Positions 1-64,000 of a stretch of DNA of 64,000 nt are shown here, piece by piece. The position numbers and the translations under genes were made by a program. The stretch spans positions 394,730-458,729 of IMG/VR virus record IMGVR_UViG_3300028920_000022. One strand, written 5' to 3'. Positions within the stretch are counted from its first letter, which is position 1; each line of letters opens with the position of its first letter. The notes beneath the pieces were generated by a model. It made no database searches. It saw nothing but the letters and a program-made list of their open reading frames with translations, and was not told the origin of the DNA.

Positions 1-22
1 AATTTTATATATTTGTTTTATA

Positions 23-415
23 TTGTTTGCGTTATGGACAGATAATGAAAAATTTATATTTGGTACGTTAGTTATTAGTACGATATTAATAATGATAGCG
101 TGGATATTTCACGGGGGTGGCACGGGATATGATAATGTCGCCAGATTGTTAGCGGGAGTAGTGATTTGGGTAACTGGGCTATTGTCAATTCAAAGAAAGC
201 AGGTGGAAAACCGACTAAAGATGTTAAACGAAACATTAGAGCTTAGAGTAATGGCTAGAACCGCGGCATCAGAAGAAAAGTCTCGCCGATTAGAATTGCA
301 GATTAAAGCCCTACAAGGTATTCGACATGCTGGGACAAAGAATTCATTATCTCAATTAGATGAAATTATCCACAATTTGCAGGAAATTAGCAAACTTGAG
401 GCTTTTGATGAGTAA
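23..415 (+). CDS. Membrane protein, probably 5'-partial; 2 TM helices plus sensor-kinase-like coiled coil
   Basis: Frame is open to the window edge; hydrophobic segments followed by LNETLELRVMART coil; no kinase domain. Confidence 0.6.
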   Translation: MFALWTDNEKFIFGTLVISTILIMIAWIFHGGGTGYDNVARLLAGVVIWVTGLLSIQRKQVENRLKMLNETLELRVMARTAASEEKSRRLELQIKALQGIRHAGTKNSLSQLDEIIHNLQEISKLEAFDE

Positions 416-815
416 TAGTAGTACACCACCATATAGTAATGGAATTACTTTGAGATTTCTTGCTGATCAATTTGCGCGCGGTTTTCAAGAATTACGTGAT
501 GCTGTAAATAATATACAAACCCAGGTTCAAGCTGGTGCTATAGATATGGCAGGAGTAAAAGCTGAGATATCTAACATGCAAGACAAAGTTGATGAATTAC
601 AGGTTTTAGTGCGTGGTTCTAATGATAGCTCGCTTACTTCAAAACTTCATACAATTGAAAAAGAATTGAAACTTATTAATGAATGGGTAATCAATCAGAA
701 AGCAATAAAATCTGAAAGTAGTAAAAATAAATTAGCTATCAAGGTTGCGGTAATAACTGGTAGTTTTGCTTTGTTGGCACAAATAGTAATGCAAATTATT
801 CATTGGTTTAATTGA
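408..815 (+). CDS. Coiled-coil protein with C-terminal TM helix
   Basis: ATG at 408 overlaps the end of the previous ORF; heptad-rich middle; hydrophobic C-terminus. Confidence 0.6.
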   Translation: MSNSSTPPYSNGITLRFLADQFARGFQELRDAVNNIQTQVQAGAIDMAGVKAEISNMQDKVDELQVLVRGSNDSSLTSKLHTIEKELKLINEWVINQKAIKSESSKNKLAIKVAVITGSFALLAQIVMQIIHWFN

Positions 816-874
816 TTGGTGTTGTCGAGTGGCGTAAAAATGATTAACCATTAATAGTGGATGGGCGTTTTTCC

Positions 875-903
875 TTGACATGGGAGCTTCGTTCGGCTAG
901 CGT
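875..903 (+). promoter_or_regulatory. Sigma70-like promoter upstream of ncRNA copy 1
   Basis: TTGACA(875-880)-17 nt-TAGCGT(898-903). Confidence 0.5.
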
Positions 904-910
904 AGGTGGT

Positions 911-967
911 GTAACGCGAGGTTGATCTTTCATCTGCATTTTGTGGGTCTTCCGATTATTTCGTTAC
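911..967 (+). ncRNA. Structured ncRNA motif, copy 1 (unknown family)
   Basis: GTAACG/CGTTAC outer stem, GGTTGATC/GGTCTTCC inner stem, conserved GATCTTTCATC. Confidence 0.6.
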
Positions 968-977
968 ATTTTCTTTT

Positions 978-1055
978 TGTGCATGGTGAGACTTGAACTT
1001 ACAAATCCTCGGAAGATAGCGGTTTTTTAGACCGCCGTGTTTTCGCCATGTACAC
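978..1055 (-). pseudogene. Degenerate tRNA-Leu(TAA)
   Basis: GCGGT-CTAAAAA-ACCGC anticodon arm, long variable arm, GTTCAAGT T-loop; D-loop largely deleted, acceptor and T stems mismatched. Confidence 0.6.
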
Positions 1056-1067
1056 ATTTCCAAACAC

Positions 1068-1241
1068 ATGATTTCTCAACACATGATTTCTCAACTAAAA
1101 CACTGGGGTTATTTTTCACTAGGAACAACGTTATTTTTGATACCATTTATTTTAATGCTAAGACCACCGTGGTATCTTAATGCGATGATGATGGTTGGTT
1201 TGGTAATGGTAATCCAAAGTACTAAGGTTGGAGAGAAGTAA
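1068..1241 (+). CDS. Small membrane protein (57 aa; not in ORF track)
   Basis: MISQHMISQLKHWGYFSLGTTLFLIPFILML...; two hydrophobic stretches; 15-bp tandem duplication at the start. Confidence 0.5.
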   Translation: MISQHMISQLKHWGYFSLGTTLFLIPFILMLRPPWYLNAMMMVGLVMVIQSTKVGEK

Positions 1242-1270
1242 TTTCTACGCATATTTAGGATTCAGATTTG

Positions 1271-1331
1271 GGACGCGAGATTAGATCTTTCATCATTCAT
1301 AGATATTTCGGGTCTAGTCGTTTTTTCGTCC
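1271..1331 (+). ncRNA. Structured ncRNA motif, copy 2
   Basis: GGACG/CGTCC and GATTAGATC/GGTCTAGTC stems, compensatory relative to copies 1 and 3. Confidence 0.6.
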
Positions 1332-1425
1332 ATTTTGCGTTGTTCGTCTAAGTTAAGACATCCTTGTTAGAGCTTCTAAGCTATTACACAGGAAGATAGA
1401 GTATCGAATCTCTGCGACGCGCTAG

Positions 1426-1489
1426 GTAACGCGAAGTTAGATCTTTCATCATTTTCCAAGGTAAACGGGTCTAACTGTTTTTTCGTTAC
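1426..1489 (+). ncRNA. Structured ncRNA motif, copy 3
   Basis: GTAACG/CGTTAC and AGTTAGATC/GGTCTAACT stems, conserved TTTCATC loop. Confidence 0.6.
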
Positions 1490-1560
1490 ACTAATTTGAC
1501 CCCTTTAAGACCATAAAAGGTTTGTTTTCGAAATACATTTAGACACAACATATCTTTTTA

Positions 1561-1592
1561 AAAGGCATGCCCTTTAAGGGTGTGCTTTTTTT
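1561..1592 (+). terminator. Rho-independent terminator
   Basis: AAGGCATGCCCT-TTA-AGGGTGTGCTTT hairpin followed by a T-run. Confidence 0.7.
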
Positions 1593-1596
1593 GTAT

Positions 1597-1682
1597 TGCG
1601 GGAATGTAGCAAAGGCGGCTAGCCAGTCTCATAAGCTGGCGTCCATTGATCGCGAAGGGTTCGATTCCCTCTCCCGCAACCA
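1597..1682 (+). tRNA. tRNA-Met(CAT) with enlarged variable region and encoded CCA
   Basis: TGCGGGA/TCCCGCA acceptor, CCAGT-CTCATAA-GCTGG anticodon arm, GGTTCGATTCC T-arm, ACCA end. Confidence 0.85.
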
Positions 1683-1684
1683 GC

Positions 1685-1713
1685 TTGACATCGGGCATTA
1701 TTTTTAGTATCAT
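1685..1713 (+). promoter_or_regulatory. Near-consensus sigma70 promoter for the PARP operon
   Basis: TTGACA(1685-1690)-17 nt-TATCAT(1708-1713); ATG at 1740. Confidence 0.75.
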
Positions 1714-1739
1714 GGACCATCTTCTAAGGTGGTTATTTT

Positions 1740-3146
1740 ATGGGAAAATTGAAGGTGTGGAAAGTTGGCGCAGCTGGAGAACCCAGTTTTCCTGCCAATT
1801 TTGAGGTGGCTAAAAAAGCCGTTCTCCAAGTTACAGATATTAAAACAAATCGTAATAAGTATTATGCCATAGAACTACACTCTGCTGGCAATAAATATAG
1901 AGTGTTTACTCATTATGGTCGAACAGATGATCTGGACACGAATCCTAATGCTGGGGTGCGCGAGGTTCGTTACGGCAACTTGTCTGAATGTGAAGCAACC
2001 TATCATCAGATATATAGTCAAAAAACTAGCGCAAGAAAAGGATATAAGGAACTTAGCTTAGCATCTTCGCGTATTGGTTCGTCTCAATCGGTTGGTAAAT
2101 CTAGCGGACATGTTGATGACAAAACGCTTGAAAAACTAAACAACGGTAACAAGAAAGTGATAAAAAACAAAGTTTCTACACTTTCTCCCGTTGTACAAGA
2201 TTTTGTTTCTTATATTTATGCTGAAGCCACTAATGCCCTAACTAGCACAATTAATGCCAGCATTACCGCTAATGGTATCGAAACGCCTCTTGGTGTTTTG
2301 ACACTGGGTCAGATTGATAAGGGGCAAAAGATTTTGGATGAGCTTTATGATTTATTCAATTCAAAAAAGAGCCAATCAATACGTGACCATATGGTAGAAC
2401 TGAGTGGTGAGTTTTATACAGTAATTCCTCACAGAATAGGCAGAACTAGGGCTGCTGTAGAAGCTGCTGTTATTGATAGTTTAGTAGATTTTAATGCTAA
2501 GCAAGACACATTACAACTTATGCGAGACATGTTAAGTGTTTCGGGTAAAGACTCCCAGGTACTTATTAACCCTGAAATTGATAAGAAATATAATGCTTTG
2601 GGTTGCGAAATTAAAACTGTAGATAATAAAAAGTATCAAGAATTGAAGGATTATGTAGAGAAATCACAAATAAAAACCAGAAATATTAAAGTAAAGAATA
2701 TATATTCATTATGCAGACCAGAAGAACAAAAGGTTTTTGCTGATAATATTTCAAATAAACGATTACTTTTTCACGGTTCTAGGGCAAAAAACTGGGTAGG
2801 TATTCTTTCCCGTGGTTTGTTGCTTCCTAAGATTGTGGTTAGCTTGGGTGTAAACCGAACTGACGCAGGTTGGCTTGGAAATGGTATTTATTTCGGAGAT
2901 GCTGTTTGCACTACATTATACTACACGTCTCCTGGAAGGCAGAGAAACACCCGGATGATGGCGATAGCGAATGTAGCATTAGGAAAGATGAAGGATTTTA
3001 ATAGAATTACGTATGGATTAAAAGGACCACCCGCTGGATATCATAGTTGTCATGGTGTACGTGGAACCTCATTTGCAGATGATGAATATGTAATTTATGA
3101 CCAGAAACAGCAGAAACTTGAGTATTTAGTGGAGTATGTGTCATGA
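1740..3146 (+). CDS. Poly(ADP-ribose) polymerase-family protein (WGR + regulatory + catalytic domains)
   Basis: WGR-like NKYY.IELH...HYGR; helical regulatory domain (FYTVIPH); catalytic LLFHGS, GNGIYF, DEYVIYD (H-Y-E). Confidence 0.9.
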   Translation: MGKLKVWKVGAAGEPSFPANFEVAKKAVLQVTDIKTNRNKYYAIELHSAGNKYRVFTHYGRTDDLDTNPNAGVREVRYGNLSECEATYHQIYSQKTSARKGYKELSLASSRIGSSQSVGKSSGHVDDKTLEKLNNGNKKVIKNKVSTLSPVVQDFVSYIYAEATNALTSTINASITANGIETPLGVLTLGQIDKGQKILDELYDLFNSKKSQSIRDHMVELSGEFYTVIPHRIGRTRAAVEAAVIDSLVDFNAKQDTLQLMRDMLSVSGKDSQVLINPEIDKKYNALGCEIKTVDNKKYQELKDYVEKSQIKTRNIKVKNIYSLCRPEEQKVFADNISNKRLLFHGSRAKNWVGILSRGLLLPKIVVSLGVNRTDAGWLGNGIYFGDAVCTTLYYTSPGRQRNTRMMAIANVALGKMKDFNRITYGLKGPPAGYHSCHGVRGTSFADDEYVIYDQKQQKLEYLVEYVS

Positions 3147-3373
3147 GAACATCAGAACGTTTTAAAAATGCCCTTGTTGATTTTCCGGATATAGACGGTA
3201 TTCCCATCACATTTACACGTGACGAGCTGCGCATAATGCTGATGTTATGCCAGTCTGTAGAACAATTGTGTAACGAGGCGGAATCGTACATAGACATTGG
3301 GTTTGATACGGACAATGAATCGGTTCGTTTACGGGAAGCTGTGCGTATTGTTCGAGAAACATTGTATGAATAA
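3143..3373 (+). CDS. Hypothetical protein
   Basis: ATGA overlap with the PARP stop. Confidence 0.6.
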   Translation: MRTSERFKNALVDFPDIDGIPITFTRDELRIMLMLCQSVEQLCNEAESYIDIGFDTDNESVRLREAVRIVRETLYE

Positions 3374-3397
3374 TTGATTCAAAGGGGAAGAGCTGCT

Positions 3398-3670
3398 ATG
3401 ATTAAGTTCACACAATATTTGCGACCGAACGGAATTAAACAAGCGGTAGAAATCAAAAGACCCAAAGCTGTTGAAGAAATGGCGGATAAGATTATAGAAG
3501 CCGGAGGAGAGTTTGAGGTAGAGGTTTTAAGCACCGGTACAATTTCGTTGGAGGTGGTGCGGGAAAAAGATGGAGATATGGAAACGTTGTCTGCAGAAAT
3601 TTGTGACAATGGTCCTGCTGTTTTGATTGCCGTAGACAAACTGGTAAAAGCGGCTTTTGATGCTTGTTAA
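3398..3670 (+). CDS. Hypothetical phage protein
   Basis: GGGG SD-like site before ATG 3398; operon context. Confidence 0.6.
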   Translation: MIKFTQYLRPNGIKQAVEIKRPKAVEEMADKIIEAGGEFEVEVLSTGTISLEVVREKDGDMETLSAEICDNGPAVLIAVDKLVKAAFDAC

Positions 3671-3682
3671 GTTAGACGGGTT

Positions 3683-4309
3683 GTGGAGGAGTACATCATG
3701 AGTGCTGATTTTTCAAAATGCTGGTTCAATACTTGGGAAATAGAAGGATACATTAAATCACGCCCATGGCGTGATTGTTGGGGAAACCACCAACCAAACT
3801 TCAATTGTTTCTTTAGAAATAGTTGTGGCAAATTATTTCCAATGAACGATGCTGTTAAAGATGTCATGTCGTCCCACGCTCGTGAAATATTGAGCAGGCA
3901 TCCACAGGTTCAGTTGTCAGAGTTTTTGGCAAGATTAGAAGATTCAAACAATTACATCTCTTTGCGGGATGGAATACTAGAATGGAAACGTCAATGTTTT
4001 GAGGAATATAAAAAATCTTTGGAACAAGAAGAATGTTACATCAAACATGCCCTGAAATATGGATATGATAAAGTTTTAGAATTGCCCATAGAAGATCAGG
4101 AATCGATAGATTTTACAGAAGGATCTGTGTTGTTGGAAGATGGCAAATTCTCTACCACCTTTCGCGATCATAATGGTGATATTTTTATCATAAGTGGCGA
4201 CACTGAGTTACCTCTTTCGATTAAAGAAGAATTTTTGAGCACCTATAATGGGCTAGGATCTGCCCAATATTCAGAAAACAGCGAGAAGCCCGAAGATGAT
4301 CAAAGATGA
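3683..4309 (+). CDS. Hypothetical protein
   Basis: Long ORF; GGAGGAG SD before ATG 3698. Confidence 0.65.
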   Translation: MEEYIMSADFSKCWFNTWEIEGYIKSRPWRDCWGNHQPNFNCFFRNSCGKLFPMNDAVKDVMSSHAREILSRHPQVQLSEFLARLEDSNNYISLRDGILEWKRQCFEEYKKSLEQEECYIKHALKYGYDKVLELPIEDQESIDFTEGSVLLEDGKFSTTFRDHNGDIFIISGDTELPLSIKEEFLSTYNGLGSAQYSENSEKPEDDQR

Positions 4310-4331
4310 TCAAAGCAGCTTTTGATGCGAT

Positions 4332-4574
4332 ATGAGAAATCACAGTTTCATTCGGGTGGAAACACCACAAAGTTACTCCGCTCACAAAACAGCACAGTAT
4401 TATAGATGTCAAAGATGTAATTTATTAATGTATGACACTGGCATTTCTCGTTACGTTTCTTGTCTGCATGATACTGGCATTATGCCAACGCCGCTTATGT
4501 CGCCAGACACAATAGACTGTGAAATGCAAGAAATAATATGGAAAGAAGAAATTATTAAGGACATAATAGAATGA
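4332..4574 (+). CDS. Small Cys protein, IKDIIE C-terminal tag family
   Basis: YYRCQRC motif; ends IIKDIIE; paralog of the next ORF. Confidence 0.65.
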   Translation: MRNHSFIRVETPQSYSAHKTAQYYRCQRCNLLMYDTGISRYVSCLHDTGIMPTPLMSPDTIDCEMQEIIWKEEIIKDIIE

Positions 4575-4819
4575 AACTTGGCACCCACGATTTTGTTGAA
4601 ATATGCGAACCTATAAATAGTCCAATTTTTAACGCAGAATGTCAATATTATCGATGTATACGATGTAATCTTTTGATTTATAAAAGTAAGCTTTATCATC
4701 CGGGAGAGTGTGTTACATCATTGGTAGAGAGTAGTAGAACAGTCTCACCAGATAGTATCAACTGTGCCGAACAAGAGAAAAAGTTTCGGTTACAATCGAT
4801 TAAGGACATAATAGAATGA
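4571..4819 (+). CDS. Small Cys protein, IKDIIE family
   Basis: YYRCIRC motif; ends SIKDIIE; ATGA coupling. Confidence 0.65.
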   Translation: MKLGTHDFVEICEPINSPIFNAECQYYRCIRCNLLIYKSKLYHPGECVTSLVESSRTVSPDSINCAEQEKKFRLQSIKDIIE

Positions 4820-5013
4820 ATCGAATGCACACCTGTGCTGAATGTGGAAATCTGTTATTAATTAGCAAAGGCCCAGACAGAACAAGAACAAACCGAGGAA
4901 AAACCATAATTTTACCTAACGATTTTGAATACGAATATTGCCCCAACTGCAAGGCTGAATGGATGACAGCAACACAAATTAACGATCTAAGCGATTTGTT
5001 TGATGGTAAATAA
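4816..5013 (+). CDS. YgiT/MqsA-type zinc-finger protein (orphan)
   Basis: CAEC...IILPNDFEYEYCPNCKAEWMT pattern; no HTH. Confidence 0.55.
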   Translation: MNRMHTCAECGNLLLISKGPDRTRTNRGKTIILPNDFEYEYCPNCKAEWMTATQINDLSDLFDGK

Positions 5014-5470
5014 TAATACAACCCGCGAGTTCGGAACCATTGTTGGGACTTTGTTTGGTAAGGAACCAGAACGTGGGTTTCTGGTGTGTTCAATAGATAT
5101 TGAATTCGACAGCGGAGGAAGACAAACATTTTGTTTTGGCGTGCCAGATCTGAAATTTATTCCTATTCTGCGTAGAGAAATATGTGGTATGTTTGGGGTT
5201 ACGAAAGAGAAAGCGCTGCTAAATCAAAAATGTTATGCTTTGAGATGTTTCCCTGGTAGAACTGAAATAATAGAAGGTATCGCCACAGAATCTGGCGCAA
5301 AGTTTACACGTGTAGGTTGGGCTAAGAGAATGGGGCTGGAACAGGAAACAGTAATACAAGAAAAGTATACTGAGTACCAAAAATTAAAACAGTACCATCG
5401 TAAATGCCTAGATGAAATTGAAGACAAGATGACCAAAATAATGTTTGAATACGTAGATTGGGAAAAATAA
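5000..5470 (+). CDS. Hypothetical protein
   Basis: ORF in operon. Confidence 0.6.
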   Translation: MMVNNNTTREFGTIVGTLFGKEPERGFLVCSIDIEFDSGGRQTFCFGVPDLKFIPILRREICGMFGVTKEKALLNQKCYALRCFPGRTEIIEGIATESGAKFTRVGWAKRMGLEQETVIQEKYTEYQKLKQYHRKCLDEIEDKMTKIMFEYVDWEK

Positions 5471-6132
5471 TGGGCGGAGAACTGTTTTTAGGAATCAAAC
5501 GCGCAGACGGCAGAGAACAATGTTCTTTGCGTTGGACGAATATTATTCCTTATTTTTTTGCACATCCCGAAATGTATGAGGAAGGAGCTATGTTTGAGGA
5601 GTTGTGGGATAGACCTAGCCCCAATAATAGTTGGCCACAATCTGTTTTAGTTACAAAAATAGTGCCGTCTGAATATGGTGCAATTTTCTATGATGGTGTC
5701 AACAAAAAGATTTTATCACTACAAGATTATTGCTCGATTGGATTATATTCGGTATCATTGCTGACGGAAGATAGTTACGATTTGTTTGGTGTTCTACTAA
5801 AAGAAGGTAGAATTAATGGCTCAAAAGTTTTGGGAAACCATAGTTTCGAAGATGTTGACAAGAATACCACCATTTCTGAGGTTCAACGGTGGATTAAGGA
5901 ACGTCTTGATTATCCTGTTCAGTATTGCCAATTGGAAATTGACACCAGACCGTTTGATGTGGTACATAGGGGAGTATCTGCAGCACACAAATGGGGATAT
6001 GTTCTAAACTGGCTGAAAGAAAATAATTGGAAAAGTTCGGCTTTGTCTCTAGACGAAGTGTGGGATCAGAAAGATATGCTTGAACATTATGACGACAAAC
6101 AGTCATATACAAAACAATCTATGGAGTTGTAA
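5470..6132 (+). CDS. Hypothetical protein
   Basis: TAATG coupling with the previous ORF. Confidence 0.6.
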   Translation: MGGELFLGIKRADGREQCSLRWTNIIPYFFAHPEMYEEGAMFEELWDRPSPNNSWPQSVLVTKIVPSEYGAIFYDGVNKKILSLQDYCSIGLYSVSLLTEDSYDLFGVLLKEGRINGSKVLGNHSFEDVDKNTTISEVQRWIKERLDYPVQYCQLEIDTRPFDVVHRGVSAAHKWGYVLNWLKENNWKSSALSLDEVWDQKDMLEHYDDKQSYTKQSMEL

Positions 6133-6134
6133 AA

Positions 6135-7277
6135 ATGATTAAATCTATGTTTGATGATGATCTTTACAAGTTCACAATGCAACAGATTATTTTGCATTTC
6201 TATGGAGACAAGAAAGCCGAATATAGATTTAAAAATCGTGGGAACACCAAGTTTAATGACAAGTTTGCTGATAGACTTCAGGATGAGATAGAGAACCTTT
6301 CTCTGTTGGTTCCCGACAAATATGAACTAGAAGAGTTTGCGAAGATTCCGTTTATTAGAGGAGATTATGTAGAGTACTTATCAAGGTATCGTTATGATCC
6401 ACGGCAGGTACAGTTTTCTTTGCGAGATGGAGATTTAGATCTTCGTATAAAGGGTCCATGGCATTCCGCTATATTGTGGGAAGTCAAACTGATGGCGCTA
6501 ATTAGTGAGATTTATTTTGCCCAACATAAAGCTACCTGGACAATGGATGGTCAAAAAGAAAAGCTTGATCGAAAAGCTCTTCTTTTAGAGGCGGTAGATG
6601 CTAAGTATGCCGATTTTGGTACTCGTCGCAGGCGTAGTTTTGAGGTTCAAGATTTGGTGGTAAGAAACCTTGTCAACAAACATGGGTTCCTGGGTACATC
6701 AAATGTACATTTAGCCATTAAACATGGTGTTTCCGCCGTGGGCACTATGGCTCACGAATGGGTTCAGGGTGTATCGGTAGCTGAGGATTTATTGCATGCT
6801 AATGGTATTATGATGGACAGATGGAATTCTTTTTATCAGGGACAGTTGGGTGTTGCTTTAACTGATACATTTACCACTCCGCACTTTTTATACAACAGTT
6901 TTGATGCCAAGCGCGCTGCTGCATTTTCTGGAGTTAGACAAGATTCGGGCGATCCGTTTTGGTTTGCGAATCAGGTGATAAATCGATACCTACAACTAGG
7001 AATTAACCCCAAAACCAAAACCATTATTTTTAGCGATAGTTTAGATGCCAAAACTGCCGCCAAACTACAGATCCATTGTGATGGAAAGATTAACTGTGCT
7101 TTTGGCATTGGCACCAATCTAACTAATGATTTTGACAATTTGAAACCAATTAATATGGTGATCAAGTTGTGGTCAATTGACGGAATTCCGGTAGTAAAGT
7201 TGTCAGATAATGCTGGCAAAAACAATGGCGATCTATGGATGCTTGGGGTTGCGAAGAGGGTGTTTGGGGTATCATGA
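6135..7277 (+). CDS. pncB: Nicotinate phosphoribosyltransferase
   Basis: DDDLYKFTMQQ, ADFGTRRR, GTSNV, GTMAHEW, ALTDTF, GVRQDSGDP, IIFSDSL, FGIGTNLT, VKLSD..GK motifs. Confidence 0.95.
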   Translation: MIKSMFDDDLYKFTMQQIILHFYGDKKAEYRFKNRGNTKFNDKFADRLQDEIENLSLLVPDKYELEEFAKIPFIRGDYVEYLSRYRYDPRQVQFSLRDGDLDLRIKGPWHSAILWEVKLMALISEIYFAQHKATWTMDGQKEKLDRKALLLEAVDAKYADFGTRRRRSFEVQDLVVRNLVNKHGFLGTSNVHLAIKHGVSAVGTMAHEWVQGVSVAEDLLHANGIMMDRWNSFYQGQLGVALTDTFTTPHFLYNSFDAKRAAAFSGVRQDSGDPFWFANQVINRYLQLGINPKTKTIIFSDSLDAKTAAKLQIHCDGKINCAFGIGTNLTNDFDNLKPINMVIKLWSIDGIPVVKLSDNAGKNNGDLWMLGVAKRVFGVS

Positions 7278-7525
7278 GTACAGAAAAAAAGATACGTAAG
7301 GTGCTCCGAAAAATCAAAACTGCTGATAATGTTTTGCAATCTGAAACCGATTGGGAGTTCAAATATAACATAATTTTTGGAATGGGCATCGTTGATGATT
7401 TGAACAATATAGGAATTCAACTTAATTATTACGATCCTGACACAACCTACGAGGAAGATGTGAGAGCATTTGTAGAAGCGTTGAATTGCATTAGTGGCGA
7501 TCTTGAAAAAGCGTTAATGTTATGA
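7274..7525 (+). CDS. Hypothetical protein
   Basis: ATGA overlap with the pncB stop. Confidence 0.6.
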   Translation: MSTEKKIRKVLRKIKTADNVLQSETDWEFKYNIIFGMGIVDDLNNIGIQLNYYDPDTTYEEDVRAFVEALNCISGDLEKALML

Positions 7526-7779
7526 TTACCATATTTGAAGCAATCATGTTATTAATAATGTTCCTGATTATTATAGGGGTGTATTTCGAAAAAAATATTC
7601 CTCGTTTAACGCAAGGTTCTACAATATTGATTGCGTTTAGTGTTTATGGCATTCTATGTGTTTTGGATTGGGTCGTATATGGTAGGAGTTCTTTAGTTTC
7701 ATATGTTGCTGTTTGTATTGGAATAATAATTTCCATAAAGCGAATGAGGTTTGAAAAGAAATGGCAAAAAACGAAATAG
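7522..7779 (+). CDS. Small membrane protein
   Basis: Three hydrophobic segments. Confidence 0.6.
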   Translation: MITIFEAIMLLIMFLIIIGVYFEKNIPRLTQGSTILIAFSVYGILCVLDWVVYGRSSLVSYVAVCIGIIISIKRMRFEKKWQKTK

Positions 7780-8291
7780 ACAATATGACCTCCGCCCAGC
7801 TATATGAGTTGGCAGAAAAAAAGAAAAAGGAAGAAGAATCCAGTTTTCTAATTGAACTGATGCGTAGTGAATCAAAATTCAAGAAAAGCATAGAAGACAA
7901 GGTTCCAGCAAACACCTTATCATCGTTAGTCAAAACGTATAATACTGTTGTGGAAGGAGTTTCGTGGGATCAAGACGTTGTACTTAGAGTTACCGTTTCT
8001 ACTAGTTTCTGGGCGGCTGTTAATGTTTCGTTAGAAAATAATTTATATTTTGAGTGGGAATGGTACAACTTAGAAGAAGTTGTCAATAAACAGTTAAATG
8101 AATGCGGAAAAAATAACAAAAAATTTCGTGATCTTACTAAGCGCATAGATGGTTTGAAAACAAAAATAAAAGAATGTGCCAAAAAGTACAAAGTGAAAGA
8201 AAAAGATTTGAAAAAATATTTAGAAAACTGTCGCAAAAAACCGCCTCCAACTTTCGAGTTAAATCAGCTTCCTCCAGGTACAACACTTTAG
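7761..8291 (+). CDS. Hypothetical Lys-rich coiled-coil protein
   Basis: ORF in operon. Confidence 0.6.
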   Translation: MAKNEIDNMTSAQLYELAEKKKKEEESSFLIELMRSESKFKKSIEDKVPANTLSSLVKTYNTVVEGVSWDQDVVLRVTVSTSFWAAVNVSLENNLYFEWEWYNLEEVVNKQLNECGKNNKKFRDLTKRIDGLKTKIKECAKKYKVKEKDLKKYLENCRKKPPPTFELNQLPPGTTL

Positions 8292-8304
8292 GAAAAAAAA
8301 TACT

Positions 8305-9321
8305 ATGTCAAAGCGAAATCTGGTTAAGTCTCGTGTTCGTGGAGCTATTTTGGGAACCGCAATTGGAGACGCCCTAGGTGCTCCATTTGAAATGATGGAA
8401 AAAGAACAAATACATAACCTATTGCCGGTTCCGTGGACATGGGGACAACAGCAGAAGGGTATAGTGTTTTCCGAAAACTTTGCTCATCCAAATCTAGGAA
8501 TCGGTCAATGGACCGATGATACTCAATTAATGCGCACTATTTTGTGGTCGATTATTGACGATCATGCCATTGATCCATATGGTATTGCTAAATATACCAG
8601 TGAGGTTTTTGAGAAAGAACAGCTTCGAGGATGGAGCAAATCCGTAATTTCTGCAGCAAAACGACTTTCTCGTGGGGTTCCGTGGTACGATTCTGCCAAC
8701 GAATCCATCGGTATTGGCAACGGTATCGCCATGAAAGCTGCTCCTTTGGGTATTTACCTGGCTAAATACCTGAAAAACGATTACAACTATTCTACCCATG
8801 AGTTTGGCGCCAACCTTAGACATGCCATTGTGTCTATTGTTGGTGTAGGACAAATTACCCACCATGAGCTGGGAATCATGGGTGGCGTAATGCAAAGTGT
8901 CTTAGTTGGTCTTTCGTTCAATAATGTCAAGAACAAGAAGTTGATTCTTAAGGTTCTGGGCAATATTGAAAAGGAATTTTCTGGTGCCACACGGTTTACA
9001 GATAAGCTAAGAATTGCGCTAAAATACAATAGTATTGCGGATGTGGCTGATAATATTGGAACAGACAGCAAGGCAGACAAATCCTGGGTAACTGCAGCTG
9101 CTGTTTTTCTCAACACCAAGAGGCGCAGTGATGCTGCAAAACGCATGATGGAGCTAATCTGCCAGGGCGGCGATTGTGATACTACCGGAGCAATGTTCGG
9201 AGCCTTAGCTGGAGCCCGTTGGGGAATTTCTGCTTTTCCCACGAATCTCAGGAAAGAAGTCGAGGCAAGCAAGGAACTGTTAAAGTTAGCAGATGGTTTG
9301 TATGGAGTGGTTTCTACTTGA
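8305..9321 (+). CDS. ADP-ribosylglycohydrolase (DraG/ARH family)
   Basis: GAILGTAIGDALG, GQWTDDT, GNGIAM, GGDCDTTGAMFGALAGA motifs. Confidence 0.93.
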   Translation: MSKRNLVKSRVRGAILGTAIGDALGAPFEMMEKEQIHNLLPVPWTWGQQQKGIVFSENFAHPNLGIGQWTDDTQLMRTILWSIIDDHAIDPYGIAKYTSEVFEKEQLRGWSKSVISAAKRLSRGVPWYDSANESIGIGNGIAMKAAPLGIYLAKYLKNDYNYSTHEFGANLRHAIVSIVGVGQITHHELGIMGGVMQSVLVGLSFNNVKNKKLILKVLGNIEKEFSGATRFTDKLRIALKYNSIADVADNIGTDSKADKSWVTAAAVFLNTKRRSDAAKRMMELICQGGDCDTTGAMFGALAGARWGISAFPTNLRKEVEASKELLKLADGLYGVVST

Positions 9322-9497
9322 AAACCGGTGATTTTGTTGTTGTGGGGAAGGGGAATGAGGTCGAATTGCTGCGAATTTCGGGTGGAAAAATATACGTTTT
9401 AGGCAAACTGGTTAATACCCAAAAACAACAAACTGAGGCATTGGCATTTATGTTGGCGTCGCCTATGTTTCAACCCAACGAATATGAACCAAGTTGA
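9318..9497 (+). CDS. Hypothetical protein
   Basis: TTG start overlapping the ARH stop. Confidence 0.5.
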   Translation: MKTGDFVVVGKGNEVELLRISGGKIYVLGKLVNTQKQQTEALAFMLASPMFQPNEYEPS

Positions 9498-10191
9498 GAC
9501 CCTTAAAAGAATTCACCAAAGCAGGGGAGCCAATGGGTTTCTGGTAGATCTATATGGCGATTCTACGCCGGTTCCGTATGGGTGTGAAGCAAAACACCCA
9601 TTAAATGCCACTTTGGCAGTTCACATGTTGGCACAAACAAGAATACCCGTATATGTGGTTTCTTATGAAGGACAATTGCCCCACAAGAAAAAGAATTTTC
9701 TTGTACGATACGGGTCTTCGAGGATTAACGGATCTTTATCGCCAGAATCCTGGGAATCATTAATAACGTGCGCTAATTCGTATAATCTAGTTGTTGCAGG
9801 AGTATTGGACAAATGTGAGCTTGAACTTTTAAGGAACTGGGATCATTTTACCTTGATTGCCGATGCGTTTCTATTTCAGGACTATATGAAGTCAGAAATA
9901 GAGGCTATGTATCAGGAAAACATGGACCTTACCCAATCTTATGAAAAAGAGGTATGGGAAGGTCGTCCTAAACAGGATGACACAATAAAAGACTTAGATA
10001 TTACTTACAAAGAATTGGAGTGGGCATATACCAACAACCAGCGCACGCATATTTTAGACGGTGGTGATCCTGCAAAAAATGACAAGTGGTTTAAGTACAC
10101 TGGAAGGCAGAAAAAGGTGCTGTCTAAGGTGTACAATATAGAAAGATCTACACGTTATAAAAAGCCATATTTGTATGACCAAAAAGTATGA
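9484..10191 (+). CDS. Hypothetical protein
   Basis: Long ORF in operon. Confidence 0.6.
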   Translation: MNQVETLKRIHQSRGANGFLVDLYGDSTPVPYGCEAKHPLNATLAVHMLAQTRIPVYVVSYEGQLPHKKKNFLVRYGSSRINGSLSPESWESLITCANSYNLVVAGVLDKCELELLRNWDHFTLIADAFLFQDYMKSEIEAMYQENMDLTQSYEKEVWEGRPKQDDTIKDLDITYKELEWAYTNNQRTHILDGGDPAKNDKWFKYTGRQKKVLSKVYNIERSTRYKKPYLYDQKV

Positions 10192-12169
10192 AAAACGCCG
10201 TTATCAAGAGAGAACGGTTGAAGCGTTTAAACAGTGGTTTCCCAGTGATGAGAAGCTGGCTACTATTATATTACCCACAGGCGCAGGAAAAAGTTTTGTT
10301 ACAGCGTTGTGTTTGTCCAACGTCCCAGATAAAAAAATTCTTTGGGTAGCACACAGAGAAGAATTAATCAGTCAAGCACAGGACACGTTAGAAGAGGTTA
10401 TTGAAAATCGTATTATAGACCGGGAAATGGCGGAGTATAAAGCTTCGTATCAAGCGGATATTATTGTAGGTTCTGTACAAACGCTTGCCAGAAAGCGTAA
10501 ACATTTGGATAAATTTATTCCAGACATTATCGTTGTAGATGAATACCATCATCGTTCGGAAAAAAACGTTACATACCAGGGTTTATTAGAAAGATTCCCG
10601 GAAGCTAAAGTTGTAGGACTTACAGCCACCCCATGGAGATTTTCTGGGGACCCACTTCCTTTAGGTGAAGTCCTATTTGATATGGACATTGGTACCGCCG
10701 TTGCTCATGGCTATTTAGTACCACCAAAACCAGAAGTTCTTAAATCAAACACTAGCCTAGCAAACGTTAAAACTAGAATGGGCGATTTTGCTATTAAGGA
10801 TTTATCTAACGCTGTAAATAATGAGAAAAGAAACCTTTTAATTGCTAAAAAAGTTTTAGAATACATTAAAGATGATAAAAGGCAAGGTATATTGTTTGGC
10901 GTTGATGTTGCCCACGCCCATACGATGTATGAGCTTTTAAAGAATGATTGTAGGGCAATTGAAATATACGGAGACACTGATAAAGATGAACGTCGTTACA
11001 ACATGGAAAAGTTACGTAATGGTGATGTTGACATCCTGATCAATAATCTTTGCGGGACCGAGGGGTTTGATGTTCCTCATCTTTCCTTTGCTGCAATTGC
11101 AAGACCAACCAGATCTCTAGGTTTATATATTCAAATGGCTGGTCGTGTATTAAGAACCTCTCCAAACAAAACTGATGCTATAATACTAGACATCTTTGAT
11201 AAAATTAAGGTAAAACAGTCGCGAGCAACGTTTGTTGATATGGCAGCAGAGGGAGATTTATATGGGGAAAGAAAACGTGCCACTAGCTTGCTAGATGCAG
11301 AACTGGATGTTAAAAAGGTATCAAAAGGTTCTAGACCCGGCAAAGATGATGGCAAATATGCTAAAACGCTTGAACACTTTCCCGTGTTTATGCTTAAAAA
11401 TGAAAACGATCGTTGGACGGCAGATGATGATTTTTTGCCCGTGACTTCTTGGGCTATTGCTACAGATCAGAGAATTGTTACTTGGACCGAAGAAGAGTTT
11501 GACCAAGATCTCCTAACCAAAGAAAAATATTCAGCATTCCTACGAAAACCCACACCATCCCAATGTAGGGAAAGAACGATAATAGTAAAACATGATAGGT
11601 TCGGAAAAGGTACAATTATAGACGACGGTATTGGAATTGAAGTAAGAGTTGAATTTCCTGCCACCGGTTGGAGACCAGAAAGACGCCTTTACATTCCTAT
11701 TCATGACCTAAAACAACACGGTATAGTAAAGGAAATCAATCCTAATCCTAAAAAACGAAAAGTAGATAAGCTGTTCTATTTCTGTTTTCCTTCCGGAGCA
11801 GCACAGGGAAGAGTTATCGAAATGACCCGGGATAAATGGGAACTTATTGTTGACTCGGATCAAAAAATGACCCTGGATGAAGCAAAATTCTTTATTGTCA
11901 AAAAAGCCAAAGACGCCGGAGTATTACCGCTGGTACGTTCTGATGCTTATTGGAAAAAAGCTACCGCCAGCGATAAACAAAAGGATTTATTAAAGAATTG
12001 GATAAAAGGCGGCAAGGTTGGTTTTGACCTTGATACCTCTGATGTAAGTAAAGGTGAGGCATCTGCAGTAATTGATCAGTTAAAGTGGCAAACATTGATT
12101 AATAGAAAGTTTGGAACCAAATCTAAAGAGAAACTGTTAGGTTACGACAGATCTGCTGAAGATGTATAG
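10175..12169 (+). CDS. Superfamily 2 DEXH helicase (ResIII/Irc3-like) with C-terminal extension
   Basis: LPTGAGKS, VDEYHH, GLTATP, GFDVP, RPTRS.GLYIQMAGR. Confidence 0.92.
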   Translation: MTKKYEKRRYQERTVEAFKQWFPSDEKLATIILPTGAGKSFVTALCLSNVPDKKILWVAHREELISQAQDTLEEVIENRIIDREMAEYKASYQADIIVGSVQTLARKRKHLDKFIPDIIVVDEYHHRSEKNVTYQGLLERFPEAKVVGLTATPWRFSGDPLPLGEVLFDMDIGTAVAHGYLVPPKPEVLKSNTSLANVKTRMGDFAIKDLSNAVNNEKRNLLIAKKVLEYIKDDKRQGILFGVDVAHAHTMYELLKNDCRAIEIYGDTDKDERRYNMEKLRNGDVDILINNLCGTEGFDVPHLSFAAIARPTRSLGLYIQMAGRVLRTSPNKTDAIILDIFDKIKVKQSRATFVDMAAEGDLYGERKRATSLLDAELDVKKVSKGSRPGKDDGKYAKTLEHFPVFMLKNENDRWTADDDFLPVTSWAIATDQRIVTWTEEEFDQDLLTKEKYSAFLRKPTPSQCRERTIIVKHDRFGKGTIIDDGIGIEVRVEFPATGWRPERRLYIPIHDLKQHGIVKEINPNPKKRKVDKLFYFCFPSGAAQGRVIEMTRDKWELIVDSDQKMTLDEAKFFIVKKAKDAGVLPLVRSDAYWKKATASDKQKDLLKNWIKGGKVGFDLDTSDVSKGEASAVIDQLKWQTLINRKFGTKSKEKLLGYDRSAEDV

Positions 12170-12189
12170 TATTATCTTCCCATATTAAT

Positions 12190-12771
12190 ATGGGACTAAA
12201 AAATCTGTTTTTGTTAGCAGGTTTGCTTGTATGTTGTTCCTCAAAACCATCTTTACCGGTAAAAGATACTACATCGCCGGTAGTTGTAGAAAAAACTTCT
12301 TTTGCCAAAACTGATACTCTTGAGGAATCGGTTACTGGTGCAGTTTCTTCTATAAACTCAGCACAGTCGGTAATAGATTCATTATCTGCACAGTCAGCGG
12401 GGATAAACTGGAATGCGTTCGATTTAAACGAAGTAATGGATGTTATACATTCTGGCGGAATGGTGTTTGCATATTTCTATATGAAAGACTGTCAGGCATG
12501 TAATAAAACAGAGAAAGAGATTTTTTCCGATGAAGAAATAATTTCTCTGATAAACGATCATACTTATCCAGTAAAAGCCGATGTTATTGAACGAACGGAT
12601 TTGATACCGATTTATTCTGAAAAAGGAAGAGTTGTAACTCCAACTTTTATTATCATTCTTCCTAACGGAGTAGCAGTTAAAATAATGGGTTATGTCGAGC
12701 CAGAAAAGTTCAAATACCTTCTTCAGAAAATCATCAGCGTGAAAGAAGGATGGATCGTAGTAAAGCGCTAA
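12190..12771 (+). CDS. Exported thioredoxin-fold protein
   Basis: Signal/lipobox-like N-terminus; YMKDCQAC CxxC; TPTFIII. Confidence 0.75.
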   Translation: MGLKNLFLLAGLLVCCSSKPSLPVKDTTSPVVVEKTSFAKTDTLEESVTGAVSSINSAQSVIDSLSAQSAGINWNAFDLNEVMDVIHSGGMVFAYFYMKDCQACNKTEKEIFSDEEIISLINDHTYPVKADVIERTDLIPIYSEKGRVVTPTFIIILPNGVAVKIMGYVEPEKFKYLLQKIISVKEGWIVVKR

Positions 12772-13370
12772 CCAACGTTCAAGCATATCTGCCTAATGAC
12801 TCCGAAATCAATGACATAATAGAATTGTGTGATTTGGAGCCGGTTGGAGATTCTTGGCGTTTGTGGACCGATAATGGCGGCTATACGCTTATTATTAAAA
12901 ACGACAAAAATGTTATTGCTAAAAAAGATAACCCTACAGATAGACAGAATATTAAAATAAAAGATATTCACTTCAAGTCTACCGCAAAACAAATTTCAAA
13001 TAATAGCAAATGGGCAATGCTGTCTGTTGCTAAAAATACAGAAGATCCCAATGTAAATATGTGTTATATTTGGTTTTTGGGAAAAGATAACAAGTTGAGA
13101 TTATTATGTTTTTTAAGAAATGAATGGGTCGAGAATCAAATGCCACTCAGTTCAGGTATTGGTTCTTTGAGAACTGTGGTACAAAATATCGAAATTGACG
13201 ATTATAAAGTAATTTCAGGATCTCGATATATAAAAGGTACGTACTCAGGAAATGTGCTAAAATCCTGGGCAACTAGGTGGCCACCCTCAAACCGTGTGAC
13301 GTTAGATATGCTGTTGACAAATAGGACGCTTTTGCATAGAATCCTGACTGACTGTGGGGTACTCTCCTAA
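12750..13370 (+). CDS. Hypothetical protein
   Basis: ORF in operon. Confidence 0.6.
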   Translation: MDRSKALTNVQAYLPNDSEINDIIELCDLEPVGDSWRLWTDNGGYTLIIKNDKNVIAKKDNPTDRQNIKIKDIHFKSTAKQISNNSKWAMLSVAKNTEDPNVNMCYIWFLGKDNKLRLLCFLRNEWVENQMPLSSGIGSLRTVVQNIEIDDYKVISGSRYIKGTYSGNVLKSWATRWPPSNRVTLDMLLTNRTLLHRILTDCGVLS

Positions 13371-13597
13371 TGGCTGGCGACAAGATGGAATTCGTAGGGG
13401 TGGTAGAAAAAGCCCTGGGAAATGGCAACTTTCGGGTCAATGCCGAAGGTGTGTCCGTACCATTAAAATGTACGCTATCTGGTAAAATTCGTAAAAATAC
13501 AATTCGAATTATCGAAGGTGATAGCGTTAGAATAGAAGTTTCTCCATATGATATTTCTCGTGGAGTAATAGTTTACCGACTGAAATCGAAAGGTTGA
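13370..13597 (+). CDS. infA: Translation initiation factor IF-1
   Basis: GVVEKALGNGNFRV...SGKIRKNTIRIIEGDSVRIEVSPYDISRGVIVYR. Confidence 0.95.
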   Translation: MAGDKMEFVGVVEKALGNGNFRVNAEGVSVPLKCTLSGKIRKNTIRIIEGDSVRIEVSPYDISRGVIVYRLKSKG

Positions 13598-14079
13598 TCA
13601 TGGAATATAATAATCCATTCATGTTAGGCAAAATTAAAGAGGTAAAAGGTTGTGCATCTTTACCTCACACTTCAGATAGCCGCACTATTATAACAATAAA
13701 CAATATGTCCGGCGAATATGAAAGTGTCGCTGGAAACGTTCCTATAGCAAAAGTATATCCCAGAGCCAAGGATGAATATCGTAAATGGTGGAGAAACCAA
13801 CAGGGATTTAAGTTGGGAGAAATTTTAACCACCCAGGTTCAAAGTGATACAGAAATTGCAAACGTCTTAATTTGTGTCACAGATGAAGACGGTGACGATA
13901 GCTTAGAAGAAACAGCAGTAAAAGCTGCATTAAATAAATTAGGACAACATTGTTCTTATAATAAGCTAAACGCACATATCAACAAGTTGCCAAACGATGA
14001 TGCATGGAAAATTGTTGAAGACGGACTCAAAGAATACTTGGTAAAACGTGGAGTAAATGTAACCGTATATTCGGAGTGA
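13594..14079 (+). CDS. Degenerate macrodomain (Poa1p/TARG1-like), probably catalytically dead
   Basis: IKEVKG..., YRKWW...FKLG...QV..D..IAN, VNVTVY match the fold; G-x-G and IGxGLAGG loops absent. Confidence 0.6.
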   Translation: MIMEYNNPFMLGKIKEVKGCASLPHTSDSRTIITINNMSGEYESVAGNVPIAKVYPRAKDEYRKWWRNQQGFKLGEILTTQVQSDTEIANVLICVTDEDGDDSLEETAVKAALNKLGQHCSYNKLNAHINKLPNDDAWKIVEDGLKEYLVKRGVNVTVYSE

Positions 14080-14084
14080 TTTAG

Positions 14085-14453
14085 ATGCTATCTGAAATTC
14101 GTACCATGACCGGTGTTTATTCCGGTTCAATTAAGCCGCAATCTGGAATGGCGGTTTCTGTTGGTGTTGTTAGCCACAAGATGCACTTTATACCGAAAGA
14201 CAAAGCGCATCCTTTGGTGGGATACGTTGACAGAACGTGGTCAAATGGTAAGGAAATTTGGATAGTGGTGGTGTTAGCTTATCATACGTTTGTAACCACC
14301 GCTTATGATAAAAAAGCAAAATACCCACTAAACGCTAATTTGTTTATCAACGATGAGTGTTTGTTGACAACCGCTCGTCCAAGTGAAGATTCTGAGCCAT
14401 ATGGTGTGGTTATTAATTACGACAGTGGCGATCTAACATTTGTGCAAACATGA
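14085..14453 (+). CDS. Hypothetical beta-rich protein
   Basis: ORF in operon. Confidence 0.6.
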   Translation: MLSEIRTMTGVYSGSIKPQSGMAVSVGVVSHKMHFIPKDKAHPLVGYVDRTWSNGKEIWIVVVLAYHTFVTTAYDKKAKYPLNANLFINDECLLTTARPSEDSEPYGVVINYDSGDLTFVQT

Positions 14454-14481
14454 CTCAATTAAGAAGTTTTAGTGAGGATCC

Positions 14482-14991
14482 GTGATCTATTGCATTCTCA
14501 CTACTGGCGGATATGTTGAGTCTGCCCAGATAGCCACAATTATGTGGTGTACGGATCCTAGTTTGGTTATTCCGGCTCAGGCTGAAACAGCCGAAGATGC
14601 CTTAAAAAGCCTTGCAAACGATCTTCTAATGGAATATTTGGAAGAATGGATGAGAGATCATTTTGAGCCGGAAGAGTTTAGTGCCTGGGTTTATGACTTG
14701 GTTAAGATGGATTCTTGTAACGATGGTTTTCGTAGGTATGGAAAAGCAGCTGCTCCGGGACCGGACCATTGGTGGCCATATGTAAATTTGTCGACTTTTA
14801 GATCTTTTGATGTTGACCAAATATTGAATATACCTGAGAATTTTGAGATACTAGCAACGATGGCAATAGACCCATTACTTATCAAGGACAAAGAGGGAAG
14901 AAAACATCTTATTCAATATCAAAAAGAATATGACGTAACCTATAAACAGGACGAGGACGGATATTGGGTGGCGGAGTTGGAGTATAAATAA
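14482..14991 (+). CDS. Hypothetical protein
   Basis: GAGGA SD before GTG. Confidence 0.6.
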   Translation: MIYCILTTGGYVESAQIATIMWCTDPSLVIPAQAETAEDALKSLANDLLMEYLEEWMRDHFEPEEFSAWVYDLVKMDSCNDGFRRYGKAAAPGPDHWWPYVNLSTFRSFDVDQILNIPENFEILATMAIDPLLIKDKEGRKHLIQYQKEYDVTYKQDEDGYWVAELEYK

Positions 14992-15305
14992 TGTCAGGCA
15001 ACAAATTTGTACGCAAAATTTATGTGGATATTTGCAGAAATGATCCGGTAGATATCAGGTGTGGTGGTGCTCCGGTTTTGGGTTTTGACTATACTGTAGA
15101 CGCAGCATTACACAAAGAAGCGCTGAAAACCATTAAAGAAGAATTAGAACGCCAAGGTGTTAAGCCTATGGGAATACACTCTACTGGTAGGTATAAAGTT
15201 TTGGCTAGCAAAAAAACTTGGACTTTGTTGGGAATTAAACGCAATATAAGAAAAGAGTTCAAAGATTGGCTTTTAAGCGAATATAAAAGAGGCTCTTATG
15301 TTTGA
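14991..15305 (+). CDS. Hypothetical protein
   Basis: TAATG coupling. Confidence 0.6.
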   Translation: MSGNKFVRKIYVDICRNDPVDIRCGGAPVLGFDYTVDAALHKEALKTIKEELERQGVKPMGIHSTGRYKVLASKKTWTLLGIKRNIRKEFKDWLLSEYKRGSYV

Positions 15306-15543
15306 TTGGCTAAAACGTTTGCGCCATAAACACAAATGGGTAGCCACTCATCCAGGAATTCGGTGTGAGTTTTGTGATTTAGATTTATCTAAATCTTTGT
15401 TTCCCACTGGTCCGCATGGAATGGATACGCAAATTACCAATTATCATATTGAAAAAGGTTTATTTACACACAGGGTACGGTTTGGGATTTTTATTGTAAA
15501 TTACATGTTTCCCAAATGTCCCGGAAAAAAAGAAAAACTATGA
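15298..15543 (+). CDS. Hypothetical protein with CxxC
   Basis: GAGG SD; overlap coupling. Confidence 0.55.
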   Translation: MFDWLKRLRHKHKWVATHPGIRCEFCDLDLSKSLFPTGPHGMDTQITNYHIEKGLFTHRVRFGIFIVNYMFPKCPGKKEKL

Positions 15544-15836
15544 GCACCCAGGGTATTGACGCATATACTATAGGTTGTGCTGAAAGTTATAGCCAAGGTT
15601 TGTGTCAAGAAAAAACTTTACGCAAATTGGGTAGAACTGATAATTATGATGGTGGCGCAGTTTTTAGGAGCAAAGAAAGTGCCCAGAAATTCATTGACGA
15701 CAACAACTACAAATGGTATGCTGTTTTTGGACTAACGCTTCCAAATGGTTGGGAAACAGATGTAGACGAATCTAAAGAAAAAGAAGAGGGTTTTTGTCGT
15801 CTGCTGAATAATGCTAAAATTGTGAGTTTAAAATGA
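15540..15836 (+). CDS. Hypothetical phage protein
   Basis: ATGA overlap at 15540. Confidence 0.6.
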   Translation: MSTQGIDAYTIGCAESYSQGLCQEKTLRKLGRTDNYDGGAVFRSKESAQKFIDDNNYKWYAVFGLTLPNGWETDVDESKEKEEGFCRLLNNAKIVSLK

Positions 15837-16282
15837 TAGTCAAACTAGGAATGGGACCAACCTCTATATTGCTTGATCAGTATCCGGAACAGCTAGTGGT
15901 TTCCATCTGTATCCGAGCCGACTGGGAACGTGAAGAAAAGGTCGGAGATGCTACGGACTGTGGAGAAGAGGGCATCTGGTATCGAGATCCTGACTTCTCC
16001 GAGGCGGGCAGTACAATCATTAAGCTAAAGCCTTTCCTGACAGAAGACGATCAGCATTTCTACGACATACAACTTCCGTCCTTGGCTAAGCTGCATACTC
16101 TTAGCCAACACCGTTTTTTGGTCAAGTACTGGGATATGGACGTGTACCTTCCGGCGCTTAGGACTGCGAGGTTTTCAGTAGTAGAAGGTGTTGATGAAGA
16201 TAACCAATCTTTTTGGGAACTTAGAGAGATCGGTATAACACTGACGGGATTTTCTTTGCAAACGAAGAACGCTGCGGAGTAA
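15833..16282 (+). CDS. Hypothetical protein
   Basis: ATGA overlap. Confidence 0.6.
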   Translation: MIVKLGMGPTSILLDQYPEQLVVSICIRADWEREEKVGDATDCGEEGIWYRDPDFSEAGSTIIKLKPFLTEDDQHFYDIQLPSLAKLHTLSQHRFLVKYWDMDVYLPALRTARFSVVEGVDEDNQSFWELREIGITLTGFSLQTKNAAE

Positions 16283-16394
16283 AATTGACTCAAACACTTT
16301 TGATCTGTCTTTTCTGTGGGTTGCACAACTACTGTGTGGATAACCCAGGATGTACAATAGTTGGCGAAACTGACGAATTAAGCGAGGACGAATA

Positions 16395-17072
16395 ATGACT
16401 AAAATAGAACTAGCTCAAACTATAGAACATACCATATTGAAAGCTGGCGCTACAGAAAGAGAAGTGCGCAAGGTTCTCAATGAGGTAGAAGAGTTTGGTT
16501 TTTGGGGCGCCTGTGTAAACCCTATTTATGTAAAATTAGCTAGAAAAGTACTATCAGAACATTTTCATGTTATTACTGTGGTGAATTTCCCACTCGGAGC
16601 GTCTACTCTTTTTTCAGTTTGTGAGGATATGGCAAAAGCCTTTGATCATGGGGCTGACGAAATAGATATTGTAGCGCCACTTAATTTAGCTAAAGAACAT
16701 AAATGGGATGCGCTTGGTGGATTTTTTGATTTAATACGAGATAAATTTATATTATCTAATAACTTAAAAGTTATTTTAGAAACAGGATTATTCACTCACA
16801 ACGAACTATATGATTTAGTGGATGCTGTTTCTCCCATAGGTTTTTTAAAAACTTCTACAGGTTTTGGTCCAAGAGGAGCGTCGGTCACTGACATACAGTT
16901 TTTGTCAAATGTACTGAAAAGAAGAGAAAACTACACAAATACTAAAATTAAAGCATCTGGTGGTATAAAGAACACCGAACAAGCCATTTCAATGATAGAA
17001 GCCGGAGCTTCTAGAATTGGAACATCTAGCGGAGTAGAGATTATTCGAGGTTTAGATGACAAAAATACTTAA
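16395..17072 (+). CDS. deoC: Deoxyribose-phosphate aldolase
   Basis: TVVNFPLG, GADEIDIV, LKVILET, FLKTSTGF, IKASGGI, GASRIGTS. Confidence 0.95.
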   Translation: MTKIELAQTIEHTILKAGATEREVRKVLNEVEEFGFWGACVNPIYVKLARKVLSEHFHVITVVNFPLGASTLFSVCEDMAKAFDHGADEIDIVAPLNLAKEHKWDALGGFFDLIRDKFILSNNLKVILETGLFTHNELYDLVDAVSPIGFLKTSTGFGPRGASVTDIQFLSNVLKRRENYTNTKIKASGGIKNTEQAISMIEAGASRIGTSSGVEIIRGLDDKNT

Positions 17073-17286
17073 AAACATGGCGCAATGCAAACTGTGTGGT
17101 GATATAATAGAATCTACACATGTGTACGATTTTAAGTTTTGCAAATGTGGCGCTATTTTTGTAGATGGTGGTAAAGAATATTTGCGTCGAGGTGGTAAAG
17201 ATTTGAACTTAATTATAGAATTGAGCGTTAAAGAAGGTGAAAACAATATCATAACCGTAGGAGAACACAAATGTCTGATTCAGTAG
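17056..17286 (+). CDS. Small phage zinc-binding protein
   Basis: CKLCGDIIES.HVYDFKFCKCGAIFVDGG.EYLRR. Confidence 0.65.
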   Translation: MTKILKNMAQCKLCGDIIESTHVYDFKFCKCGAIFVDGGKEYLRRGGKDLNLIIELSVKEGENNIITVGEHKCLIQ

Positions 17287-17943
17287 TAATAGAAATTAGA
17301 GCTGCCGAAGGTGGCAAAGATGCACAACTTCTAGTAGAAGATCAGCTTAGGGCTTATACCAAAGCTGCGGAGCGGGAGTGTCTTTGACGCTACTCTGTTA
17401 GAACATAGACAGGCATTTGTTTCTGTATTATTTGAGGGAAAAGGGGCAAATAATTTATTCAAAAATGAGGCGGGAGGACATCGGTTTCAACGAGTCTCTC
17501 CCACCGAAAAACGAGGGCGTGTCCATACCTCTACCATTACCGTAGCAGTATTGGACGCCGATACCAAGCCTCAGTTCGAGCTTGACGAACGTGATGTAGA
17601 AATCATTACATCACGTGGCAGCGGACCGGGCGGTCAACACAGAAATATGACAGATAGCTGTGTTGTAGCTAAACACATACCAACTGGTATATCTGCTAAG
17701 ATCGATTATAGATCTCAGTCACAAAGTAAACAGCTGGCGCTCAAAATTCTTGCCTCTCGTGTGGAGAATATACAGCAAGAACAATGGGCAAATGACCGAG
17801 ATAAAAAGAGGAAACGACAGGTGGGTCGTGGACAACGTGGAGATAAGCGGAGAACGTATCGGGAACGGGACGATCAAATTGTTGATCATGTAACCGGCAA
17901 GAAATGGAAGTTTAGTCGTTGGATGCGAGGGATTTGGTCCTAA
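17271..17943 (+). CDS. Short class-I peptide chain release factor (223 aa, lacks domain 1) made by +1 programmed frameshift
   Basis: AGGAG SD + ATG 17271; frame 0 IEIRAAEGG..A (38 codons) to CTT TGA C; +1 frame gives EAGGHRFQRVSPTEKRGRVHTS, GPGGQHRN, RTY motifs. Confidence 0.9.
17374..17388 (+). promoter_or_regulatory. RF2-type +1 frameshift cassette
   Basis: GGGAG-TGT-CTT-TGA-C matches the prfB pattern (internal SD, 3 nt, CUU UGA C). Confidence 0.88.
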
Positions 17944-18638
17944 ACCCCAGGTTGTCTAAGAAAGTTTAGCTTTCCTTCGTGGGAAACAATTTTTGCCAAA
18001 TCTTTGTCCTGCAATATGTTGGATAAATCAACCATTTCCCATGTGCCACTATCATGAAGCCTTAAAGTACATTTGGGATTGACTAACCTTAATACCTGAC
18101 TGGCGTCCCGGTGTACATCGTTATGTGCAAAACCGGGAGATTGCCAACATTTTAACCCACGGGTAACGGCATTGTATCTGGCTGTGGGATGAACCCAGCC
18201 ATAGTTACAAGCTGTGTGGATGCCGTATTTTCCTTGCCCCAAACGGTTGCTGAGAACCCAGCTTTTTCCAATAGTAGAAATTAGTTTTCCGGCACTATCT
18301 TTATCTAATTTTTTATCAATAGCAGCGCTGTAATCTTCAGAAGACGCTAATGCGGTTATTTTTCCGTTTATTTGGGTTATTGGAGAAATACTAACCTCAG
18401 CATCAATAGAAATTAGATCCTCTATTTTTGGAGTGGTCATCATTAAACCAAGAGCATCAGCTAATTCTTGGGTTTCAATTGCTGTAACCATAAATCTGAT
18501 CCCATCGATTTTGGCGGCATCAGAAAATACCTCAAAACATAACTCATCTCCATCTTCACCTACAGCCGTGATTGACGAAAATGTGTATTTTATCTTGCCG
18601 TTATCCAGAGCGTTTTTGATATAGTCTCTCATTTTCAA
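17940..18638 (-). CDS. Hypothetical protein in the cell-wall enzyme cluster
   Basis: Long ORF convergent with the RF gene. Confidence 0.65.
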   Translation of the reverse strand: MKMRDYIKNALDNGKIKYTFSSITAVGEDGDELCFEVFSDAAKIDGIRFMVTAIETQELADALGLMMTTPKIEDLISIDAEVSISPITQINGKITALASSEDYSAAIDKKLDKDSAGKLISTIGKSWVLSNRLGQGKYGIHTACNYGWVHPTARYNAVTRGLKCWQSPGFAHNDVHRDASQVLRLVNPKCTLRLHDSGTWEMVDLSNILQDKDLAKIVSHEGKLNFLRQPGV

Positions 18639-19363
18639 TACCCCAATCTGTGCATGGAATCTACGATTTCTTCGATTTCTTTCATATCGATTCCAGCTGT
18701 ATCTATTTTACCACGCTTTAAGTGGTAATGGTTAACCAATCCTGTGTATTTTTCTGGTTCACTTAACACTGTAGTTATATAATTACCGTTTTTATCTCTA
18801 GGAAATTTTGAAGGTATTTTGGGGAACAGTTCTGTATATCCCCAAATCAAAGCCTTCAGCGAATTCATTTGAGCTTTTGTAGGCAAAAATACCTTCAGTT
18901 TGGTGCCATGTATTGGGGCTGTTACTGTATCATGGTCTGGTACATCATATTTTTTGCGATTAGTTTTCGAGTATAAATTTGGGTGTGACCATTTCTGTGG
19001 CATGTAGGAAATTTCTACACCAGCACCTAAAGCATTAAATTTTCCACCTTGACTCCACCCACCGTGTTGTATGGGCAAACACTGGTAAATTGTAGCATAT
19101 CCGCTTTCATCTTTATCGTCATCGATCATGAAGTTGCAGGACAACCCTCGGGCAATTAGTCCGCTTTCCATATGTTTGGCACGATACGTTACAGACCAAT
19201 GGACAGTAAACTGGGTCAATATATTAGATAGTTGATCAAAGCTTATGTCTCTTTTTGTATAACGATTATGTGGAAGGAAATTTATTCCTTCTTTTTCATC
19301 CCACAGGATTACACGGCAGCCAATATTGAAAGTTTTGTCGCAGGCAACTATACTAGTGTTCAT
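18635..19363 (-). CDS. N-acetylmuramoyl-L-alanine amidase (Amidase_2-like endolysin)
   Basis: FTVHWS, LSCNFMID, N..GAGVEI, T.AQM.SL..LI, LVNHYH...KID. Confidence 0.8.
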   Translation of the reverse strand: MNTSIVACDKTFNIGCRVILWDEKEGINFLPHNRYTKRDISFDQLSNILTQFTVHWSVTYRAKHMESGLIARGLSCNFMIDDDKDESGYATIYQCLPIQHGGWSQGGKFNALGAGVEISYMPQKWSHPNLYSKTNRKKYDVPDHDTVTAPIHGTKLKVFLPTKAQMNSLKALIWGYTELFPKIPSKFPRDKNGNYITTVLSEPEKYTGLVNHYHLKRGKIDTAGIDMKEIEEIVDSMHRLGY

Positions 19364-19695
19364 TGCGCTTTCCTCATCACTATGGACTTAAATTCTGGCG
19401 GACCACCAATCACAACAACATCTTCAGCATTATACTGGCATGGAACTTTTTCAAACCATAAGTTATCAAAAACTGTATCTGTACTTGGGCTTCCTATAAT
19501 ATATGAGTTGAATACACGTATCGTTATTGGGTTAATTTGTGAGTAAGGAAACGCAAAGTTAGCCTTAAAGACATGTTTAAGTCTGCATATATCAAAACGA
19601 ATAATATCGCTAAAGAACAGATTATTGTCTCTCCACAGATTTCTGGCGGTACCGACAATCACCCCTTCACATTCAATTAGAATGTTTGTTGACAT
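19360..19695 (-). CDS. Hypothetical protein, possible shortened tail-tube-like paralog
   Basis: STNILI..EG..VG, IRFD, SQINPITI, TVFDNLWF pattern recalled from myovirus tube proteins. Confidence 0.45.
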   Translation of the reverse strand: MSTNILIECEGVIVGTARNLWRDNNLFFSDIIRFDICRLKHVFKANFAFPYSQINPITIRVFNSYIIGSPSTDTVFDNLWFEKVPCQYNAEDVVVIGGPPEFKSIVMRKAQ

Positions 19696-19961
19696 TATTG
19701 TATTATGTTTTTTATAACGTATTCGTCACAAGAATACAAATCACCAACACAAGAATATAAATCACCAACATATATAATGTTATTTTCTGTTTTTAAACTG
19801 CACGCGAAAAACCCACACTTTTTACATTGATATTGTATAGCAACCTCAAACACATTATTATCTATAACCTCAAAATCATGTGTGCTTAATTTTTCATTAT
19901 TTATGGGATAATGATTCCACCGTCTTTTTATGATTTCGGAAATATTAATTTTGTGCATCAC
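19695..19961 (-). CDS. Small Cys protein, IKDIIE family
   Basis: YQCKKC; duplicated GDLYSC; ends VIKNIIQ. Confidence 0.6.
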   Translation of the reverse strand: MMHKINISEIIKRRWNHYPINNEKLSTHDFEVIDNNVFEVAIQYQCKKCGFFACSLKTENNIIYVGDLYSCVGDLYSCDEYVIKNIIQ

Positions 19962-20782
19962 CAGCAGCCTTCAAATAGCGTAGATAACCAAGCCAAAATT
20001 CCACCAAAGAGTAGAATAACTGCTGCTGTGGATCCTTTATGTGATTTTGGGTCATCGTAGTAGTCTGATTCTTCGTCATTTTCCACCGTGCGGTCTGCGT
20101 TTACAAAGTATTCGTATATTGAATTTAACTGTAGTTCGGCTGCTTGTACTCTAACTTCCTTCAACTCTTCTTCAGTAAAGGTTTCTTCTGATTCTATTTC
20201 TACTGGCTTTGTTGGCTTCCAGGATAATAGTTTTTTGGCTTTTTTGTTAAATTCATTAGTTAGTCTTACTACACCCTTTGTGTATAGAGACACCGAAGCA
20301 GTGTAATATCCGGCCAGGCTTAGCTCTTTTGAATATGCTTCTGGATTCCCCTTTATTACTTCTTGCCACGCTTTAGCGTAACGGCTTTTTTTAGATACAA
20401 AACGTATGTAATCTTCTGCTCCGTCAGTTGAGGTTTTGTACGCCCTAAAATGGGTTTGAATGTGGGGCGGATCAAACATTACCTGCTTTTTATTTATAAT
20501 TTCTCCACACCTGAACATTGTAAATAATTGTCCGTCATCAGTAATTTTATATTTAGGATTTGCATGACGCTTTTTTATATTACCAAAATTATAATTTCTA
20601 ATTATTGACCATCTTCCTGTTTCCAATGCACTCTGAGCCCACAACAAAGCAAGGGATTTATTACTAGGATAAGACTTATATATACGTTTCCAGGCATTTC
20701 TGAGAGCAACAGCTGCCTCTCCTTCGCTGAGTTCTGTAATCTGTAACGGAATGTATTGTTTATCTTTGTAATAATTAACCAT
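19958..20782 (-). CDS. GH73/FlgJ-like glucosaminidase with C-terminal TM helix
   Basis: AQSALETG, NYNFGNIK, FRAY, GYYTAS..Y; hydrophobic C-terminus. Confidence 0.75.
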   Translation of the reverse strand: MVNYYKDKQYIPLQITELSEGEAAVALRNAWKRIYKSYPSNKSLALLWAQSALETGRWSIIRNYNFGNIKKRHANPKYKITDDGQLFTMFRCGEIINKKQVMFDPPHIQTHFRAYKTSTDGAEDYIRFVSKKSRYAKAWQEVIKGNPEAYSKELSLAGYYTASVSLYTKGVVRLTNEFNKKAKKLLSWKPTKPVEIESEETFTEEELKEVRVQAAELQLNSIYEYFVNADRTVENDEESDYYDDPKSHKGSTAAVILLFGGILAWLSTLFEGCW

Positions 20783-20819
20783 TGTATTCTCCTTACTTTA
20801 GAAGAATACTGTACTATTG

Positions 20820-21275
20820 CTACACAATTATATCCTCAATAACCACATCATCGTCGGTGTACGAACAAGGAATTGTCCACCACTCTAGTGCTTCATTTAG
20901 AACTGCATTTCCGCTGGGATGATAACAAGAACCACCAGCAATACTTTTCAAATATGGAACTACTATTTGCTCACCTTGGATGGCGCTAGCATGCAAATGT
21001 TTACCGGGGTTAGTTGAAGCCAATATTCTACATTTTTTGCATATACAACTATATTCTCCAAAATTCCATATTGTTGTTGCACTAACCGACCTGCCTTTTA
21101 CAATAATCTGTGCCAAATCGTGTTTTTCGTCAAACTCACCGTAACGCAAACTTGTTACACATCCTTTTGAATCACGTGCATACCAACGAACCCCACACTT
21201 CACACAGAAATCATAAGTCATTCCGTTATAACTAAATTGATGCGGTTTCATTATTTTAGGAATTCGTAATCCCAA
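20820..21275 (-). CDS. Cys-rich protein, IKDIIE-like end
   Basis: CVKC, CKKC; ends VIEDIIV. Confidence 0.55.
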   Translation of the reverse strand: MGLRIPKIMKPHQFSYNGMTYDFCVKCGVRWYARDSKGCVTSLRYGEFDEKHDLAQIIVKGRSVSATTIWNFGEYSCICKKCRILASTNPGKHLHASAIQGEQIVVPYLKSIAGGSCYHPSGNAVLNEALEWWTIPCSYTDDDVVIEDIIV

Positions 21276-21910
21276 TTTTCCGTATCATCGTATAGTTTTT
21301 CGTATAATCCACGCAATTCCATTTTTATATTTCTTTCCGCTTTGTTATAATACTTTTCTTGAAAATACATCGTATAGAAAATTGGTCCTTTCAATATGCG
21401 CTCCAACAACGCCGCTCTTCCTAAAGCAAAATCCCGTGGCGATACATTGGTTCTGGAATACTCTTTGATAATTCCTTTGCGGTACTGTTCATATTCCTCT
21501 TCCCCCGCCCCTAAAATTGACATATCTACATCGGCAACAATCTTTGCTTCTGCCCTTTCTGGCTCTAAATCGTGCTTTGTTGCAATAATGAATTCGGCAG
21601 TGTCGTTTATTAATTTCTGATCAGATTTTCCTGCCATCAAACACACTCTAGCGATTGCTGCACTTTTCTCTTCGTTTTCCGTACCAAGAGGATCCAAAAT
21701 GATATCGTGGAACCAAATAGCCATCAGTGTGTTTTTTAAATCTAGTTTTTCCGCAATACCACTTAATTCCTGTCGGCATCGTAATATATGGTTTAGGTTG
21801 TGATAAGCTCTTCCTTCGTACATCAGTTCAATCGAACGCCATATACTTAAAACACAATTAACGTCAAGTCCCAGCGTATTCCAATCTTCTTTGAAAATAT
21901 CCTCTTCCAT
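21251..21910 (-). CDS. HD-superfamily metal-dependent hydrolase
   Basis: RAYHNLNHI, AIWFHDII, ENEEKSA, IIATKH, DVDMSILG. Confidence 0.88.
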   Translation of the reverse strand: MEEDIFKEDWNTLGLDVNCVLSIWRSIELMYEGRAYHNLNHILRCRQELSGIAEKLDLKNTLMAIWFHDIILDPLGTENEEKSAAIARVCLMAGKSDQKLINDTAEFIIATKHDLEPERAEAKIVADVDMSILGAGEEEYEQYRKGIIKEYSRTNVSPRDFALGRAALLERILKGPIFYTMYFQEKYYNKAERNIKMELRGLYEKLYDDTENWDYEFLK

Positions 21911-22464
21911 TACAGCTCCAAATAACAGGTAATCAGACCCCAGTGCAATATTATGTTGTCCTCACCAAATCGTTTATTCAAATCATTAATAAGTTGGCTA
22001 TATTTTTGTTTGGCTTCGTTTATTTCTTGCTGGATATCTTCTGGTGCCCAGTTTGTTGCCATCGAATTACGATCTATAGAAAACGTCCTATACATTAGCG
22101 GCAAATAGTAAGCTACTTGTTCATCTTCTTCTTCGGGGAAATTGTCGCCGAAATGTAATGGTTCTATATGGTGTTTTTCGCATATATCATCTACTTTAAT
22201 AGGTGGTAATAGTTTTGGGTCGGATTGTTCAATGTTAGCCTTAATTTTACCACCGCAACATGAACAAAACTTCTCTACCGGTTCACCATCTATGGAAAAC
22301 CATTTAGGATAAAATTGGCGATTGCATTTGTTGCATTTATAGATAGTTATTGGCTCCGTTAATAGTTGTAATTTGCCATAAACACACTCCAAATATGGAC
22401 CAATATAAAACCCTGTAGTTGGAGCGTAATGTAAGTTTGACTTAATTGGTTGGCTTTTAAACAT
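21910..22464 (-). CDS. Hypothetical Zn-ribbon protein
   Basis: CNKC, CSCC. Confidence 0.6.
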   Translation of the reverse strand: MFKSQPIKSNLHYAPTTGFYIGPYLECVYGKLQLLTEPITIYKCNKCNRQFYPKWFSIDGEPVEKFCSCCGGKIKANIEQSDPKLLPPIKVDDICEKHHIEPLHFGDNFPEEEDEQVAYYLPLMYRTFSIDRNSMATNWAPEDIQQEINEAKQKYSQLINDLNKRFGEDNIILHWGLITCYLEL

Positions 22465-22714
22465 CTGTTTCCTTTCTAGGATCGCGAAATGGTCTCAACC
22501 ACTTATCATCTTCAGGATCGTTTGCTCCATGCCGGCACGAATGACAAAACCCCTCTTTTGCTACTATTCCACCACACCCAGGACAGTTTAAATCCCTAGC
22601 CCTTCTCCTTGGATATGGAGACCACGCTTTTTCGGCTCTTAATTGGCGTAGCTCCTTGAGCCACTCAATCAACTGCTCGTCTTTATAATGATCTATTGCT
22701 TCGTCTAATGTCAT
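22457..22714 (-). CDS. Hypothetical protein
   Basis: MTLDEAI.H...WLKEL; CPGC. Confidence 0.6.
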   Translation of the reverse strand: MTLDEAIDHYKDEQLIEWLKELRQLRAEKAWSPYPRRRARDLNCPGCGGIVAKEGFCHSCRHGANDPEDDKWLRPFRDPRKETDV

Positions 22715-23118
22715 TTGTTTTCCAAATATTCCGGAGGAAACGTTCCCTTGACCGCCATCTTATATGCTTCACTCTTATTCCTTGGAGGTTTTTTACCTCG
22801 CTTCCAGGGAATCGATACAACAAATAAATGATTTGGCCAAATCCTGCCAATGGGCTCGGCACTAACTAAATTAGGCTCTCCGACCAGTATTTGATACCCA
22901 CATCCCCAACCCCGCTCAGCAAACCCACAATCCGCACAAATCCTATACGGAGGAGTATGATTGTATCCGTATGGGTCGTGTTTGTACTCTATTTCTGTAG
23001 TGTTCTTATGCTCACAGTTAAGCTGCATTTCAATGCGAGCTTCTTCAAGTGTCGCCGAAGCTACCTGAAGTGCTTGTTTTGCGCGATTGTACTTATTCCT
23101 CAGATTTAGCTTCTTCAT
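22711..23118 (-). CDS. Hypothetical protein
   Basis: ATGA coupling; CxH/CxxC. Confidence 0.6.
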   Translation of the reverse strand: MKKLNLRNKYNRAKQALQVASATLEEARIEMQLNCEHKNTTEIEYKHDPYGYNHTPPYRICADCGFAERGWGCGYQILVGEPNLVSAEPIGRIWPNHLFVVSIPWKRGKKPPRNKSEAYKMAVKGTFPPEYLENK

Positions 23119-23144
23119 ATCAAGATTCGAAATTGTTTATGGTT

Positions 23145-23642
23145 TTAATACCAACTTTTTTCAGGAGTTTCCCAATCGAAAAATACCGTGTCGCAAATTA
23201 ATGAAAAGATTCTATCCTGTGGAGGAAGGGTGTCGACTTCATATTTTACGTCTAATCGTGCACATTTATTTTCCAATCGTTTAATATCACGATTGAAAAC
23301 GTTTAGCTTCGTTTGCGTTTTCTTTGCAACCGCCTTTAGAACTTCAGAACCGATGTGAACATCCGCATCTTCCTGATCCATATCCAACCTAGCAGTCATT
23401 CCATCATCCCAAACCAGATAAGTCGTTATATCGACACTAGTTTTAACGTTTACTTGACAAGATATTTTTTGCGGTTCAGATAAACGTAAACATTCCCGAA
23501 TAAGCGGATATAACTCGGTTTTCGTTGGCGCCTTTAAATCTTCTTTTTCTAGTTTTTCTATTACTGCATCATAAACAGCTCTAGGTCTCTGGTTTTTGTT
23601 TAGGTATTTGATTCCTTTGCCAAACGAAAAATCCATGCTCAT
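23145..23642 (-). CDS. Hypothetical protein
   Basis: ATGA coupling with the ATPase. Confidence 0.6.
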   Translation of the reverse strand: MSMDFSFGKGIKYLNKNQRPRAVYDAVIEKLEKEDLKAPTKTELYPLIRECLRLSEPQKISCQVNVKTSVDITTYLVWDDGMTARLDMDQEDADVHIGSEVLKAVAKKTQTKLNVFNRDIKRLENKCARLDVKYEVDTLPPQDRIFSLICDTVFFDWETPEKSWY

Positions 23643-24460
23643 TCCTCTCCCTCAATCTCATCACCCATGTTCTGTAACCGTACTATCGCTTCCCGATAGT
23701 CCGTATCAAAAAACGCCACAGATATGAATAACTCCTTCAAATGAGCTAAACTTAATCCCTCGGAATCTTTTGACCACACATCAATGGGAAGTTGACTAAA
23801 ATCCTCAGATTGATTTATTAAATGCTGTAAATAAGCAAATCTCACCTTTTCACTAGGATACCCAATCTCTACACACCGATCAAATCTGCTCGGTCTGTCC
23901 TTTATTCGCCCAGCTAATGCCCCAATGTTGTTCGTTGTAGCTAAAAACACTACCTTGTCATATCCACCAATTCCATCCAACATGTTGAGAATGTCAGATT
24001 CGTCATAATACTCCAGCAAATGATCTATATCTTCCATCACTACTACTATGGGAGTCTCCGGTTGAACATTCCTAAATGACCCCATGTTGGCGGTAAAAAC
24101 ATTATAATTTTTGCAAAGAACCCCTATTCCTCCAGCCGCCACTACATCATTTAATATCATCTTGATCGCACAGCTTTTGCCAGTCCCGTGCGGTCCATAA
24201 AATAAAATCCCCCGCCTAAATGTAAAATTGTTTCGCCTGAATAATTCTTCTTTTTTCCAAAATGACGATATTTCTTTTACTATTTCATCGATTATTGAAT
24301 CTTCAAATTTAACTAAATCTGTGTTTTCTTCAATTTTAGATAGATAAGCCTCTCCCATCCCGTTGGCAGACGGTAAGTATATCCCAGATGGCAGATTCTC
24401 AAATTTAGTGTGCTCTTGCCTGGGAAAAAAATCTATGTTGTTCTTGGTCTGCCAGTGCAT
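23639..24460 (-). CDS. AAA+ ATPase
   Basis: GILFYGPHGTGKS, VVMEDID, LNMLDG, ATTN, DRPSRFDR. Confidence 0.92.
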   Translation of the reverse strand: MHWQTKNNIDFFPRQEHTKFENLPSGIYLPSANGMGEAYLSKIEENTDLVKFEDSIIDEIVKEISSFWKKEELFRRNNFTFRRGILFYGPHGTGKSCAIKMILNDVVAAGGIGVLCKNYNVFTANMGSFRNVQPETPIVVVMEDIDHLLEYYDESDILNMLDGIGGYDKVVFLATTNNIGALAGRIKDRPSRFDRCVEIGYPSEKVRFAYLQHLINQSEDFSQLPIDVWSKDSEGLSLAHLKELFISVAFFDTDYREAIVRLQNMGDEIEGEE

Positions 24461-24481
24461 CCTAGTCCCAGCCGAAACGCA

Positions 24482-24511
24482 ATCCTACCACCCACTTCGC
24501 CTTAAAGTCAA
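24482..24511 (-). promoter_or_regulatory. Sigma70-like promoter for the AAA ATPase
   Basis: TTGACT-18 nt-TAGGAT on the minus strand. Confidence 0.45.
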
Positions 24512-24626
24512 GCACAAATTAATACTCTTTTTCTTAGCTTCCATTTCCATAATACATTAGATGTGTCAACCGTTTTTATATGGGATGTGTCAATCGTTCC
24601 TATTACTTTCCCATTAACTATAATGT

Positions 24627-25331
24627 CTACTTTGTCGGAGATTTCCATGTTCTGCAACTCCAATTTTCCGGAACTATAAATTCAGGATCCTGCTCCGCTA
24701 TCTTCTTTACAAAATTGTCCACATGCCGACATCGACGAATTGCTTTCTTGCCTACCCAATATTTGCCGTTCCGCCGTGGTGAACATTTTCCCCTGCCATA
24801 AGAATCTATCCATACCGCAGGAGGTCCCCCACAATCCCTCTTGTATTTCTCCAATAAAGCATAAGCAAATGCTACATTCGTTGCTGGATCCCTTAGTTTC
24901 TTTAATGTTAAGCCCGCCCAAGGTCTCCCAATCTGTGGATCCATCTCTTCCCATGTTTTAACCCAGCTAGGAGCCATTCTACTAATCTGCATCGGTCCAA
25001 TGCTCTGCCCTACACTTTTGGGTTTTAAACTTATATTACAGGGTCCTGGACGGGTACATGATAAATATCCTCCCACTACCCTCGGATCCCCGTCCCTCCC
25101 ATGCCGACGATACCTCGATTCCTCAAATGACATCGCCGCCAATATCGTCGGATCTATGTACTCGTTTACTAATTTCCCACGAGATCCAGTCTCACTGAAA
25201 TATTCCCCCAACGCTTGAACATCTTCTCGGTGTTGGATATGAATCTTTTTCTGAGAATGTTCAATTGTGGGAGCTTCTTTGTACAATAAAGAAAACATGC
25301 ATAAAATTAATAGTTTAGTGTAGGTTATCAT
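24627..25331 (-). CDS. Exported lytic transglycosylase (SLT-like)
   Basis: LAAMSFEESRY, GPMQI, LRDPATNVAFAY; signal peptide. Confidence 0.75.
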   Translation of the reverse strand: MITYTKLLILCMFSLLYKEAPTIEHSQKKIHIQHREDVQALGEYFSETGSRGKLVNEYIDPTILAAMSFEESRYRRHGRDGDPRVVGGYLSCTRPGPCNISLKPKSVGQSIGPMQISRMAPSWVKTWEEMDPQIGRPWAGLTLKKLRDPATNVAFAYALLEKYKRDCGGPPAVWIDSYGRGKCSPRRNGKYWVGKKAIRRCRHVDNFVKKIAEQDPEFIVPENWSCRTWKSPTK

Positions 25332-26104
25332 TCGTTGTCCTCCAATAGTTGTTTTTGCTCTTCAAGACATAATCTGGTTATTACTGTCCTCGATACACCT
25401 AAGTTTTTTGCCATGTCCCGCCTGGATACTTTGGCTCGTCTCCATTCCCTAATCTTCGTTAATAACTCAGGTGTACTCTCTAAATATACATTCTGCTTTC
25501 GATTCTCTATCTTGGCATGCTTTATCCCAGTAACAGAAGATCGGTTCCTGCCACTTAGAATTGCTTGAACCGTTGCCATCGAAATATCAAATATTCCCGC
25601 TAATTCGTCCTGAGTCTTGTCCGTTTCCTTGGACATTCTTACCAACTCTAATACCTCTTTGTCGTCTAATTGTTTGCGAGGTGGCGTTATTATGGCGGTC
25701 ACTGGGTCCCATCCATTTCTAATTCTTAAGTATAAAGCATTAGGGCTTAACCCCTTTACTTCCGCCCACTCTGGAATTGTTTTTGTTACGCTTCCAATAG
25801 TTATTTTAACCGTATCTTCGCGATTTAGGTTTTGCTCCTGATTTGTTGCCCAACGGCAATTACCGGGTTCATAGTTTCCATTATTATCTATACGTTCAAT
25901 AGATTGTTCTGATGAGCGTTCTCCCATATCTTCTTTAAATGCTTCAAAAGAATTCCTCCACCTTTCACAAATTTGAACCCCTCTACCCCCGTATCGGTGG
26001 TAACTTTTATGTTTGGGGTTTGTGCATCTTTGAATCATTGCCATCCAGGTGATGTAAGTTGGGGTTCTAAAACCGGGTGCTGCGTGTCCGTGATGTTTTG
26101 ACAT
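25328..26104 (-). CDS. Free-standing HNH homing endonuclease with C-terminal HTH repeats
   Basis: TW.AM.QRC.NP...Y.RYGGRG..ICERW, SIERIDNNGNYEPGNCRWAT..EQ. Confidence 0.9.
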   Translation of the reverse strand: MSKHHGHAAPGFRTPTYITWMAMIQRCTNPKHKSYHRYGGRGVQICERWRNSFEAFKEDMGERSSEQSIERIDNNGNYEPGNCRWATNQEQNLNREDTVKITIGSVTKTIPEWAEVKGLSPNALYLRIRNGWDPVTAIITPPRKQLDDKEVLELVRMSKETDKTQDELAGIFDISMATVQAILSGRNRSSVTGIKHAKIENRKQNVYLESTPELLTKIREWRRAKVSRRDMAKNLGVSRTVITRLCLEEQKQLLEDNE

Positions 26105-26178
26105 TTTTTATTCCTTATGTTAGGGGGAACGGAACTGTTCCCTACTCTAACATATATCACGGCAACGTCAAGGCTGCA

Positions 26179-26859
26179 TCATAATTTTTTTTCGTTTTTT
26201 TCGGTAAAGCAACATCTTCCCGATGTGTCATAGTAATGCCAATATGGGGAATGAGAAGTAATCAAAGCAGCGCAACTTCTCGGTTCAGCCCAAAATCTAG
26301 AAGCCAAGCACCAACCTTCTTGCCCCTGGTTACACCGCACCCACTCTTCGGCATTTCCCATCATATCCCAAGCGCCACTTTGGGAAACGCAGGATTTACG
26401 ATTACCAGCAGGTTCGCTTTGATCCAGGTATTCCATTTCTTTTTCATCGCGAATAAAGACTTTATATTCATCAGCTCCGCGATATCTTTTATCATAATTG
26501 CACAAACCGGTATTATCGCCAGGAACGAATTTAGGCAATTCATCGCCGAAGGGATATTTTTTACCTTGAGGACCTTCGCAGGCAGCGATCCATTCTTCTG
26601 CGGTACAGGGTCTTTTTCCTACGGATTTACAAAGTTCATCAATATTCATTATTTTATCGTCATCGTAAGGTTCTGGCAGGGCACTCAGACCTAGGAGAGG
26701 TTTATGACCTTTAATATTTGGCCATTCGTATTTATCTATACAGGCGGTTGGGGTAGCTGGGACCATACCTTCTGGGCAAGGATTTTTAGGAGTAAAAGTG
26801 CCACCTAAACTACTAAATAGTAAAACGGCGGTCAGAGTTGTGTAAGCAATTCGTTTCAT
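26179..26859 (-). CDS. Exported FGE-sulfatase/SUMF1-family domain protein
   Basis: CPEGMV, IDKYEW, GKRPCTAEEWIAACEG, YPFG, WDMMGNAEEWV. Confidence 0.85.
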   Translation of the reverse strand: MKRIAYTTLTAVLLFSSLGGTFTPKNPCPEGMVPATPTACIDKYEWPNIKGHKPLLGLSALPEPYDDDKIMNIDELCKSVGKRPCTAEEWIAACEGPQGKKYPFGDELPKFVPGDNTGLCNYDKRYRGADEYKVFIRDEKEMEYLDQSEPAGNRKSCVSQSGAWDMMGNAEEWVRCNQGQEGWCLASRFWAEPRSCAALITSHSPYWHYYDTSGRCCFTEKNEKKL

Positions 26860-27013
26860 GGTCTCCTTTTGAGGTGTAAAACGGACCGTACTTCTCTTTC
26901 GAAAAGGTCTCTCCTGGACAGTCGCACCGGCAGAATTCCTCGCCTAAGCGGACCTAGTGCTTTCTATGTTATTTATGATTAATAATTAGCATATTTGAGG
27001 TAGGGAAATGTAA

Positions 27014-27259
27014 TTATTTGTAGTTTTTCCAATCTGCGGTAGATTTGAAGATTGGTGGATTTTGTTTTTCTTTTTTGACTCTTTGTTCGCTTTCTTGTTT
27101 AAGGCGGGCGATTTCTTTTGCTGCGATTTGATCCAGATATCCGCACATATCGCATGCATACCCTGGAGTATATATTCCCAGATATTGTCCTTTAGTTGGG
27201 TAGCCACATTTGGGACAATCTTCGTTACTAGCGGTGTGATATTTTTTGAACCAAGACAT
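27014..27259 (-). CDS. Small zinc-ribbon protein
   Basis: CPKC...CDMC. Confidence 0.6.
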   Translation of the reverse strand: MSWFKKYHTASNEDCPKCGYPTKGQYLGIYTPGYACDMCGYLDQIAAKEIARLKQESEQRVKKEKQNPPIFKSTADWKNYK

Positions 27260-27270
27260 TTTGACCTTTG

Positions 27271-27525
27271 TTATGTAATTATGTTCTGAATTATAAAATC
27301 ATTACAATTTATTTGTTCAGGATTCAATGCCGTAGCAATACTTATCTGAGAAATATAAAAATTTATTTCATTTTGAAATATTCCTTTAAATATTATTAAT
27401 CCGCAATTCTGGCATTGCCAATATTTTGGACGAATATCGTTAATCAAATTAATACCATCATTAAGTTTTGCAACCTCTTCTGCTGTTAACTCCTTCAGTT
27501 CGTGTGTACCTATTTTGAGACTCAT
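27271..27525 (-). CDS. Small Cys protein, IKDIIE family
   Basis: YWQCQNC; PEQINC; ends IIQNIIT. Confidence 0.6.
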   Translation of the reverse strand: MSLKIGTHELKELTAEEVAKLNDGINLINDIRPKYWQCQNCGLIIFKGIFQNEINFYISQISIATALNPEQINCNDFIIQNIIT

Positions 27526-27929
27526 TCTATTATATCTTTGATTATTTTTTCATTTTCGGTTAAAAATTCTTCTCTATACACGTTATCTGCTACCCACGAT
27601 ACTCTTAAAGAATTGCTATGAGAATATCCAGTTAAGATAGCGTTACAAACATGGGTAATATATTTTTTATGATTTTCTTTCCAACCGAACATAAAATGAA
27701 ATTTATTATCCACACTGGTTCCACGAAAACGTTCTTTTACAAAATGTTCGATATCAAAGTTTTCGTCAAATAAAATCAAACCTTCTAATTCACCATGAAC
27801 ATCTTCATATCTTCCGCAATATTCGACGGTCATGGTGAGGCTATAAGCCCAACCGATAATTTCTTCGTTGTACAGTACTTGAACACTATTCGATAATGTA
27901 GCGAATGTCGATATTAGTTCTACAGGCAT
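27522..27929 (-). CDS. Hypothetical protein (possible tail-tube-like), IKDIIE family
   Basis: Ends KIIKDIIE; ATGA coupling. Confidence 0.6.
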   Translation of the reverse strand: MPVELISTFATLSNSVQVLYNEEIIGWAYSLTMTVEYCGRYEDVHGELEGLILFDENFDIEHFVKERFRGTSVDNKFHFMFGWKENHKKYITHVCNAILTGYSHSNSLRVSWVADNVYREEFLTENEKIIKDIIE

Positions 27930-28272
27930 CGCACAGAGTACGATGCCAGCTTAATTCGTCTCGAAGTTTTCCTGGTTTACCACAATCTTCGCAAACGTGG
28001 TCGCTTTTATTTTCGGCTTCCATAACCAAATCTTGAACTATTTTAATTTCTTGTTCCGTTACATTTGGGTAACTTAAATATCTATAACCAAATCTCAAAC
28101 CTCCCAACTTTTCTTTAATGTAGGTAGCTTCAATTTTAATATCTGTTTTTTGAATTTCTATACATAATTCACGCAGGAGTTCGTACCAACCATCTCCGCA
28201 CCCTATGTAGACGTGGGATACAAAGATTTTGGGGAATTCTTGACGCAATTTGTCGGTTAATTCTGGGCTCAT
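27886..28272 (-). CDS. Conserved phage protein, IKDIIE-like end
   Basis: GDGWYELL, IKEKLGGLRF, CEDCGKPG, TLC..C; ends DIRYIIE. Confidence 0.7.
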   Translation of the reverse strand: MSPELTDKLRQEFPKIFVSHVYIGCGDGWYELLRELCIEIQKTDIKIEATYIKEKLGGLRFGYRYLSYPNVTEQEIKIVQDLVMEAENKSDHVCEDCGKPGKLRDELSWHRTLCDACRTNIDIRYIIE

Positions 28273-28703
28273 TCTATTATATCCTTAATGATACGTTCGT
28301 TTTCGTTTTTTTCTACGTCTTGTGGAAGGAACTTGTAAATTATAAACATGCATGGTTCGGTCAAAATATTCTTTGCATTACACTTTTCTAAAATGTCAAA
28401 AATAATAATTATAATAATAGGCAGTAAAACTATTGGATATGCCCACAAAAGTAAAAACAGAATTATCGGCGGGTATTCTTTGAAAAAACCATTAATACCA
28501 GCCTGGACATCTGTTTTGTATATTTTGTCGCCTGCGTGTAATTCTATTTTGTATATCATTTCTGTAAGTATAAATGCCAAACAAAAAGGGAATCCCATAA
28601 GATACATAGTCAGCAATCCCCACGGCATAGGGGACAATTTAGCAACTCCCATGCCGGCGAGGAAGAAAATGATGCTACCTATTAGAAAGTTTCTTATTTT
28701 CAT
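28269..28703 (-). CDS. Membrane protein, IKDIIE family
   Basis: Three TM segments; ends RIIKDIIE. Confidence 0.65.
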   Translation of the reverse strand: MKIRNFLIGSIIFFLAGMGVAKLSPMPWGLLTMYLMGFPFCLAFILTEMIYKIELHAGDKIYKTDVQAGINGFFKEYPPIILFLLLWAYPIVLLPIIIIIIFDILEKCNAKNILTEPCMFIIYKFLPQDVEKNENERIIKDIIE

Positions 28704-28887
28704 TTCTAGCTTTTTCGCTAATGCCCGTCCCCAAACAGCCTGGACATGTCTTCATTTTTCCTGTAAAAACGCATTCTATAAACTCTGAGCCAAATGTAGA
28801 GCGGTATATTACTTCGCATACCGTTTTGTTCCCCTCACAAATTCCGCAATAAATCATTCCACATAAGGCGCCGCTATTTTCAAACAT
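28675..28887 (-). CDS. Small DnaJ-like zinc-finger protein
   Basis: CGICEG...CPGCLGTG. Confidence 0.5.
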   Translation of the reverse strand: MFENSGALCGMIYCGICEGNKTVCEVIYRSTFGSEFIECVFTGKMKTCPGCLGTGISEKARNENKKLSNR

Positions 28888-29600
28888 GCCTCAACCTTTT
28901 CTAAATCAAATTGGAGATCGTTATCACTTCTGACATTGGTTTCCATATCGATCCATATAGGATGATCACCTACCAATGCCGATATTTTCTCCAATTGTTG
29001 CTGTAAGTTGTTTGGTCCAAGCCCACCAGCGTATCCGCACATTACGTTTGGAAAAGGTTTTGGCCAATCTTCTGGCAAAACACCACCCCCATGAGATAAA
29101 TCAAAGAGAGGTACAGCATCAACATTTCTTCGGAGCATCCCCCAGAATAGGGTTTCGTTTACTCCATCTGCTTGGAAGATGTATTGTTTCCCAGAGTTCT
29201 TTAGCTGAGTTGGCAGATCTTGGTAGAATTCTGGTGTTGGGGTTTGAGGAATTCCGTGGAAATTGATTTGGATCCTTTGGAACATATCAAAAATCCATGG
29301 TTCCATTTCCGACTCATCAGGCAGTTTTCCTCTCACAAAATTGCTTACAAGTTTACCACAGAAATGTCCGGAAAGTTCCAGTTTAGTGGAGAGAGGTGGC
29401 GGGATTCTAGAGGGTGGATATTTAATTATTGAGTTTAGATCGTGTAGCCAACCACCAGAGGGGAATCTTGGAAAACCTTGAGATTTTGAGGACAGCAACA
29501 GAGCCCATTCAACGAATGGGTATTTTTGTTTTAGAACGAAGAGTTCTACGGGTTGGATACTATCATCTGCACCAGTAATGGTTACTTTACGGAGTCTCAT
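28854..29600 (-). CDS. Phage PRAI-like (phosphoribosylanthranilate isomerase-like) TIM barrel
   Basis: VTITGADD, YPFVEW, LFDLSHGGG, CGYAGGLGP.N, WIDMETNVR. Confidence 0.7.
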   Translation of the reverse strand: MRLRKVTITGADDSIQPVELFVLKQKYPFVEWALLLSSKSQGFPRFPSGGWLHDLNSIIKYPPSRIPPPLSTKLELSGHFCGKLVSNFVRGKLPDESEMEPWIFDMFQRIQINFHGIPQTPTPEFYQDLPTQLKNSGKQYIFQADGVNETLFWGMLRRNVDAVPLFDLSHGGGVLPEDWPKPFPNVMCGYAGGLGPNNLQQQLEKISALVGDHPIWIDMETNVRSDNDLQFDLEKVEACLKIAAPYVE

Positions 29601-29988
29601 TTATACCTTTTAGTTTCTTTTCTGCCGTTACAACAATGGGCTTAGATTCTAGTGACTCAACACATTTGCCGCATTCTGCGCATTCAATAATTTCTTTTTC
29701 ATTCAAACTATCAAGCGTTTTAGTTGTGCCAGAAATGGTAACATCCTTTTTTGATTTGTCACATACATCTCGCACAAATCGGAGTGCCATAGCGGCTACT
29801 TGAATAGCTTCCTCTCGCATGCGTTTATTGCGGTTTTCACATTCTTGCATGCGAACAGCTTCCCACAGCTCATCAACTTCTTCTAGAAGAACAGCATATC
29901 CTTCATGCCCATTATGAAAAGAGCCGAATTTCTTTTCAGCTCTTTGTAATTCTGCGGCAATTTCTTTTAGTTGAGGTATTTTTCTCAT
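29587..29988 (-). CDS. MazG-like nucleotide pyrophosphohydrolase
   Basis: HEGYAVLLEEVDELWEAV...EEAIQVAAMA. Confidence 0.75.
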   Translation of the reverse strand: MRKIPQLKEIAAELQRAEKKFGSFHNGHEGYAVLLEEVDELWEAVRMQECENRNKRMREEAIQVAAMALRFVRDVCDKSKKDVTISGTTKTLDSLNEKEIIECAECGKCVESLESKPIVVTAEKKLKGINETP

Positions 29989-30341
29989 TTGATATTTCCT
30001 CTGCGGCGCGATCGTTCTACAACGAGTCTGTCTCTATATTTGCGCCATTCGTCTTCTTTTACTCTTTGCAAAGCAGGACGCCAAGGCTCGATTTCTTCTC
30101 CTCCAATATAATCTCTTACCTCAACTGGTATTTGGAATTTTTCAAATAACCAGTCTAGGCAAAATTCGCATAAAGAAAACCTATATTCAACGGTATCATC
30201 TAAGGCGCCATATCCGTTTCCGGCGGTAGAATCATAACCGCCACACACATATGCGTCTATGAGACCCATATCATTGTTGAGAGAGGATTCTTCCGGCGGA
30301 GAACAAGGAAAACCGCACAAATTACAGATATGCTTACCCAT
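29985..30341 (-). CDS. Hypothetical protein
   Basis: CNLC, CEFC. Confidence 0.6.
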   Translation of the reverse strand: MGKHICNLCGFPCSPPEESSLNNDMGLIDAYVCGGYDSTAGNGYGALDDTVEYRFSLCEFCLDWLFEKFQIPVEVRDYIGGEEIEPWRPALQRVKEDEWRKYRDRLVVERSRRRGNIK

Positions 30342-30345
30342 CAGG

Positions 30346-30420
30346 TCCCCCAGATAGGATTCGAACCTATATTATTCACAGATTAGAAATCTGGTGCCAT
30401 GTCCATTAGGCGACTGGGGG
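30346..30420 (-). tRNA. tRNA-Arg(TCT)
   Basis: CCCCCAG/CTGGGGG acceptor, CAGA-TTTCTAA-TCTG anticodon arm, ATAGG-TTCGAAT-CCTAT T-arm. Confidence 0.92.
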
Positions 30421-30927
30421 CTACGTTATATACTGTCGGAAACTCTTATAGTCCCCAAACTCTTGCCTAATTTCTTTCAAAACTTTTTCTTGGTTGCCGC
30501 CAACATATTTCTTTAACAAATAGGCAACCAAATCATCCTGAGCAATTTCTTTTAGTTGACACAGTGGACACCGTTCGCTGGGAAGATCATATCCACTACT
30601 TTCTGGCTCATACAGATCATTAATAGCATCTTCGTGATCTTTATATAGCTCTTCGATTACATCGTCTCCTGCTGATTCGAGCATTTTTAATTTGACGTCA
30701 TCGTGGCGAAATATTTGATTTAGATCTGCACGTTTTCCCTCAAGTGACAGATCTCTTTCTATTTCCTCGCCGGGGAGCAAATATTCTGCCAAAAACTCAT
30801 GTCCGCAAACACATTCGGCAGTAGGTTCCTCATATTCTCCATCCCAGCCCGCAAGTGTAATTCCGCTTACTTGGCATGTGAAGCTGCTAGAACTGCTGTT
30901 AGAAACGAATCCTGTTCTTATTTTCAC
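30421..30927 (-). CDS. FVSNSSSSSF-leader family protein (copy 4 of tandem array)
   Basis: KIRTGFVSNSSSSSF; C..CGHEF and CPLC. Confidence 0.75.
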   Translation of the reverse strand: MKIRTGFVSNSSSSSFTCQVSGITLAGWDGEYEEPTAECVCGHEFLAEYLLPGEEIERDLSLEGKRADLNQIFRHDDVKLKMLESAGDDVIEELYKDHEDAINDLYEPESSGYDLPSERCPLCQLKEIAQDDLVAYLLKKYVGGNQEKVLKEIRQEFGDYKSFRQYIT

Positions 30928-30928
30928 G

Positions 30929-31297
30929 CTAATATCCTCCTTCGTGTTCCATTATGAAATCTTCGGTACGTATGTTCAAATCGGTATTACACAGTAACGA
31001 TTCTACTTCTTCTCCACCATTACCACAATCATCAAAACTTCCGATATAAACGAATTTGCCCTTTTTCTTTAATTCTTCTTGGTATTCTGGCTCGTAATAA
31101 TTCCAGTCTTCAGAATCTTGACACAATTTTGCTTTAGTAAAAATGGTATCAATTATTTCTGAAATCACCTCACGTAGTGGGTGTCGTTTAGTGACACCGA
31201 AAGATTTGATTAGCATCTGTTTTGTAAGTTTTCGTTTTGTAACAATAACGAAAGATGAGGAAGATGAATTAGAAACGAATCCTGTACGTATTTTCAC
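30929..31297 (-). CDS. FVSNSSSSSF-leader family protein (copy 3)
   Basis: KIRTGFVSNSSSSSFVI. Confidence 0.75.
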   Translation of the reverse strand: MKIRTGFVSNSSSSSFVIVTKRKLTKQMLIKSFGVTKRHPLREVISEIIDTIFTKAKLCQDSEDWNYYEPEYQEELKKKGKFVYIGSFDDCGNGGEEVESLLCNTDLNIRTEDFIMEHEGGY

Positions 31298-31818
31298 AGC
31301 TCTACCTTTTCCACATATTTTGCAAACTCTTTATACGAAGAAAAACGGGAGAATATTTCCTTATCAACAGCTTCTAAAGTGCCCTTGTCTCCCAGTAATT
31401 CTTTTACTAGAAAGCGTATTCTGTCATTTATAGCGATTTTTTCAAAATGACAAATGGGACAACAAGTAGACGGCAGCTCATAAAATCTATATTCTCCCCA
31501 GGAATCACTTAATGCGTCGTTTAGCGAACCGATAGAATTATCGAAAATTCTATTTATAGCAGCATCATCAAGTTCGTCGCCATAATCGCAAAAATACCGA
31601 CTCAACTCTTCAGAGGTTAGAAATTCTTTCTTTTCATCGGTGGTTAGATTTTTATCCAGCTTTCTCACAAAGTTGGGAGCAAAGGCGTGACCACAAAGAC
31701 ATTCCATTGGATAAAAGTCTTCATATTCGCCGTCACGTCCGGAAGTAACATCCCCACTTATCTGACATACGAAACTACTGGAACTACTATTTGAAACAAA
31801 ACTGGTACGTATTTTCAT
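31294..31818 (-). CDS. FVSNSSSSSF-leader family protein (copy 2)
   Basis: MKIRTSFVSNSSSSSF; CLCGH, CPIC. Confidence 0.75.
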   Translation of the reverse strand: MKIRTSFVSNSSSSSFVCQISGDVTSGRDGEYEDFYPMECLCGHAFAPNFVRKLDKNLTTDEKKEFLTSEELSRYFCDYGDELDDAAINRIFDNSIGSLNDALSDSWGEYRFYELPSTCCPICHFEKIAINDRIRFLVKELLGDKGTLEAVDKEIFSRFSSYKEFAKYVEKVEL

Positions 31819-32384
31819 TTTTTATTGTCCATTGCTTTTTTGAAGGCACTATACGTGCCGAATTTATTTCGTAGTTCTTTTATGACAGTTTTTCTGGCAC
31901 GTCTTCCCAACAGGTATTTCAGCAACTCATCATCTGGCACATCATCAAAAGCACAAACTGGGCACATGAACCCAGGAAGTTCGCCAATGTATGAATCGTA
32001 CTTATCTTTTTGAGCATTTATGTGGCTCAAGAAAGATTTTGTATTTAGGTGCGTAAATGCCTCATCTATTTTAGCATCGGCTCGTTTTTTGTTATATCCC
32101 CACATTTTGTTTACGAGGTTATGTCCGTCTTCTGACAGTATTTCGGTATCGAAATCGCCGTCAACTTCAAAAGCCAAGGAAATCATCTGCCACTTATCTT
32201 CCGAGGACATATTACGTGGTATTTCACACTTAATATATTCGTAAAGAAAGTTGTGTCCATTACAGCAACTTGCCATCGGTGGACCATCCCAACATCCATG
32301 GGAATTCACGCTAGTGGTACCGCTAATATCGCAAGTGTAACTTGAGGAGCTAGAATTTGAAACAAAACCCAATCTAATCTTCAT
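31815..32384 (-). CDS. FVSNSSSSS-leader family protein (copy 1)
   Basis: MKIRLGFVSNSSSSSY; CCNGH, CPVC. Confidence 0.75.
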   Translation of the reverse strand: MKIRLGFVSNSSSSSYTCDISGTTSVNSHGCWDGPPMASCCNGHNFLYEYIKCEIPRNMSSEDKWQMISLAFEVDGDFDTEILSEDGHNLVNKMWGYNKKRADAKIDEAFTHLNTKSFLSHINAQKDKYDSYIGELPGFMCPVCAFDDVPDDELLKYLLGRRARKTVIKELRNKFGTYSAFKKAMDNKK

Positions 32385-32550
32385 TCTTTTGATCTCCGCA
32401 CTTTTTGATCATTTTCCAAAACGATTTTTTGCTGAGAATTAAAACAGCATCGGCAAGATAGGGAGCTTCTAGATCCTCAATGTGAACTGAGTCAGAATAT
32501 TGAGTAATTTTAATGTGTTTGTCTTCAAATAGTGTTTTAAATTTTGGCAT
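32374..32550 (-). CDS. Small hypothetical protein (58 aa; not in ORF track)
   Basis: MPKFKTLFEDKHIKITQY...; fills the operon gap. Confidence 0.5.
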   Translation of the reverse strand: MPKFKTLFEDKHIKITQYSDSVHIEDLEAPYLADAVLILSKKSFWKMIKKCGDQKNED

Positions 32551-32574
32551 ACTTATTGCCCTTCAAAAGATTTT

Positions 32575-32847
32575 CTACCGTTTCACGTCAATTACATGAA
32601 AGGCGTATGCATTATTTAATACAAGTTCAGCTACGCTTTCAATTTTACGACATTTGGCAATATCGTCCCAAACTCCATTTTCAGACATGTTGCGGCAGCA
32701 TGCGTATACACCATCAGGCAACTTTGGAACGGCAACTTCCGCAATTGACTCATATCCGCCAGAAGCATCCATTTCCACAAGACGTTTTCTGTTTTTAAAC
32801 AACCATTTGGTTATTTGCTTTACCCAAGGCTGTACCACAAATCTCAT
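32575..32847 (-). CDS. Hypothetical protein
   Basis: ATG adjacent to the reconstructed upstream stop in the IS empty site. Confidence 0.6.
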   Translation of the reverse strand: MRFVVQPWVKQITKWLFKNRKRLVEMDASGGYESIAEVAVPKLPDGVYACCRNMSENGVWDDIAKCRKIESVAELVLNNAYAFHVIDVKR

Positions 32848-32857
32848 TTAACCTAAT

Positions 32858-34081
32858 CAAAAAAGAAGTCCTCTACTTTTAAGTGGAGGATGAATTTTTT
32901 CTTCCGTATCTACGCATAATTATTCATATTTTTGAAGATATGTTGGTTTACAAATACAGACTCTATCCCAGTAAAAAGCAGCAAGAAAAACTGTGGATAC
33001 ATGCGAATAAATTGAATTGGATCTATAACCAGTTTCTAGATCAGAAAATTAACACATATAAGAATACAAAAAAGAATCTCTCCAGATACGATCTACAAGC
33101 GCAATTACCGAAACTTAAACAACGAGATCCAGTAATTAAAGAAATACATTCGCAAGTTTTGCAACAGGTGCCCAAGCGTTTAAACCAAGCATTTAAAGAT
33201 TTTTACAAAAGAGGAAACAAAGGATTTCCAAACTTCAGATCTAGTTTGAACTTCTTCGGTATTTGTTATCCTCAGAGCGGATACTCTATATCAGGAAATG
33301 TCTTTAGAACGAAAATATACGGTAAAATGTCGTTTCTCAAATATCGCCCTATTCGTGGGAATATTCGACAAGTGTATATTACTAGTGAGAAAAATGGCTG
33401 GTTCATTTGTATAACAACTGACTATGAAAAAGATATTCCGAAAGCAACGGATAAGATCGGTATTGATGTAGGATTAAAGGATTTGGTTGTAACATCCGAA
33501 GGAAAACATATTAAAAACTGTAGTCATGCGAAATATTTTGACAAACAGATAGCGAAGATATCGTCAAGAATAGATAAGAAAAAGAATAAGAAATCCAGAT
33601 CTCGAAAGTTTCTGTGTAAAGTTCGGCGCAGATTGTATGATGTGAAAAAACGTAAGATTAACGATTTTCAACATAAAGTCTCGAAGAGACTTAGTTCCGA
33701 ATGCGATACAATATTTGCTGAGAATTTGAGTGTAAAGAAGATGAGTGAAGGAGAATTGCGGAACTTAAACAAGAGCATTCGAAATGCCAAATTAGCTAAT
33801 TTCATTTCGTATCTATCATACAAGACCAACACATTGGTGTTGGTCAATCCGAAGAACACAAGCAAGACATGTAATCATTGTGGGAATATTCGAGAGAATT
33901 TGAAGTTATCCGAGAGGACGATTACATGTGACAAATGTGGTGAAGTATATGATAGGGACGAAAATGCCGCTAAGAACGTTTATTGCCTGGGACAGGCTAT
34001 TCAGGATCTACAGTTAGAACCTGAGTATGCTGAATTATTTACGATTCAGGAAGCTCTTGCCTTAAGGCAAGAGTAGTTCAC
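32858..34081 (+). mobile_element. IS200/IS605-family (IS1341-like, tnpB-only) element, 1224 bp
   Basis: LE CAAAAAAG + hairpin TCCTCTAC-TTTTAA-GTGGAGGA; RE hairpin CTCTTGCCT-TA-AGGCAAGAG then TAGTTCAC; removing it restores the flanking reading frame. Confidence 0.85.
32940..34076 (+). CDS. tnpB: TnpB RNA-guided endonuclease
   Basis: YKYRLYP HTH; RuvC IGIDVG / AENL / DRDENAAKN (D-E-D intact); CxxC..CxxC ribbon. Confidence 0.95.
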   Translation: MLVYKYRLYPSKKQQEKLWIHANKLNWIYNQFLDQKINTYKNTKKNLSRYDLQAQLPKLKQRDPVIKEIHSQVLQQVPKRLNQAFKDFYKRGNKGFPNFRSSLNFFGICYPQSGYSISGNVFRTKIYGKMSFLKYRPIRGNIRQVYITSEKNGWFICITTDYEKDIPKATDKIGIDVGLKDLVVTSEGKHIKNCSHAKYFDKQIAKISSRIDKKKNKKSRSRKFLCKVRRRLYDVKKRKINDFQHKVSKRLSSECDTIFAENLSVKKMSEGELRNLNKSIRNAKLANFISYLSYKTNTLVLVNPKNTSKTCNHCGNIRENLKLSERTITCDKCGEVYDRDENAAKNVYCLGQAIQDLQLEPEYAELFTIQEALALRQE

Positions 34082-34431
34082 TCCTCCGCCAGGGTTTGGA
34101 TTACTTTAGGTTCAGTTACTACGCCATTTTTTATGCGTAAACCGCTAGCAGATCCGTCTTCCCAGGTTAAGATTACTTCTAAATGCCCCTGAATTTTTGG
34201 CGCAATGTTCTTAACAAAATTATCCCAAAAGTGTCCAGAACATGTACCACCCCACATAAAGTCTTTTAGAACAAACTTGCCTTCTTGTGCTATTTTGAAC
34301 GGCTTTGCTTCGTACAAGAAGTGTGTTTCTGGCAAAAGGTCTTCTTCGTTATCTAAAATCCACTCCACGTCCGTGGCTGAAATCCAGGCATCACACTTTA
34401 GTGTGTGGCAATGATTTATGTTACAACTCAT
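34078..34431 (-). CDS. Hypothetical protein; stop codon now supplied by the IS right end
   Basis: TGA lies within the TCAC end of the element. Confidence 0.65.
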   Translation of the reverse strand: MSCNINHCHTLKCDAWISATDVEWILDNEEDLLPETHFLYEAKPFKIAQEGKFVLKDFMWGGTCSGHFWDNFVKNIAPKIQGHLEVILTWEDGSASGLRIKNGVVTEPKVIQTLAEE

Positions 34432-34433
34432 TT

Positions 34434-35483
34434 TTATACCTCAAACAACGGACATGTTCTACAAGAAAACGAATTGCTTTCCCTGGTTTTTAATAAACTA
34501 TTACGGAATGCAACCATTCTTTCGTGGTTCCACACATCTTCAATAAATGAATTGCAGGAGACTACGTCCATTCCCCGCGCCCACTCTACACAACCCTCGG
34601 CAAAAGAGCAAGGAAAAGCTTCACCCTTCCAGTTGATAAATATGGAAAACAATGAACTCTCGCAAGGCTCCACATACTCAGCTATCTTGTCAAAATCTTT
34701 ATGGTTTTTAATTGTGTTCAAGAATTTGAAAGCGGAACAACTATCGAAACCAAGCCCAACATTATTTGAAGTAGCTTGGTAAACCAAGTAAGCAAACTTG
34801 TTTTGTGACAGTTTGTGATAATGTTTCCCTCGCCCCTTTTGCTTTAAAGATAGCATAACAATAGCTTTTACAGGATCCAAACGAGAATCTTTTACCTTGT
34901 CTCTAATGGTTTCCCGAGTAAGATTAAATGTTTCCTCACTGATCATACAATGAATGTTAATTTGTTGCAACCCATGTTTGTGCAATTTTTGAATAGAATC
35001 GTAGCAAATATTTTTATTTTCGTAACGGCTGACAGCAACAGCCCCACAAACTTCTGCTAGTTTTGCTGCAGTTTCGTCTGAAATATCGGCAACGGTGATG
35101 TTTGGTATAACCCCATTGTTTCGACAATACCACATCATATCGAAAAGTTCGGGGTTTGATGTGGCATTACTATCCGCACCAAAAGCAATTTGCGTTAGTA
35201 TTCGGTTTTCTGTAATTTTGTCGAAAACTTTTTTAAAGGTATCCAGGGACATGTTGTTGCCAACCGGAGTATTAGATTTGTAGCAATGTTTACAAACCTT
35301 TCCACCTACACCTTTACATATGGTGGTTACTTCGATGTCAGCAATCTCGGGAGACGGCGACATCTCCGGGTCTTCTTTTTTAGAGCTGCCCCAACGAATA
35401 AAATATCCAGAACCTTTATGGAACCGGTAATTATAATTAGGAGAGCGAACTGTTTTATGGTGTTTGCTTTCAGTAATTTTCAT
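34434..35483 (-). CDS. Radical SAM enzyme with SPASM/twitch-like C-terminus
   Basis: CKGVGGKVCKHCY (CX7CX2C), PCESSLFS.FINWKGEAFPCSF, CRTC. Confidence 0.85.
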   Translation of the reverse strand: MKITESKHHKTVRSPNYNYRFHKGSGYFIRWGSSKKEDPEMSPSPEIADIEVTTICKGVGGKVCKHCYKSNTPVGNNMSLDTFKKVFDKITENRILTQIAFGADSNATSNPELFDMMWYCRNNGVIPNITVADISDETAAKLAEVCGAVAVSRYENKNICYDSIQKLHKHGLQQINIHCMISEETFNLTRETIRDKVKDSRLDPVKAIVMLSLKQKGRGKHYHKLSQNKFAYLVYQATSNNVGLGFDSCSAFKFLNTIKNHKDFDKIAEYVEPCESSLFSIFINWKGEAFPCSFAEGCVEWARGMDVVSCNSFIEDVWNHERMVAFRNSLLKTRESNSFSCRTCPLFEV

Positions 35484-38400
35484 CCATTGCGTACCCTTCG
35501 GAGATATTGCGCCAAGTTTTCATTAGGTTTCGGCGCGTAATCTCCAAGGTACTCTAGCTTTTCTTCCATGTCAACACCAATAATTTTTCCAAAATTTTCC
35601 AGCTCTTTCTTTGCGTTTCCCCACAAAGCATTCTTATTTTTGAGGAACCAAACCAGCGCTATTTCTTCAATATTTTTACCATTAAATCTGGCATCCGGAT
35701 TCAGAATATAGGTAGAAAAGAATATTTCCATAGCCTCAGCAAATTCGTTTTCTCGTTCTTGGTAAGCTATATTGCGTGCCATTCCTTTTGGAATATTGGC
35801 AACCATTTCTTTATATTCTTCTGGCAATTGGTATACATTTTTTGCAATCAGTCGTAAAGCGGTTCCTATAGGCATCCATTTTGTTTTATCTTGTTCGAAA
35901 AGTCCGCTCATTTCTGCTGGGTTAATTTGTCCTATTTCTTTTCCTTGCAGCTGAATTCCCTTAATATTTTTGATATTAATTGGTCTGTGAACAACGCCCT
36001 GATTTTCTCCCAAATCGTTCATTTCGCCTTTTTCGTTATGTCTGGTGTCGTCTGGGTCAATCTCTATCCAATTGAGCGGAATTGCCATTTCCAGTACCAC
36101 TGGATCTCCGCCATCTTCTTTCGCGGTGTGATTAGCATAGAGCCAGGCGCCTGTAAAGCCTTCCAGCTGACGGGTGACGTAGATACCTGGGCTTACTGAT
36201 TCCCAATTAACGTAATTTTCGGCAATAGAGGGGTCCAGGGAGCCATGTTGAACAATAAGTGCCAATTTCTTAGACGAGGTACCGTGGTAAACAATTACCT
36301 TGTGTTTTCCAGCAGCCTCTCTAAATTCGGGATCGTGTAAACTTCGGACTCTACCCAGCTCTAGTGGCAAAGCCCTCTTAGAAAAAGCCAGGGACTGTTT
36401 CAATAAATTATGTCGTATAAATGCCTTTATTGTTGTATCAGTTTCTTTTTTCAACATTTCTTTAAGGTTATTATTATCAAGCTTTGTGGCAATTTTAATT
36501 CTTTCTTTTTTGTCTTTTTTAGATATTAATTTAACCAAAGGGTCTTTGGTGTCATTGGTATCTTCCTCGTCTTCATCTTCTCCGCAGCCACATTCTTCAC
36601 AATGTTCAGTTTCGCATGGGCAATCTTCACAATGACATCCACAGTTTAGACAATCATCGAAGCCACATCCACAATTTGGACATTCTTCAGTTTCGCAAGT
36701 GCAGTCTTCACAATGGCAGCCACAATTTTCACAGTTATCATAGCCACATCCACAATCTGGACACTGTTCTGTTTCGCAAGTACAATCTGGACAATGACAT
36801 CCACAGTTAGGACATGGGTCTAATCCACAACCACACTCTTCACATTGCTCTTCATCGCAATTACAATCCTCACAATGACATCCACAATTTTCACAGTTAT
36901 CAAACCCACATCCACAATTTGGACATTCTTCAGTCTCGCAAGTGCAGTCTTCACAGTCACACTCGCAATGTGGACAAATGGCTTCAGGTTTTATTCTCAT
37001 ACGAACGGCTCTAAACTTAGCATAAAGCTTGGCATATTCATTGCCTACCATCTTGTCTTTTATGATATTTAATACTGAATATTGAGCTTTATGGTTTAGA
37101 ATTTCATTACCCAGCATTTTACGTAGATATTGGTAATCAATTCTTTTTGCAACAGCTCCGCGAACATCTACTGAAGGATCATCCATGAGTAATGTTAAAT
37201 ATTTTTTATCTACTCTTTGGGCCACAGCATAACGCACCAGTTGGGTATCCCATATGGGGCTATCAATGAGAAGGTGTAAACTTTTCTCTGGCAAGCGTTG
37301 AGCCAGCTTTCCTAAAGCATCCAAGTTTTTAATATTTTTTGTCAAGATTTGTGGGAGATATTTTTCCAGCAGCTCGGGTTTTGTTTTCATAAACAACTGC
37401 CCCATTGCCATATATTCAATTGGTCCCAAGTCTTGCCTATTCAATAATTCTTCAAATACATTAGAAGTATCTTTCATTTTATGTAATGCAGCAGACACTG
37501 TGTCTAAATTATCACTTTTGACCATTGCTTCCAAATCTGATTCGTCAGCAACCTGTTGAACAAAAAGCTGTTGCACTCTAAAATTATTGTCATGCATCAT
37601 AAAAGACTTAAGTACTTTATGATATTTTTTAGCTATATTTTTGTCGTAAACCAGTTTACTATATGCTGATAAACGTACATTTTCATCTTCCGATCTCACA
37701 AAATGGAAAGCTTCAAGTATTGGTAGGCGATTAATGGCTGCTTGTTGTGCGTTTGGTGTTGTGTTTTTTAATAAATCTATATGATCTTGCAGATCCTGGT
37801 AGTTCATTGACGTAGCTGCATAATATTGATTTGACGGATCGTCAGAAGACAGATGTTCAACTCGCCTCATACGCTCTCGTAACACCTCTAATACTCGTGG
37901 GTTTTTTTCCGTCTTCATCATTAAAGATATTTGGTTGTAAGGTATTCGTTGTGCTACGGAATCTCGTACAGTTTCGGACTGGTCTTTCACCATTAATATC
38001 AAACGATCTCTGGGTATTTTTTGTGCTACTATGTTGCGAACACCAACGCTGGGATCTTTCATCATTTCAGGTAGATATTTTTCATCTATAGTGTTAGCTA
38101 TTTGAACTCGTATAGGCTCAAATTCATCATGAATAAATTTAGGCAAATATTTTTTATCCACTTGTTTGATGGCAGCGTATCTTGCGTTATCATTAGTGCT
38201 TTCAAGTAGTCTTACCCAAGGAATTTTACTATATATAACCTGTGTTACAGCAAGATCTATATCTCCATTTTTGCGATCAAGAATTTTGTTTAAATACTCT
38301 TCAGAATATTCCTCATAACGATGGTTATCTATATAAGCAACAACCACATCATCATCCGGGTCGTTTTTTAATGTTGTTAGTTTTTCTTTCAACTCTTGTG

Positions 38401-40663
38401 TTTGAGCAGGAACGTTTTGTGCTATCCACATGCGGATTTTAGTGATTGGACTTGTGGATAGCTTTACTAATATATCTACGGTTTCTTCATTGTATCCATA
38501 TACATTCGTAAGAGTTTTTAGGGCGTATATCCTGGTATCAACATTCATGTTTTCATCAGTGGATATTTGGTGTAGCTCTTCTTCTGAAGCATGAGAGAGA
38601 GCCTCTCCTTTAATATACAGATAACCTTCTGACAAACTATCATCGTGTAGTATTAATTTTAGAATTTCTGAATCTATATCGCTACGCAACGCAATTGCTG
38701 CTTTTATTTTATCGGTACCATTTAGATACATTTCTTTAAGGTACTTTGCGTCTATTCTTTTTGCTACAATTCTTCGAACATCTTCATCTGGATGATCTTT
38801 GAAAGGAACCACCTTATCTTCTGGAACATATACCAAAGCCGTTAAAACCACAGAAACGCTTGGGTCATTAAGCAGTTTTACACATATTTCTGGAGGAGCC
38901 ACACTTGCCAACTCTGCCCTTACACTTGGGTTTGGATCATTCAACATTCCTGCTAGAACTGCCACATCCCCGTTAGCAGCCAAAACTTTTACAGCTTCCT
39001 TGCGCACACGAGTGCTTTTCATAAATTTAGCTAATTGGTGAGGATATTTTCTTACAACATCACTTAAAAACACTTCAGATGAATAATTTTCTTCGTTAAT
39101 ATTTGTTTTATTATAAAGAGCCTCCATGTACGCTAGTATAGTGTTTTCATTGGCGTTTGCGTTCAAAAACTCTCTGAAGGGTATCAGGTTATAGGTGCGT
39201 GCAGCCGTCCACACTTCTTCCGGTACTGATTGTGATATTATTTTTTTACTTTGTTCTAATAGCGTATTTCTATATGATTCATTTATATGTGGATTTTGGG
39301 CGGCAGCGATAACTACTGGATAATCTCTAATGTGTCGTTTTAAAACCCTATAAAACAAATCCCCATCATATCGCTTGATAAGTTCGGCAAGAACAGATAT
39401 ACTGGAATCATTATACATGGTTTCGATAATGTCCATATCAGCTCGCTGTGCCACCTCTAGGCGTACTTTTTCCGATGGATCATCTACCAACAACCCCAGA
39501 TCTCTGGATAAAAGACGTTTTGCTATAAATAACCGTTCAGCTGGAGTGGCTTCTTCTGTAATTAAATGAATTAAATGTTCTTTTTTAGTTTTTTTATATT
39601 TACCTAAGTCTATAGGTCCAGTGGATTCTGTTAATAATTCTTTTAATTCATTTTCAACTTTATATACGGGTTTTTTTGTTTTAGGATTAATTCCTTCCCA
39701 TTTTGGTTTTTCTCTATAAGGGTTTTTGATAATATCGATCACATCTATGGCATTTGTTCCAAAGTAGGCGCCCTGATAAGGTTCGTTGGTATGTATTGTT
39801 CCGGTTCCTGGATCATGTACCCCAGAATAGCCCAAACTGGTAAGAATACGTCTAAACAAAAACTTATTCTCAATATTCAATCCCAGCTTTCCAACCGAAT
39901 TATGAACAAACCTTACAATATAAAATAATTGTGACGCAACCGTGGCTACATTTCTAGAACCTTCGCTTTTATTATACAACTTGTCAACAATTTTATTTAT
40001 TTGGTTGGGGACCTTAGAGGTATCATCTCCCAGATATTTTTGTTTTAATTGATGTAATTCGTTTTGAAGTTTGTATTCTGATTGATTAGCTTTTACTAAC
40101 TCCAAAGACGCTTGGGACATACCTTCTTTATCGTCTTTTTCTTCAAAACTTCTGTAACGTTCAGCAAAACCAGCCTTCTCTTCTTGTATTTTTTGTAATC
40201 TAATTTCTGCTTCTTCTATTTCTTTCTTTCGTTTTTGTTGAGTGCCTAAAACATAAGGCACAAGTATGTTTTTTATTTTTTCTACATCTCTTTCTAGATC
40301 GCCCTCGTTATACTTGCCAACGTCTAAAACAGTTTCGGGATTTCTGGCTTTAAATATAATAACACCAGGGCTATCAGCTTTAAAACGAATAATTTTTCTA
40401 GTACCATTAATAAAGTCTTCAACGGTTTTTTCTATAATAGGAAAACCATAAATTCCTACAGGAGTATCATAATGAGATTGTAGATATAATCCCCAAATGA
40501 GTTTTTTATCTTGATTTCGGTTTGCCCAAGGATTTACGGTTTCAGAAAAATGCAAATAATGATAGGGTTTAACATAATTCTTGATAATTCCCACCGCAGG
40601 AGGAATGTGGATATCCTCTTTTATATGCCTACGTTTCGCTTGTTTATAACTCATTTGTCCCAT
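35480..40663 (-). CDS. 1727-aa mosaic protein: ART-like N domain, HEAT/LRV repeats, Cys-rich repeats, ART-like C domain
   Basis: YLHF..PVGIYG..GYSG..D.G.G.IH..EP.Q; many D....VR..VA.R repeats; CxCxxC array; VYHGTS...GIYVT...VVLE. Confidence 0.8.
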   Translation of the reverse strand: MGQMSYKQAKRRHIKEDIHIPPAVGIIKNYVKPYHYLHFSETVNPWANRNQDKKLIWGLYLQSHYDTPVGIYGFPIIEKTVEDFINGTRKIIRFKADSPGVIIFKARNPETVLDVGKYNEGDLERDVEKIKNILVPYVLGTQQKRKKEIEEAEIRLQKIQEEKAGFAERYRSFEEKDDKEGMSQASLELVKANQSEYKLQNELHQLKQKYLGDDTSKVPNQINKIVDKLYNKSEGSRNVATVASQLFYIVRFVHNSVGKLGLNIENKFLFRRILTSLGYSGVHDPGTGTIHTNEPYQGAYFGTNAIDVIDIIKNPYREKPKWEGINPKTKKPVYKVENELKELLTESTGPIDLGKYKKTKKEHLIHLITEEATPAERLFIAKRLLSRDLGLLVDDPSEKVRLEVAQRADMDIIETMYNDSSISVLAELIKRYDGDLFYRVLKRHIRDYPVVIAAAQNPHINESYRNTLLEQSKKIISQSVPEEVWTAARTYNLIPFREFLNANANENTILAYMEALYNKTNINEENYSSEVFLSDVVRKYPHQLAKFMKSTRVRKEAVKVLAANGDVAVLAGMLNDPNPSVRAELASVAPPEICVKLLNDPSVSVVLTALVYVPEDKVVPFKDHPDEDVRRIVAKRIDAKYLKEMYLNGTDKIKAAIALRSDIDSEILKLILHDDSLSEGYLYIKGEALSHASEEELHQISTDENMNVDTRIYALKTLTNVYGYNEETVDILVKLSTSPITKIRMWIAQNVPAQTQELKEKLTTLKNDPDDDVVVAYIDNHRYEEYSEEYLNKILDRKNGDIDLAVTQVIYSKIPWVRLLESTNDNARYAAIKQVDKKYLPKFIHDEFEPIRVQIANTIDEKYLPEMMKDPSVGVRNIVAQKIPRDRLILMVKDQSETVRDSVAQRIPYNQISLMMKTEKNPRVLEVLRERMRRVEHLSSDDPSNQYYAATSMNYQDLQDHIDLLKNTTPNAQQAAINRLPILEAFHFVRSEDENVRLSAYSKLVYDKNIAKKYHKVLKSFMMHDNNFRVQQLFVQQVADESDLEAMVKSDNLDTVSAALHKMKDTSNVFEELLNRQDLGPIEYMAMGQLFMKTKPELLEKYLPQILTKNIKNLDALGKLAQRLPEKSLHLLIDSPIWDTQLVRYAVAQRVDKKYLTLLMDDPSVDVRGAVAKRIDYQYLRKMLGNEILNHKAQYSVLNIIKDKMVGNEYAKLYAKFRAVRMRIKPEAICPHCECDCEDCTCETEECPNCGCGFDNCENCGCHCEDCNCDEEQCEECGCGLDPCPNCGCHCPDCTCETEQCPDCGCGYDNCENCGCHCEDCTCETEECPNCGCGFDDCLNCGCHCEDCPCETEHCEECGCGEDEDEEDTNDTKDPLVKLISKKDKKERIKIATKLDNNNLKEMLKKETDTTIKAFIRHNLLKQSLAFSKRALPLELGRVRSLHDPEFREAAGKHKVIVYHGTSSKKLALIVQHGSLDPSIAENYVNWESVSPGIYVTRQLEGFTGAWLYANHTAKEDGGDPVVLEMAIPLNWIEIDPDDTRHNEKGEMNDLGENQGVVHRPINIKNIKGIQLQGKEIGQINPAEMSGLFEQDKTKWMPIGTALRLIAKNVYQLPEEYKEMVANIPKGMARNIAYQERENEFAEAMEIFFSTYILNPDARFNGKNIEEIALVWFLKNKNALWGNAKKELENFGKIIGVDMEEKLEYLGDYAPKPNENLAQYLRRVRNG
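36585..36980 (-). repeat. About five ~81-bp Cys-rich units inside the giant ORF
   Basis: CHCEDCTCETEECPNCGCGFDNCENCG-type unit repeated with variation. Confidence 0.8.
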
Positions 40664-41496
40664 AAATCTGGATTGAATTCTGTAACCGTGATTTCTCCAC
40701 CATATCTTCCACGCAACATTTTACCCACATATTTAGCATTCTGAGACGCTTCTTCGATTGTTGGATAGCCCGTTACACCTGCTAAAACCGGAACACTACC
40801 AATCAGTATCTTCTTAGCCGTAGCTCCGGCACGATGCACCTTTTTCTCATATATAACCCCATTATCGGTTATATGGATCCTTCGCCGTGGTAATACTCTA
40901 GCTGCTACCCAGGCAGGGTAAATATACATCGAGACGCCGTCAGGATGGTTTTTTTTATATAGTGCATACATCTTCTGCGCCTTTTCAAAAAGATCCAGAG
41001 AAAACTCCATATAGTTTTTGCCTGAAAATAATCTTTCTATTTGTTGGTCTACCGCTTGTTTTGCAGCTTTAACCTGAGATAGCTTCATACCCTCCATAGG
41101 CTTTAGAGCAAACATCTGTACCCGGTTGTTGTTGTGTCCTTGTTTAATCCCAGAAATAGCCAAAACTGTATCCGTATCTCGGTCAATCGTAATTACTACT
41201 TGGCTAATCTTACCCAACAGTTTGTGAAATAATTCGTCCGGAATAAACTTAAGAGCACCTAAAAATGGGATGATTTGCATCCCCAATTCTTGTCCATAAC
41301 GCTTTTGTATAATTTTGAAGATTTGGTCTTTATACTTCATTAACAGCGGGTCATGTGCATCAACGGTAATGGTTTCCACATTAGATGCTAGTTTTTTAAT
41401 GAACGAATTCGCAAGTTTGGCTACATTTTGGTGCACATTGTCTCCAGAGCGTATTAGAGCGTACAGTTTTATGCAAAACCATGCATACTTCGCCAT
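40651..41496 (-). CDS. Hypothetical protein
   Basis: Long ORF coupled to the giant gene; KLA motifs near the N-terminus. Confidence 0.65.
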   Translation of the reverse strand: MAKYAWFCIKLYALIRSGDNVHQNVAKLANSFIKKLASNVETITVDAHDPLLMKYKDQIFKIIQKRYGQELGMQIIPFLGALKFIPDELFHKLLGKISQVVITIDRDTDTVLAISGIKQGHNNNRVQMFALKPMEGMKLSQVKAAKQAVDQQIERLFSGKNYMEFSLDLFEKAQKMYALYKKNHPDGVSMYIYPAWVAARVLPRRRIHITDNGVIYEKKVHRAGATAKKILIGSVPVLAGVTGYPTIEEASQNAKYVGKMLRGRYGGEITVTEFNPDLWDK

Positions 41497-41502
41497 TTTC
41501 GC

Positions 41503-41835
41503 ATGAAAAGCTATATTATGTTGATTTCGTTGGTACTGTTAGCATGTGGAGGAATAAGTGTATTTTCTTCAGATACGAACGATGCCCCAGATCCGGAAGT
41601 GCTAAAACATTACCTGGAACTATGCCAGGCTGGTTGCCAGCAATTAGAAAAATTAACCGAAGAGGTGGATGGAAAATCACCATGCCTTCAGGCACGTGAC
41701 CACGAAGGTATGGATTGTGTAGAATACTGTGTTCACAAAATGCAGGTCGATTCAAACACCGATCCTGAGTGCTGGAAAGAACTAAAAGCCTGTGATGACT
41801 TTGAGGAACAGTGTCACTTTGGCGAACTGTACTAG
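41503..41835 (+). CDS. Cys-rich lipoprotein
   Basis: Lipobox LLAC; CxxxC pairs. Confidence 0.65.
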   Translation: MKSYIMLISLVLLACGGISVFSSDTNDAPDPEVLKHYLELCQAGCQQLEKLTEEVDGKSPCLQARDHEGMDCVEYCVHKMQVDSNTDPECWKELKACDDFEEQCHFGELY

Positions 41836-42167
41836 CCCCGCCAAGATTTTGAAAACGGCAGTTTTTCTTCCGCTCTTTTGTTGTGTTTCACATCTTCTGT
41901 GGTGGAGTGATAATAACGATAACAATTGTTGCACTTTGTTACACCTTTGTATAGTCGATAATCACAACTAACAAGATCTTCAACTGTATCAAATAGTTTT
42001 CTTGGGATTACTGTGCGTATAAATCCTAGACGTGTTCTTGTTAAACCGGCGCGGTATGCATAATAATGCAGCTTTTCACTAAGTATTTTGTGTCGTCGAA
42101 ACTTAAACACATATTCAGTTTTTACAGTTTCACTAACATCTTTGGAGCCACAATATTTGCAGAACAT
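41832..42167 (-). CDS. Zinc-ribbon hypothetical protein
   Basis: MFCKYC...CNNC; ATG overlaps the upstream stop. Confidence 0.55.
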   Translation of the reverse strand: MFCKYCGSKDVSETVKTEYVFKFRRHKILSEKLHYYAYRAGLTRTRLGFIRTVIPRKLFDTVEDLVSCDYRLYKGVTKCNNCYRYYHSTTEDVKHNKRAEEKLPFSKSWRG

Positions 42168-42478
42168 CAGTCTTCTTCGTTTGCGATCCAGGCTAGCACA
42201 TGACCGTGGCATAATTTAGGACTACAAAAACAACCGAGAACTTTGCCTTTTAGTTCGCGTTTGATATTCGCAACCATTTCCGGCTGACTACGAACCCACT
42301 CCTCATATTTTGCTACCGCCTCTTCTCTAGTATTCGTTTTGAATTTAGCTAAAGTGCCTTCTTTGTGTGAGTACATGTTTCCCCATTTCGAAGGTCTTCC
42401 TATATAGACATCATACGGTTTTTTGCTTTTATTAACGACCAAATGCCATATCTTAATGAATTCTATATCGGAAATCAT
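42167..42478 (-). CDS. DUF4326-family phage protein
   Basis: DVYIGRPSKWGN, LKGKVLGCFCSP..CHGHVL. Confidence 0.85.
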   Translation of the reverse strand: MISDIEFIKIWHLVVNKSKKPYDVYIGRPSKWGNMYSHKEGTLAKFKTNTREEAVAKYEEWVRSQPEMVANIKRELKGKVLGCFCSPKLCHGHVLAWIANEED

Positions 42479-43137
42479 TCACAACTCCGATTATATACAT
42501 CCACAATACTCGCGATGAATTCTTCATACTTCACGGCATCATTTTCGTATTCAAATTCCACCAACTTCTCTCCACAAGAAGAATAAGCTTGCATTTCGTC
42601 TTCTACTACAAGCGAAGGGTATCCTTTTTTATGTAGGGCGTCTTTTACCCTGGTAAATACGTTATATGGTAATTTTCCAATAAGATTTTTGGTATTCATT
42701 TGATAGGTGGAATTAGTATAAAACAATCCGTGTGCTATTTCGTGCCTGAGGTACCGATCATAATCTTGTCCTTCAAAAGTGCCAATTAGATAAGCATCTT
42801 CGGCACCATCGTCTTTAATCATACCCAACAATCCGCGCATTAGATAGTCGTAATGATTTGGGTCAGAAATACCTTTATCCCACACTTCTTGTATTATTTT
42901 TGCAGGAAAATTAAACCCACCCCAATCTTCAGGATAAGAAAAATATCCCTTATTTCTATCTTTAGAATACCAGGACATGTATTCGGTTAGTGTAAACGAA
43001 TTATTGCGAAACCTTGGGTTGGGTGATTCGTAATATTCTTGATATCTGAGAAACAACATTGTGGTGTCGTAGTGGCTACCACAAGTAACTAGATATATTC
43101 GATCTTTAATATTCTGCAATTGAAATAGGCTCATCAA
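42475..43137 (-). CDS. Conserved phage protein with HExxH motif
   Basis: RYQEYYESP, YPEDWGGFN, HEIAHG. Confidence 0.65.
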   Translation of the reverse strand: MMSLFQLQNIKDRIYLVTCGSHYDTTMLFLRYQEYYESPNPRFRNNSFTLTEYMSWYSKDRNKGYFSYPEDWGGFNFPAKIIQEVWDKGISDPNHYDYLMRGLLGMIKDDGAEDAYLIGTFEGQDYDRYLRHEIAHGLFYTNSTYQMNTKNLIGKLPYNVFTRVKDALHKKGYPSLVVEDEMQAYSSCGEKLVEFEYENDAVKYEEFIASIVDVYNRSCE

Positions 43138-43474
43138 GATATCGTCTTTCTTTTATCGAAGCATGAGTATCTACAAATTTATAACCACAATTATAACAAT
43201 TATATCCGGGCTCCAACAACACACTTAATTTCTTTTCATGTGTCCGAACACACATTTTTCTGCGAATCTTTTTTCTATTTTTAGTTTTCATATAAATAGA
43301 AAAAATAGATTGGCATGGTATAACCATATCTGGTGGTTTGATTTCTGTAGGATCTGCAATTATTGTCATACATTCGTTTGATACAGGGCTGCCACACATT
43401 TTACACCTTCTGGCGTGTGGAAAATTAATGTTATCAAATATACGATCAAAACTAATGTGTTTATGTTTTACCAT
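43106..43474 (-). CDS. Hypothetical Cys protein
   Basis: ATG 43474 just after tRNA-Gly; CKMC, CYNC. Confidence 0.55.
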   Translation of the reverse strand: MVKHKHISFDRIFDNINFPHARRCKMCGSPVSNECMTIIADPTEIKPPDMVIPCQSIFSIYMKTKNRKKIRRKMCVRTHEKKLSVLLEPGYNCYNCGYKFVDTHASIKERRYLDEPISIAEY

Positions 43475-43476
43475 TG

Positions 43477-43549
43477 AGCACCTGGAGGGAATCGAACCCT
43501 CAGCTGGACCTTGGAAGGGTCCCATGTTAGTCCATTACACCACAGATGC
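43477..43549 (-). tRNA. tRNA-Gly(TCC)
   Basis: GCATCTG/CAGGTGC acceptor, GGACC-CTTCCAA-GGTCC, GAGGG-TTCGATT-CCCTC. Confidence 0.95.
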
Positions 43550-43612
43550 AACTACCAGAAGCGGCGCCATGGCGCTTGATCATTGCACCCAAGTAGCTTG
43601 TGTTGTATATAT

Positions 43613-43696
43613 TTATGCACATATCAGAGTTCTTTTGAGGATAATAGAAACCTGTAATGTTTGTTGATAATAATCATAGTAAGGGAATGGGGGCAT
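43613..43696 (-). CDS. Mini-protein, ICA C-terminal family (27 aa; not in track)
   Basis: MPPFPYYDYYQQTLQVSIILKRTLICA*. Confidence 0.45.
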   Translation of the reverse strand: MPPFPYYDYYQQTLQVSIILKRTLICA

Positions 43697-43755
43697 AAAT
43701 ACGTACACAACCAATAATAATTGGTGGGTTTAGGTTTCTCGACAAAACCGTACTA

Positions 43756-43944
43756 TTATACCTGTAGATCTTCCGTTTTTTCTTCTTGAGCAGAGGCTAT
43801 TTTGATTATGCTTTTAGATTTTGCTAAATTGATTATTTTTTCATGGCTACGCTTTAGAACGTCAGTTACGTTATCACAATGAGAATAATCATTAATCAAA
43901 TTATTAACTTTTTCTGCTGCTTCAAAATATTCTTCGGAACTCAT
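43756..43944 (-). CDS. Small hypothetical protein
   Basis: IKIAS motif. Confidence 0.55.
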   Translation of the reverse strand: MSSEEYFEAAEKVNNLINDYSHCDNVTDVLKRSHEKIINLAKSKSIIKIASAQEEKTEDLQV

Positions 43945-43954
43945 AATATGCCCT

Positions 43955-44146
43955 TTATTTCTTTTCTTCCAATTCCCTAGCTTTTACATGTAGTTGTGCC
44001 GCAAGCTCTTTTAGAACTTCTTCAAGGTCTTTTAATCCGCCTTTGGCTTCATATTCTTTAGCTAAATCCCAAACGCGGTCTGCTGCCTCGCGGAAACATT
44101 CGTGTTCGTTTTTATGTCGCATATCATAATGATTTTTTATGCACAA
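43955..44146 (-). CDS. Small hypothetical protein
   Basis: Helical acidic ORF. Confidence 0.55.
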   Translation of the reverse strand: MCIKNHYDMRHKNEHECFREAADRVWDLAKEYEAKGGLKDLEEVLKELAAQLHVKARELEEKK

Positions 44147-44183
44147 ATTATGGTCGTTCTATATAATTTTAGAATTAATTGGG

Positions 44184-44342
44184 TCATGCGCAAATCAAAA
44201 CACGTCGGGGTGGAGTGGCGTTTTTTATAAGACGAAAAATATTAGCGTCTTCCTCTTGCTCTATTTCCCATTTGCAACGCTGAACTAATGTGTCCAATAA
44301 GTTCTTAGGCGCAGATGTGTATGGTACGAGAGAATCTGACAT
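44184..44342 (-). CDS. Mini-protein (52 aa), capsid-helix-like, ICA family (not in track)
   Basis: MSDSLVP...QRCKWEIEQEEDANIFRLIKNATPPRRVLICA*. Confidence 0.6.
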   Translation of the reverse strand: MSDSLVPYTSAPKNLLDTLVQRCKWEIEQEEDANIFRLIKNATPPRRVLICA

Positions 44343-44366
44343 ATTTAATTAGAATCGGTAACGAGG

Positions 44367-44513
44367 TTAAGCACATATATTTGTTGTTCTTTTGTTTCGG
44401 TCGATAATATTGAATCTTCTTCTTTTGACATCTGATATACGAATTGTGGGATTTTGAATTATTTCAAACGATGGAATTTGAACCCGCTTGCCATAAATTT
44501 TGTTTTTACTCAT
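44367..44513 (-). CDS. Mini-protein (48 aa), capsid-fragment-like, ICA family (not in track)
   Basis: MSKNKIYGKRVQIPSFEIIQNPTIRISDVKRRRFNIIDRNKRTTNICA*. Confidence 0.65.
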   Translation of the reverse strand: MSKNKIYGKRVQIPSFEIIQNPTIRISDVKRRRFNIIDRNKRTTNICA

Positions 44514-44533
44514 CCATAATTAGCGGACTGTAA

Positions 44534-44947
44534 CTATTTTTTGCTCGACTTCTTTTTCTTGAGTTTGCTGCTGTTTCTCCAAGTCTTTTTGCCCTCGAAT
44601 TTATCGCGAACTGAGGCGCAGAAAGCTTCTGGGCTATCCATATGCTTTTTCATTTTTTCTACGCACTCGGTAAAAGGATGTTCTTCACCCTTCATCATAG
44701 TACGCGAGTACTGTTTGACGGACTTTTCTTTCCATCCTGGAGGTTTCTTGCTCCAGGGTTTTCTTTTGGCTATTTTAAGGAAATAATCGGCTAAGGCTAA
44801 TATTGCCTTACTCTTTTTTGATGGAAAATGCTTTGTACAATAAAATCCACCAAATTCGTCACATAATGGATCCCCGGATTCACAGGGGTCATACCAATAA
44901 TTAGTTTCTGCTCCACAAATTGTACATTTACCCACAGTTGCCGCCAT
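44534..44947 (-). CDS. Basic hypothetical protein
   Basis: CTIC; YFLKIA motif; HPFTECVEKM...FCA. Confidence 0.6.
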   Translation of the reverse strand: MAATVGKCTICGAETNYWYDPCESGDPLCDEFGGFYCTKHFPSKKSKAILALADYFLKIAKRKPWSKKPPGWKEKSVKQYSRTMMKGEEHPFTECVEKMKKHMDSPEAFCASVRDKFEGKKTWRNSSKLKKKKSSKK

Positions 44948-44977
44948 AAAGAATTAAGAATACACTGAAATGCGGCG

Positions 44978-45247
44978 TTATGCACAAATGGTAGTTTTTC
45001 TCTTCGATCCACAAAAGAAACCGGTAGGAAAATATACCGGTTCCACAACTATAGGCATGTAGTCTCGAAAAATATTCGTTTTTTGTTCTACAAATTCTCC
45101 AAACGGAGTTTTTGTAAGAGTTTCGTTAGAAATTAATATTGGAGCTTTTTCGTAATAATACAACTTCCCATAGTGTTTTTCTTTAGGTTTTAGAAGCAAA
45201 CTAGTTGGCGAAACTACTAGGAGTTGTTGCGGAGGAGTTATAATCAC
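44978..45247 (-). CDS. Hypothetical protein, ICA family
   Basis: Ends KRKTTICA*. Confidence 0.6.
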   Translation of the reverse strand: MIITPPQQLLVVSPTSLLLKPKEKHYGKLYYYEKAPILISNETLTKTPFGEFVEQKTNIFRDYMPIVVEPVYFPTGFFCGSKRKTTICA

Positions 45248-45828
45248 TTTTTGAATAATTCCATGGCATGTTCATTACAGGCTTCCCAAAACTCCTTAGA
45301 CACACAACAACTTTTTTCAATACCATTGATACAAAGTTTGATTTCAAGTTCTCCGGTAGAATCTAACTCTTTTCCTATACCAAAACCTATTTCGCTAGCA
45401 TCGTCACAAAACTGATCCGCCAATCTGTTTGCCCAAGATTCTATACTTTCGTCGTTTTGTTCAGCACATTTTCGTATAACTTCTCCGGCAAGCTTTTCCA
45501 TTTCTGTGGAAACCGGAGCTGTTATATCAAAGTTTTTAATATACTCTTCTAACTCGGTTAGTTTTTGCTCGATTTGAAGTTGTTCCCAATATTCAGCTGG
45601 CGCCGGTTTTCTGTCATAAAAGTCTAAACCCTTTTTTTCGTCATCGTCCATACACATTTGTATAGCTTCACCAAGGGCTTTTACTGATTGCTGAATCCCT
45701 TTTCCTTGGGAAACTATGTCAGTAGTTAGGCAGTGTCCTACCCAAGTGTCAGGAATATCTTCGCTGGGTGTGAAAACACAAACCAAAGACGGTTTGCTGC
45801 GTACGATCGGGCGCTTTTTCATTGTCAA
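45244..45828 (-). CDS. HicB-like N-terminal domain protein
   Basis: WVGHCLTTDIVSQG..I..S...L.EAI..C pattern. Confidence 0.55.
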   Translation of the reverse strand: MTMKKRPIVRSKPSLVCVFTPSEDIPDTWVGHCLTTDIVSQGKGIQQSVKALGEAIQMCMDDDEKKGLDFYDRKPAPAEYWEQLQIEQKLTELEEYIKNFDITAPVSTEMEKLAGEVIRKCAEQNDESIESWANRLADQFCDDASEIGFGIGKELDSTGELEIKLCINGIEKSCCVSKEFWEACNEHAMELFKK

Positions 45829-46421
45829 ATTTTTGTTTGTTCTTTGTAGTTTATGCTACATTTTTCTTGTGTTAAAATCTGATTAAATTCGCTGTTAAGA
45901 GCATTTTCCACAAGATCCAAGTCTTTTCTAGGAAAATACACAGAGATATTTAGCTCATATTGTATTGGCCAAGTTATGTTGCCAGAACCATCTAAGATAA
46001 TGTCTGGATAACCGCTAAAATGCCAAGCGCCAAATGGATTGTTTAAGCTGGCGTATTTTTGTACTATGGTTAGGAACTTGTCTATCGAGGTTTTGTCAAA
46101 TTCAACCCATACCATGTTTACTGGCACCATATTATGGTGTTGGCAACTATTCAAAGTTTTGATTCCCAATTTCCAACACAGCAAAATTATATTTGCAATT
46201 TCTTTATCTATTTCGGCTGACATTTTGTCGTATTGAACGAGAACTGTTTTGTGTGGTTTAAGTTTTTGAGCCCTAATTTTCGTTTGTTCTACCCGCTCCA
46301 TCCACACTTTTCCACGTAAATCTGGAGGATCGCGTTTGATAATGATTTTGGTACCATCGCTCAAATAAATACATGTTGGCGATTGACGAGTAATGTATGC
46401 CTTAGGATTTTGTTTGCTCAT
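45825..46421 (-). CDS. Hypothetical protein
   Basis: IDKEIA.II...WKLGI.T..SCQ phage motif. Confidence 0.6.
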   Translation of the reverse strand: MSKQNPKAYITRQSPTCIYLSDGTKIIIKRDPPDLRGKVWMERVEQTKIRAQKLKPHKTVLVQYDKMSAEIDKEIANIILLCWKLGIKTLNSCQHHNMVPVNMVWVEFDKTSIDKFLTIVQKYASLNNPFGAWHFSGYPDIILDGSGNITWPIQYELNISVYFPRKDLDLVENALNSEFNQILTQEKCSINYKEQTKI

Positions 46422-46433
46422 TTTTTTTGTTTG

Positions 46434-46510
46434 TCGGGACGGCTGGAGTTGAACCAGCGTGCAACCAACTACTCTTTCAACCGCTTATCAGGCGGAGGAG
46501 ATACGTCCCG
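46434..46510 (-). tRNA. Atypical tRNA-Ile(GAT) lacking a D-arm
   Basis: CGGGACG/CGTCCCG acceptor, CCGC-CTGATAA-GCGG, GCTGG-TTCAACT-CCAGC; 8 nt replace the D-arm; 22-nt variable region. Confidence 0.75.
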
Positions 46511-46512
46511 CT

Positions 46513-46734
46513 TTATTTCACTTTTTTCAAACTCAATTCAAACTCAGCAGTTGTAGGCTGCCAAGCATCACGGGTAGTCTTGTCCCATACCAATATCCGA
46601 ATAACACCAGGAATAGTAGGATCAAGCCTGTGACTTTCTAAACCTATTGAATACCCTTGCCAATTGATACCATCTCCTAAATAATCTATTGCGGCTCGCA
46701 CAAAAGATTCTACTGAATCGTCTATTTTAGACAT
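46513..46734 (-). CDS. Small hypothetical protein
   Basis: ORF between coaC and the tRNA. Confidence 0.5.
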   Translation of the reverse strand: MSKIDDSVESFVRAAIDYLGDGINWQGYSIGLESHRLDPTIPGVIRILVWDKTTRDAWQPTTAEFELSLKKVK

Positions 46735-47378
46735 GCCTTAACCATTTCTGCTATATCTTTTACACCAGCCATAGCACCCATACCAACTGTTCCGCAAGCT
46801 AGTTTCTTAGATACAGGATATACTATGGTAAAATTATGTCTACGTACTTCGTTGTAGTTATATGCTTTATCGTAGTGTCGGTAGAAATGCCTTTCCCAAA
46901 GCACATTTAACTGTTCGGTTGTAATCGGATGCTCCCACATGTCTGTGTTCATAGCGGGAGCTACAATAATAGGTTTCGTAATAGGATAAGCTCTATAAAT
47001 ACAAGTTAATAGGTTGTCACATATTCCGTTTGCCATTTTTGCCAGCGTATTTGCTGTTAATGGCGCAATAACAAATACATTCGCCCAATCTTTTAACTCA
47101 ATGTGTAAAACTGGATCCCCTATATCCATCCATAACCATTCTTGTTCGTCAGTTAGAATATCAATACCGCCTCCCCAAAAAGTAAGCTTCTTACCTTGTG
47201 ATATCGGCAGGTTATCGATCAGCTGGCAACGAGTATCTTGGTCTCTGATTTGTTCAACAATATTAAGAGCAGACTTGGTAGCAACAACTTTAACGTCACC
47301 AAGCTTACTGAGTTCCGAATGCAGCTCTATTGTTTTTATTGCAGCAACTGATCCGGTTATTCCAAGTAGAATGTTCAT
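46722..47378 (-). CDS. coaC: Phosphopantothenoylcysteine decarboxylase (HFCD flavoprotein)
   Basis: ILLGITGSVAA, PVLHIEL..WA..FVIAPLTANTLAKMANGICDNLLT, APAMNTDMWEHP, K.LACG..GMGAMA. Confidence 0.88.
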   Translation of the reverse strand: MNILLGITGSVAAIKTIELHSELSKLGDVKVVATKSALNIVEQIRDQDTRCQLIDNLPISQGKKLTFWGGGIDILTDEQEWLWMDIGDPVLHIELKDWANVFVIAPLTANTLAKMANGICDNLLTCIYRAYPITKPIIVAPAMNTDMWEHPITTEQLNVLWERHFYRHYDKAYNYNEVRRHNFTIVYPVSKKLACGTVGMGAMAGVKDIAEMVKACLK

Positions 47379-47647
47379 TCTCGCTCCGAGAATGAAAGGG
47401 CTTTTTCTGGTATTCCCGCTTGTATGAATTTTTCCCGAAGATCCATGTTGTCCATAGAGGTATAGAATTCGAATTCATCTTTATTTTCAGAAAGTTCCCA
47501 GCCACGATCATAATCCTCCTTCAATATTGCTGAAAAGATTTTATCATAACCACGAACAATGGTTTTTTGAATGTCAGTAAGCCACTTCTTTTTTACAACA
47601 AAAGAAGAGCTAGAAGAGTTTGATACGAATCCGGTTCTAATTTTCAC
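47375..47647 (-). CDS. FVSNSSSSSF-leader family protein (copy 5)
   Basis: GTG start; KIRTGFVSNSSSSSFVV. Confidence 0.7.
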   Translation of the reverse strand: MKIRTGFVSNSSSSSFVVKKKWLTDIQKTIVRGYDKIFSAILKEDYDRGWELSENKDEFEFYTSMDNMDLREKFIQAGIPEKALSFSERE

Positions 47648-47877
47648 GTTATCACCTCTTTGATAGCACATTCACTACAAGACATTATTTCATTAACTTT
47701 TTTGATTTCTATGTTATTATACACTCCATAATTTGTTTTGTAGGTTATCGTTTGAGATGCATGGGTCGGCTCATTTTTGTCCAACAAATTAAACGCCTCT
47801 GTGCCACAGCATTCGCATATCCATTTGTAGACATGGGCATATAAACGTTCTTTTCTAATCCACACGTGGTCTTGCAT
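47644..47877 (-). CDS. Small Cys protein, IKDIIE-like end
   Basis: WICECC; ends SCSECAIKEVIT. Confidence 0.6.
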   Translation of the reverse strand: MQDHVWIRKERLYAHVYKWICECCGTEAFNLLDKNEPTHASQTITYKTNYGVYNNIEIKKVNEIMSCSECAIKEVIT

Positions 47878-48551
47878 TAGTATGTCTCCAACAGATCAAT
47901 TAGTCGTTTATACAGGTTTTTTCTGTCCACCTCGTAACAATAATTGCCGGTTATTACATAGGCTCTTTCCCGTGACCATTCTAAACAGTTGGCAATCATA
48001 ATGTTAGCATTCGAGGCTTCTCGGCTCTTTTTAGCTATCTCTATTAATTCCTCATCTTTCATTCCAACTTGTAACTTAAATTTTACCAATATTCCCTTGA
48101 AACCCCAAGGGTCACGAATCTTATCTATTATTTTTTCTGTTGGTTTTAGTTTTAAAAACAAATCTGAATGGTTGGATTTAATTTTGGCGCTATTATCCAC
48201 AGATTTCATTGAAAAAGTACGATCTCCATATCTATAAGTCTCTTCTCCAACCAACACTTCGGATACTTGATAATCGCTTATTGCCGCAGAATGAATTATT
48301 ACATCATATTTCTTTTTAGTAATTTCTTTTTCCATAGCAGAATATAATTCGTCGTATGTTTTGAATGCTATAAATTTTACGTCAGGATCTGTTTCAGATT
48401 GCATTGGGGAGTTGTTTAACAGAGTTACTTTATGTTTTTTGATCGCTTCGTTTGCTATATTAACAGCTGTTCTGCCGCGAAATATGTTGGTTATCCCACG
48501 AACCTTATCTATAGGCACAAGGGTGCTTCCGCCGGTAATTAAAATTTTCAT
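47877..48551 (-). CDS. coaB: Phosphopantothenate-cysteine ligase
   Basis: ILITGG.T..PIDKVR.ITN...G, IHSAAISDY, L.LKPTEKII, LVKFKL, .N..IAN. Confidence 0.85.
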   Translation of the reverse strand: MKILITGGSTLVPIDKVRGITNIFRGRTAVNIANEAIKKHKVTLLNNSPMQSETDPDVKFIAFKTYDELYSAMEKEITKKKYDVIIHSAAISDYQVSEVLVGEETYRYGDRTFSMKSVDNSAKIKSNHSDLFLKLKPTEKIIDKIRDPWGFKGILVKFKLQVGMKDEELIEIAKKSREASNANIMIANCLEWSRERAYVITGNYCYEVDRKNLYKRLIDLLETY

Positions 48552-48653
48552 GTGGCTCTCAGTTCTAATTTGTTCCAAGTTTCAGTTTGACAAGGAGCCT
48601 TGGTGGTGTGTAAAATAGAAAATCTATATCCCCAATCTATTTTAATAATACAA

Positions 48654-48782
48654 CTAGAAACTGTCCCAAAATCTTGTAAGTGTACGCATAGCGAAGTCTT
48701 CTGAATATCTATTATATTTTTCGTCTCTATTAGCTCCGACAATTAATCCGTCGTAACTCCAGGAGGTAATTAACGTACACAT
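48654..48782 (-). pseudogene. Truncated NRDE/TANGO2-family N-terminus (42 aa; not in track)
   Basis: MCTLITSWSYDGLIVGANRDEKYNR matches the MC...ANRDE signature; TAG after 42 codons. Confidence 0.55.
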
Positions 48783-48810
48783 ATTTGGCAAACTATTCTG
48801 GTTGGAAACT

Positions 48811-50898
48811 CTATACTAGTTGTGCCAATTTGTAGTAGGAATACGCGCCTTTGTCAAGAGATTTCGCTACCCTGCGTAATTGATACGTTTTTTTCGTCAA
48901 ATCTTCAGGCTTTACTTCTGCTGACTCTGTAGGAAACTGCATTATTTCTGGAATCCTGTCGTATACGTCTTTATTTCTGTCGGGTATGGAATGCCATTTC
49001 TTCTGTTGCATCTCAAAACTGGTTAGATATACTTTTCTTTCTATTTCTTTTCCAAACTTGTTCATGGCATCTAACAATAATGGAACCCAGAACTTCTTTA
49101 TTGCTGATACCCACCACTTTAAGGCATTTAATTCTTTTTTGTTGTTTTGTATCTCTAAATTATGGAATGAGCTTTTAAATGTTTGCGCATCAATGTCTGT
49201 TTGTAAGTTGTCAATAATTATGTTGCCATCACTCATGGAAAAGCGAGCATACGCCAAAGATCCCGGATGATGCCCCTTTAGTTTTATATACTCTCCGTAG
49301 ACTTCTCGGGCTCCCGGTTGTGTTAGTTCAGCGTAATCTAAAAATTCTTTGCTTGGGTATATAGCAAAAACCTTGCCAGCATGATGCCACGCAGAATTCT
49401 CAATTCTAATGTCAACCGGCAAAGGTTTGAAACCCTTGAGTTTTGGGTATTTTTCTTGGAAATTGTTTAATTGCTTTTTGTGATCTTCGAAATAATTATA
49501 TAGGTCATGTAGGGAATCCAGACTTCTACTTTTAACCAGTACAGCGTTTTGTGCTTCCTTTTTCTGTATTCTCTTGATAACGAATTCAATCTGTTTATCA
49601 AATGGCATAGTGGGATTGGCGTTTACCTTTTTTATTCCAGCTTTTATTGCCGGAATAATAGACCCATCTATCATCTTTTCGTCTATGGGAAACATTTTGG
49701 GAAGACTATCTATTATCTCTGCTGCCTCTTCCAAATCTCTGTCTTCTATGTCAGATTCAACCCCTTCTTCCCGATCTTCTTCGTAACAGTTAGCACAAAC
49801 TAAATCTCCACGCTCTTCGTCATAATACATATCTTCTGCGTAGTGATATTCGTTACACCCCTCACAATAACGGTAAACCTCATTAAAACATTCTTGGTGG
49901 TAATAGTCGCCCTCATATTCTATTGTTTCATCATCGTCTTTTAAGACACCTTTATTACACGCTTCACATAAAGCAGCATGCTCCTCGCAATAGGTTTCTG
50001 TGACTTTTAGGTTCCAATGATAATTGTGCTGTGCATCGGGCTCTTTGCGTATGACACGCTCCACCTCAATTATGTCATCGTCATCAGTAGTATAAAAGTC
50101 ACAATCTTCGTGTTGACAATAATATCTATGATCCTCGGCACATGTTTCGCATAATGGGAGTAAAACTTTACTCTTAACCACCTCTATTGCTGCAAGCCCT
50201 TCCAGCGGTTTTAGAGTGTTTATTATTTTTTGACACTCTATGAAAAACGGTTTGTATAATTGTATTATTTTTTCTTCTAGTTGTGGTTTGGCATTATTAG
50301 GGTTTATAGCAGGATTAAGTTCCCTAGCCATTCTGTCGTTATATGTGTGGGGCAAACGGGGAATTTCTATTTTAATGTTATTGACAAACAAAGCAGCATA
50401 CAACTGACTTAGCACACCTTCTATTAGCTGAGCAAGATTGGACATTTTATTACGCATACATTGCAAAACAGTAAAATCAAAAATATAATCATCAGCCCTG
50501 GCTTTGCCCAAACAATCCTCTATGGCTGCTGGAAAATCAGCAATTGTTTTGTTTAGCGTGTTTTGCATCAAACCCAACATAGCATTATCCAACACCGGTC
50601 CCGTTCTTTTTTCTTCATTAATGTAATCTTCGTCAAACTCTTCTATATTTCTGGCGTCCCAGATGGGGTTTCCGGCTTTGTCTAAAATTGGGTTTCGACA
50701 ATCGTGACATAACCAATATGGTGTCCCATTCATCCTGCCATGATAGGGAGCAACCTCATCAGTTAATGTGGCACCTTCTCGGCGCTCACGGTTCCAAGAG
50801 CCGCTACTAATGTCTTTGAATGGAAACGTTAGTTGGTGTTCCCATTTAGCGCGCAAAATTAGCTTGTAGCCATTTGAAGCCGAATATACAAAACGCAT
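48811..50898 (-). CDS. 695-aa multidomain protein with tandem CxxC zinc fingers
   Basis: Six or more CxxC pairs; C-terminal GHH..LAYARF...IIDNLQTD domain; ends YKLAQLV. Confidence 0.7.
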   Translation of the reverse strand: MRFVYSASNGYKLILRAKWEHQLTFPFKDISSGSWNRERREGATLTDEVAPYHGRMNGTPYWLCHDCRNPILDKAGNPIWDARNIEEFDEDYINEEKRTGPVLDNAMLGLMQNTLNKTIADFPAAIEDCLGKARADDYIFDFTVLQCMRNKMSNLAQLIEGVLSQLYAALFVNNIKIEIPRLPHTYNDRMARELNPAINPNNAKPQLEEKIIQLYKPFFIECQKIINTLKPLEGLAAIEVVKSKVLLPLCETCAEDHRYYCQHEDCDFYTTDDDDIIEVERVIRKEPDAQHNYHWNLKVTETYCEEHAALCEACNKGVLKDDDETIEYEGDYYHQECFNEVYRYCEGCNEYHYAEDMYYDEERGDLVCANCYEEDREEGVESDIEDRDLEEAAEIIDSLPKMFPIDEKMIDGSIIPAIKAGIKKVNANPTMPFDKQIEFVIKRIQKKEAQNAVLVKSRSLDSLHDLYNYFEDHKKQLNNFQEKYPKLKGFKPLPVDIRIENSAWHHAGKVFAIYPSKEFLDYAELTQPGAREVYGEYIKLKGHHPGSLAYARFSMSDGNIIIDNLQTDIDAQTFKSSFHNLEIQNNKKELNALKWWVSAIKKFWVPLLLDAMNKFGKEIERKVYLTSFEMQQKKWHSIPDRNKDVYDRIPEIMQFPTESAEVKPEDLTKKTYQLRRVAKSLDKGAYSYYKLAQLV

Positions 50899-50912
50899 AT
50901 ACGAATGCGGAA

Positions 50913-51215
50913 TTATTCAGTTTCCTGCGTTATAACCCTTTTTAGGTCTTCTACGCTTACTATACAGGGCTCTTCGTCTGTATTTTGCTCATCATTATCA
51001 TCCACATATTTCTGCGCAAACATGGATATTTTGGTTTCTTGTTCTTGTGGCAACCTACCGCCCCAATTGTTAGCTACGTTAACCCTGTAACAATCTTGAT
51101 TATAGATTACGCACACCCACAGATGGGAAAATTCTCGAACCAATTCGTGTCTTAGGCTGTTGGCTAACTCACGATTAGTAGTTGTGGCTACAAAAAAATC
51201 TTTGCTATTTTCCAT
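50913..51215 (-). CDS. Hypothetical protein
   Basis: ORF in operon. Confidence 0.6.
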   Translation of the reverse strand: MENSKDFFVATTTNRELANSLRHELVREFSHLWVCVIYNQDCYRVNVANNWGGRLPQEQETKISMFAQKYVDDNDEQNTDEEPCIVSVEDLKRVITQETE

Positions 51216-51304
51216 TAAATCACCACTAGTATTACCAATATAGTAAAAAACGCTCCTACCAAAAAATCAAACCTATTCCCATATAACCAACCTGTTTTTT
51301 TCAT
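51215..51304 (-). CDS. Small membrane peptide (29 aa; not in track)
   Basis: MKKTGWLYGNRFDFLVGAFFTILVILVVI*; ATGA and TAATG coupling at both ends. Confidence 0.5.
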   Translation of the reverse strand: MKKTGWLYGNRFDFLVGAFFTILVILVVI

Positions 51305-51672
51305 GATTTTAATACTCCAACTAAATTCAGTAATGCCATTCCTGGCCAAAACAAAAATGTAACCAAAAAATTCAAAATAAGAGTTAATACAAATACAATA
51401 ACGAAAGCCGCTGATTTATTAATAGTTTCCGTTTCTACGCCAACAAAATAGGTTTCAAATGTTTCTCGCAGAATTAAACGATCTTCTTTAAATAATAATA
51501 ACCTGGCGGGAAACCATGTTAACCCTAAAAATAAACCTATCAAAAGATAGATTTTCGTTGAAATGAAAAGCGCTACTAAAATAGACGTTAACAGCAACAA
51601 TACGTAATTACTTACTTTAACCATATCTACAAAGGATACTAATTTATGCTGTAGTTCTCGACGGTTAACCAA
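51301..51672 (-). CDS. Membrane protein
   Basis: Multiple TM segments. Confidence 0.6.
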   Translation of the reverse strand: MVNRRELQHKLVSFVDMVKVSNYVLLLLTSILVALFISTKIYLLIGLFLGLTWFPARLLLFKEDRLILRETFETYFVGVETETINKSAAFVIVFVLTLILNFLVTFLFWPGMALLNLVGVLKS

Positions 51673-51862
51673 CGTTTAAAATTTCTGTTACTTCATTGTT
51701 GGTTACTTTTACATTGATTCTGGTAGGAGAATTTTCGTTTTGTGTCACAAATTTCAAACCATCTTTCTCTACAATACGAAAAGAAAAACCAAGTTCTCGA
51801 ACCAGTTTTGATGCCTCTGTAGGTGTAAGACCGATAATATCTTCTAGAATTTCGTGTTCCAT
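51665..51862 (-). CDS. Small phage protein
   Basis: IIGLT..EA...V...G..FRIV..DG....T......RINV.V pattern. Confidence 0.6.
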   Translation of the reverse strand: MEHEILEDIIGLTPTEASKLVRELGFSFRIVEKDGLKFVTQNENSPTRINVKVTNNEVTEILNVG

Positions 51863-51944
51863 TTTATCTTTCCTATGTGTTGAAATGTGGTTGTGACGCG
51901 CTAGTAATGTTCTACTAAAACGTGGTATAAATGCTCATATTAAT

Positions 51945-53336
51945 ATGCGCATATTTTTCTATCTAACGTTAATTTTTGTAATTTTGTTTTCTGTCAATTG
52001 TGGCAGCAGTTCAGAAAGTTCTCCAAATAAGGAAAACCATGCAACAGGTGGTAGCCAAATAAACGCTGCTGGTAGTGGTGGAGAAGGGGCAATAATGTCT
52101 GGAGCCAGCGGTATATACTCAAATATTAGTAATGGCGGGCAAAGCGGAAGTCAAATTATAGCTTCTGGTGGGGCTGCAGGAATTATTGAAATTACTGGCG
52201 GAAGTTCTACTAGTGATGGTCCCGGTTTAGGAGGGGGAACAACTAGTGATCCTGGTCCTAGCGTTGGTGGGGGCAGCACTCAGGATCCTGGTGGGGTAGG
52301 TGGCGGAACTACCGAAGATCCTGGTTCAGGCGGAGGAAACACTGATGATCCTGGCTCAGGTGGAGGATCTACGGTTGATCCTGGAGTTGGCGGAGGAAAT
52401 ACTGATGACCCAGGAACAGGTGGGGCTACCGCAGATCCCGGCTCAGGTGGAACAACAAGCCCAGGTTTGGGCGGAGCTACAGAAGACCCAGGTACTGGCG
52501 GAACCAATGACCCAGGTACCGGCGGAGCTACAGCAGATGGTGGTACTGGCGGGTACTCTCCTCCTGATGAAGATTGTCCATGGGTGTGTGTTCCTGCGGC
52601 AATTGAAGGTACAAATCTTATTGTTCTCAACGATGCGGCTCCAAGTGGTGCTGACGTAGAAGGTAGAATGTATGTCGGTAATAATGCTGTTTTACCTAGT
52701 GGCTATGCGGTAAATGCAGTAGAAACTATTGTGGGAGCTAATGAATATGCTTTAGTGGTTGGCAATGACCTTACTGTCAATGGCGGTACAGTTCATGGTG
52801 CTATCGCTTTTGGTGGCGAAATGAGCGGATCTATAACCGCAACAGGTGGAATTGTAAATGCTAGCCCAGTAGATTTTGAACAGCTTAGCAATGATATGTT
52901 GTACTGGAGCGATACTCTTGCCGAAACACCAGATAACGGAACGGTAAGCGGATCTTTGGTTTTGACTGGTACCGATTTAGAGGTCAATGTATTTACTGTA
53001 GATGCGTCAGCGTTGGCGGCAGCTAGTGGCTTATCAATTACAGTTCCAGATGATTCTACAGTACTCATTAACGTAACAGGTGCAGAGGTGTCTATCACCA
53101 ACATGGGCTTTAATTATATTGGCACAGATAGCCAACATGTTATGTTTAATATGCCTCAGGCTGAGACTGTCTTTATGAGCGGAATTAGTTTGCAGGGGAC
53201 TTTATTAGCGCCTCGTGCAGATTTGACCTTCGAAAACGGTAACGCTGAGGGACAAGTGATAGTGTATAATCTTGTTACCGGAGGCGGCGAATATCACCCA
53301 TACTACTTCACTGGTTGTCCCTGGGAATGTATATAG
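51945..53336 (+). CDS. Choice-of-anchor A family lipoprotein with Gly-rich repeat stalk
   Basis: Lipobox SVNC; DPGxGGG repeats; NLIVLND...DVEGRMYVG, NVF, TVLINVTG, VMFN, GTLLAPRA, GGEYH. Confidence 0.8.
   Translation: MRIFFYLTLIFVILFSVNCGSSSESSPNKENHATGGSQINAAGSGGEGAIMSGASGIYSNISNGGQSGSQIIASGGAAGIIEITGGSSTSDGPGLGGGTTSDPGPSVGGGSTQDPGGVGGGTTEDPGSGGGNTDDPGSGGGSTVDPGVGGGNTDDPGTGGATADPGSGGTTSPGLGGATEDPGTGGTNDPGTGGATADGGTGGYSPPDEDCPWVCVPAAIEGTNLIVLNDAAPSGADVEGRMYVGNNAVLPSGYAVNAVETIVGANEYALVVGNDLTVNGGTVHGAIAFGGEMSGSITATGGIVNASPVDFEQLSNDMLYWSDTLAETPDNGTVSGSLVLTGTDLEVNVFTVDASALAAASGLSITVPDDSTVLINVTGAEVSITNMGFNYIGTDSQHVMFNMPQAETVFMSGISLQGTLLAPRADLTFENGNAEGQVIVYNLVTGGGEYHPYYFTGCPWECI
52213..52545 (+). 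repeat. About ten Gly-rich D(P)GxGGxT repeat units
   Basis: GATCCTGGT/GACCCAGG-type units spaced ~27-36 bp. Confidence 0.75.
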
Positions 53337-54159
53337 CCGATACCAACTCTTTAACAGCCTTTTGCCATTTAAGTAAATTATACTGTTTTAGTTTTCTAAA
53401 GAACTTGCTAGCAATGAAATCTTCGCTAGGAGCACCTAAACCGACAAACACTTTTATTGCCTTATTTTTATCATAATCAGGATCGAATAGTGATTTGAAT
53501 AGTAGGAACCTATTTAGTTTTTTAGTTTCCTGTAACAGTAACGGATAAAATTCTATGTCTCTTAATGAGTGTGATTGCTGCTCAAAATTAAGGCGCTGTC
53601 CAGTATTGGGGCTTCGTTTATATCCGTATGGGTCCCGAGTTGAGCGCATTTCTCTAGCGGGTAAACCGAAGTTTTTATTTGATAAAAACGTTTGAGTCAT
53701 ATGTACCAACTCATGCTCAACGACCAAACGAATAGTTTGTAACACATTAGGTATAAAGGCAGAATTATTTAAATCTTTTTCGGTTGGTGCTGGAGTTTTT
53801 ATCACCATAGTGTTAGCGATCCCAGACCAAGCACCTCCCCCGGCAGAAGGGGCAATTATAACATTTATGTCTGGAATGTATTCTTTGTTCTCAAACAACG
53901 GGGCATAGCGCCAACCTTCTAGTTTTAGTGGAAAACTGGCATCAGGCATTTCTTCAATTAAATCAATTGGTGTATCTGCTACAACATGGCTTGTTTTTAA
54001 TTGGGATATGTCTTTCCCAGATTGTTGCATCAACCATAAAACATGAGATAGGTACATTTTCTGTACCCATTCGGTAATCTCTTTTTGTGTGGTAGGAGGC
54101 GCTTCTATCATACCTGCGGTAGAGTATAGACGGGCAGTTTTATAAAGAACCTCATACAT
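53308..54159 (-). CDS. Zincin-like metallopeptidase-motif protein
   Basis: VVEHELVHMTQ (HExxH), downstream DIEFY. Confidence 0.6.
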   Translation of the reverse strand: MYEVLYKTARLYSTAGMIEAPPTTQKEITEWVQKMYLSHVLWLMQQSGKDISQLKTSHVVADTPIDLIEEMPDASFPLKLEGWRYAPLFENKEYIPDINVIIAPSAGGGAWSGIANTMVIKTPAPTEKDLNNSAFIPNVLQTIRLVVEHELVHMTQTFLSNKNFGLPAREMRSTRDPYGYKRSPNTGQRLNFEQQSHSLRDIEFYPLLLQETKKLNRFLLFKSLFDPDYDKNKAIKVFVGLGAPSEDFIASKFFRKLKQYNLLKWQKAVKELVSAIYIPRDNQ

Positions 54160-54163
54160 CTCT

Positions 54164-54658
54164 CTAAATTGCGGAATTATTGCTATTTAAGTCTGGTTGA
54201 GGAGAAATGCGGTAGATCATCTTGTTTTGTTGATGAGCATATCTCATGCAATTTGCCGTTCCTCCGGGGCTACCATTCCAAACCCCAATAACCGCATCTG
54301 CGTTATCTACCATCCATTCGTTTCTTTTCTGCATTTTCCATGGTTCATACCCGCCCTCCGAAACAATTACTATTTCTGCAGCCAAGGATAATAATTGATA
54401 ATATTTGGACTGAGATTCCTGTGGCCAAATATACTCTTGCCCTTTAAAAGGAATGGCGGCAACCCATGGTATATTCAATTCATTACATATCTCTGCACTC
54501 CAGGTATCGATACCAAGAGCCATGCCCGAAATAGCTTTTTGAGGCTTTACTTCTTTTAAAACCCTTTTAATTTCCTTACAAATATGATCGTAAGTAGGAT
54601 TCGGAATAGTAAAACCACCCACCGATTGAGGACGATGTCCAGTAAAACAGACTATCAT
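54164..54658 (-). CDS. SLOG-family (YspA/DUF1273-like) protein
   Basis: FTGHRP, ISGMALGID, AAIPFKGQ, MQKRNEWMVD, GGTANC. Confidence 0.85.
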   Translation of the reverse strand: MIVCFTGHRPQSVGGFTIPNPTYDHICKEIKRVLKEVKPQKAISGMALGIDTWSAEICNELNIPWVAAIPFKGQEYIWPQESQSKYYQLLSLAAEIVIVSEGGYEPWKMQKRNEWMVDNADAVIGVWNGSPGGTANCMRYAHQQNKMIYRISPQPDLNSNNSAI

Positions 54659-54666
54659 TGTTATCC

Positions 54667-56148
54667 TTAACTAAGAAGATATCGAATTATTCGCTCGATA
54701 ATTCCTTCTTCCTCGACAGGTTTTTCTTCGACAGGTTTTTTGAATTCGTTTGTAGGAGCTTGGGCTACCGGTATCGGTTTTCCTCGCTTGGCTGCATTAT
54801 ACCTGCCCTGTATTGTAGCGGCAATATCGCCCACAGTATAGTAGCCTTTTTTGTTTCTGTCAAATGTCTTATTCCAACCGTACGCTATTGAACCCTCGCG
54901 AGCAGCAACATAATTTGATGGGCGACCCATCAAATTCGGCATAAATACCGCCAAATAAGCATCTTTTACATTATGTATCTTGCCCTTATGAGGCATATAC
55001 CAGCGTTTTACCATATCTAACTGTTTTAATGCACTTTGTGACTTCATCCATTCCGAAGCCATCTTTTTTCCTTGCAAATCTAGTTTGGTTCCCCGTGGTG
55101 GTACTCCATAGTATTTTTGTATATTAGACGGCATCCATTGAATTAAACCGGTAGCATAAGAATATTTATTTACTGCCTTTGGATTAAACCCAGATTCAAG
55201 ACTAATTACTGTAGCTAACATATTAGGATCTATATCTACGTCATTTGCTACTTGAATTAACTTTTGTTTAAACTCAGGAGTGGTTCTCTCTAACCCTCTT
55301 ACAGGAATTAATCCATCAGATCTGTAATTATTGGTTTGGCGTTCTTCTCCGGTAGGATAATGTAAATCTACACCTTTATGCCATTTAGGATTTCTACTGG
55401 TTGGAGGGTGCCAGCTAATTTTTGCTATATATTTTTCACCGCCCAATGTAAAAGCAATCAAAGTTCCTAATGGGCGATCACCAAACCTTTTTAGTATTGC
55501 TACTGCCGCTTTAGAGAGAGCTGGAGTTACCTCGCTGTCCTTCATAGCCCTCATGTTAACATTTGGCGCAGAAGGGCTCTGTTTACCAGTGGTAGCCCAG
55601 CTCCAAATTTCATCTGCCCATTGAGAATATCCCTTGCCGGTTGGGTGAATTTTGTCTACTTTGCTGTGAGGTAAATTAACTTCTCTGCTATCAAAAAAGT
55701 GTTTGGTATTACTCTGTATTGTCCCTAAAATATTTCTTTTGATAGGTACCCCGGCAGATTTATCTGGCAGTGTTGGTGCCCCTATCCATAGAGGAGTGGC
55801 TCCGGATGATTTGATGGTATTTGTTAATTCTTGGGTTAATGAGGCTATTTGTTTGGTGGACATGCCTCCGTAAGCATCATTAGTACCTAGACAAATAAAT
55901 ACGTGGGTTGGTTGAAAGGTTTTTAACTGATGGTTTAACCATTGTCTGCCTTCGCCTTTGGTCCAATACCATACAGTTTTGCTACCTACGCCTTTCCCTT
56001 TATATGGAATGCCTGCGTTTTCTATGCGCTGTTTTAATGGGGCATTTAAGCCCACAGCCAAGGAGTCACCGATCAGTAGGACTTTTTGCTGGGCGGCGAT
56101 TTTGTGGAAGTTGGAACAGGCTTTTTCCAGGGAAGAATAGCGTAACAT
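54667..56148 (-). CDS. SGNH/GDSL hydrolase fused to a lysozyme-like transglycosylase
   Basis: IGDSLA, LGTND, D.IHPTGKGY; VISLESGFNP.AVN, TGLIQWM, Y.AVFMP. Confidence 0.8.
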   Translation of the reverse strand: MLRYSSLEKACSNFHKIAAQQKVLLIGDSLAVGLNAPLKQRIENAGIPYKGKGVGSKTVWYWTKGEGRQWLNHQLKTFQPTHVFICLGTNDAYGGMSTKQIASLTQELTNTIKSSGATPLWIGAPTLPDKSAGVPIKRNILGTIQSNTKHFFDSREVNLPHSKVDKIHPTGKGYSQWADEIWSWATTGKQSPSAPNVNMRAMKDSEVTPALSKAAVAILKRFGDRPLGTLIAFTLGGEKYIAKISWHPPTSRNPKWHKGVDLHYPTGEERQTNNYRSDGLIPVRGLERTTPEFKQKLIQVANDVDIDPNMLATVISLESGFNPKAVNKYSYATGLIQWMPSNIQKYYGVPPRGTKLDLQGKKMASEWMKSQSALKQLDMVKRWYMPHKGKIHNVKDAYLAVFMPNLMGRPSNYVAAREGSIAYGWNKTFDRNKKGYYTVGDIAATIQGRYNAAKRGKPIPVAQAPTNEFKKPVEEKPVEEEGIIERIIRYLLS

Positions 56149-56160
56149 CTCAGAATAATG

Positions 56161-56574
56161 CTATTTTATTACGTCCTCGATGATGAAGTTATTTTTCCAC
56201 CCATTGAACCACTTTTCGGCTTTTCTCATGCATAAAATCATGTCAAGTTCGACATTGGAAATGGCTTGGAGTCGGTTGAACCAGTCTAAAAACAATTCAC
56301 GAAAATCTTCGTTTATCTCTTCTGATTTTGTAACAGTGTAAGTTAATTTTCCAGGAATAATTTCATCACTTTTGCAAAACAAAGCAACCTCTAATTTATG
56401 TGCGTAGTGTTCAGGATTAGGATCATCGTAGTATCTTGTCCCTGATACCACTTCTGGAATTAATCTGTACAGGTGCATGTTTAAAACATAACCCGGGCAA
56501 TATATGGAAAACTCTGACCGATCAGCTTTTTGACCGCCTCTGTTTATGTTGATGGTAGTTATATATGGTTTCAC
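56161..56574 (-). CDS. Hypothetical protein, IKDIIE-like end
   Basis: Ends FIIEDVIK. Confidence 0.55.
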   Translation of the reverse strand: MKPYITTININRGGQKADRSEFSIYCPGYVLNMHLYRLIPEVVSGTRYYDDPNPEHYAHKLEVALFCKSDEIIPGKLTYTVTKSEEINEDFRELFLDWFNRLQAISNVELDMILCMRKAEKWFNGWKNNFIIEDVIK

Positions 56575-56833
56575 TTTTCCTCGGAAAATGTTTGTACCAA
56601 GCGATTACAGCTACAATGGAAAAATTCATCACATAATTAACCATCAGCACAAAGTCAGAAGAATAATTAGCTAGAGTATAGCAAATATAGCAGAACTCTC
56701 CAATCAGCCAAAGCCAAATTGTGAGGGTCGCCATCCCATTAGCATGTCCTTCTTTTATGGCTTTCAGCATCTGCGGAAGCCCAGAGAAGGAAAAGCATAC
56801 CATACCGATAAGCCCAACTACCACTAAATTCAT
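56522..56833 (-). CDS. PQ-loop/SemiSWEET-like membrane protein
   Basis: GLIG..CF....LPQM.K..K.G.A.G; three TM helices. Confidence 0.75.
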   Translation of the reverse strand: MNLVVVGLIGMVCFSFSGLPQMLKAIKEGHANGMATLTIWLWLIGEFCYICYTLANYSSDFVLMVNYVMNFSIVAVIAWYKHFPRKSETIYNYHQHKQRRSKS

Positions 56834-56860
56834 AACGATAAATGGACAAAAATTAGTAGG

Positions 56861-56933
56861 CGGGTCCTGCGAGATTTGAACTCGCGTCTAAAAGCTTTAA
56901 AGGCTTTCGCTCTCGCCGCTGAGCTAAGGACCC
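56861..56933 (-). tRNA. Ochre suppressor tRNA (anticodon TTA), Lys-like body
   Basis: GGGTCCT/AGGACCC acceptor, GCTC/GAGC D-stem, AAAGC-CTTTAAA-GCTTT anticodon arm, GCGAG-TTCAAAT-CTCGC T-arm, G73. Confidence 0.92.
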
Positions 56934-57253
56934 AGAGCCAAATTAAGTTTGCTACATAGCTTCTTAGATTTCCTACCGGGCTCTAAAGCAATTGCTGTAA
57001 TCTCATCATCGAAATCTGGTTCTCTAAATATAGAAAACTTGATTTCCTTTTCTTTCGCCAATCCCATCAATTCCTTTAAACTATTCTCGTTTTCTGTTTC
57101 TAATATAACTAAGTAGTTTGAGGAATTGAACCACAACAAATCTTCCTGCGGATGATCGTTTACGAAAGCTCTCAGTGCATGACAGGATTGTGCTGCCCTA
57201 GCTCCTGGGGAAAGGTCTGTTCTAGTGACAATATACAGTTTGTTTTAAGCCAT
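56924..57253 (-). CDS. Peptidyl-tRNA hydrolase II-like protein with in-frame TAA at codon 3
   Basis: GAGGA SD; ATG GCT TAA AAC AAA CTG TAT ATT...; KLYIVTRTDL.PG..AAQSCHA, YLVIL, FREPD, TAIAL motifs. Confidence 0.82.
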
Positions 57254-57254
57254 G

Positions 57255-57788
57255 TCAATCCTCGTCATCGTAGTCTGATTCTTCCGCAATTTCTTTCCGT
57301 TCTTGAGCACACGCCCTGAAATAACTGGATATCCTTTCTACTATAGTTTCTGGAATGTCTTGTTTACGAAACTTTTCTTTCCACCCTTCGTATGGTGTGT
57401 CGCCAGAAATCCAATGTCTTTCTCCAACAGTAAAACAGGGAGGGTCGCTATATATCCGACCTAAATCTGTTTCAATATATGGCCAAATCTCAAGTGGTGA
57501 GTCATTACAGCAGCCGCAGTTGTGTCTAATTTCGCAATCATTGACTCGGTTATTGAGTGAAGCAGAACAAAACCTTTCAGTTTTCCACCTATTTATATGA
57601 CGGCGCAAATCCGGGTATTTTTCGCTTCTTTTTATAAGCAAGTCTAGTTCTTGTTGTTTTTTCTGGACCTCTTTTTCTAATTCGTCTATTATACCCGGAA
57701 TACTGTCTTTCCAATTTTGGTATTCCCGTTGTTCTTCGGGGGTCATTTTAAAGTAGTCTTTGTCGGTATATTTGCTGTAGTCTTTCAT
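57255..57788 (-). CDS. Hypothetical protein
   Basis: RHNCGCC.DSPLE..PY motif; ATGA-coupled to the upstream gene. Confidence 0.7.
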   Translation of the reverse strand: MKDYSKYTDKDYFKMTPEEQREYQNWKDSIPGIIDELEKEVQKKQQELDLLIKRSEKYPDLRRHINRWKTERFCSASLNNRVNDCEIRHNCGCCNDSPLEIWPYIETDLGRIYSDPPCFTVGERHWISGDTPYEGWKEKFRKQDIPETIVERISSYFRACAQERKEIAEESDYDDED

Positions 57789-58108
57789 GCTGCCTCCTGA
57801 GATATTCTGTTAATTCGTACAAAGAGCCAATCACGAACTTCCTTCCACTCAGGTCCTGAAACAGAAAACTCAATATCAGAGGCTCTGCAAATATATTTTG
57901 CAATATCTAGAGCCAATCCGGTATAAAACGTAGTCCTTCCAGTTGAGCAATGTTTGTCTTCGTTCGTGGTTCGTTCCATAACCTCATAAGGCAAACCACG
58001 CAAAAAACCATATGCCAACAATCTACAGCGTTGTTTCCAACCGCCAGCTTTAGCACCTTCAATCACCCAAAGTCTAAGTTGAGCAATAGCATTTTTTCTT
58101 GTATTCAT
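57785..58108 (-). CDS. Hypothetical phage protein (first gene of the pth operon)
   Basis: AGGAG SD; RCRLLAYGFLRG.PYE..E motif. Confidence 0.7.
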   Translation of the reverse strand: MNTRKNAIAQLRLWVIEGAKAGGWKQRCRLLAYGFLRGLPYEVMERTTNEDKHCSTGRTTFYTGLALDIAKYICRASDIEFSVSGPEWKEVRDWLFVRINRISQEAA

Positions 58109-58124
58109 GTCAATCTCCTAAAAA

Positions 58125-58202
58125 TCAAAAAGTTACAAACAGTTTTTCTGGAAACTTTTGTTTAGGAGGTCCACGAATTTGATTAATTTACGAGTCGTGC
58201 AT
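58125..58202 (-). promoter_or_regulatory. Leader uORF MHDS*INQIRGPPKQKFPEKLFVTF* (ochre + RGPP arrest-like motif) with attenuator-like hairpin
   Basis: Translation of 58202-58125; TAA at 58190-58188; CAAAAGTT...AACTTTTTG pairing followed by a T-rich run and the SD. Confidence 0.65.
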
Positions 58203-58242
58203 GTTGTATTTATTCTTGTTTATTAGTTGACAGCTCGACAAA

Positions 58243-58731
58243 TCATCTATGGACCCTATTAATTGCCACATCTGGCTTATCTGGCTTATCTGGCTTATCT
58301 GGCTTATCAGGTTTATCAGGTTTGTCTGGCAAAACAGGTGCAGGTTTATCTACGGAAGCCGTTCCAATAGCTTTAATTTTCTTATCTTTATTATTTTGAA
58401 ATGTTGTCAAACGAGTATCTATTTTTTCTTGAAACAAATTTATAATATCAAGAACATCTTGTTGTCTAGGTCTTTCTGGTAGTGGAATTTGCCGCATTTC
58501 TAGGTAACTATTGTTTAGCTCCTGTTTAATATTATTACAACAGCCAGACTGTATTTGGTTGTATAAAAGCATTAAATCTACTAATGCAGCTTTTGCGTCT
58601 TTATCTAAATTATCTTGTTTTACACCGTATATTCTTCTTCCAATGATTTTGCGCAAACTTTTGTATCCGGCAAGTAGCCTATTTCCGCTTCTTATCGTAT
58701 TTAGAATAATTATTTTATTTTTGGTGTTCAT
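58243..58731 (-). CDS. Hypothetical protein with PDK repeats
   Basis: ATGA-coupled. Confidence 0.6.
   Translation of the reverse strand: MNTKNKIIILNTIRSGNRLLAGYKSLRKIIGRRIYGVKQDNLDKDAKAALVDLMLLYNQIQSGCCNNIKQELNNSYLEMRQIPLPERPRQQDVLDIINLFQEKIDTRLTTFQNNKDKKIKAIGTASVDKPAPVLPDKPDKPDKPDKPDKPDKPDVAINRVHR
58271..58330. repeat. 9-bp tandem repeat (TCTGGCTTA)n encoding PDK
   Basis: About 6.7 units. Confidence 0.9.
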
Positions 58732-58916
58732 TCTATTATGTTTTTGATATCGAAATCCCTATCAGAAATGGTACAAGGTCTTAGCCTTTTGTGCGGAATA
58801 TAGAAATTTCCTTTATAGACAGTAGTTCGTAGTTGTCTTTTTGTTTTTCCACATTTTAAGCAACGTTTTTGATTCCAGCCATTGTCGGTTTTCCATTTGT
58901 GCTTATAGTTCGCCAT
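58728..58916 (-). CDS. Small Cys protein, IKDIIE family
   Basis: CLKC; ends DIKNIIE. Confidence 0.6.
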   Translation of the reverse strand: MANYKHKWKTDNGWNQKRCLKCGKTKRQLRTTVYKGNFYIPHKRLRPCTISDRDFDIKNIIE

Positions 58917-59526
58917 TTTTAGTTGCCTGCATGTAGTGGTTTGCAACCCAAGGAAGATATTTCCTCCACTCTTGGCTCTGTTCATAACGCTTTTTATCAA
59001 AAATAGGATTACGCAACTTATCCAACACGATAAGTTTTGTTGGGTCTAAAACACAAACTTCGTCACGATCACCTGAAGTAATAAACCCCTTTAATGCAGA
59101 ATACCCTTGGGATCGCAAAATTATATTTGTAGCCAAATGTTTGTTTTGAATTTCGCTTTTATCAATTTTATCGATTAATGGTCGTTTTTCGAAAAAACCC
59201 CAGCCTCTAACATCTAAAGCTTTTCCAATAAAATCAAAAATAAACATGTTTTGGTATAAACTTACCGATTGCATATTGCTTTCAAATGAACCTATGTCAT
59301 TATTTCTTAATCTTTCTATGACCCTGTCACTAATTTCATAACCGTAGATACCAACGGGATTAAGTCCAGGATATCTTGGACGTGTATTTATGCCCAATTT
59401 ATCGGCAGAAGTGAAGTGTAAATATTTTCCAACATACTTTTCCAGTGTATAAAATACATCTTCCAGCTCCACACCCTCACGTTCATATCGGGTTTTTCCC
59501 ATTTTCTCCATACCTTTATGTGTCAA
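58903..59526 (-). CDS. Stand-alone paralog of the giant protein's N-terminal ART-like domain
   Basis: YLHFT..KLGIN...PVGIYGY...GYSAL...DEVCVLD. Confidence 0.6.
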   Translation of the reverse strand: MTHKGMEKMGKTRYEREGVELEDVFYTLEKYVGKYLHFTSADKLGINTRPRYPGLNPVGIYGYEISDRVIERLRNNDIGSFESNMQSVSLYQNMFIFDFIGKALDVRGWGFFEKRPLIDKIDKSEIQNKHLATNIILRSQGYSALKGFITSGDRDEVCVLDPTKLIVLDKLRNPIFDKKRYEQSQEWRKYLPWVANHYMQATKNGEL

Positions 59527-59756
59527 TATTGGATGGAAGGTTGTGTATCTATATCGTCCAGATTTTCTCTTATAAAATATAGATATCGCTCAAATTTCTT
59601 GGGGTTTTCTAGAAGTATTGTATATTCGGCGGGAGAAATTCCTAAGTATTCGTGTAGTGTCAAATTAGATTTGGACAAATTCCAATCTGTGATTTCGTCG
59701 TGGATATCCTCAAACTCAACCTCCCCTCTTAGGTAGCGTGTAAGAAAGTTTTCCAA
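59523..59756 (-). CDS. Small phage protein
   Basis: DIHDEI..W......LHEYLGIS..EY. Confidence 0.65.
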   Translation of the reverse strand: MENFLTRYLRGEVEFEDIHDEITDWNLSKSNLTLHEYLGISPAEYTILLENPKKFERYLYFIRENLDDIDTQPSIQY

Positions 59757-59766
59757 ACAGTCCTTT

Positions 59767-60279
59767 TTAGAGTATCGTTTTAATTTCCGGCAAATTGCGG
59801 CAGGTTTGTTTATAATCTAAACCATAACCAATCACAAATTTATCTTCAATCGTAAAACCAAGATAATCTATTTTTACTTCTTTCACTGTTTTTGCCGGTT
59901 TATGCAGTAATGAACATAACTTTACGGACTTTGGTTTTCTAGCTGATAGCATATCCAAAAGATATCTGGATGTCAAGCCTGTATCTACTACATCTTCCAC
60001 AATTAACACATGTTCATTTTCTATGGAGAAATTTAGATCGTGTGTAATTTGTACGAGACCACTAGATTTATTATCATCACCATAGCTTTGAACACCCATA
60101 AATCCTATTTTCATCGGTGTTTTTATTTGTCGTGATAAATCAGCCGTAAATATAAAACTACCCTTCAAAATACAAATCAATACTATTGATTTCCCGTCGT
60201 AATCCTTGGTAATCTGTTTGCCTAACTGTTTGATTTTATTACGTATTTTACGTTCTGAAATTAAAGTTTTCATGCGCAA
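59767..60279 (-). CDS. hpt: Hypoxanthine phosphoribosyltransferase
   Basis: ICILKGS.IF.ADL, VLIVEDVVDTGLT, LLHKP, FVIGYGLDY...RNLP. Confidence 0.95.
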   Translation of the reverse strand: MRMKTLISERKIRNKIKQLGKQITKDYDGKSIVLICILKGSFIFTADLSRQIKTPMKIGFMGVQSYGDDNKSSGLVQITHDLNFSIENEHVLIVEDVVDTGLTSRYLLDMLSARKPKSVKLCSLLHKPAKTVKEVKIDYLGFTIEDKFVIGYGLDYKQTCRNLPEIKTIL

Positions 60280-60360
60280 ATTGTAATCCTTCGTGGTCTG
60301 TTCGTTTGTAGCTCATTCAGATAGGCGTATTTGAAAAACATTTCGAAGATATTTTTTGAG

Positions 60361-60489
60361 TCAAGCACAGATTATGGTCCTTCGTGGGTGGTAATATCTA
60401 ATTGTTTGCCAATCATATTGACTCATCCAAATTTTGGAAGATATTAGGGACCAACTATTGATTTCTTTAAATACTTCTTTCTTGTCCAT
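60361..60489 (-). CDS. Mini-protein, ICA family
   Basis: Ends HPRRTIICA*; start uncertain (track start overlaps the MTase). Confidence 0.5.
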   Translation of the reverse strand: MDKKEVFKEINSWSLISSKIWMSQYDWQTIRYYHPRRTIICA

Positions 60490-60532
60490 AACGAATCTTT
60501 TGTGTGAACTTAATGTGACGGTTTTATTTTTG

Positions 60533-61630
60533 TTAGCATAAAACCTTTTTAAAATAGTAAAAGAAACGAGGAAAATCAGATCCGGGTTGTTGTAATGACT
60601 TTTTAATTTTAATGATTTCCAGTTTACCTGCGGTTTTTTCTTCAATCCAGCGTTTGTTAGGATAAGCTAATTTTCTATTACCACTTCCTTTTTGGGGATG
60701 ATCGTTGTTATTATACGTTTCTATCTCAATAATAACAATACCATCAATTTTAACAAGATTACTAACTAATGTAAAAAACTTTTCTTGACTATCTCCAAAA
60801 TAGTGAAACGTGGATGCGCAAAAAACAACATCAAAATTTTCGGAGCTATCAAAATTTAAAGCGTTGCAACATATAAATTTAACATTTTGTTTTCTAAATA
60901 CTCGATTATTTAATCTATTAGCAATACACAAAACATCTGGATTCACATCTATACCTACAATACTGCCCGAAGTCTGCTTGGCAATTTCAAAACAAAAAAA
61001 GCCATTATTACAGCCCACGTCTAAAAATGACTGTCCATCAGTTATTTCTATTTCTGCCAACTGTAATTTCGTTGGTGACATTGAATCACCGCGGTGATTA
61101 AAATCTGTAAATGATTGGTAGTTAATGCCCTTTTTTAATTTAGAAAAATCTATTCGTTTTAAGTCATCATGAGATTTAATACAAGCTTCTGGTATTGTTT
61201 TTTCGTCGTCAGTATGAAAATTAATTAGATTACGTTTATAAACAAGGGTATGTTGTTTTTGGAACTGTAATCTGCATATTTCATTGCACCCTAGTTCTTT
61301 AAGAATTTCAATCAATTCTTTTTCTATAGAAGATATAACGTATCCCTCTATCAAAACATCTACTATGCCTTCGGCTTTCTCGATTCCCTTTTGCAAGATT
61401 TTTTTCGTCACATGCAGATATCTAGTTTTATTCCATCTAAGGCTAGAACAGTGTAGCTGAATGTTTCTAACGAAACCCACCACTTTTTCATATTGAGGAT
61501 CTCTAAAAAAAGTATCCAAACAATATCGTTGTACGTTAGGGTTGTGTTCTTTGTAATAATGAGTCCAAGTTGTTTTCCCAGAATTGGGCATTCCTGCACA
61601 TAAAAACACCCGTAAATATTGAGCTGTCAC
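60533..61630 (-). CDS. P-loop kinase-like domain fused to class I SAM methyltransferase
   Basis: AGMPNSGKTT; FLDVGCNNGFF, GIDVN, FDVVFC.STFHY. Confidence 0.8.
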   Translation of the reverse strand: MTAQYLRVFLCAGMPNSGKTTWTHYYKEHNPNVQRYCLDTFFRDPQYEKVVGFVRNIQLHCSSLRWNKTRYLHVTKKILQKGIEKAEGIVDVLIEGYVISSIEKELIEILKELGCNEICRLQFQKQHTLVYKRNLINFHTDDEKTIPEACIKSHDDLKRIDFSKLKKGINYQSFTDFNHRGDSMSPTKLQLAEIEITDGQSFLDVGCNNGFFCFEIAKQTSGSIVGIDVNPDVLCIANRLNNRVFRKQNVKFICCNALNFDSSENFDVVFCASTFHYFGDSQEKFFTLVSNLVKIDGIVIIEIETYNNNDHPQKGSGNRKLAYPNKRWIEEKTAGKLEIIKIKKSLQQPGSDFPRFFYYFKKVLC

Positions 61631-61761
61631 TGGTATGCCCTATCGCCATATTTCCTAAACAATCTAATCGATAACATTAGTGCTAATGCCTCTGTTTGTT
61701 TACTGGGCTCTAATACTCTTAAAATAATTTAGAATGCAGCAGACGAGAGTAAATTCGTTTT

Positions 61762-61920
61762 TTAGGCACAGATTGTTGTGGTCCTTCTCTTGCCCCAATG
61801 TACATTAGAAAAAGCGGAACCCAGCATTAACATGGCTTTTTGCATCTTAATCAAGTTCTGTATATGGACATTGAGAATCTTTTCTGTGAATTTGTGGTGA
61901 CAAGTTGTTTTTGTTAGCAT
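61762..61920 (-). CDS. Mini-protein, ICA family
   Basis: Ends GKRRTTTICA*; start uncertain. Confidence 0.5.
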   Translation of the reverse strand: MLTKTTCHHKFTEKILNVHIQNLIKMQKAMLMLGSAFSNVHWGKRRTTTICA

Positions 61921-61936
61921 AATGTACAATTTGTGT

Positions 61937-62188
61937 ATGAGAATTTTTGTTACATTTCCTGAGGAAGATTTTGGTAGTGCTACGCTAGAAATACATGCAT
62001 CAACATCTTCTAATGTATTAGAACGATTACCTATAGCTTTGCGGAATATTGGTGTCAAATCTTTCTACGATTATATTTTTCAAAACGGAGATAAACTAAT
62101 TATTCAAGCTAAAATCGTAGACTATGACAAAAATAAACTTTCCTCTACAAAAGCTATAAACATACTAAAATCATTAAGCACAGATTAG
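61937..62188 (+). CDS. Hypothetical protein (opposite strand)
   Basis: Protein-like composition; no clear SD. Confidence 0.4.
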   Translation: MRIFVTFPEEDFGSATLEIHASTSSNVLERLPIALRNIGVKSFYDYIFQNGDKLIIQAKIVDYDKNKLSSTKAINILKSLSTD

Positions 62189-62296
62189 AACTCTATTTGG
62201 AGCGATTTCTATTAGCCCATAATCAACAAGACAATCTAAGAGATTACTAAGAACATCTGTGCAATTCTTTTGGACTATTACATTTCTTACGCACAT
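62174..62296 (-). CDS. Mini-protein (40 aa), ICA family (not in track)
   Basis: MCVRNVIVQKNCTDVLSNLLDCLVDYGLIEIAPNRVLICA*. Confidence 0.55.
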   Translation of the reverse strand: MCVRNVIVQKNCTDVLSNLLDCLVDYGLIEIAPNRVLICA

Positions 62297-62373
62297 ATTA
62301 AAACCCTTTTGGCGGGAACAATGCTAATTTCTATTATTTGAAAATCGTTGGGTATATAATTCCATCCATTCAT
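62287..62373 (-). CDS. Mini-protein (28 aa), ICA family (not in track)
   Basis: MNGWNYIPNDFQIIEISIVPAKRVLICA*; ATGA-coupled to the upstream gene with AAGGA SD. Confidence 0.6.
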   Translation of the reverse strand: MNGWNYIPNDFQIIEISIVPAKRVLICA

Positions 62374-62840
62374 TCTATTATATCCTTAATTAACAATTCA
62401 TTATATTTCTGAACGTTTATAAGAAAAACTTTCCAACTATTTCTTGCCCAAATAAATTTACCGCTTAATCTACCACCTTTTTCTAAACCTTCCCTAAAGG
62501 AACTAAAAACAAATTCATCAAATCTAAAATCAAATACAAAACCATCATCGGTTAGTATCTTAAATACAATCCGATCTCTACGATCCTCTAGATCAATAAC
62601 TGTTAGTCCCGAAAATTCGTTGTTTTTAATAATCTTTTTGCCGACTTTATGTTCGGTTTTAGTACCCCAACCGGTTCGCCATGTTTTTGCCCAATTTATT
62701 GCCGTATCATATGACTTCTTGCCTTTTTGAGCAATATCTAAAGGAAAAGCCGGAGTTCCTTCATAAGAATATCCGTAAAGATCTCCCGTTTGTTTCACGC
62801 CTTTAGGAAAAATATAGATAACTTCTTTTGGAATAATCAC
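62370..62840 (-). CDS. Hypothetical protein, IKDIIE family
   Basis: Ends LLIKDIIE. Confidence 0.65.
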   Translation of the reverse strand: MIIPKEVIYIFPKGVKQTGDLYGYSYEGTPAFPLDIAQKGKKSYDTAINWAKTWRTGWGTKTEHKVGKKIIKNNEFSGLTVIDLEDRRDRIVFKILTDDGFVFDFRFDEFVFSSFREGLEKGGRLSGKFIWARNSWKVFLINVQKYNELLIKDIIE

Positions 62841-63334
62841 GAATCCTCAGGTCTTTTGACAATGAAAACCTGAGTTTTGTACTTCGCCTCGACATGATCT
62901 GAAAATTTTTCGATAATTCTCTTATATACAGACCAATCTCCACCAGCTAAACCGCATCCTATTTTGTAAGGAAAAGCAATAGATTTAAGATTTTCTATGC
63001 CAGCAACCTTCAATAAACATTTATAGAAAAACTGTTTCCTGTCTTTAACAGAATCTTGCCAATGCAAAAACCGATTATTACTTGGTCTTCCGGGAAATAT
63101 TTGCGCAGTGGCATTAATTACATACCTATTATCTGCGTCACCTCTGATATAAATTTCTTCTGGTAAGTGCACATATTTGCCGTCTTTTCTTTCAGCATAA
63201 ATGTTGGCATAAGGGTATTTTTGAAACAAATACTGCGCCAACCCAGAGTATGTTTTAGAAACACAATTACACTGGTGTATTATATATTGGGCGTCAGATT
63301 CTAACAGGTCTCCGGATATTGTTTCAACCGGCAT
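62837..63334 (-). CDS. Macrodomain ADP-ribose hydrolase (Poa1p/TARG1-like)
   Basis: GDLL, IIHQCNC, GLA..LF.KYP, SIAFPYKIGCGLAGGDW. Confidence 0.9.
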   Translation of the reverse strand: MPVETISGDLLESDAQYIIHQCNCVSKTYSGLAQYLFQKYPYANIYAERKDGKYVHLPEEIYIRGDADNRYVINATAQIFPGRPSNNRFLHWQDSVKDRKQFFYKCLLKVAGIENLKSIAFPYKIGCGLAGGDWSVYKRIIEKFSDHVEAKYKTQVFIVKRPEDS

Positions 63335-63947
63335 TTTGTTGTTCCAGGAAAAGAGACATACCATCTAACATTTTTTTATTCGAATCAGAAGACTGTTCCC
63401 ATAACCAGCCATGGTCTATTTTCTCAATAAAGTATTTATCTATTTTGGAGTTGTTGGATAAGATACTTTTTACATAATCGGGATCTAATGTATACAAAAA
63501 CTCATTTGCCGCTAATACCGAAGGATATTCTCGCCAAACTTCTGTTGGTACTCTTTCTAATATTACTTTTGCGGTTTCTGGCGAATCTGTTTCAGAAGTA
63601 ATGTTTTCTAGAATACTTCTTACAGATTCTGATCCATATTTTCCGTAGTGTTCTTGATATACGGGGTTCTCAATAATTTTCTTTAGATATTCTGTTCTTG
63701 GAGTTCCGTCTAAATCTCTTTGCCGTAACCAAAACACAACAGCATCCTTGTAAGCGCCCAGACCATATTTACCACCATGCATTATTTCGTTCATGTAATC
63801 GTCATTTGTTTGTAGATAGGCGTTGGCGAATTCGTGTTTTAATGGATATATTTGTCTCTTTAATTCTTCTAATAGAGGAACGATATCACTGAACGCAGTA
63901 TGATTTAATCTTTCAATATCATGTGTGGCATTCTGCAAATCCGACAC
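63324..63947 (-). CDS. Hypothetical protein
   Basis: Long ORF. Confidence 0.6.
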   Translation of the reverse strand: MSDLQNATHDIERLNHTAFSDIVPLLEELKRQIYPLKHEFANAYLQTNDDYMNEIMHGGKYGLGAYKDAVVFWLRQRDLDGTPRTEYLKKIIENPVYQEHYGKYGSESVRSILENITSETDSPETAKVILERVPTEVWREYPSVLAANEFLYTLDPDYVKSILSNNSKIDKYFIEKIDHGWLWEQSSDSNKKMLDGMSLFLEQQNAG

Positions 63948-64000
63948 CCAACTATTTAAATCATGTTTTCCCCACCAGACGGAATTTCCCGCATGTGCTG

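Follow-up and report, generated by a model that had tools for sequence, protein, structure and literature searches.

The region studied here lies in the last 64 kb (64,000 nucleotides, hereafter the window) of a single 458,729-bp huge-phage contig of 39.5% G+C, assembled from a marine-sediment metagenome. Two micro-ORFs, frag1 and frag2, are located on the minus strand of the window, each with its own ATG and each ending in an Ile-Cys-Ala-stop (ICA) tail. They are accompanied by a short middle ORF, a series of small genes and a tRNA gene (Table 1).

Table 1. Features of the capsid-fragment region and of the other ICA-tailed ORFs (window coordinates; MCP, major capsid protein; L004 and L026, contigs of two related phage lineages)
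Position	Strand	Feature	Sequence or tail	Observations
44978..45247	minus	89-aa ORF (orf89)	..KRKTTICA-stop	Body not MCP-like; the L004 ortholog ends ..RRSVLICA-stop
44534..44947	minus	137-aa upstream gene		No family match; synteny anchor, 71% identical in L004
44367..44513	minus	frag1, 48-aa micro-ORF	MSKNKIYGKRVQIPSFEIIQNPTIRISDVKRRRFNIIDRNKRTTNICA; tail NKRTTNICA-stop	MCP residues about 121-159 (distal E-loop strand through RRFNIIDR), then the tail; orthologs in L004 and L026 are 60-70% identical
44305..44376	minus	Middle ORF, 23 aa	MCLTSLPILIKYVRFSRTIHICA	ATG inside the ICA codons of frag1; overlaps the start of frag2 in another frame; counterparts with the same start position and an ICA or ICG end in L004 (27 aa) and L026 (29 aa); interior poorly conserved, translation uncertain
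44184..44342	minus	frag2, 52-aa micro-ORF	MSDSLVPYTSAPKNLLDTLVQRCKWEIEQEEDANIFRLIKNATPPRRVLICA; tail ..PPRRVLICA-stop	MCP residues about 153-182 (start of the long "spine" helix, ..VQRCKWEIEQEEDANIFRLI), then the tail
44137..44187	minus	16-aa ORF	MTQLILKLYRTTIICA	Starts at the ATGA overlap with the stop of frag2; an extra tail unit that L004 lacks
43955..44146	minus	63-aa conserved small gene		Directly downstream; TTG start inside the preceding ICA motif; present in all three lineages
43756..43944	minus	62-aa conserved small gene
43613..43714	minus	ICA-tailed small ORF	..IILKRTLICA-stop	63 nt upstream of tRNA-Gly
43476..43549	minus	tRNA-Gly(UCC)
60270..62373	minus	Second cluster of five ICA-tailed small ORFs		Stops at 60270, 60361, 61762, 62174 and 62287; several chained so that the next start codon lies inside the ICA motif
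24508..24663	minus	Isolated ICA-tailed ORF	..RKRVLICA-stop

We first asked whether frag1 and frag2 are related to the capsid protein of the phage itself, a point that a preliminary description had raised and proposed as a check. When the phage genome was searched by tblastn, both micro-ORFs aligned to adjacent segments of one ORF, 185 kb away at genome positions 252721-253740. frag1 is 59% identical over 37 aa (E 2e-13, residues about 123-159) and frag2 is 45% identical over 29 aa (E 1e-3, residues about 155-183). This 339-aa protein is the MCP, since it matches PHROG 2522 "major head protein" (phrog_2522, E 1e-78), is 52% identical to gp27 of Bacillus phage G, and hits the solved phage G capsid chain (PDB 6wkk_A) at E 7e-94. 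More than 1,700 close homologs exist in metagenomes, many on contigs of 300-470 kb. A profile of 120 close MCPs was then searched against all 21,694 open frames of at least 12 codons in the genome and in the related contig L004, and only five were returned: the MCP itself, frag1 (6e-14, profile positions 121-159), frag1 of L004 (1.8e-11), frag2 of L004 (5.5e-5, positions 147-181) and frag2 of the window (0.029, positions 153-182). frag1 also hits phrog_2522 directly (E 7e-6), whereas frag2 of the window is marginal when taken alone.

The preliminary observation of two capsid-derived, ICA-tagged mini-ORFs is therefore confirmed. The consensus it quoted (..FEI.SNPT.RI..VK.RRFN.IDR.QQKA.QEIQAQEDAN.F..) matches real MCPs of this clade almost letter for letter, such as those in contigs L012-L017. 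One correction is needed, because the pieces are not strictly consecutive as had been supposed. They overlap by about 8-14 MCP residues, and a degenerate copy of the RRFNxxDR stretch opens frag2. Together they cover only about 60 of 339 residues (profile positions 121-182 of about 338), with no A-domain and no N-arm, so these pieces cannot form a capsomer and are derivatives of an MCP rather than MCPs.

The arrangement recalls phage genes that are fractured by split inteins or split by introns or homing endonucleases, in which a gene appears in pieces, each with its own start, and mobile endonucleases are nearby in relatives. However, no Pfam domain was found in any piece, no intein domain is present, and only one residue follows the Cys of the tail. 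An Rfam search of the window found only tRNAs, with no intron family at E<=1 and no riboswitch. The gap between the pieces is about 110 nt, the pieces overlap in MCP coordinates instead of abutting, they cover under a fifth of the MCP, and nothing MCP-like follows. The locus is thus not an intron- or intein-split capsid gene.

We next examined the tail. The pattern ATHTGYGCNTRA occurs 12 times in the window, always on the minus strand, against 0.63 expected (a 19-fold enrichment) and a maximum of 3 in 100 shuffles. There are 16 copies in the whole genome, mostly in two clusters (window 43613-44989 and 60270-62298), with a few elsewhere. In a tally of all 27,628 stop-terminated frames, ICA is far above its one-letter neighbors. 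Extension upstream gives the peptide consensus (P)[KR]R[VT][LTI]ICA-stop, and frag1 and frag2 each end in an 8-9 residue module [NKY][KR][KRS][VT][LTI]ICA-stop. Arg is encoded by AGA, AGG, CGA and CGT, and Leu by TTA, TTG, CTA and CTG. Tail codons vary synonymously across 24 copies, and in the three codons before ICA the information is concentrated at codon positions 1-2, which is the signature of selection on a peptide. The tag, as the preliminary description called it, is a real and recurrent peptide module.

The tag appears to be derived from the C-terminus of the MCP. The phage's own MCP ends ..GNKSTIIGA-stop, and the 120 close MCPs end ..G[RN]KS[VT][VI][IV]GA or a near variant, an extension that is conserved in this clade and lacking in phage G. 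A position-specific scoring matrix was built only from 22 ICA tails and used to score all 27,612 non-ICA frame ends in the genome. It ranks NKSTIIGA second overall, first when the Cys column is ignored, and first among 791 frames of at least 100 codons (6.5 against 2.8 bits). Codon by codon, the tail of frag1 (AAC AAA AGA ACA ACA AAT ATA TGT GCT TAA) parallels that of the MCP (AAT AAG AGC ACT ATC ATT GGT GCG TAA), and a single G-to-T change turns Gly into Cys. Only the last 8 or so residues support this origin. An HMM of the last 45 residues of the MCP, searched against all frames, does not find the ICA ORFs, so that the by-eye resemblance of longer tails (..IIEISIVPAKRVLICA against ..ISEIIGIGIVNPRG..KSTIIGA) is unsupported and is not claimed here.

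The tag also caps ORFs whose bodies are unrelated to the MCP, including orf89 and the 60-62 kb cluster. Pfam and PHROG scans of all other ICA-tailed ORFs and their neighbors returned nothing, and tblastn of the other ICA ORFs against the phage's own genome found no paralogous source genes. The tag therefore behaves as a portable module. This raises the possibility that it is a targeting peptide that would dock where the C-terminal strand of the MCP docks, and would bring small proteins, both MCP-derived and unrelated, onto or into the procapsid as capsid-associated accessory proteins. Such a role would be analogous to that of encapsulin cargo-loading peptides, short C-terminal peptides shared by otherwise unrelated proteins in a system built on an HK97-fold shell, or to satellite capsid-size redirectors. 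The Ccm-type redirectors are likewise capsid-protein derivatives encoded outside the head module that could interfere with or modify assembly, but they are near full-length HK97-fold proteins encoded by satellites, whereas the proteins here are 48-52 aa pieces encoded by the phage itself. The clade-specific MCP extension and its match to the tail are in line with the docking reading. On the other hand, the genes lie in an accessory and tRNA block instead of the head module, no docking site is known, the invariant Cys in place of Gly is not explained by simple mimicry, and the GSL-rich encapsulin consensus is unlike [KR]R[VT][LT]ICA. A co-fold of the MCP with frag1, the only complex predicted, gave no answer and counts neither for nor against binding. 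We consider this reading unlikely, although it ranks second among those examined.

Alternatively, the ICA motif could be chiefly a nucleic-acid device, a compact stop-restart cassette in which purine-rich Arg/Lys codons act as the ribosome-binding site, an ATG, GTG or TTG lies inside the ATNTG, and a stop follows. It would couple translation along chains of small ORFs, and the peptides would be incidental. In at least 7 of the 12 window copies the next ORF starts inside the motif or at an ATGA overlap, and several copies carry GAAGGA 8-13 nt upstream of that start. A second gene-end motif in this genome (..[KR][ED]IIE-stop, 73 copies) clearly combines a Shine-Dalgarno sequence with an ATGA overlap. 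However, copies with CGA CGT or TCT CGT have no Shine-Dalgarno-like run, yet keep R-R or S-R at the protein level. The Cys-Ala codons are invariant as amino acids but vary at wobble positions, the downstream ORFs share no reading frame or sequence, and the similarity to the MCP C-terminus is left unexplained. The cassette reading is thus improbable as the main explanation.

Still less likely is that the tail is a C-terminal degradation or processing signal. A hydrophobic residue-Cys-Ala preceded by basic residues bears a general resemblance to ssrA ..LAA or SpoIIAB ..LCN, the tags of the ClpXP/ClpCP type, and would make the micro-proteins short-lived, timed regulators. This resemblance is all that speaks for it. 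No protease or adaptor was identified, and it is the MCP, a stable structural protein, that carries the closest relative of the tail. Lanthipeptide-like, prenylation-like, arbitrium-like and tmRNA-tag-like readings were also considered and do not fit, since there is no consistent Ser/Thr-to-Cys spacing and no signal peptide, and the tail is encoded in each ORF.

To address whether the micro-ORFs are maintained, we compared them among lineages. The upstream 137-aa protein led to a syntenic IMG/VR contig (L004), and a profile hit led to a third lineage (L026). All three share the same order: frag1-ICA, a 23-29-aa middle ORF ending ICA or ICG, frag2-ICA, the 63-aa gene, the 62-aa gene and then tRNA genes. 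L004 and L026 also carry further ICA motifs on the coding strand, 7 in 12 kb of L004 (0.07 expected) and 7 in 2.9 kb of L026. Synonymous differences are saturated (pS 0.64-1.0), whereas non-synonymous ones are not. frag1 has pN of 0.21-0.28 against pS of 0.64-0.80 (pN/pS 0.33-0.41 on raw proportions with saturated pS), and frag2 has pN of 0.30-0.51. frag1 is the best conserved of the four small genes, for example 65% identical between the window and L026 against 52% and 30% for the neighbors. These results indicate that the micro-ORFs are under purifying selection as proteins, and they agree with the preliminary view that the pieces are not simple decay. In L026, frag2 still contains the distal E-loop strand and an intact RRRFHVID before the helix, and is an unsplit piece with one tail (protein P0205). 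The arrangement in the window is thus best read as a tandem pair of tail-tagged MCP pieces, the first of which lost the helix and the second of which lost most of the E-loop.

We also considered whether frag1 and frag2 could be one protein, joined when an ochre-suppressor tRNA reads through TAA. The window encodes a tRNA with anticodon UUA, and the two pieces are in the same frame, separated only by TAA codons, two in the window and one in L004. In L026, however, they are in different frames. Five of the 12 ICA stops are TGA, and the middle-frame ORF, not the read-through frame, is the better conserved one between the pieces. Genome-wide, an ATG lies within 0-12 codons after nearly every in-frame TAA, so the genome shows no TAA reassignment. 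This reading is very unlikely and is largely refuted by L026.

A length-restricted search with frag1 found three 77-84-aa proteins that hold the same MCP segment unsplit. A profile of such fragments was then searched against 1.84 billion representatives and gave 639 hits at E<=1e-3. The best 150 are almost all 52-235 aa (36 are at most 100 aa, 103 are 101-235 aa and only 11 exceed 235 aa), and full MCPs score lower. Members are defined as short ORFs that hold the ..NPT[IV][RK][IL].[DE][VI]K.RRF..ID.. segment, with or without the spine helix, and score above full MCPs with the fragment profile. The window's pair belongs to this family, which we define here, and P0205, unsplit and ICA-tailed, links the two. 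Hundreds of 50%-identity clusters with conserved N- and C-terminal ends make up the family. Many members start MEHP[IL][IV]I.S.GK[IL], a diverged copy of E-loop strand 1 (AVVVSSNGTG in the MCP), and many end ..ALD..GSGN[KN].[EI]. Longer members repeat that strand motif before each MCP piece and, like the window's pair, duplicate RRF..IDR on either side of a linker, which in them is in frame (for example P0128, P0139, P0145 and P0146). In the fragment ORFs fetched as loci, the invariant Glu of ..R[IL][AS]EVKRRRF.., found in more than 140 MCPs, is replaced by Asp or Asn. Among the short representatives Asp predominates but Glu also occurs, and frag1 of L026 has Glu, so that the substitution is not universal. 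In a tree of the shared 80 columns, fragments and MCPs, including that of phage G, are separated by one branch (support 87/84, found in 86% of bootstrap trees), although the alignment is short and has long branches.

In 8 of the 9 independent contigs examined, the fragments lie within a few hundred bases (about 0.5 kb) of tRNA genes, often with tRNA-Ala upstream and tRNA-Gln downstream. These are the window, L004, L026 and the fragment-bearing contigs L006, L007/8, L013, L025 and L029, the only exception being the short contig L030. The family is absent from all 50,697 GenBank phage records. In phage G and LR745208 only the full MCP was found, and megablast of the region against GenBank phages gave no match. 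We found no paper describing the family.

It remains possible that these ORFs are non-functional debris, in which fragments of the MCP gene were scattered by homing endonucleases, introns and illegitimate recombination in a recombination-prone tRNA region and stayed open by chance. The MCP genes of relatives are invaded by inserts of 1.1-1.2 kb, one with a group I intron-like hit. A LAGLIDADG ORF sits 90 nt after the phage's own MCP, and L004 has endonuclease-like ORFs beside the fragments. Architectures differ between phages, and the L006 copy is broken into pieces, which is also what relaxed constraint would produce. Against the reading as translated micro-proteins, which is favored below, no promoter or terminator signal rises above shuffles. 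Neither ATG has a Shine-Dalgarno sequence, although only 45% of long ORFs in this genome do. Among sequencing runs, only DNA metagenomes (marine sediment, marsh and wetland) and no RNA run contained the locus, and the contigs of relatives recovered from them did not cover 44137-44447. Nevertheless, debris is disfavored and improbable, given that start, stop and tail are kept in three lineages with saturated synonymous sites, that frag1 is at least as conserved as its neighbors, that tail codons vary synonymously, and that the family is large with conserved ends.

Taken together, frag1 and frag2 are well supported as micro-genes derived from a duplicated segment of the phage's HK97-fold MCP (Pfam Phage_capsid_4), although their translation is inferred from selection rather than from expression data. 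frag1 keeps the distal E-loop strand and the invariant RRFNxIDR stretch, and frag2 keeps a degenerate copy of that stretch and the first half of the spine helix. The pair is a lineage-specific, split and tail-tagged version of an old and widespread family encoded inside the tRNA gene arrays of phage-G-like huge phages, for which "engineered", the term of the preliminary description, is the wrong word. The interpretation in that description is partly supported, but the proposed roles of the fragments as decoys for capsid-sensing immunity of the CapRel/Lit type or as assembly modulators rest on inference only. The origin from the MCP, the modular tail, the selection, the breadth of the family and the tRNA linkage are shown by our analysis, whereas expression, binding and either function are inferred.

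Our favored but tentative explanation is that the micro-proteins act as soluble mimics of the most conserved surface of unassembled MCP, namely the E-loop base, the spine helix and the C-terminal tail, and would occupy whatever binds that surface. The partner, none being known so far, would be either a host sensor that recognizes a short MCP motif, as Lit and CapRel do, or MCP and procapsid partners themselves. The retained segment is the most conserved stretch of the MCP, and in the HK97 fold the distal E-loop strand and the start of the spine helix are engaged in inter-subunit contacts. An AlphaFold2 model of the phage's MCP from 27 sequences was unusable (pLDDT 38), and only its long helix at 150-187 is consistent with a spine helix. 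In this view, the fixed Gly-to-Cys change in every tail and the Glu-to-Asp/Asn change in most fragments would separate a non-assembling or non-triggering mimic from the real subunit. The fluid architecture, the rapid divergence (long branches in the tree) and the location among accessory genes fit a conflict-type role better than a housekeeping structural one. Sensing of MCPs by short motifs is established for Lit, which responds to the T4 Gol peptide, and for CapRel, and sensing by fold for Avs7/8/10 and Dsr1 (PMC13581612). In the former, a short conserved stretch of an HK97 MCP acts as a separable recognition unit, which is the conceptual basis of the decoy reading. Those motifs, however, act within the full MCP and activate defense, and the decoy reading is made by analogy for a phage with no known host, defense system or sensor.

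A stronger version, which we regard as doubtful though not excluded, is that huge phages related to phage G carry an undescribed class of micro-proteins built from modules of their own MCP, the E-loop strand, the spine helix and the C-terminal tail, kept for long evolutionary periods inside tRNA arrays. These would mimic unassembled capsid protein and disarm host immune sensors that recognize capsid motifs. In the window's lineage the mimic would have been divided into two separately translated peptides, each bearing a Cys-modified copy of the capsid C-terminus.

Gene callers mostly miss or ignore these ORFs, and this case shows that short, "broken-looking" fragments of structural genes can be under selection. 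Capsid proteins are now known to be major triggers of bacterial immunity, and no phage-encoded capsid mimic or free MCP fragment that counters such sensing has been described. The conserved and very widespread family found here gives a concrete, testable candidate for such a mimic. If the micro-proteins instead turn out to modulate assembly, they would be a new kind of self-derived regulator of a T=52-class giant capsid.

In the phage's own genome (locus L001, at genome about 253.8-255.7 kb), a 621-aa ORF with a LAGLIDADG domain (PHROG 'endonuclease', E 2e-43) starts 90 nt after the MCP stop codon, just past a terminator-like hairpin. In two related huge phages (L018 and L023), the full MCP genes are interrupted after residue about 77 by inserts of 1.1-1.2 kb, and L018 has a group I intron hit (42 bits, below the gathering score) ending at the second exon. 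The tRNA region of another related phage (L004) also holds a tmRNA (tag ANDNADLAVAA), a 349-aa ORF with a weak Phage_endo_I match, which is inserted directly upstream of frag1 and is absent from the window, and an HNH endonuclease ORF.

We also observed variation in the architecture of the MCP fragments. The tandem array in L006, a locus of another phage, comprises three or four overlapping MCP-piece ORFs between tRNA-Ala and tRNA-Gln genes, and looks like a broken version of the single 204-aa gene P0128, which has the same neighbours in a 506-kb contig. Some MCP-fragment proteins, such as the metagenomic family members P0127 and P0141, carry a Cys-rich C-terminal extension (..FWCDGCGEPRYKCYCENVCPDCG..) that looks like a zinc ribbon.

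Coordinates of additional features in the window, the genome and related loci
Sequence	Position	Strand	Feature
Window	1597-1682	+	86-nt tRNA-Met call
Window	4563, 4808, 27522, 27886, 28269, 58728, 62370		Gene ends with the IIE-stop motif
Genome	1.6-48 kb		ORFs with the IIE-stop motif
Window	24448-24507	-	G+C-rich 60 nt downstream of the ICA stop at 24508
Window	56859-56933	-	tRNA with anticodon UUA
Window	59767-60279, 60533-61630, 62837-63364		Genes interleaved with the second ICA cluster
L001	7831-9696		LAGLIDADG ORF, outside the window
L004	328-707, 6288-7337, 8137-8808		tmRNA, Phage_endo_I-like ORF, HNH endonuclease ORF
L006	4632-5518		Tandem array of MCP-piece ORFs
L018	1061-2168		Insert in the MCP gene
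L023	2664-3866		Insert in the MCP gene

Within the window, the second ICA cluster is interleaved with a phosphoribosyltransferase (E 8.5e-30), a 365-aa protein with a class I methyltransferase domain, in which a possible N-terminal P-loop-like motif was recognized by eye only, and a weak Macro-domain protein. The 60 nt after the isolated ICA ORF are unusually G+C-rich and look structured (..GGCGAAGTGGGTGGTAGGATTGCGTTTCGGCTGGGACTAGGATGCACTGGC..), but Rfam finds nothing there. The tRNA with anticodon UUA (ochre suppressor) scores 71.5 bits against the Rfam tRNA model, whereas gene boundaries across the genome show no sign that TAA is reassigned. For the tRNA-Met called by ARAGORN, Rfam gives only a weak tRNA-Sec-like hit (26.8 bits) and no ordinary tRNA match at that place.

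A second C-terminal motif was found in the same genome, where 73 ORFs end ..[KR][ED]IIE-stop (ATHATHGARTRA). IIE is the commonest C-terminal tripeptide in the genome (69 ORFs), and the four window members tested have no Pfam match. Most of the ORFs with this ending have an ATGA stop/start overlap, and in the dense block at genome 28-48 kb the next gene often starts MKIGTH.F. This is a very large family of small paralogs with a Shine-Dalgarno sequence embedded in the K/R-E/D codons.

What the first reader, a model, noticed from the sequence alone, without database searches (positions are those of the whole stretch)
46434..46510. tRNA-Ile(GAT) with no D-arm and a D-loop-like GG displaced into the variable region
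Acceptor, anticodon and T arms are intact, but only TATCTCCT links the acceptor to the anticodon arm. The 22-nt variable region (TTGAAAGAGTAGTTGGTTGCAC) holds GAGTA, which can pair with TA(T)CTC, and a TAGTTGGT D-loop-like string. This suggests a rearranged L-shape rather than decay, perhaps evading anticodon or D-arm nucleases, or acting as a mimic.
Basis: partly seen in the sequence, partly recalled or inferred. Interest (0 to 1): 0.65.

Follow-up and report, generated by a model that had tools for sequence, protein, structure and literature searches.

The report
Phage tRNA with a rewired core
The odd 77-base stretch is a real phage isoleucine tRNA gene from a large family that standard gene finders mostly miss; in this family the D-arm is built from two separated segments, which shows that a tRNA core can be wired in a second way.

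Summary
Window 46434-46510 (minus strand) has a 7-bp acceptor stem, a T arm and an anticodon arm with loop CUGAUAA, but no D hairpin.

It is not decay. Pattern scans found more than 240 distinct relatives in viral contigs, and more in cultured Streptomyces, Microbacterium, Rhodococcus and Bacteroides phages. Most sit inside tRNA gene arrays. ARAGORN found 3 of 241.

Covariation supports four helices. One is a 3-bp helix between nt 11-13 and nt 37-39, paired in 100% of cells with all three pairs compensatory. It encloses the anticodon arm.

After that helix comes a D-loop equivalent, U-A-R-N-N-G-G-N. Its R covaries with the base before the T stem, like the 15-48 Levitt pair. The base after GG is A in 69 of 69 arginine-anticodon members, matching A20, the main ArgRS determinant. 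It is U in 170 of 171 isoleucine members.

Only Ile, Arg, Val and CAU anticodons occur, all read by class Ia synthetases.

Best reading: a working elongator tRNA-Ile(GAU) whose D-stem strands and D-loop are reconnected around the anticodon arm while the L-shape contacts are kept. Expression, charging and any nuclease-evasion benefit are untested. I found no paper describing this family.

The parts
46434..46510 (-). Whole gene: rewired-core tRNA-Ile(GAU), 77 nt. Nucleotide p of the RNA is window coordinate 46511-p.
   Evidence: Rfam tRNA 31.3 bits at exactly these coordinates. Family model R1 scores 88.3 bits, against 31 bits or less for the canonical tRNAs of the genome.
46504..46510 (-). Acceptor stem, 5' strand (nt 1-7)
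   Evidence: All 7 pairs with nt 70-76 are compensatory across the family; 97-98% of cells are paired.
46501..46503 (-). U8 A9 U10. U8 and A9 are invariant in every member, where these positions were left free, and U10 is nearly so (157 of 159). U8 is the proposed partner of A41, like U8-A14.
   Evidence: Invariant columns in A1 and A2. These positions were left free in the and patterns.
46498..46500 (-). 5' strand of helix P2 (nt 11-13, CUC), the D-stem equivalent
   Evidence: Pairs with nt 37-39 in 100% of cells. Pair 11-39: CG 138, AU 17, UA 4. Pair 12-38: UA 90, CG 59, GC 6. Pair 13-37: CG 151, GC 8. RNAalifold predicts this helix on its own.
46481..46495 (-). Anticodon arm: 4-bp stem (nt 16-19 with 27-30), loop CUGAUAA (nt 20-26), anticodon GAU at 46487-46489. 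It is flanked by a conserved U15-U31 mismatch.
   Evidence: Three of the four stem pairs are compensatory and C16-G30 is invariant. Loop features U33 and A37 are kept in all members.
46475..46480 (-). Connector U31-N32-G-A-A-A36. GAAA is kept in every member found by patterns that left it free. Its role is unknown.
   Evidence: The pattern did not constrain this region, yet every true member had GAAA. A few divergent Arg members carry other connectors.
46472..46474 (-). 3' strand of helix P2 (nt 37-39, GAG)
   Evidence: Same covariation as for nt 11-13.
46462..46471 (-). U40, then the D-loop equivalent A41 R42 N43 N44 G45 G46 N47 N48 R49. This has the same spacing as canonical A14 R15 N16 N17 G18 G19 N20 ... 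A21.
   Evidence: A41, G45 and G46 are invariant. Nt 47 is A in 69 of 69 Arg members and U in 170 of 171 Ile members. A20 is the main ArgRS determinant (PMC9976931).
46459..46461 (-). C50 A51 (invariant) and Y52. Y52 forms a lone covarying pair with R42, equivalent to the 15-48 Levitt pair.
   Evidence: Pair 42-52: AU 120, GC 28, other 11 of 159. It ranks 16th of all column pairs by mutual information, among the helix pairs. Paired in 93-96% of cells.
46442..46458 (-). T arm: 5-bp stem (nt 53-57 with 65-69), loop UUCAACU
   Evidence: Four of five pairs are compensatory. G57-C65 and U58 U59 C60 A62 are invariant.
46434..46441 (-). Acceptor stem 3' strand (nt 70-76) and discriminator A77. CCA is not encoded.
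   Evidence: The discriminator is A in 171 of 171 Ile members, and G, A or U in Arg members.

Best explanation
The element is a working phage gene for an elongator tRNA-Ile(GAU). It belongs to a large, phage-restricted family of tRNAs with a rewired core.

The acceptor stem, T arm and anticodon loop are canonical. There is no D hairpin. Instead, the three bases after U8-A9-U10 (nt 11-13) pair with three bases downstream of the anticodon arm (nt 37-39). The resulting D-stem-like helix encloses the anticodon stem and, by inference, stacks on it.

The chain leaving that helix then forms a D-loop equivalent (A14-like A41, R15-like R42, G18 G19-like G45 G46, position-20-like nt 47). It ends in a Y that pairs with R42 like the 15-48 Levitt pair, just before the T stem.

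In space this amounts to moving the segment 'D-stem strand plus D-loop' from the 5' side to the 3' side of the anticodon arm. The elbow contact (GG with the T loop) and the core layers could then still form an L shape.

I infer that the host IleRS charges it through the anticodon and A73, that EF-Tu and the ribosome accept it, and that it reads AUU and AUC.

Shown here: the sequence anatomy, the family, the four helices and the lone pair by covariation, the isotype-linked base at nt 47, and the genomic setting in tRNA arrays.

Inferred: the three-dimensional fold, expression, processing, charging and use in translation.

Unknown: why phages keep this form.
For: - Anatomy and Rfam alignment.
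Members also occur in cultured phages of Bacteroides, Streptomyces, Microbacterium and Rhodococcus.
- Structure: the 17 highest mutual-information column pairs among 159 sequences are exactly the four helices plus pair 42-52. 98.0-98.7% of cells are paired against 61-63% in shuffles and 34-46% in slid controls. Covariation score is 0.90-0.98 against 0.21-0.23, with 0 of 500 shuffles as high. RNAalifold finds the same helices unaided.
- D-loop equivalence and charging identity: nt 47 is A in 69 of 69 Arg members and U in 170 of 171 Ile members. The discriminator is A in all Ile members and G, A or U in Arg members. These follow the published rules (PMC9976931).
- tRNA setting: 148 of 241 copies lie within 200 nt of another tRNA gene.
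- In this genome it is the only tRNA with anticodon GAU and the only family member. ATT is the genome's fourth commonest codon.
- The genome encodes no class Ia synthetase of family PF00133, so charging would fall to the host enzyme.
Against: - There is no expression, end-mapping or aminoacylation evidence. No RNA run was listed for this phage.
- The 3-D fold is inferred from sequence logic only.
- U8, A9, U40, A41 and GAAA never vary among the core members, so their roles cannot be tested by covariation.
- In the spatial model the helix reads R11-Y24, which from my own knowledge is unusual for bacterial elongator tRNAs.
- The single-sequence minimum-energy fold differs in the middle of the molecule, although its extra pairs fail on the alignment.
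- Some phages carry a canonical tRNA-Ile(GAU) as well (Mildred21), so the rewired form is not simply filling a gap.
Confidence: 0.8

Rival explanations
1. It is a functional tRNA as above, and the rewired core is kept because it escapes host or phage enzymes that recognise the canonical D-arm or variable-loop face, such as tRNA-cleaving defence nucleases, toxins or quality control. It addresses the selective advantage and does not exclude the best explanation.
For: - The family is essentially confined to phages. The same pattern gave more than 119 viral contigs but only 12 hits among 185,579 species genomes, all on MAG contigs.
- One carrier, Mildred21, also encodes an RNA ligase, a polynucleotide kinase and a CCA-adding enzyme, the last right next to its rewired Ile gene. 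From my own knowledge these are classic tRNA-repair functions.
- G000 has a CCA-adding-like gene.
Against: - No nuclease that reads the D-arm of tRNA-Ile or tRNA-Arg was identified here.
- The anticodon loops are fully canonical, so anticodon nucleases would not be evaded.
- The co-occurrence with repair genes is an anecdote from one phage, not a statistic.
Confidence: 0.25
2. It is a tRNA-like decoy, primer or regulator that is not used in translation. For example, it could soak up a tRNA-binding toxin or mimic tRNA-Ile for a sensor.
For: - The shape is unusual and standard finders miss it.
- There is no direct evidence of charging.
Against: - A decoy would not need the base after GG and the discriminator to switch together with the anticodon (A47 with Arg anticodons, U47 plus A73 with Ile).
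- The acceptor and T stems keep the 7/5 geometry. From my own knowledge, that geometry is what EF-Tu and RNase P read.
- The anticodon loop keeps U33 and A37.
- Members sit in tRNA arrays as if they were ordinary isoacceptors.
Confidence: 0.08
3. It is a decaying tRNA pseudogene or a tRNA fragment left by recombination.
For: - The D arm is missing.
- The Rfam score is only just above threshold.
Against: - Hundreds of diverged copies keep every helix through compensatory changes, plus 20 or more invariant single-stranded bases.
- It exactly fills a 91-nt gap between two genes on the same strand.
Confidence: 0.01

Closest known systems
Canonical bacterial and phage elongator tRNA (Rfam RF00005)
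   Same: 7-bp acceptor stem, 5-bp T stem with GUUCRA loop, 7-nt anticodon loop with U33 and A37, and an isotype-appropriate discriminator. The equivalents of U8, A14, R15, G18, G19 and Y48 are all present. Genes lie in tRNA arrays.
   Different: There is no D hairpin. The two strands of the D-stem-like helix are separated by the whole anticodon arm. The D-loop equivalent lies 3' of the anticodon arm, where the variable loop should be. The anticodon stem has 4 bp plus a U-U mismatch. An invariant GAAA connector has no canonical counterpart.
D-armless mitochondrial tRNAs (metazoan mt-tRNA-Ser(AGY), nematode armless tRNAs; PMC7609411, PMC4013460)
   Same: These are tRNAs without a D hairpin that still work in translation. 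A connector replaces the D arm.
   Different: The mitochondrial forms have lost the D-loop and its GG contact with the T loop. They are flexible or boomerang-shaped, and they co-evolved with specialised mitochondrial factors (PMC7609411). Here the D-loop elements are kept and relocated, a short D-stem-like helix persists, and the setting is the ordinary bacterial translation system.
allo-tRNAs and (8/4), (9/3) tRNAs of bacteria and phages (Mukai et al. 2017, PMC5389517)
   Same: Non-canonical tRNA architectures found by mining metagenomes, some in phage tRNA clusters.
   Different: In those the acceptor and T stem lengths change, and a D arm and a long variable arm are kept. Here the acceptor and T stems are the canonical 7/5 and the core is rewired.
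Circularly permuted tRNA genes of the red alga Cyanidioschyzon merolae (from my own knowledge, not checked here)
   Same: The order of tRNA segments in the gene departs from the canonical order.
   Different: There the permutation is at gene level and is undone by processing, giving a canonical mature tRNA. Here nothing suggests such processing. The covariation fits a mature RNA that itself has the altered connectivity.

Membership tests
tRNA (Rfam RF00005, canonical cloverleaf) | Score at or above the family's gathering threshold | tested here: inconclusive
   It scores 31.3 bits against a threshold of 29 in the sensitive local scan. The whole-window scan at gathering threshold did not report it, and ARAGORN did not either.
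tRNA (Rfam RF00005, canonical cloverleaf) | 7-bp acceptor stem, 5-bp T stem with UUCRA loop, and a discriminator | tested here: met
   Covariation supports both stems.
tRNA (Rfam RF00005, canonical cloverleaf) | Anticodon stem-loop with a 7-nt loop, U33 and a purine at 37 | tested here: met
   The loop is CUGAUAA. The stem has 4 bp plus a U-U mismatch rather than 5 bp.
tRNA (Rfam RF00005, canonical cloverleaf) | D arm as a hairpin between nt 9 and nt 26 | tested here: not met
   The Rfam alignment deletes 15 D-arm positions. Only 8 nt separate the acceptor and anticodon stems.
tRNA (Rfam RF00005, canonical cloverleaf) | Aminoacylation and use on the ribosome | not testable with these tools
   No RNA run was listed. 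The indirect support is the isotype-specific identity bases.
Rewired-core phage tRNA family (defined here, model R1) | 3-bp helix between nt 11-13 and 37-39 enclosing the anticodon arm | tested here: met
   The window has CUC paired with GAG. Across the family the helix is 100% paired with 3 of 3 pairs compensatory.
Rewired-core phage tRNA family (defined here, model R1) | U-A-R-N-N-G-G-N string after the helix, with its R paired to the base before the T stem | tested here: met
   The window has UAGUUGGU, with G42 and C52.
Rewired-core phage tRNA family (defined here, model R1) | High score with the family covariance model, well separated from canonical tRNAs | tested here: met
   It scores 88.3 bits. 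The next best hit in the genome scores 31.2 bits and is a canonical long-arm tRNA-Tyr. The window sequence was one of the 94 sequences used to build the model, so its own score is partly circular. Members not used for building still scored 60-90 bits.
D-armless mitochondrial-type tRNA | Loss of the D-loop and T-loop elbow contact, with a simple connector replacing the D arm | tested here: not met
   G45 G46 and the canonical T loop are invariant, and a D-loop equivalent is retained.

The most novel reading that the evidence does not exclude
These RNAs are an undescribed structural class of translationally active tRNA. The D-stem strand plus D-loop have been transposed to the 3' side of the anticodon arm, and the L shape is preserved. 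The class is compatible only with class Ia synthetases (Ile, Val, Arg, Met/Ile2). Phages maintain it because the altered core face makes these tRNAs invisible to host enzymes that read the canonical D-arm and variable-loop side.
Probability: 0.3. Interest if true: 0.95.

Novelty: new variant of a known kind. Interest (0 to 1): 0.85.

Why it matters
- **tRNA structure.** As far as I know, outside mitochondria every known translating tRNA keeps a D hairpin. A widespread family that works with ordinary bacterial ribosomes, EF-Tu and synthetases while wiring the core differently would show that the L shape can be reached by a second connectivity. It would also be a natural experiment on which core contacts matter: Levitt pair, position 20, GG with the T loop.
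- **Genome annotation.** ARAGORN found 3 of 241 copies. Curated GenBank records leave these genes blank, call them tRNA-OTHER, or give the wrong isotype. Phage tRNA inventories and codon-supply analyses are therefore undercounting Ile and Arg tRNAs.
- **Testability.** Members occur in cultured phages with laboratory hosts, so charging, structure and fitness tests can be done directly.
- **Synthetase compatibility.** The restriction to isotypes read by class Ia synthetases suggests a testable rule about how the synthetase classes approach the tRNA core.

Tried and rejected
- **Megablast against GenBank phages.** A 2-kb stretch around the element gave no match. Only the more sensitive blastn mode found the first relative.
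- **RNA sequencing runs.** None was listed for the phage, so read laying was not used and expression is untested.
- **Miscounted pattern.** One viral scan was wasted on a pattern with one N too many and returned nothing.
- **Single-sequence fold.** The minimum-energy fold proposes pairs 12-13 with 33-34 and 39-41 with 48-50. On the alignment these break in 14-67 of 94 sequences and show no compensatory change, so I rejected them.
- **Hammerhead-like core.** CUGAUAA followed by GAAA recalls a hammerhead, but from my own knowledge the essential G of CUGAUGA is missing. CUGAUAA is also the normal tRNA-Ile(GAU) loop.
- **Stop-codon recoding.** The window holds a tRNA with anticodon UUA, but ORFs of 120 aa or more already cover 80-84% of the DNA under the standard code. 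I saw no evidence for recoding.
- **Phage-encoded IleRS.** No class Ia synthetase domain (PF00133) was found in the genome.
- **Neighbouring genes.** The flanking ORFs have no tRNA-related domain.
- **Other isotypes.** Scans with the anticodon left free and a structure-only scanner over 4.66 Mb of fetched loci found only Ile, Arg, Val and CAU anticodons.
- **Literature.** Six full-text searches and five papers read gave no description of this family. That library lacks most subscription journals, so this is not proof of novelty.

Full report
**1. The observation.**
On the minus strand, window 46434-46510 reads as follows:
- a 7-bp acceptor stem, CGGGACG with CGUCCCG;
- the linker UAUCUCCU;
- an anticodon stem of four pairs, CCGC with GCGG, flanked by a U-U mismatch;
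- the loop CUGAUAA, anticodon GAU;
- 21 nt, UGAAAGAGUAGUUGGUUGCAC;
- a T arm, GCUGG-UUCAACU-CCAGC;
- discriminator A.

Rfam's tRNA model aligns exactly these coordinates at 31.3 bits against a gathering score of 29. It deletes 15 D-arm positions and inserts 18 nt in the variable region. ARAGORN did not report the element. The whole-window Rfam scan at gathering threshold did not report it either. The element fills a 91-nt gap between two ORFs on the same strand, 46513-46734 and 45825-46421. The window is the last 64 kb of a 458,729-bp IMG/VR virus record with 39.5% G+C.

**2. It belongs to a large family.**
Sensitive blastn found an 83% identical stretch in the crAss-like Bacteroides phage Kehishuvirus tikkala. 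It lies in an unannotated 90-nt gap inside that phage's tRNA array.

I then ran pattern scans of IMG/VR, each leaving a different part of the molecule unconstrained:
- variable-region motif fixed, everything else free;
- 5' linker and loop fixed, variable region free;
- loops only fixed, both linkers free;
- anticodon loop free.

Together they gave more than 240 distinct sequences of the same 77-nt design. Source contigs range from about 4 kb to over 400 kb and come from gut, marine, freshwater and soil samples.

The same pattern that saturated the viral scan gave only 12 true members among 185,579 species genomes. All 12 are on MAG contigs and none is in an isolate genome. The family is therefore essentially a phage feature.

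**3. Secondary structure.**
I took 159 distinct sequences of identical length and computed mutual information with average-product correction over all column pairs. The 17 top pairs are exactly these:
- acceptor stem, nt 1-7 with 70-76;
- anticodon stem, nt 17-19 with 27-29 (C16-G30 never varies);
- T stem, nt 53-56 with 66-69 (G57-C65 never varies);
- a 3-bp helix, nt 11-13 with 37-39;
- one lone pair, nt 42 with 52.

The 3-bp helix, which I call P2, was seen under a pattern that constrained neither strand. Its triplet combinations are:

| 5' strand / 3' strand | Count |
|---|---|
| CUC/GAG | 93 |
| CCC/GGG | 36 |
| ACC/GGU | 14 |
| CGG/CCG | 5 |
| UCC/GGA | 3 |
| CCG/CGG | 2 |
| AAC/GUU, CAC/GUG, AGG/CCU | 1 each |

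On an alignment of 84 members less than 88% identical to each other (A1), 98.0% of cells form pairs. Shuffled controls give 63.4% and slid controls 37-46%. The covariation score is 0.90 against 0.21, with 0 of 500 shuffles as high. P2 is 100% paired and all three pairs are compensatory. RNAalifold predicts the same four helices unaided. A second alignment that includes Arg, Val and CAU members gives the same result: 98.7% paired, score 0.98.

The minimum-energy fold of the window sequence alone differs in the middle of the molecule. Its extra pairs fail on the alignment.

**4. The D-loop has moved, not vanished.**
Directly after the 3' strand of P2 comes U40, then A41-R42-N-N-G45-G46-N47-N48-R49, then C50-A51-Y52, then the T stem. 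The spacing A-R-N-N-G-G-N matches canonical A14-R15-N16-N17-G18-G19-N20. Two independent observations support this equivalence.
- R42 and Y52 covary: AU 120, GC 28, other 11 of 159. Y52 is the base just before the T stem, which is where canonical Y48 pairs with R15 in the Levitt pair.
- Nt 47 tracks the amino-acid identity. It is A in 69 of 69 members with arginine anticodons and U in 170 of 171 with isoleucine anticodons. A20 is the principal determinant for bacterial ArgRS. The same identity table lists U20 (in the text, D20) among the E. coli isoleucine determinants (PMC9976931).

The discriminator also follows the isotype. It is A in all 171 Ile members and G, A or U in Arg members, as in the published identity sets. 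A structure kept only as a decoy would have no reason to obey these rules.

**5. Isotypes.**
With every anticodon allowed, the structurally validated members have these anticodons:

| Isotype | Anticodons and counts |
|---|---|
| Ile | UAU 124, GAU 47 |
| Arg | ACG 39, CCU 15, UCU 11, CCG 2, UCG 1, GCG 1 |
| Val | UAC 2 |
| Met or Ile2 | CAU 3 |

A scanner that uses only the geometry and base-pairing, with no sequence invariants apart from the minimal U8, U33, A-R...GG and UUCRA anchors, found 225 hits in 4.66 Mb of fetched loci. It found the same four groups and nothing else.

All four are read by class Ia synthetases. Single-step anticodon neighbours read by class II enzymes (Thr, Lys, Asn, Ser, Phe) are absent. 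This is a firm observation within the limits of my patterns. The explanation, that only class Ia enzymes tolerate this core face, is inference.

**6. Setting and annotation.**
- Of 241 copies in 223 loci, 148 lie within 200 nt of another tRNA gene. ARAGORN detects 3.
- Some contigs carry tandem pairs or a GAU plus UAU pair.
- Members occur in cultured phages: about 40 Streptomyces phages, several Microbacterium phages, Rhodococcus phage Trina and Kehishuvirus.
- The family covariance model R1 scores members at 60-90 bits and canonical tRNAs at 31 bits or less.
- In Streptomyces phage Mildred21 (NC_042008.1), 73703-73779 is an unannotated Ile(GAU) next to the phage's CCA-adding enzyme gene. 94857-94933 is an unannotated Arg(ACG). 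91367-91442 is annotated tRNA-Phe(gaa) but reads as Arg(UCG) in the family register. 86379-86453 is annotated tRNA-OTHER and is a divergent Arg(UCU).
- Trina's tRNA-OTHER at 104372-104450 is an Arg(ACG) member with a longer connector.

**7. This phage.**
- The genome has 16 ARAGORN tRNAs, including a canonical Ile(UAU). It has no canonical Ile(GAU).
- The element is its only family member, at 88.3 bits.
- ATT is the fourth commonest codon of its long ORFs at 37.6 per thousand, and ATC adds 8.5 per thousand.
- The genome encodes no class Ia synthetase domain.
- It encodes one CCA-adding-like enzyme. That is relevant because CCA is not encoded in the gene.

**8. How it most likely works.**
*Shown.* The RNA has canonical acceptor, T and anticodon-loop features. 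It has a 3-bp helix that encloses the anticodon arm, and a relocated D-loop with a Levitt-type pair and an isotype-linked position 20.

*Inferred.*
- P2 stacks on the anticodon stem, as the D stem does.
- Its 5' strand (nt 10-13) runs straight into the anticodon stem. It therefore occupies the place of canonical 22-25, with C14 as 26.
- Its 3' strand (nt 37-40) runs up into A41, and so occupies the place of canonical 10-13.
- U8 pairs with A41, like U8-A14. G45 G46 reach the T loop. C50 A51 Y52 stand in for 46-48.

Relative to a normal tRNA, the segment 10-21 has been moved from before the anticodon arm to after it. The invariant GAAA connector has no counterpart, and its role is unknown. It might fill the helix groove that nt 9, 45 and 46 normally occupy.

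Two caveats apply. First, in linear order UCUC...GAGU resembles, as I recall it, the GCUC...GAGC D stem of ordinary tRNA-Ile, which may hint at the origin. Second, in the spatial reading the helix is R11-Y24, which is atypical. Charging by host IleRS, processing, CCA addition and decoding of AUU and AUC are all inferred.

**9. Rivals.**
- Decay is excluded by the covariation.
- A non-translating decoy is unlikely because of the identity rules in section 4.
- Nuclease evasion as the selective advantage remains possible but has no direct evidence. The only hint is that one carrier phage also encodes RNA ligase, polynucleotide kinase and a CCA-adding enzyme.

**10. Comparison with what is known.**
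- D-armless mitochondrial tRNAs have lost the D-loop and become flexible (PMC7609411). Here the D-loop is kept.
- allo-tRNAs and the 8/4 and 9/3 tRNAs change the acceptor and T stems and keep a D arm (PMC5389517).
- A 2020 review of non-canonical tRNAs mentions no phage D-armless tRNA.
- Further searches found nothing. The library omits most subscription journals, so novelty is probable rather than certain.

**11. Limits.**
- All family members were found by patterns, so members with other invariants are undercounted. Divergent connectors do exist.
- No expression data could be obtained.
- No RNA 3-D modelling tool was available.

Noticed in passing
window 56859-56933 (-): A well-formed tRNA with anticodon UUA, which would read the stop codon UAA (ARAGORN; Rfam 71.5 bits). 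Under the standard code, ORFs of 120 aa or more already cover 80% of the genome and 84% of the window, so I saw no sign of genome-wide recoding. Its role is open.
   Followed up: partly
window 1597-1682 (+): An 86-nt tRNA with anticodon CAU, an apparent long variable arm and an encoded CCA. ARAGORN reported it but Rfam at gathering threshold did not. It may be another non-canonical tRNA.
   Followed up: no
window 46722-47378 (-) and 47877-48578 (-): Just upstream of the tRNA lie phage genes with the Flavoprotein domain (PF02441, 6.7e-34) and the DFP domain (PF04127, 4.8e-26). Together these are the two halves of coenzyme A biosynthesis protein CoaBC, here as separate genes.
   Followed up: no
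L485 (NC_042008.1, Streptomyces phage Mildred21) record 91367-91442, 86379-86453, 73703-73779, 94857-94933: Annotation problems in a curated GenBank phage. The gene annotated tRNA-Phe(gaa) reads as a rewired Arg(UCG). A tRNA-OTHER is a divergent rewired Arg(UCU). Two rewired genes, Ile(GAU) and Arg(ACG), are not annotated at all.
   Followed up: yes
L465 (NC_042040.1, Rhodococcus phage Trina) record 104372-104450: The feature annotated tRNA-OTHER is a rewired Arg(ACG) with a longer connector (CGUCAAAA instead of NGAAA). It overlaps the annotated start of a thioredoxin CDS.
   Followed up: partly
L020, L027, L226, L227 (tandem pairs); L003, L007, L009 and other crAss-like contigs: Some large phage contigs carry two rewired Ile(GAU) genes head to tail, 87-88 nt apart start to start (about 10 nt between genes). 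Many contigs of about 95 kb, the size of crAss-like phage genomes, carry a rewired Ile(GAU) and a rewired Ile(UAU) 253 nt apart.
   Followed up: partly
G000:C1:225591-225980 (outside the window): The phage encodes a CCA-adding / poly(A) polymerase family protein (PF01743, 7.9e-16). In Mildred21 the equivalent gene lies directly next to the rewired tRNA-Ile.
   Followed up: no
family alignment A2, nt 15 and 31: All members have a 4-bp anticodon stem topped by a conserved U-U mismatch at the 27-43 equivalent. A 2026 paper proposes that 4-bp anticodon stems loosen decoding in bacteria (PMC13092985). Whether that applies here is unknown.
   Followed up: no

Follow-up and report, generated by a model that had tools for sequence, protein, structure and literature searches.

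Arrest peptides of the RAPP type (ApdA, ApdP and ApcA, relatives of SecM) are encoded by small upstream ORFs that end in R-A/G-P-P, and the ribosome arrested on them is thought to free a downstream ribosome binding site. RAPP and RGPP are robust arrest cores, the strongest of their kind, to which EF-P brings no relief, and peptides containing them have also been found ahead of genes with other functions (PMC12992588). The characterised peptides are secreted or membrane "monitoring substrates" of bacterial genomes that are released by pulling force, and the genes downstream of them encode localisation machinery. In another known system, prfB (RF2), an early in-frame UGA makes output depend on termination; there, the gated gene encodes the very factor that reads the stop, which is bypassed by spontaneous frameshifting. 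Suppressor tRNAs encoded by phages, together with in-frame stops, are known from recoded phages (Lak, crAss-like and other clades), and these stops have been proposed to delay expression until the tRNA is active (Borges preprint, bioRxiv 10.1101/2021.08.26.457843). For Jade phages, the same preprint describes a "code change module" that comprises a tRNA, a synthetase and a release factor; recoding is reported only as TAG-to-Gln and TGA-to-Trp, across many late genes. Its code-change model has no sensor, and its text mentions neither Pth2 nor arrest leaders nor position-specific gates. The theta-ribozyme paper (PMC10879173) raises the question of how a phage senses or times its code change.

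Here we analyse an operon in a 64-kb stretch of DNA from a giant phage, hereafter the window, in which a stop-interrupted arrest leader and a stop-interrupted Pth2-like gene are followed by a suppressor tRNA. Comparison with related loci suggests that the operon is probably a translational device by which the phage senses its own recoding tRNA, through two serial stop-codon gates. The earlier note on this DNA knew of no described system with such an architecture; likewise, a literature search for a stop-gated leader, Pth2-like gene and suppressor tRNA in this arrangement found no prior description.

Anatomy of the operon and its products

The earlier note had placed five elements on the minus strand, and a base-for-base recheck confirmed each of them: a leader uORF, a 107-aa gene (p107), a 177-aa gene (p177), the Pth2-fold gene and a canonical tRNA(UUA), in that order (Table 1). 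The leader follows the pattern ATG-x3-TAA-x4-RGPP, with four residues ahead of the stop and 25 codons altogether. A clear Shine-Dalgarno (SD) sequence of its own was not seen in front of it. The Pth2-like gene starts 4 nt past the stop of p177, with GAGGA 5 nt ahead of its ATG. Between its gate TAA and its TAG lie 106 sense codons, and the earliest canonical start after the gate is 35 codons in.

Table 1. Features of the operon (positions in the window)
Feature	Position	Strand	Remarks
Leader uORF	58125..58202	(-)	M-H-D-S-[TAA]-I-N-Q-I-R-G-P-P-...; conserved with TAG gate in L002 and L083
Leader, ATG	58202-58200	(-)	
Leader, gate TAA	58190-58188	(-)	codon 5
Leader, RGPP codons	58175-58164	(-)	CGT GGA CCT CCT
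Leader, read-through stop TGA	58127-58125	(-)	
Predicted hairpin	58103..58178	(-)	leader RGPP segment to start of 107-aa gene; RNA folding
107-aa gene, p107	57785..58108	(-)	all-helical; motif LLAYxFLRGxPY
177-aa gene, p177	57255..57788	(-)	Cys-rich; start overlaps p107 stop as ATGA
Pth2-fold gene	56924..57253	(-)	
Pth2-fold gene, ATG	57253-57251	(-)	followed by GCT
Pth2-fold gene, gate TAA	57247-57245	(-)	
Pth2-fold gene, coding after gate	57244-56927	(-)	
Pth2-fold gene, stop TAG	56926-56924	(-)	
tRNA, anticodon UUA	56859..56933	(-)	ARAGORN; Rfam tRNA 71.5 bits; overlaps last codons of Pth2-like gene

Scans of the locus for promoters and terminators gave nothing above chance. A sigma-70-like match at 57258-57230 (11/12) was rejected as a coincidence, as it is built from the TGA-C-ATG junction and conserved Leu-Tyr-Ile codons, and its -35 part is missing in the relative L002. 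In an Rfam search of 3 kb the only real match was the tRNA, with none for the leader, and a 5-kb nucleotide query spanning the locus had no match among 50,697 phage records. A metagenome scan with a single protein gave 11 loci.

The protein encoded after the second gate matches Pfam PTH2 (PF01981) with E=1.2e-10 and 42.1 bits (cut-off 23), over profile positions 2-104 of 115, and the match begins at the second residue past the TAA. A profile of the family matches the solved Pth2 structure 2zv3 (E=2e-10). The AlphaFold model (pLDDT 96.4) is retrieved by Foldseek with TM 0.76-0.80 and probability 1.00 to the archaeal and human Pth2 structures 2zv3, 1q7s, 1wn2, 3erj and 1xty. On the basis of these models the product has the Pth2 alpha/beta fold, in agreement with the earlier designation of the gene as Pth2-like. 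It falls below the NCBIfam equivalog cut-offs (NF003314, 26.7 vs 126 bits; TIGR00283, 21.4 vs 82 bits) and belongs to a divergent phage subfamily, phrog_1866. A catalytic Lys and Asp are described for archaeal Pth2 (the Sulfolobus enzyme). Alignment to 2zv3 places the Asp of R-D-A-G opposite an invariant Glu of the phage family, in R-E-P-D; the residue opposite the Lys of G-K-G-K varies, being Ala in the window and Tyr in most members, and four residues of the loop that follows are missing. The recycling of peptidyl-tRNA that the earlier note had assigned to this product is not borne out, since the family is too far from archaeal Pth2 for the equivalog models and the position of the catalytic Lys is not conserved. 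Our working guess is that the enzyme may handle peptidyl- or acyl-tRNA by-products of suppressor use, and would be made in proportion to demand.

Immediately ahead of the Pth2-like gene, 29 of 81 loci and one independent Logan contig have a homologue of p107, which belongs to a large family with 3136 representatives. No match to p107 was obtained in Pfam, PHROG, NCBIfam or PADLOC, nor a fold match in PDB or BFVD (model pLDDT 75). The p177 protein, also without a match in Pfam, PHROG, NCBIfam and PADLOC, was found among the 81 loci only in L001, L002, L007 and L034, and is therefore an insertion in one subclade.

Early stop codons and their cognate tRNAs

Among 72 distinct homologues of the Pth2-like gene in phages, 45 have an ATG followed by one to five codons and then a stop, which in relatives of the window lies at codon 3-5. 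Suppressor tRNA genes were present within 3 kb at 34 of the 45 gated loci and at 6 of 21 ungated ones (p=4e-4; because the loci are phylogenetically related, this and the other p-values given here overstate independence). Early stops and suppressor tRNAs thus recur together in the relatives searched, against the possibility, allowed for in the earlier note, that homologues lack both. The base 3' of the gate is A in 36 and G in 9 of the 45 gated genes, never C or T, against a background purine frequency of 51% (p=8e-14). A purine at this place is said, since Bossi in 1983 and Miller & Albertini in 1983, to be the classical context for efficient nonsense suppression. In the window itself, the arrangement of an ATG, one to six codons, a stop and an ORF of at least 60 codons occurs 25 times (8 TAA, 9 TAG, 8 TGA), and among these only the Pth2 gate combines an SD, a purine after the stop and a long start-free stretch. 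The gated Pth2-like gene is not a product of chance.

These data bear on two alternative explanations. One is that the TAAs are sequencing or assembly errors, or that a pseudogene happens to lie beside a tRNA. Although only one metagenomic assembly underlies the window (IMG/VR and JGI list the same contig), equivalent stops are found in dozens of independent assemblies and in cultured phages, and the sequence past the stop encodes a fully conserved protein whose model reaches pLDDT 96. Assembly error is excluded because both stops are conserved in relatives, and the probability of this explanation as a whole is negligible. The other holds that ATG-x-stop is a minigene of two to five codons, like lambda bar, and that the protein starts by re-initiation at a near-cognate codon (AUU, AUC or CUG) immediately past the stop, without suppression. 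Minigenes are linked to Pth in the biology of phage lambda, AUU can initiate, and the codon after the gate is Ile in 30 of the 45 gated genes (ATT 24, ATC 4, ATA 2); moreover, in Bxz1-type phages, cultured on Mycobacterium smegmatis, a GTG that is the annotated start immediately follows the stop. However, the codon after the gate is AAC, AAT or AAA, which are not start-like, in the window and its two closest relatives, and the Ile of the others belongs to the conserved N-terminus and is present in ungated homologues after M-x-x-Q. Re-initiation would also leave unexplained both the match of stop and anticodon and the same gate in RGPP leaders, and we regard it as improbable.

The tRNA(UUA) forms a perfect cloverleaf according to ARAGORN, with an acceptor stem of 7 bp, an anticodon stem of 5 bp and the loop C-U-UUA-A-A, in which UUA starts at position 34. 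It has G73 and a partly encoded 3' CCA. We take its G73, G2:C71, G3:C70, G10, U35 and A37 to fit the E. coli GlnRS identity set; its 1:72 pair is G:C. As judged from its anticodon it would read UAA and, by wobble, possibly UAG. In relatives the suppressor tRNA usually occupies the same position, just downstream of the Pth2-like gene. At 11 of the 45 gated loci there is no suppressor tRNA within 3 kb.

The type of stop at the gates follows the tRNA. In the window, leader and Pth2-like gene are both gated by TAA and the tRNA is tRNA(UUA); in its nearest relatives, L083 (76% identity) and L002 (68%), both gates are TAG and the tRNA is tRNA(CUA). Of the distinct leaders, 15 have a suppressor tRNA in their locus, and for 14 of them its anticodon matches the gate exactly (TAG/CUA in 11, TAA/UUA in two, TGA/UCA in one; permutation p=0.002), and the exception, TAG with UUA, is wobble-compatible. 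The GC-rich relatives have RGPP in the +1 frame after CTC-TGA-A, a UGAA quadruplet gate, and their tRNAs have an 8-nt anticodon loop with the anticodon UUCA. The suppressor tRNAs of the relatives are of quite different types, some with long variable arms, and those of the window, L083 and L002 do not align in the way close homologues would. This rules out a simple C34-to-U point change as the history of the tRNA, and indicates that the covariation reflects tRNA replacement. At both gates, relatives that differ in the gate codon differ in the anticodon as well, which supports the proposal of the earlier note that the tRNA and the two early ochre codons belong to one functional unit. The design is widespread rather than unique, which the earlier note had missed.

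The earlier note had further proposed failure of host RF1/RF2 as the trigger. In its full form this explanation states that release factor activity in the host counts as the input and phage tRNA level does not, that the gates open when the release factors are depleted, inhibited or outcompeted, and that p107 and the Pth2-like protein rescue ribosomes stuck at stops. Release factor and tRNA compete at a gate by its very construction, so that a gate reports their ratio; its early-stop logic resembles prfB autoregulation, and a peptidyl-tRNA hydrolase fold would be a sensible output for failed termination. In addition, L055, L057 and L034 have gated leaders without a suppressor tRNA in their 6-kb loci. 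Against this, the tRNA is almost always encoded in the same unit as the gates, and the gate follows the local tRNA type, including a quadruplet codon with a four-base anticodon, a match for which a pure release factor sensor has no need. Furthermore, UAA is read by both RF1 and RF2, which makes an ochre gate a poor sensor of either. Sequence cannot separate the two inputs, and the comparative signal points to the phage's own recoding tRNA; we consider the release factors an unlikely primary input.

A further alternative is ordinary reassignment, TAA being Gln throughout the phage as TAG is in TAG-recoded Lak or crAss-like phages; both TAAs would then be two among many recoded codons, with no regulatory meaning. 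Consistent with this, the gate position is Gln in ungated homologues (M-x-x-Q, then the conserved N-terminus), and extra internal TAG or TGA codons are present in the Pth2-like genes of L011, L071/72, L076, L034 and L048. TAG is a rare terminator in TAG-gated loci, and TAA terminators are depleted in the window, ending 31% of its genes of at least 80 aa vs 56% in GC-matched TAG-gated loci (p=3e-4). This depletion also speaks for the tRNA sensor, as an adaptation of the genome. Nevertheless, the window (64 of 458 kb) is dense with coding in the standard code, and 36 of its 105 genes end in TAA. No other TAA-interrupted gene was found in it by ORF statistics under four codes, the gene map or a scan for gated genes, and reading TAA as sense did not lengthen its real genes, so that window-wide reassignment of TAA is rejected. 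Two TAA-separated runs of in-frame ORFs, at 3143-4309 (+) and 27014-27525 (-), proved to be separate small genes with their own starts. Also in the relatives, the stop is confined to the gate position at codon 3-5, and the remaining 3-11 Gln codons per Pth2-like gene are CAA or CAG. Coding density, compared over the 6-kb loci, was too noisy for a code to be assigned to single relatives. We consider ordinary reassignment improbable.

The leader peptide and the proposed mechanism

The RGPP leader, singled out in the earlier note, precedes every p107 homologue: RGPP or RAPP, and RSPP in one case, is encoded ahead of all 23 distinct p107 genes, in most cases at a distance of 56-81 nt from the start. 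The Arg, Gly, Ala and Pro codons vary synonymously (Arg, for example, is CGN or AGA), and R-[G/A]-P-P directly closes several of the leaders. Leaders of the form M-x(1-5)-stop-x(1-10)-R[GA]PP were present in 19 distinct loci. We conclude from this pattern of conservation that the leader is a real, conserved regulatory peptide. The window leader shows no N-terminal signal or membrane segment and no Sec/YidC association; the genes downstream of it are p107, p177 and the Pth2-like gene.

In the predicted hairpin of the window, AUUCGUG and CCUCCUAAA, which contain the Ile-Arg and Pro-Pro-Lys codons, pair with UUUAGGAG (the SD) and CAUGAAU (the p107 start codon). The same pairing is present in the predicted MFE fold of 17 of 23 leaders, compared to 8.5% of 260 control gene starts (p=4e-12), part of this signal following from the Pro-Pro codons because any CCUCC pairs with any SD sequence. 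Fold z-scores for single leaders are modest (-1.3 and -1.9). An anti-SD hairpin formed by the RGPP codons had not been proposed before for this locus.

We infer the following course of read-through, arrest and unmasking, and the roles of the proteins in it. Ribosomes would begin on the leader and, without suppression, terminate at the UAA of codon 5, after which the hairpin would hold the SD and AUG of p107 paired with the RGPP-coding segment. After read-through, a ribosome arrested at RGPP would cover the 5' strand of the hairpin and set the SD and AUG free, whereupon p107 and p177 would be translated, coupled via the ATGA. The Pth2-like gene would require a second read-through, at its own codon 3. 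With two read-through steps, its output would therefore rise steeply, approximately with the square of suppression efficiency. Several observations weigh against the scheme: TAA terminates about a third of the phage genes, which would make an efficient ochre suppressor costly; the leaders are shorter than the characterised RAPP peptides, and that of the window lacks a clear SD; and 11 of the 45 gated loci have no suppressor tRNA within 3 kb. The positive feedback suggested in the earlier note does not follow from this scheme: the tRNA is not translation-gated, and an extra step, for example relief of transcriptional polarity, would be needed. In its more general form, namely that phages with recoding tRNAs have in common a dedicated circuit for gauging how active that tRNA is, by means of a cognate gate (amber, ochre, opal or UGAA) and RGPP arrest that lead to p107 and a gated Pth2-fold enzyme, the proposal has roughly even chances of being correct.

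Comparison with known systems

If the proposal is true, a suppressor-read arrest leader would be a sensor for phage code change, and the long-sought device that triggers genetic-code switching in phages, or commits them to it, could be this circuit. The p107 and phage Pth2-like families would then be tied to stop-codon suppression, the GC-rich relatives would be natural users of quadruplet decoding with four-base codon/anticodon pairs, and the window would provide a rare natural ochre version, in which a phage of otherwise standard code makes use of a tRNA that reads UAA. Relatives in the cultured M. smegmatis phages of the Bxz1 group make genetics possible.

With the RAPP-type peptides the operon leader shares the small upstream ORF and the R-A/G-P-P ending, and the predicted hairpin fits the freeing of a downstream ribosome binding site. 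Unlike the longer characterised peptides, the leaders described here have about 10-25 residues, are phage-encoded and have an in-frame stop or quadruplet ahead of the motif, so that arrest would occur only after recoding, and the genes downstream do not encode localisation machinery. If true, RAPP/RGPP arrest would extend to phages, where it would respond to a new kind of input, decoding in place of protein export. The likeness to prfB lies in the early stop that would make output depend on termination and, in the GC-rich relatives, also in the +1 shift at CTC-TGA-A. The operon differs from it in its bypass by a dedicated, cis-encoded tRNA, in its product, a Pth2-fold protein, and, in the window, in having an in-frame gate. 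The operon and the recoded phages have in common in-frame stops and suppressor tRNAs encoded by the phage, whereas the window shows no general recoding in 64 kb and its codon is TAA. In AMD1 (PMC13025110) read-through likewise carries the ribosome onto a regulatory arrest sequence, but that system is eukaryotic, uses near-cognate tRNAs and has a stall that represses its own mRNA, while for the operon we propose the unmasking of a downstream cistron. Finally, in synthetic switches with an amber codon in a leader peptide or at a gene's beginning (reviewed in PMC6412442), expression is conditional on an orthogonal suppressor tRNA reading an early UAG. Those are engineered; the operon is apparently natural and has an arrest motif in addition, and would, if the proposal is true, be their natural counterpart.

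Organization of the operon and use of TAA in the window

The window derives from a viral contig of 458,729 bp (IMGVR_UViG_3300028920_000022); it is densely coding under the standard code and contains phage genes, including one for a baseplate-hub/lysozyme protein. Re-inspection of the minus strand between positions 58202 and 56859 agreed exactly with the order claimed in the earlier note: a leader, two genes (here p107 and p177, named after their products' lengths), a Pth2-like gene and a tRNA with anticodon UUA. The leader, which reads M-H-D-S-stop-I-N-Q-I-R-G-P-P and has no obvious ribosome-binding site, and the Pth2-like gene each contain an early in-frame stop, referred to as a gate. The Pth2-like ATG is preceded at 5 nt by GAGGA, and no canonical start codon follows the TAA for 35 codons. 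The 106-residue product matches Pfam PTH2 (E=1.2e-10) from its second residue onward. Features discussed here are collected in the table.

Positions of features in the window and in related loci
Feature	Locus	Position	Strand	Remarks
Leader	window	58202-58125 (end of read-through frame)	-	ATG CAC GAC TCG TAA ATT AAT CAA ATT CGT GGA CCT CCT...
13-nt block AACTGTTTGTAAC	window	58130-58142	-	between RGPP and p107 ribosome-binding site
p107	window	58108-57785	-	107 aa
p107 C-terminus	window	57788-57800		-E-x-A-A in most p107 proteins
p177	window	57788-57255	-	177 aa; start overlaps p107 stop as ATGA
Pth2-like gene	window		-	ATG GCT TAA, then 106 sense codons; starts 4 bases past p177 stop
tRNA(UUA)	window	end of operon, 56859	-	starts inside final codons of Pth2-like gene; textbook tRNA
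Sigma-70-like site	window	57230-57258	-	TTGACA-17-TATATT, 11/12
PQ-loop/SemiSWEET-like gene	window	56525-56833	-	103 aa; PF04193, E=3e-11
P-D-K-repeat protein gene	window	58243-58731	-	162 aa; repeat at ~58275-58330
tRNA-Thr genes and tmRNA	L003	814-1711
tRNA-Thr genes and tmRNA	L004	419-634
CUA tRNA-like sequence	L003	3331-3407		right after Pth2-like gene
Separated acceptor and T arms	L004	3331-3453		right after Pth2-like gene
UUCA tRNAs	L023, L026, L027, L032, L039, L045	1-1.8 kb downstream of Pth2-like gene
UUCA tRNA/+1-shift RGPP leader	L094	2300-2520
tRNA-binding domain protein gene	L094	3220-3588		PF01588
gp153/gp154 starts, tRNA(CUA)	L093 (Bxz1; NC_004687.1 92280-97591)	2090-2480 and 3157-3229

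A sigma-70-like site across the start of the Pth2-like gene would yield a transcript containing the tRNA only. It is probably a coincidence, since conserved Leu-Tyr-Ile codons together with the stop/start junction make up its sequence, and its -35 part is not conserved in the related locus L002. The operon is followed, directly after the tRNA, by a gene for a PQ-loop/SemiSWEET-like membrane protein, which does not occupy the equivalent position in L002. Upstream lies a gene whose product ends in a tandem P-D-K repeat (PDKPDKPDKPDKPDKPD), with no counterpart between the equivalent L002 genes.

General recoding of TAA in the 64-kb window was considered and rejected: TAA is the terminator of 36 of 105 genes, interruption is confined to the gated frames, and the real genes of the window gained no length when TAA was read as sense. 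Those of at least 80 aa end in TGA (41), TAA (26) or TAG (18), which is unusual for 38% GC. TAA terminates 31% of these larger genes versus 56% in GC-matched TAG-gated relatives (p=3e-4; indicative), and TGA, the sole stop unreadable by a UUA anticodon, terminates 48%. Such TAA depletion would be expected under selection from a functioning ochre suppressor.

Gates and cognate tRNAs in related loci

The arrangement ATG, one to six codons, stop and long ORF occurs 25 times in the window, evenly across the three stops, and only the Pth2-like gene also has a Shine-Dalgarno sequence, shows a purine directly 3' of the stop and lacks an alternative start. The decisive argument against chance or error is, in our view, the comparative one. 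Searching IMG/VR with a profile yielded 80 loci that contain a Pth2-like gene, and a metagenome scan a few extra; each locus comprised 6 kb, to which tRNA counts are confined. The earlier note had called for a search of phage and metagenome data for Pth2-like genes with early stops near suppressor tRNAs, and had named homologues devoid of both as evidence against its proposal. The search was positive: 45 of the 72 distinct genes are gated (ATG, one to five codons, stop, conserved N-terminus), 21 are ungated and six ambiguous, and suppressor tRNAs accompany, at up to 3 kb, 34 of the 45 gated versus six of the 21 ungated genes (p=4e-4, indicative as the loci are related). The gates are TAG in 43 genes, and TAA and TGA in one each.

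The stop is specific to the gate position: the other Gln codons of these genes (3-11 per gene) are CAA or CAG, and further internal stops occur in few loci. Ungated homologues have Gln at the gate position (M-S-L-Q-I-K... or M-Q-I-Q-S-G...). The base 3' of the gate is A in 36 genes, G in nine and never a pyrimidine, whereas purines follow 51% of true terminators in the same loci (p=8e-14, again indicative given the relatedness of loci). According to the classical suppressor literature, nonsense suppressors are most effective with a 3' purine, above all A. The commonest tRNA type in the loci is tRNA(CUA), with 60 genes versus 15 for the runner-up, and in nearly all cases it lies downstream on the same strand.

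The relatives closest to the window's Pth2-like gene, L083 (76% identity) and L002 (68%, same gene order), have a TAG leader (M-K-D-S-TAG-I-...-I-R-G-P-P), TAG at Pth2-like codon 3 and a tRNA(CUA) right after; in the window both gates are TAA and the tRNA is tRNA(UUA). A TAA leader gate is likewise accompanied by tRNA(UUA) in L043, and a TGA leader gate by two tRNA(UCA) in L048. Eleven leaders combine TAG with CUA and one TAG with UUA, allowable by wobble. Altogether, leader gate and local anticodon match exactly in 14 of 15 cases (permutation p=0.002, indicative for related loci). The suppressor tRNAs of close relatives are dissimilar in sequence, some being of long-arm types; it is therefore the codon-anticodon relation that is conserved, and not tRNA lineage or inserted amino acid, which would fit a gate in a tolerant N-terminal position.

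GC-rich relatives, which lack stop-suppressor tRNAs, at first appeared to be an exception to this match. Their leader ORF (M-x-x-F-L) ends at TGA, and RGPP lies in the +1 frame, without a start codon in that frame; the shift context is always CTC TGA A. These loci encode tRNAs whose anticodon loop has eight bases and whose anticodon, UUCA, spans four and is cognate to UGAA. We infer that decoding of UGAA as one codon would put the ribosome in the RGPP frame; leaders and tRNAs resemble naturally occurring combinations of quadruplet codon and frameshift suppressor. They bring the kinds of recoding tRNA to four, each with a matching gate.

In several jumbo-phage relatives, the region a few kb ahead of the gated Pth2-like gene encodes a tmRNA (tag ANDNAAPMALAA) and three tRNA-Thr; across the loci, this tRNA type ranks second in frequency. 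Two structures escaped ARAGORN: a tRNA-like sequence with a CUA anticodon and an aberrant T-loop in L003, and acceptor and T arms ~120 nt apart, as if interrupted, in L004.

The leader as a proposed read-through switch

An iterative HMM places p107 homologues next to the Pth2-like gene, on its upstream side, in 29 of 81 loci; p177 is present in only four of these and so is a later insertion. The p107 family has 3136 cluster representatives, and an unrelated one likewise has a PTH2 gene after it. A small reading frame with the motif R-G-P-P or R-A-P-P (R-S-P-P in one case) lies ahead of all 23 distinct p107 genes, usually 56-81 nt from the start. The motif codons vary synonymously (Arg CGT/CGA/CGC/AGA; GGN or GCN; Pro CCN), and the target of selection is therefore the peptide. 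The form M-x(1-5)-stop-x(1-10)-R[GAS]PP is found in 19 distinct loci, and in 18 of them the stop is followed by a purine. From these comparisons we take the leader to be real and general. Among known ribosome-arrest cores, RAPP and RGPP are the most robust, and they are not relieved by EF-P (PMC12992588).

In the predicted fold of the window, AUUCGUG + CCUCCUAAA (leader Ile-Arg and Pro-Pro-Lys codons) pairs with UUUAGGAG + CAUGAAU, which holds the p107 start codon and its Shine-Dalgarno sequence; the same pairing is predicted for L002. Of 23 leaders, 17 show this same long-range pairing when folded at minimum energy, versus 8.5% of 260 control gene starts of equal spacing (p=4e-12, indicative as loci are related). 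Weak points are that CCUCC can pair with any Shine-Dalgarno sequence and that single-sequence fold z-scores are modest. The window, L002 and L083 share, within differing flanks, an identical copy of the 13-nt block listed in the table, which maps to the predicted hairpin's inner stem-loop.

The leader is probably an ON switch worked by read-through, because arrest with the first Pro codon in the P site would place a ribosome over the whole 5' hairpin strand, whereas termination at codon 5 would leave it uncovered. Suppression would lead to arrest and unmasking of p107, and p177 would follow by coupling. Since the Pth2-like gene would require a second read-through, its output would rise steeply with suppression efficiency. 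Weak points of this model are the length of the leaders, which fall far short of characterised arrest peptides, and the lack of an obvious ribosome-binding site for the leader.

Proteins, cultured relatives and known systems

The structural model (pLDDT 96; TM ~0.8 to archaeal and human Pth2) puts the Pth2 fold of the gated enzyme beyond doubt. The protein fails against equivalog models; when it is aligned to solved Pth2, an invariant Glu takes the acidic catalytic position, and there is no conservation at the position of the catalytic Lys. We class it as a divergent Pth2 superfamily member of putative activity. The p107 product is helical, without detectable relatives of known function, and that of p177 is Cys-rich, with no match in Pfam, PHROG, NCBIfam or PADLOC. 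We would guess that the enzyme removes the peptidyl- or acyl-tRNA by-products of competition between suppressor and release factor and would be made only as needed. Possible alternatives are that it resets the arrested leader, or that p107 acts on termination itself. The C-terminus of most p107 proteins is -E-x-A-A (QEAA, EVAA, EKAA, GRAA), resembling the C-terminal Ala-Ala of the ssrA degradation tag, and p107 may be short-lived. On the independent contig L094 the p107 and Pth2-like pair is preceded by NAMPT/NAPRTase, dual-specificity phosphatase and Macro domain genes and followed by one for a tRNA-binding domain protein.

The gene family is present in ~200 cluster C mycobacteriophages, annotated as "peptidyl tRNA hydrolase", and in Aeromonas phages, Prevotella Lak phages and Xanthomonas phage XacN1. 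The Pth2-like gp154 of Bxz1 reads ATG TAG GTG..., gp153 just ahead is headed by ATG TTT TAG GTG..., and a tRNA(CUA), annotated only as "tRNA-like product", lies 300 nt downstream of gp154, making Bxz1 a tractable system.

The earlier note knew of no described system of this architecture, and in the literature covered by our targeted searches, which is incomplete, we likewise found no description of the combination, in which a leader gate is cognate to a tRNA of the same unit and precedes an arrest motif, and a Pth2-fold gene has a further gate. In the main phage recoding survey, reassignment is confined to TAG and TGA, and there is no mention of Pth2 or of leaders; phages, stop codons and hydrolases go unmentioned in the arrest-peptide survey. 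The parts themselves are known, from arrest-peptide leaders, from the early-stop autoregulation of prfB, from phages that combine suppressor tRNAs with recoded late genes, and from switches engineered with an amber codon in the leader.
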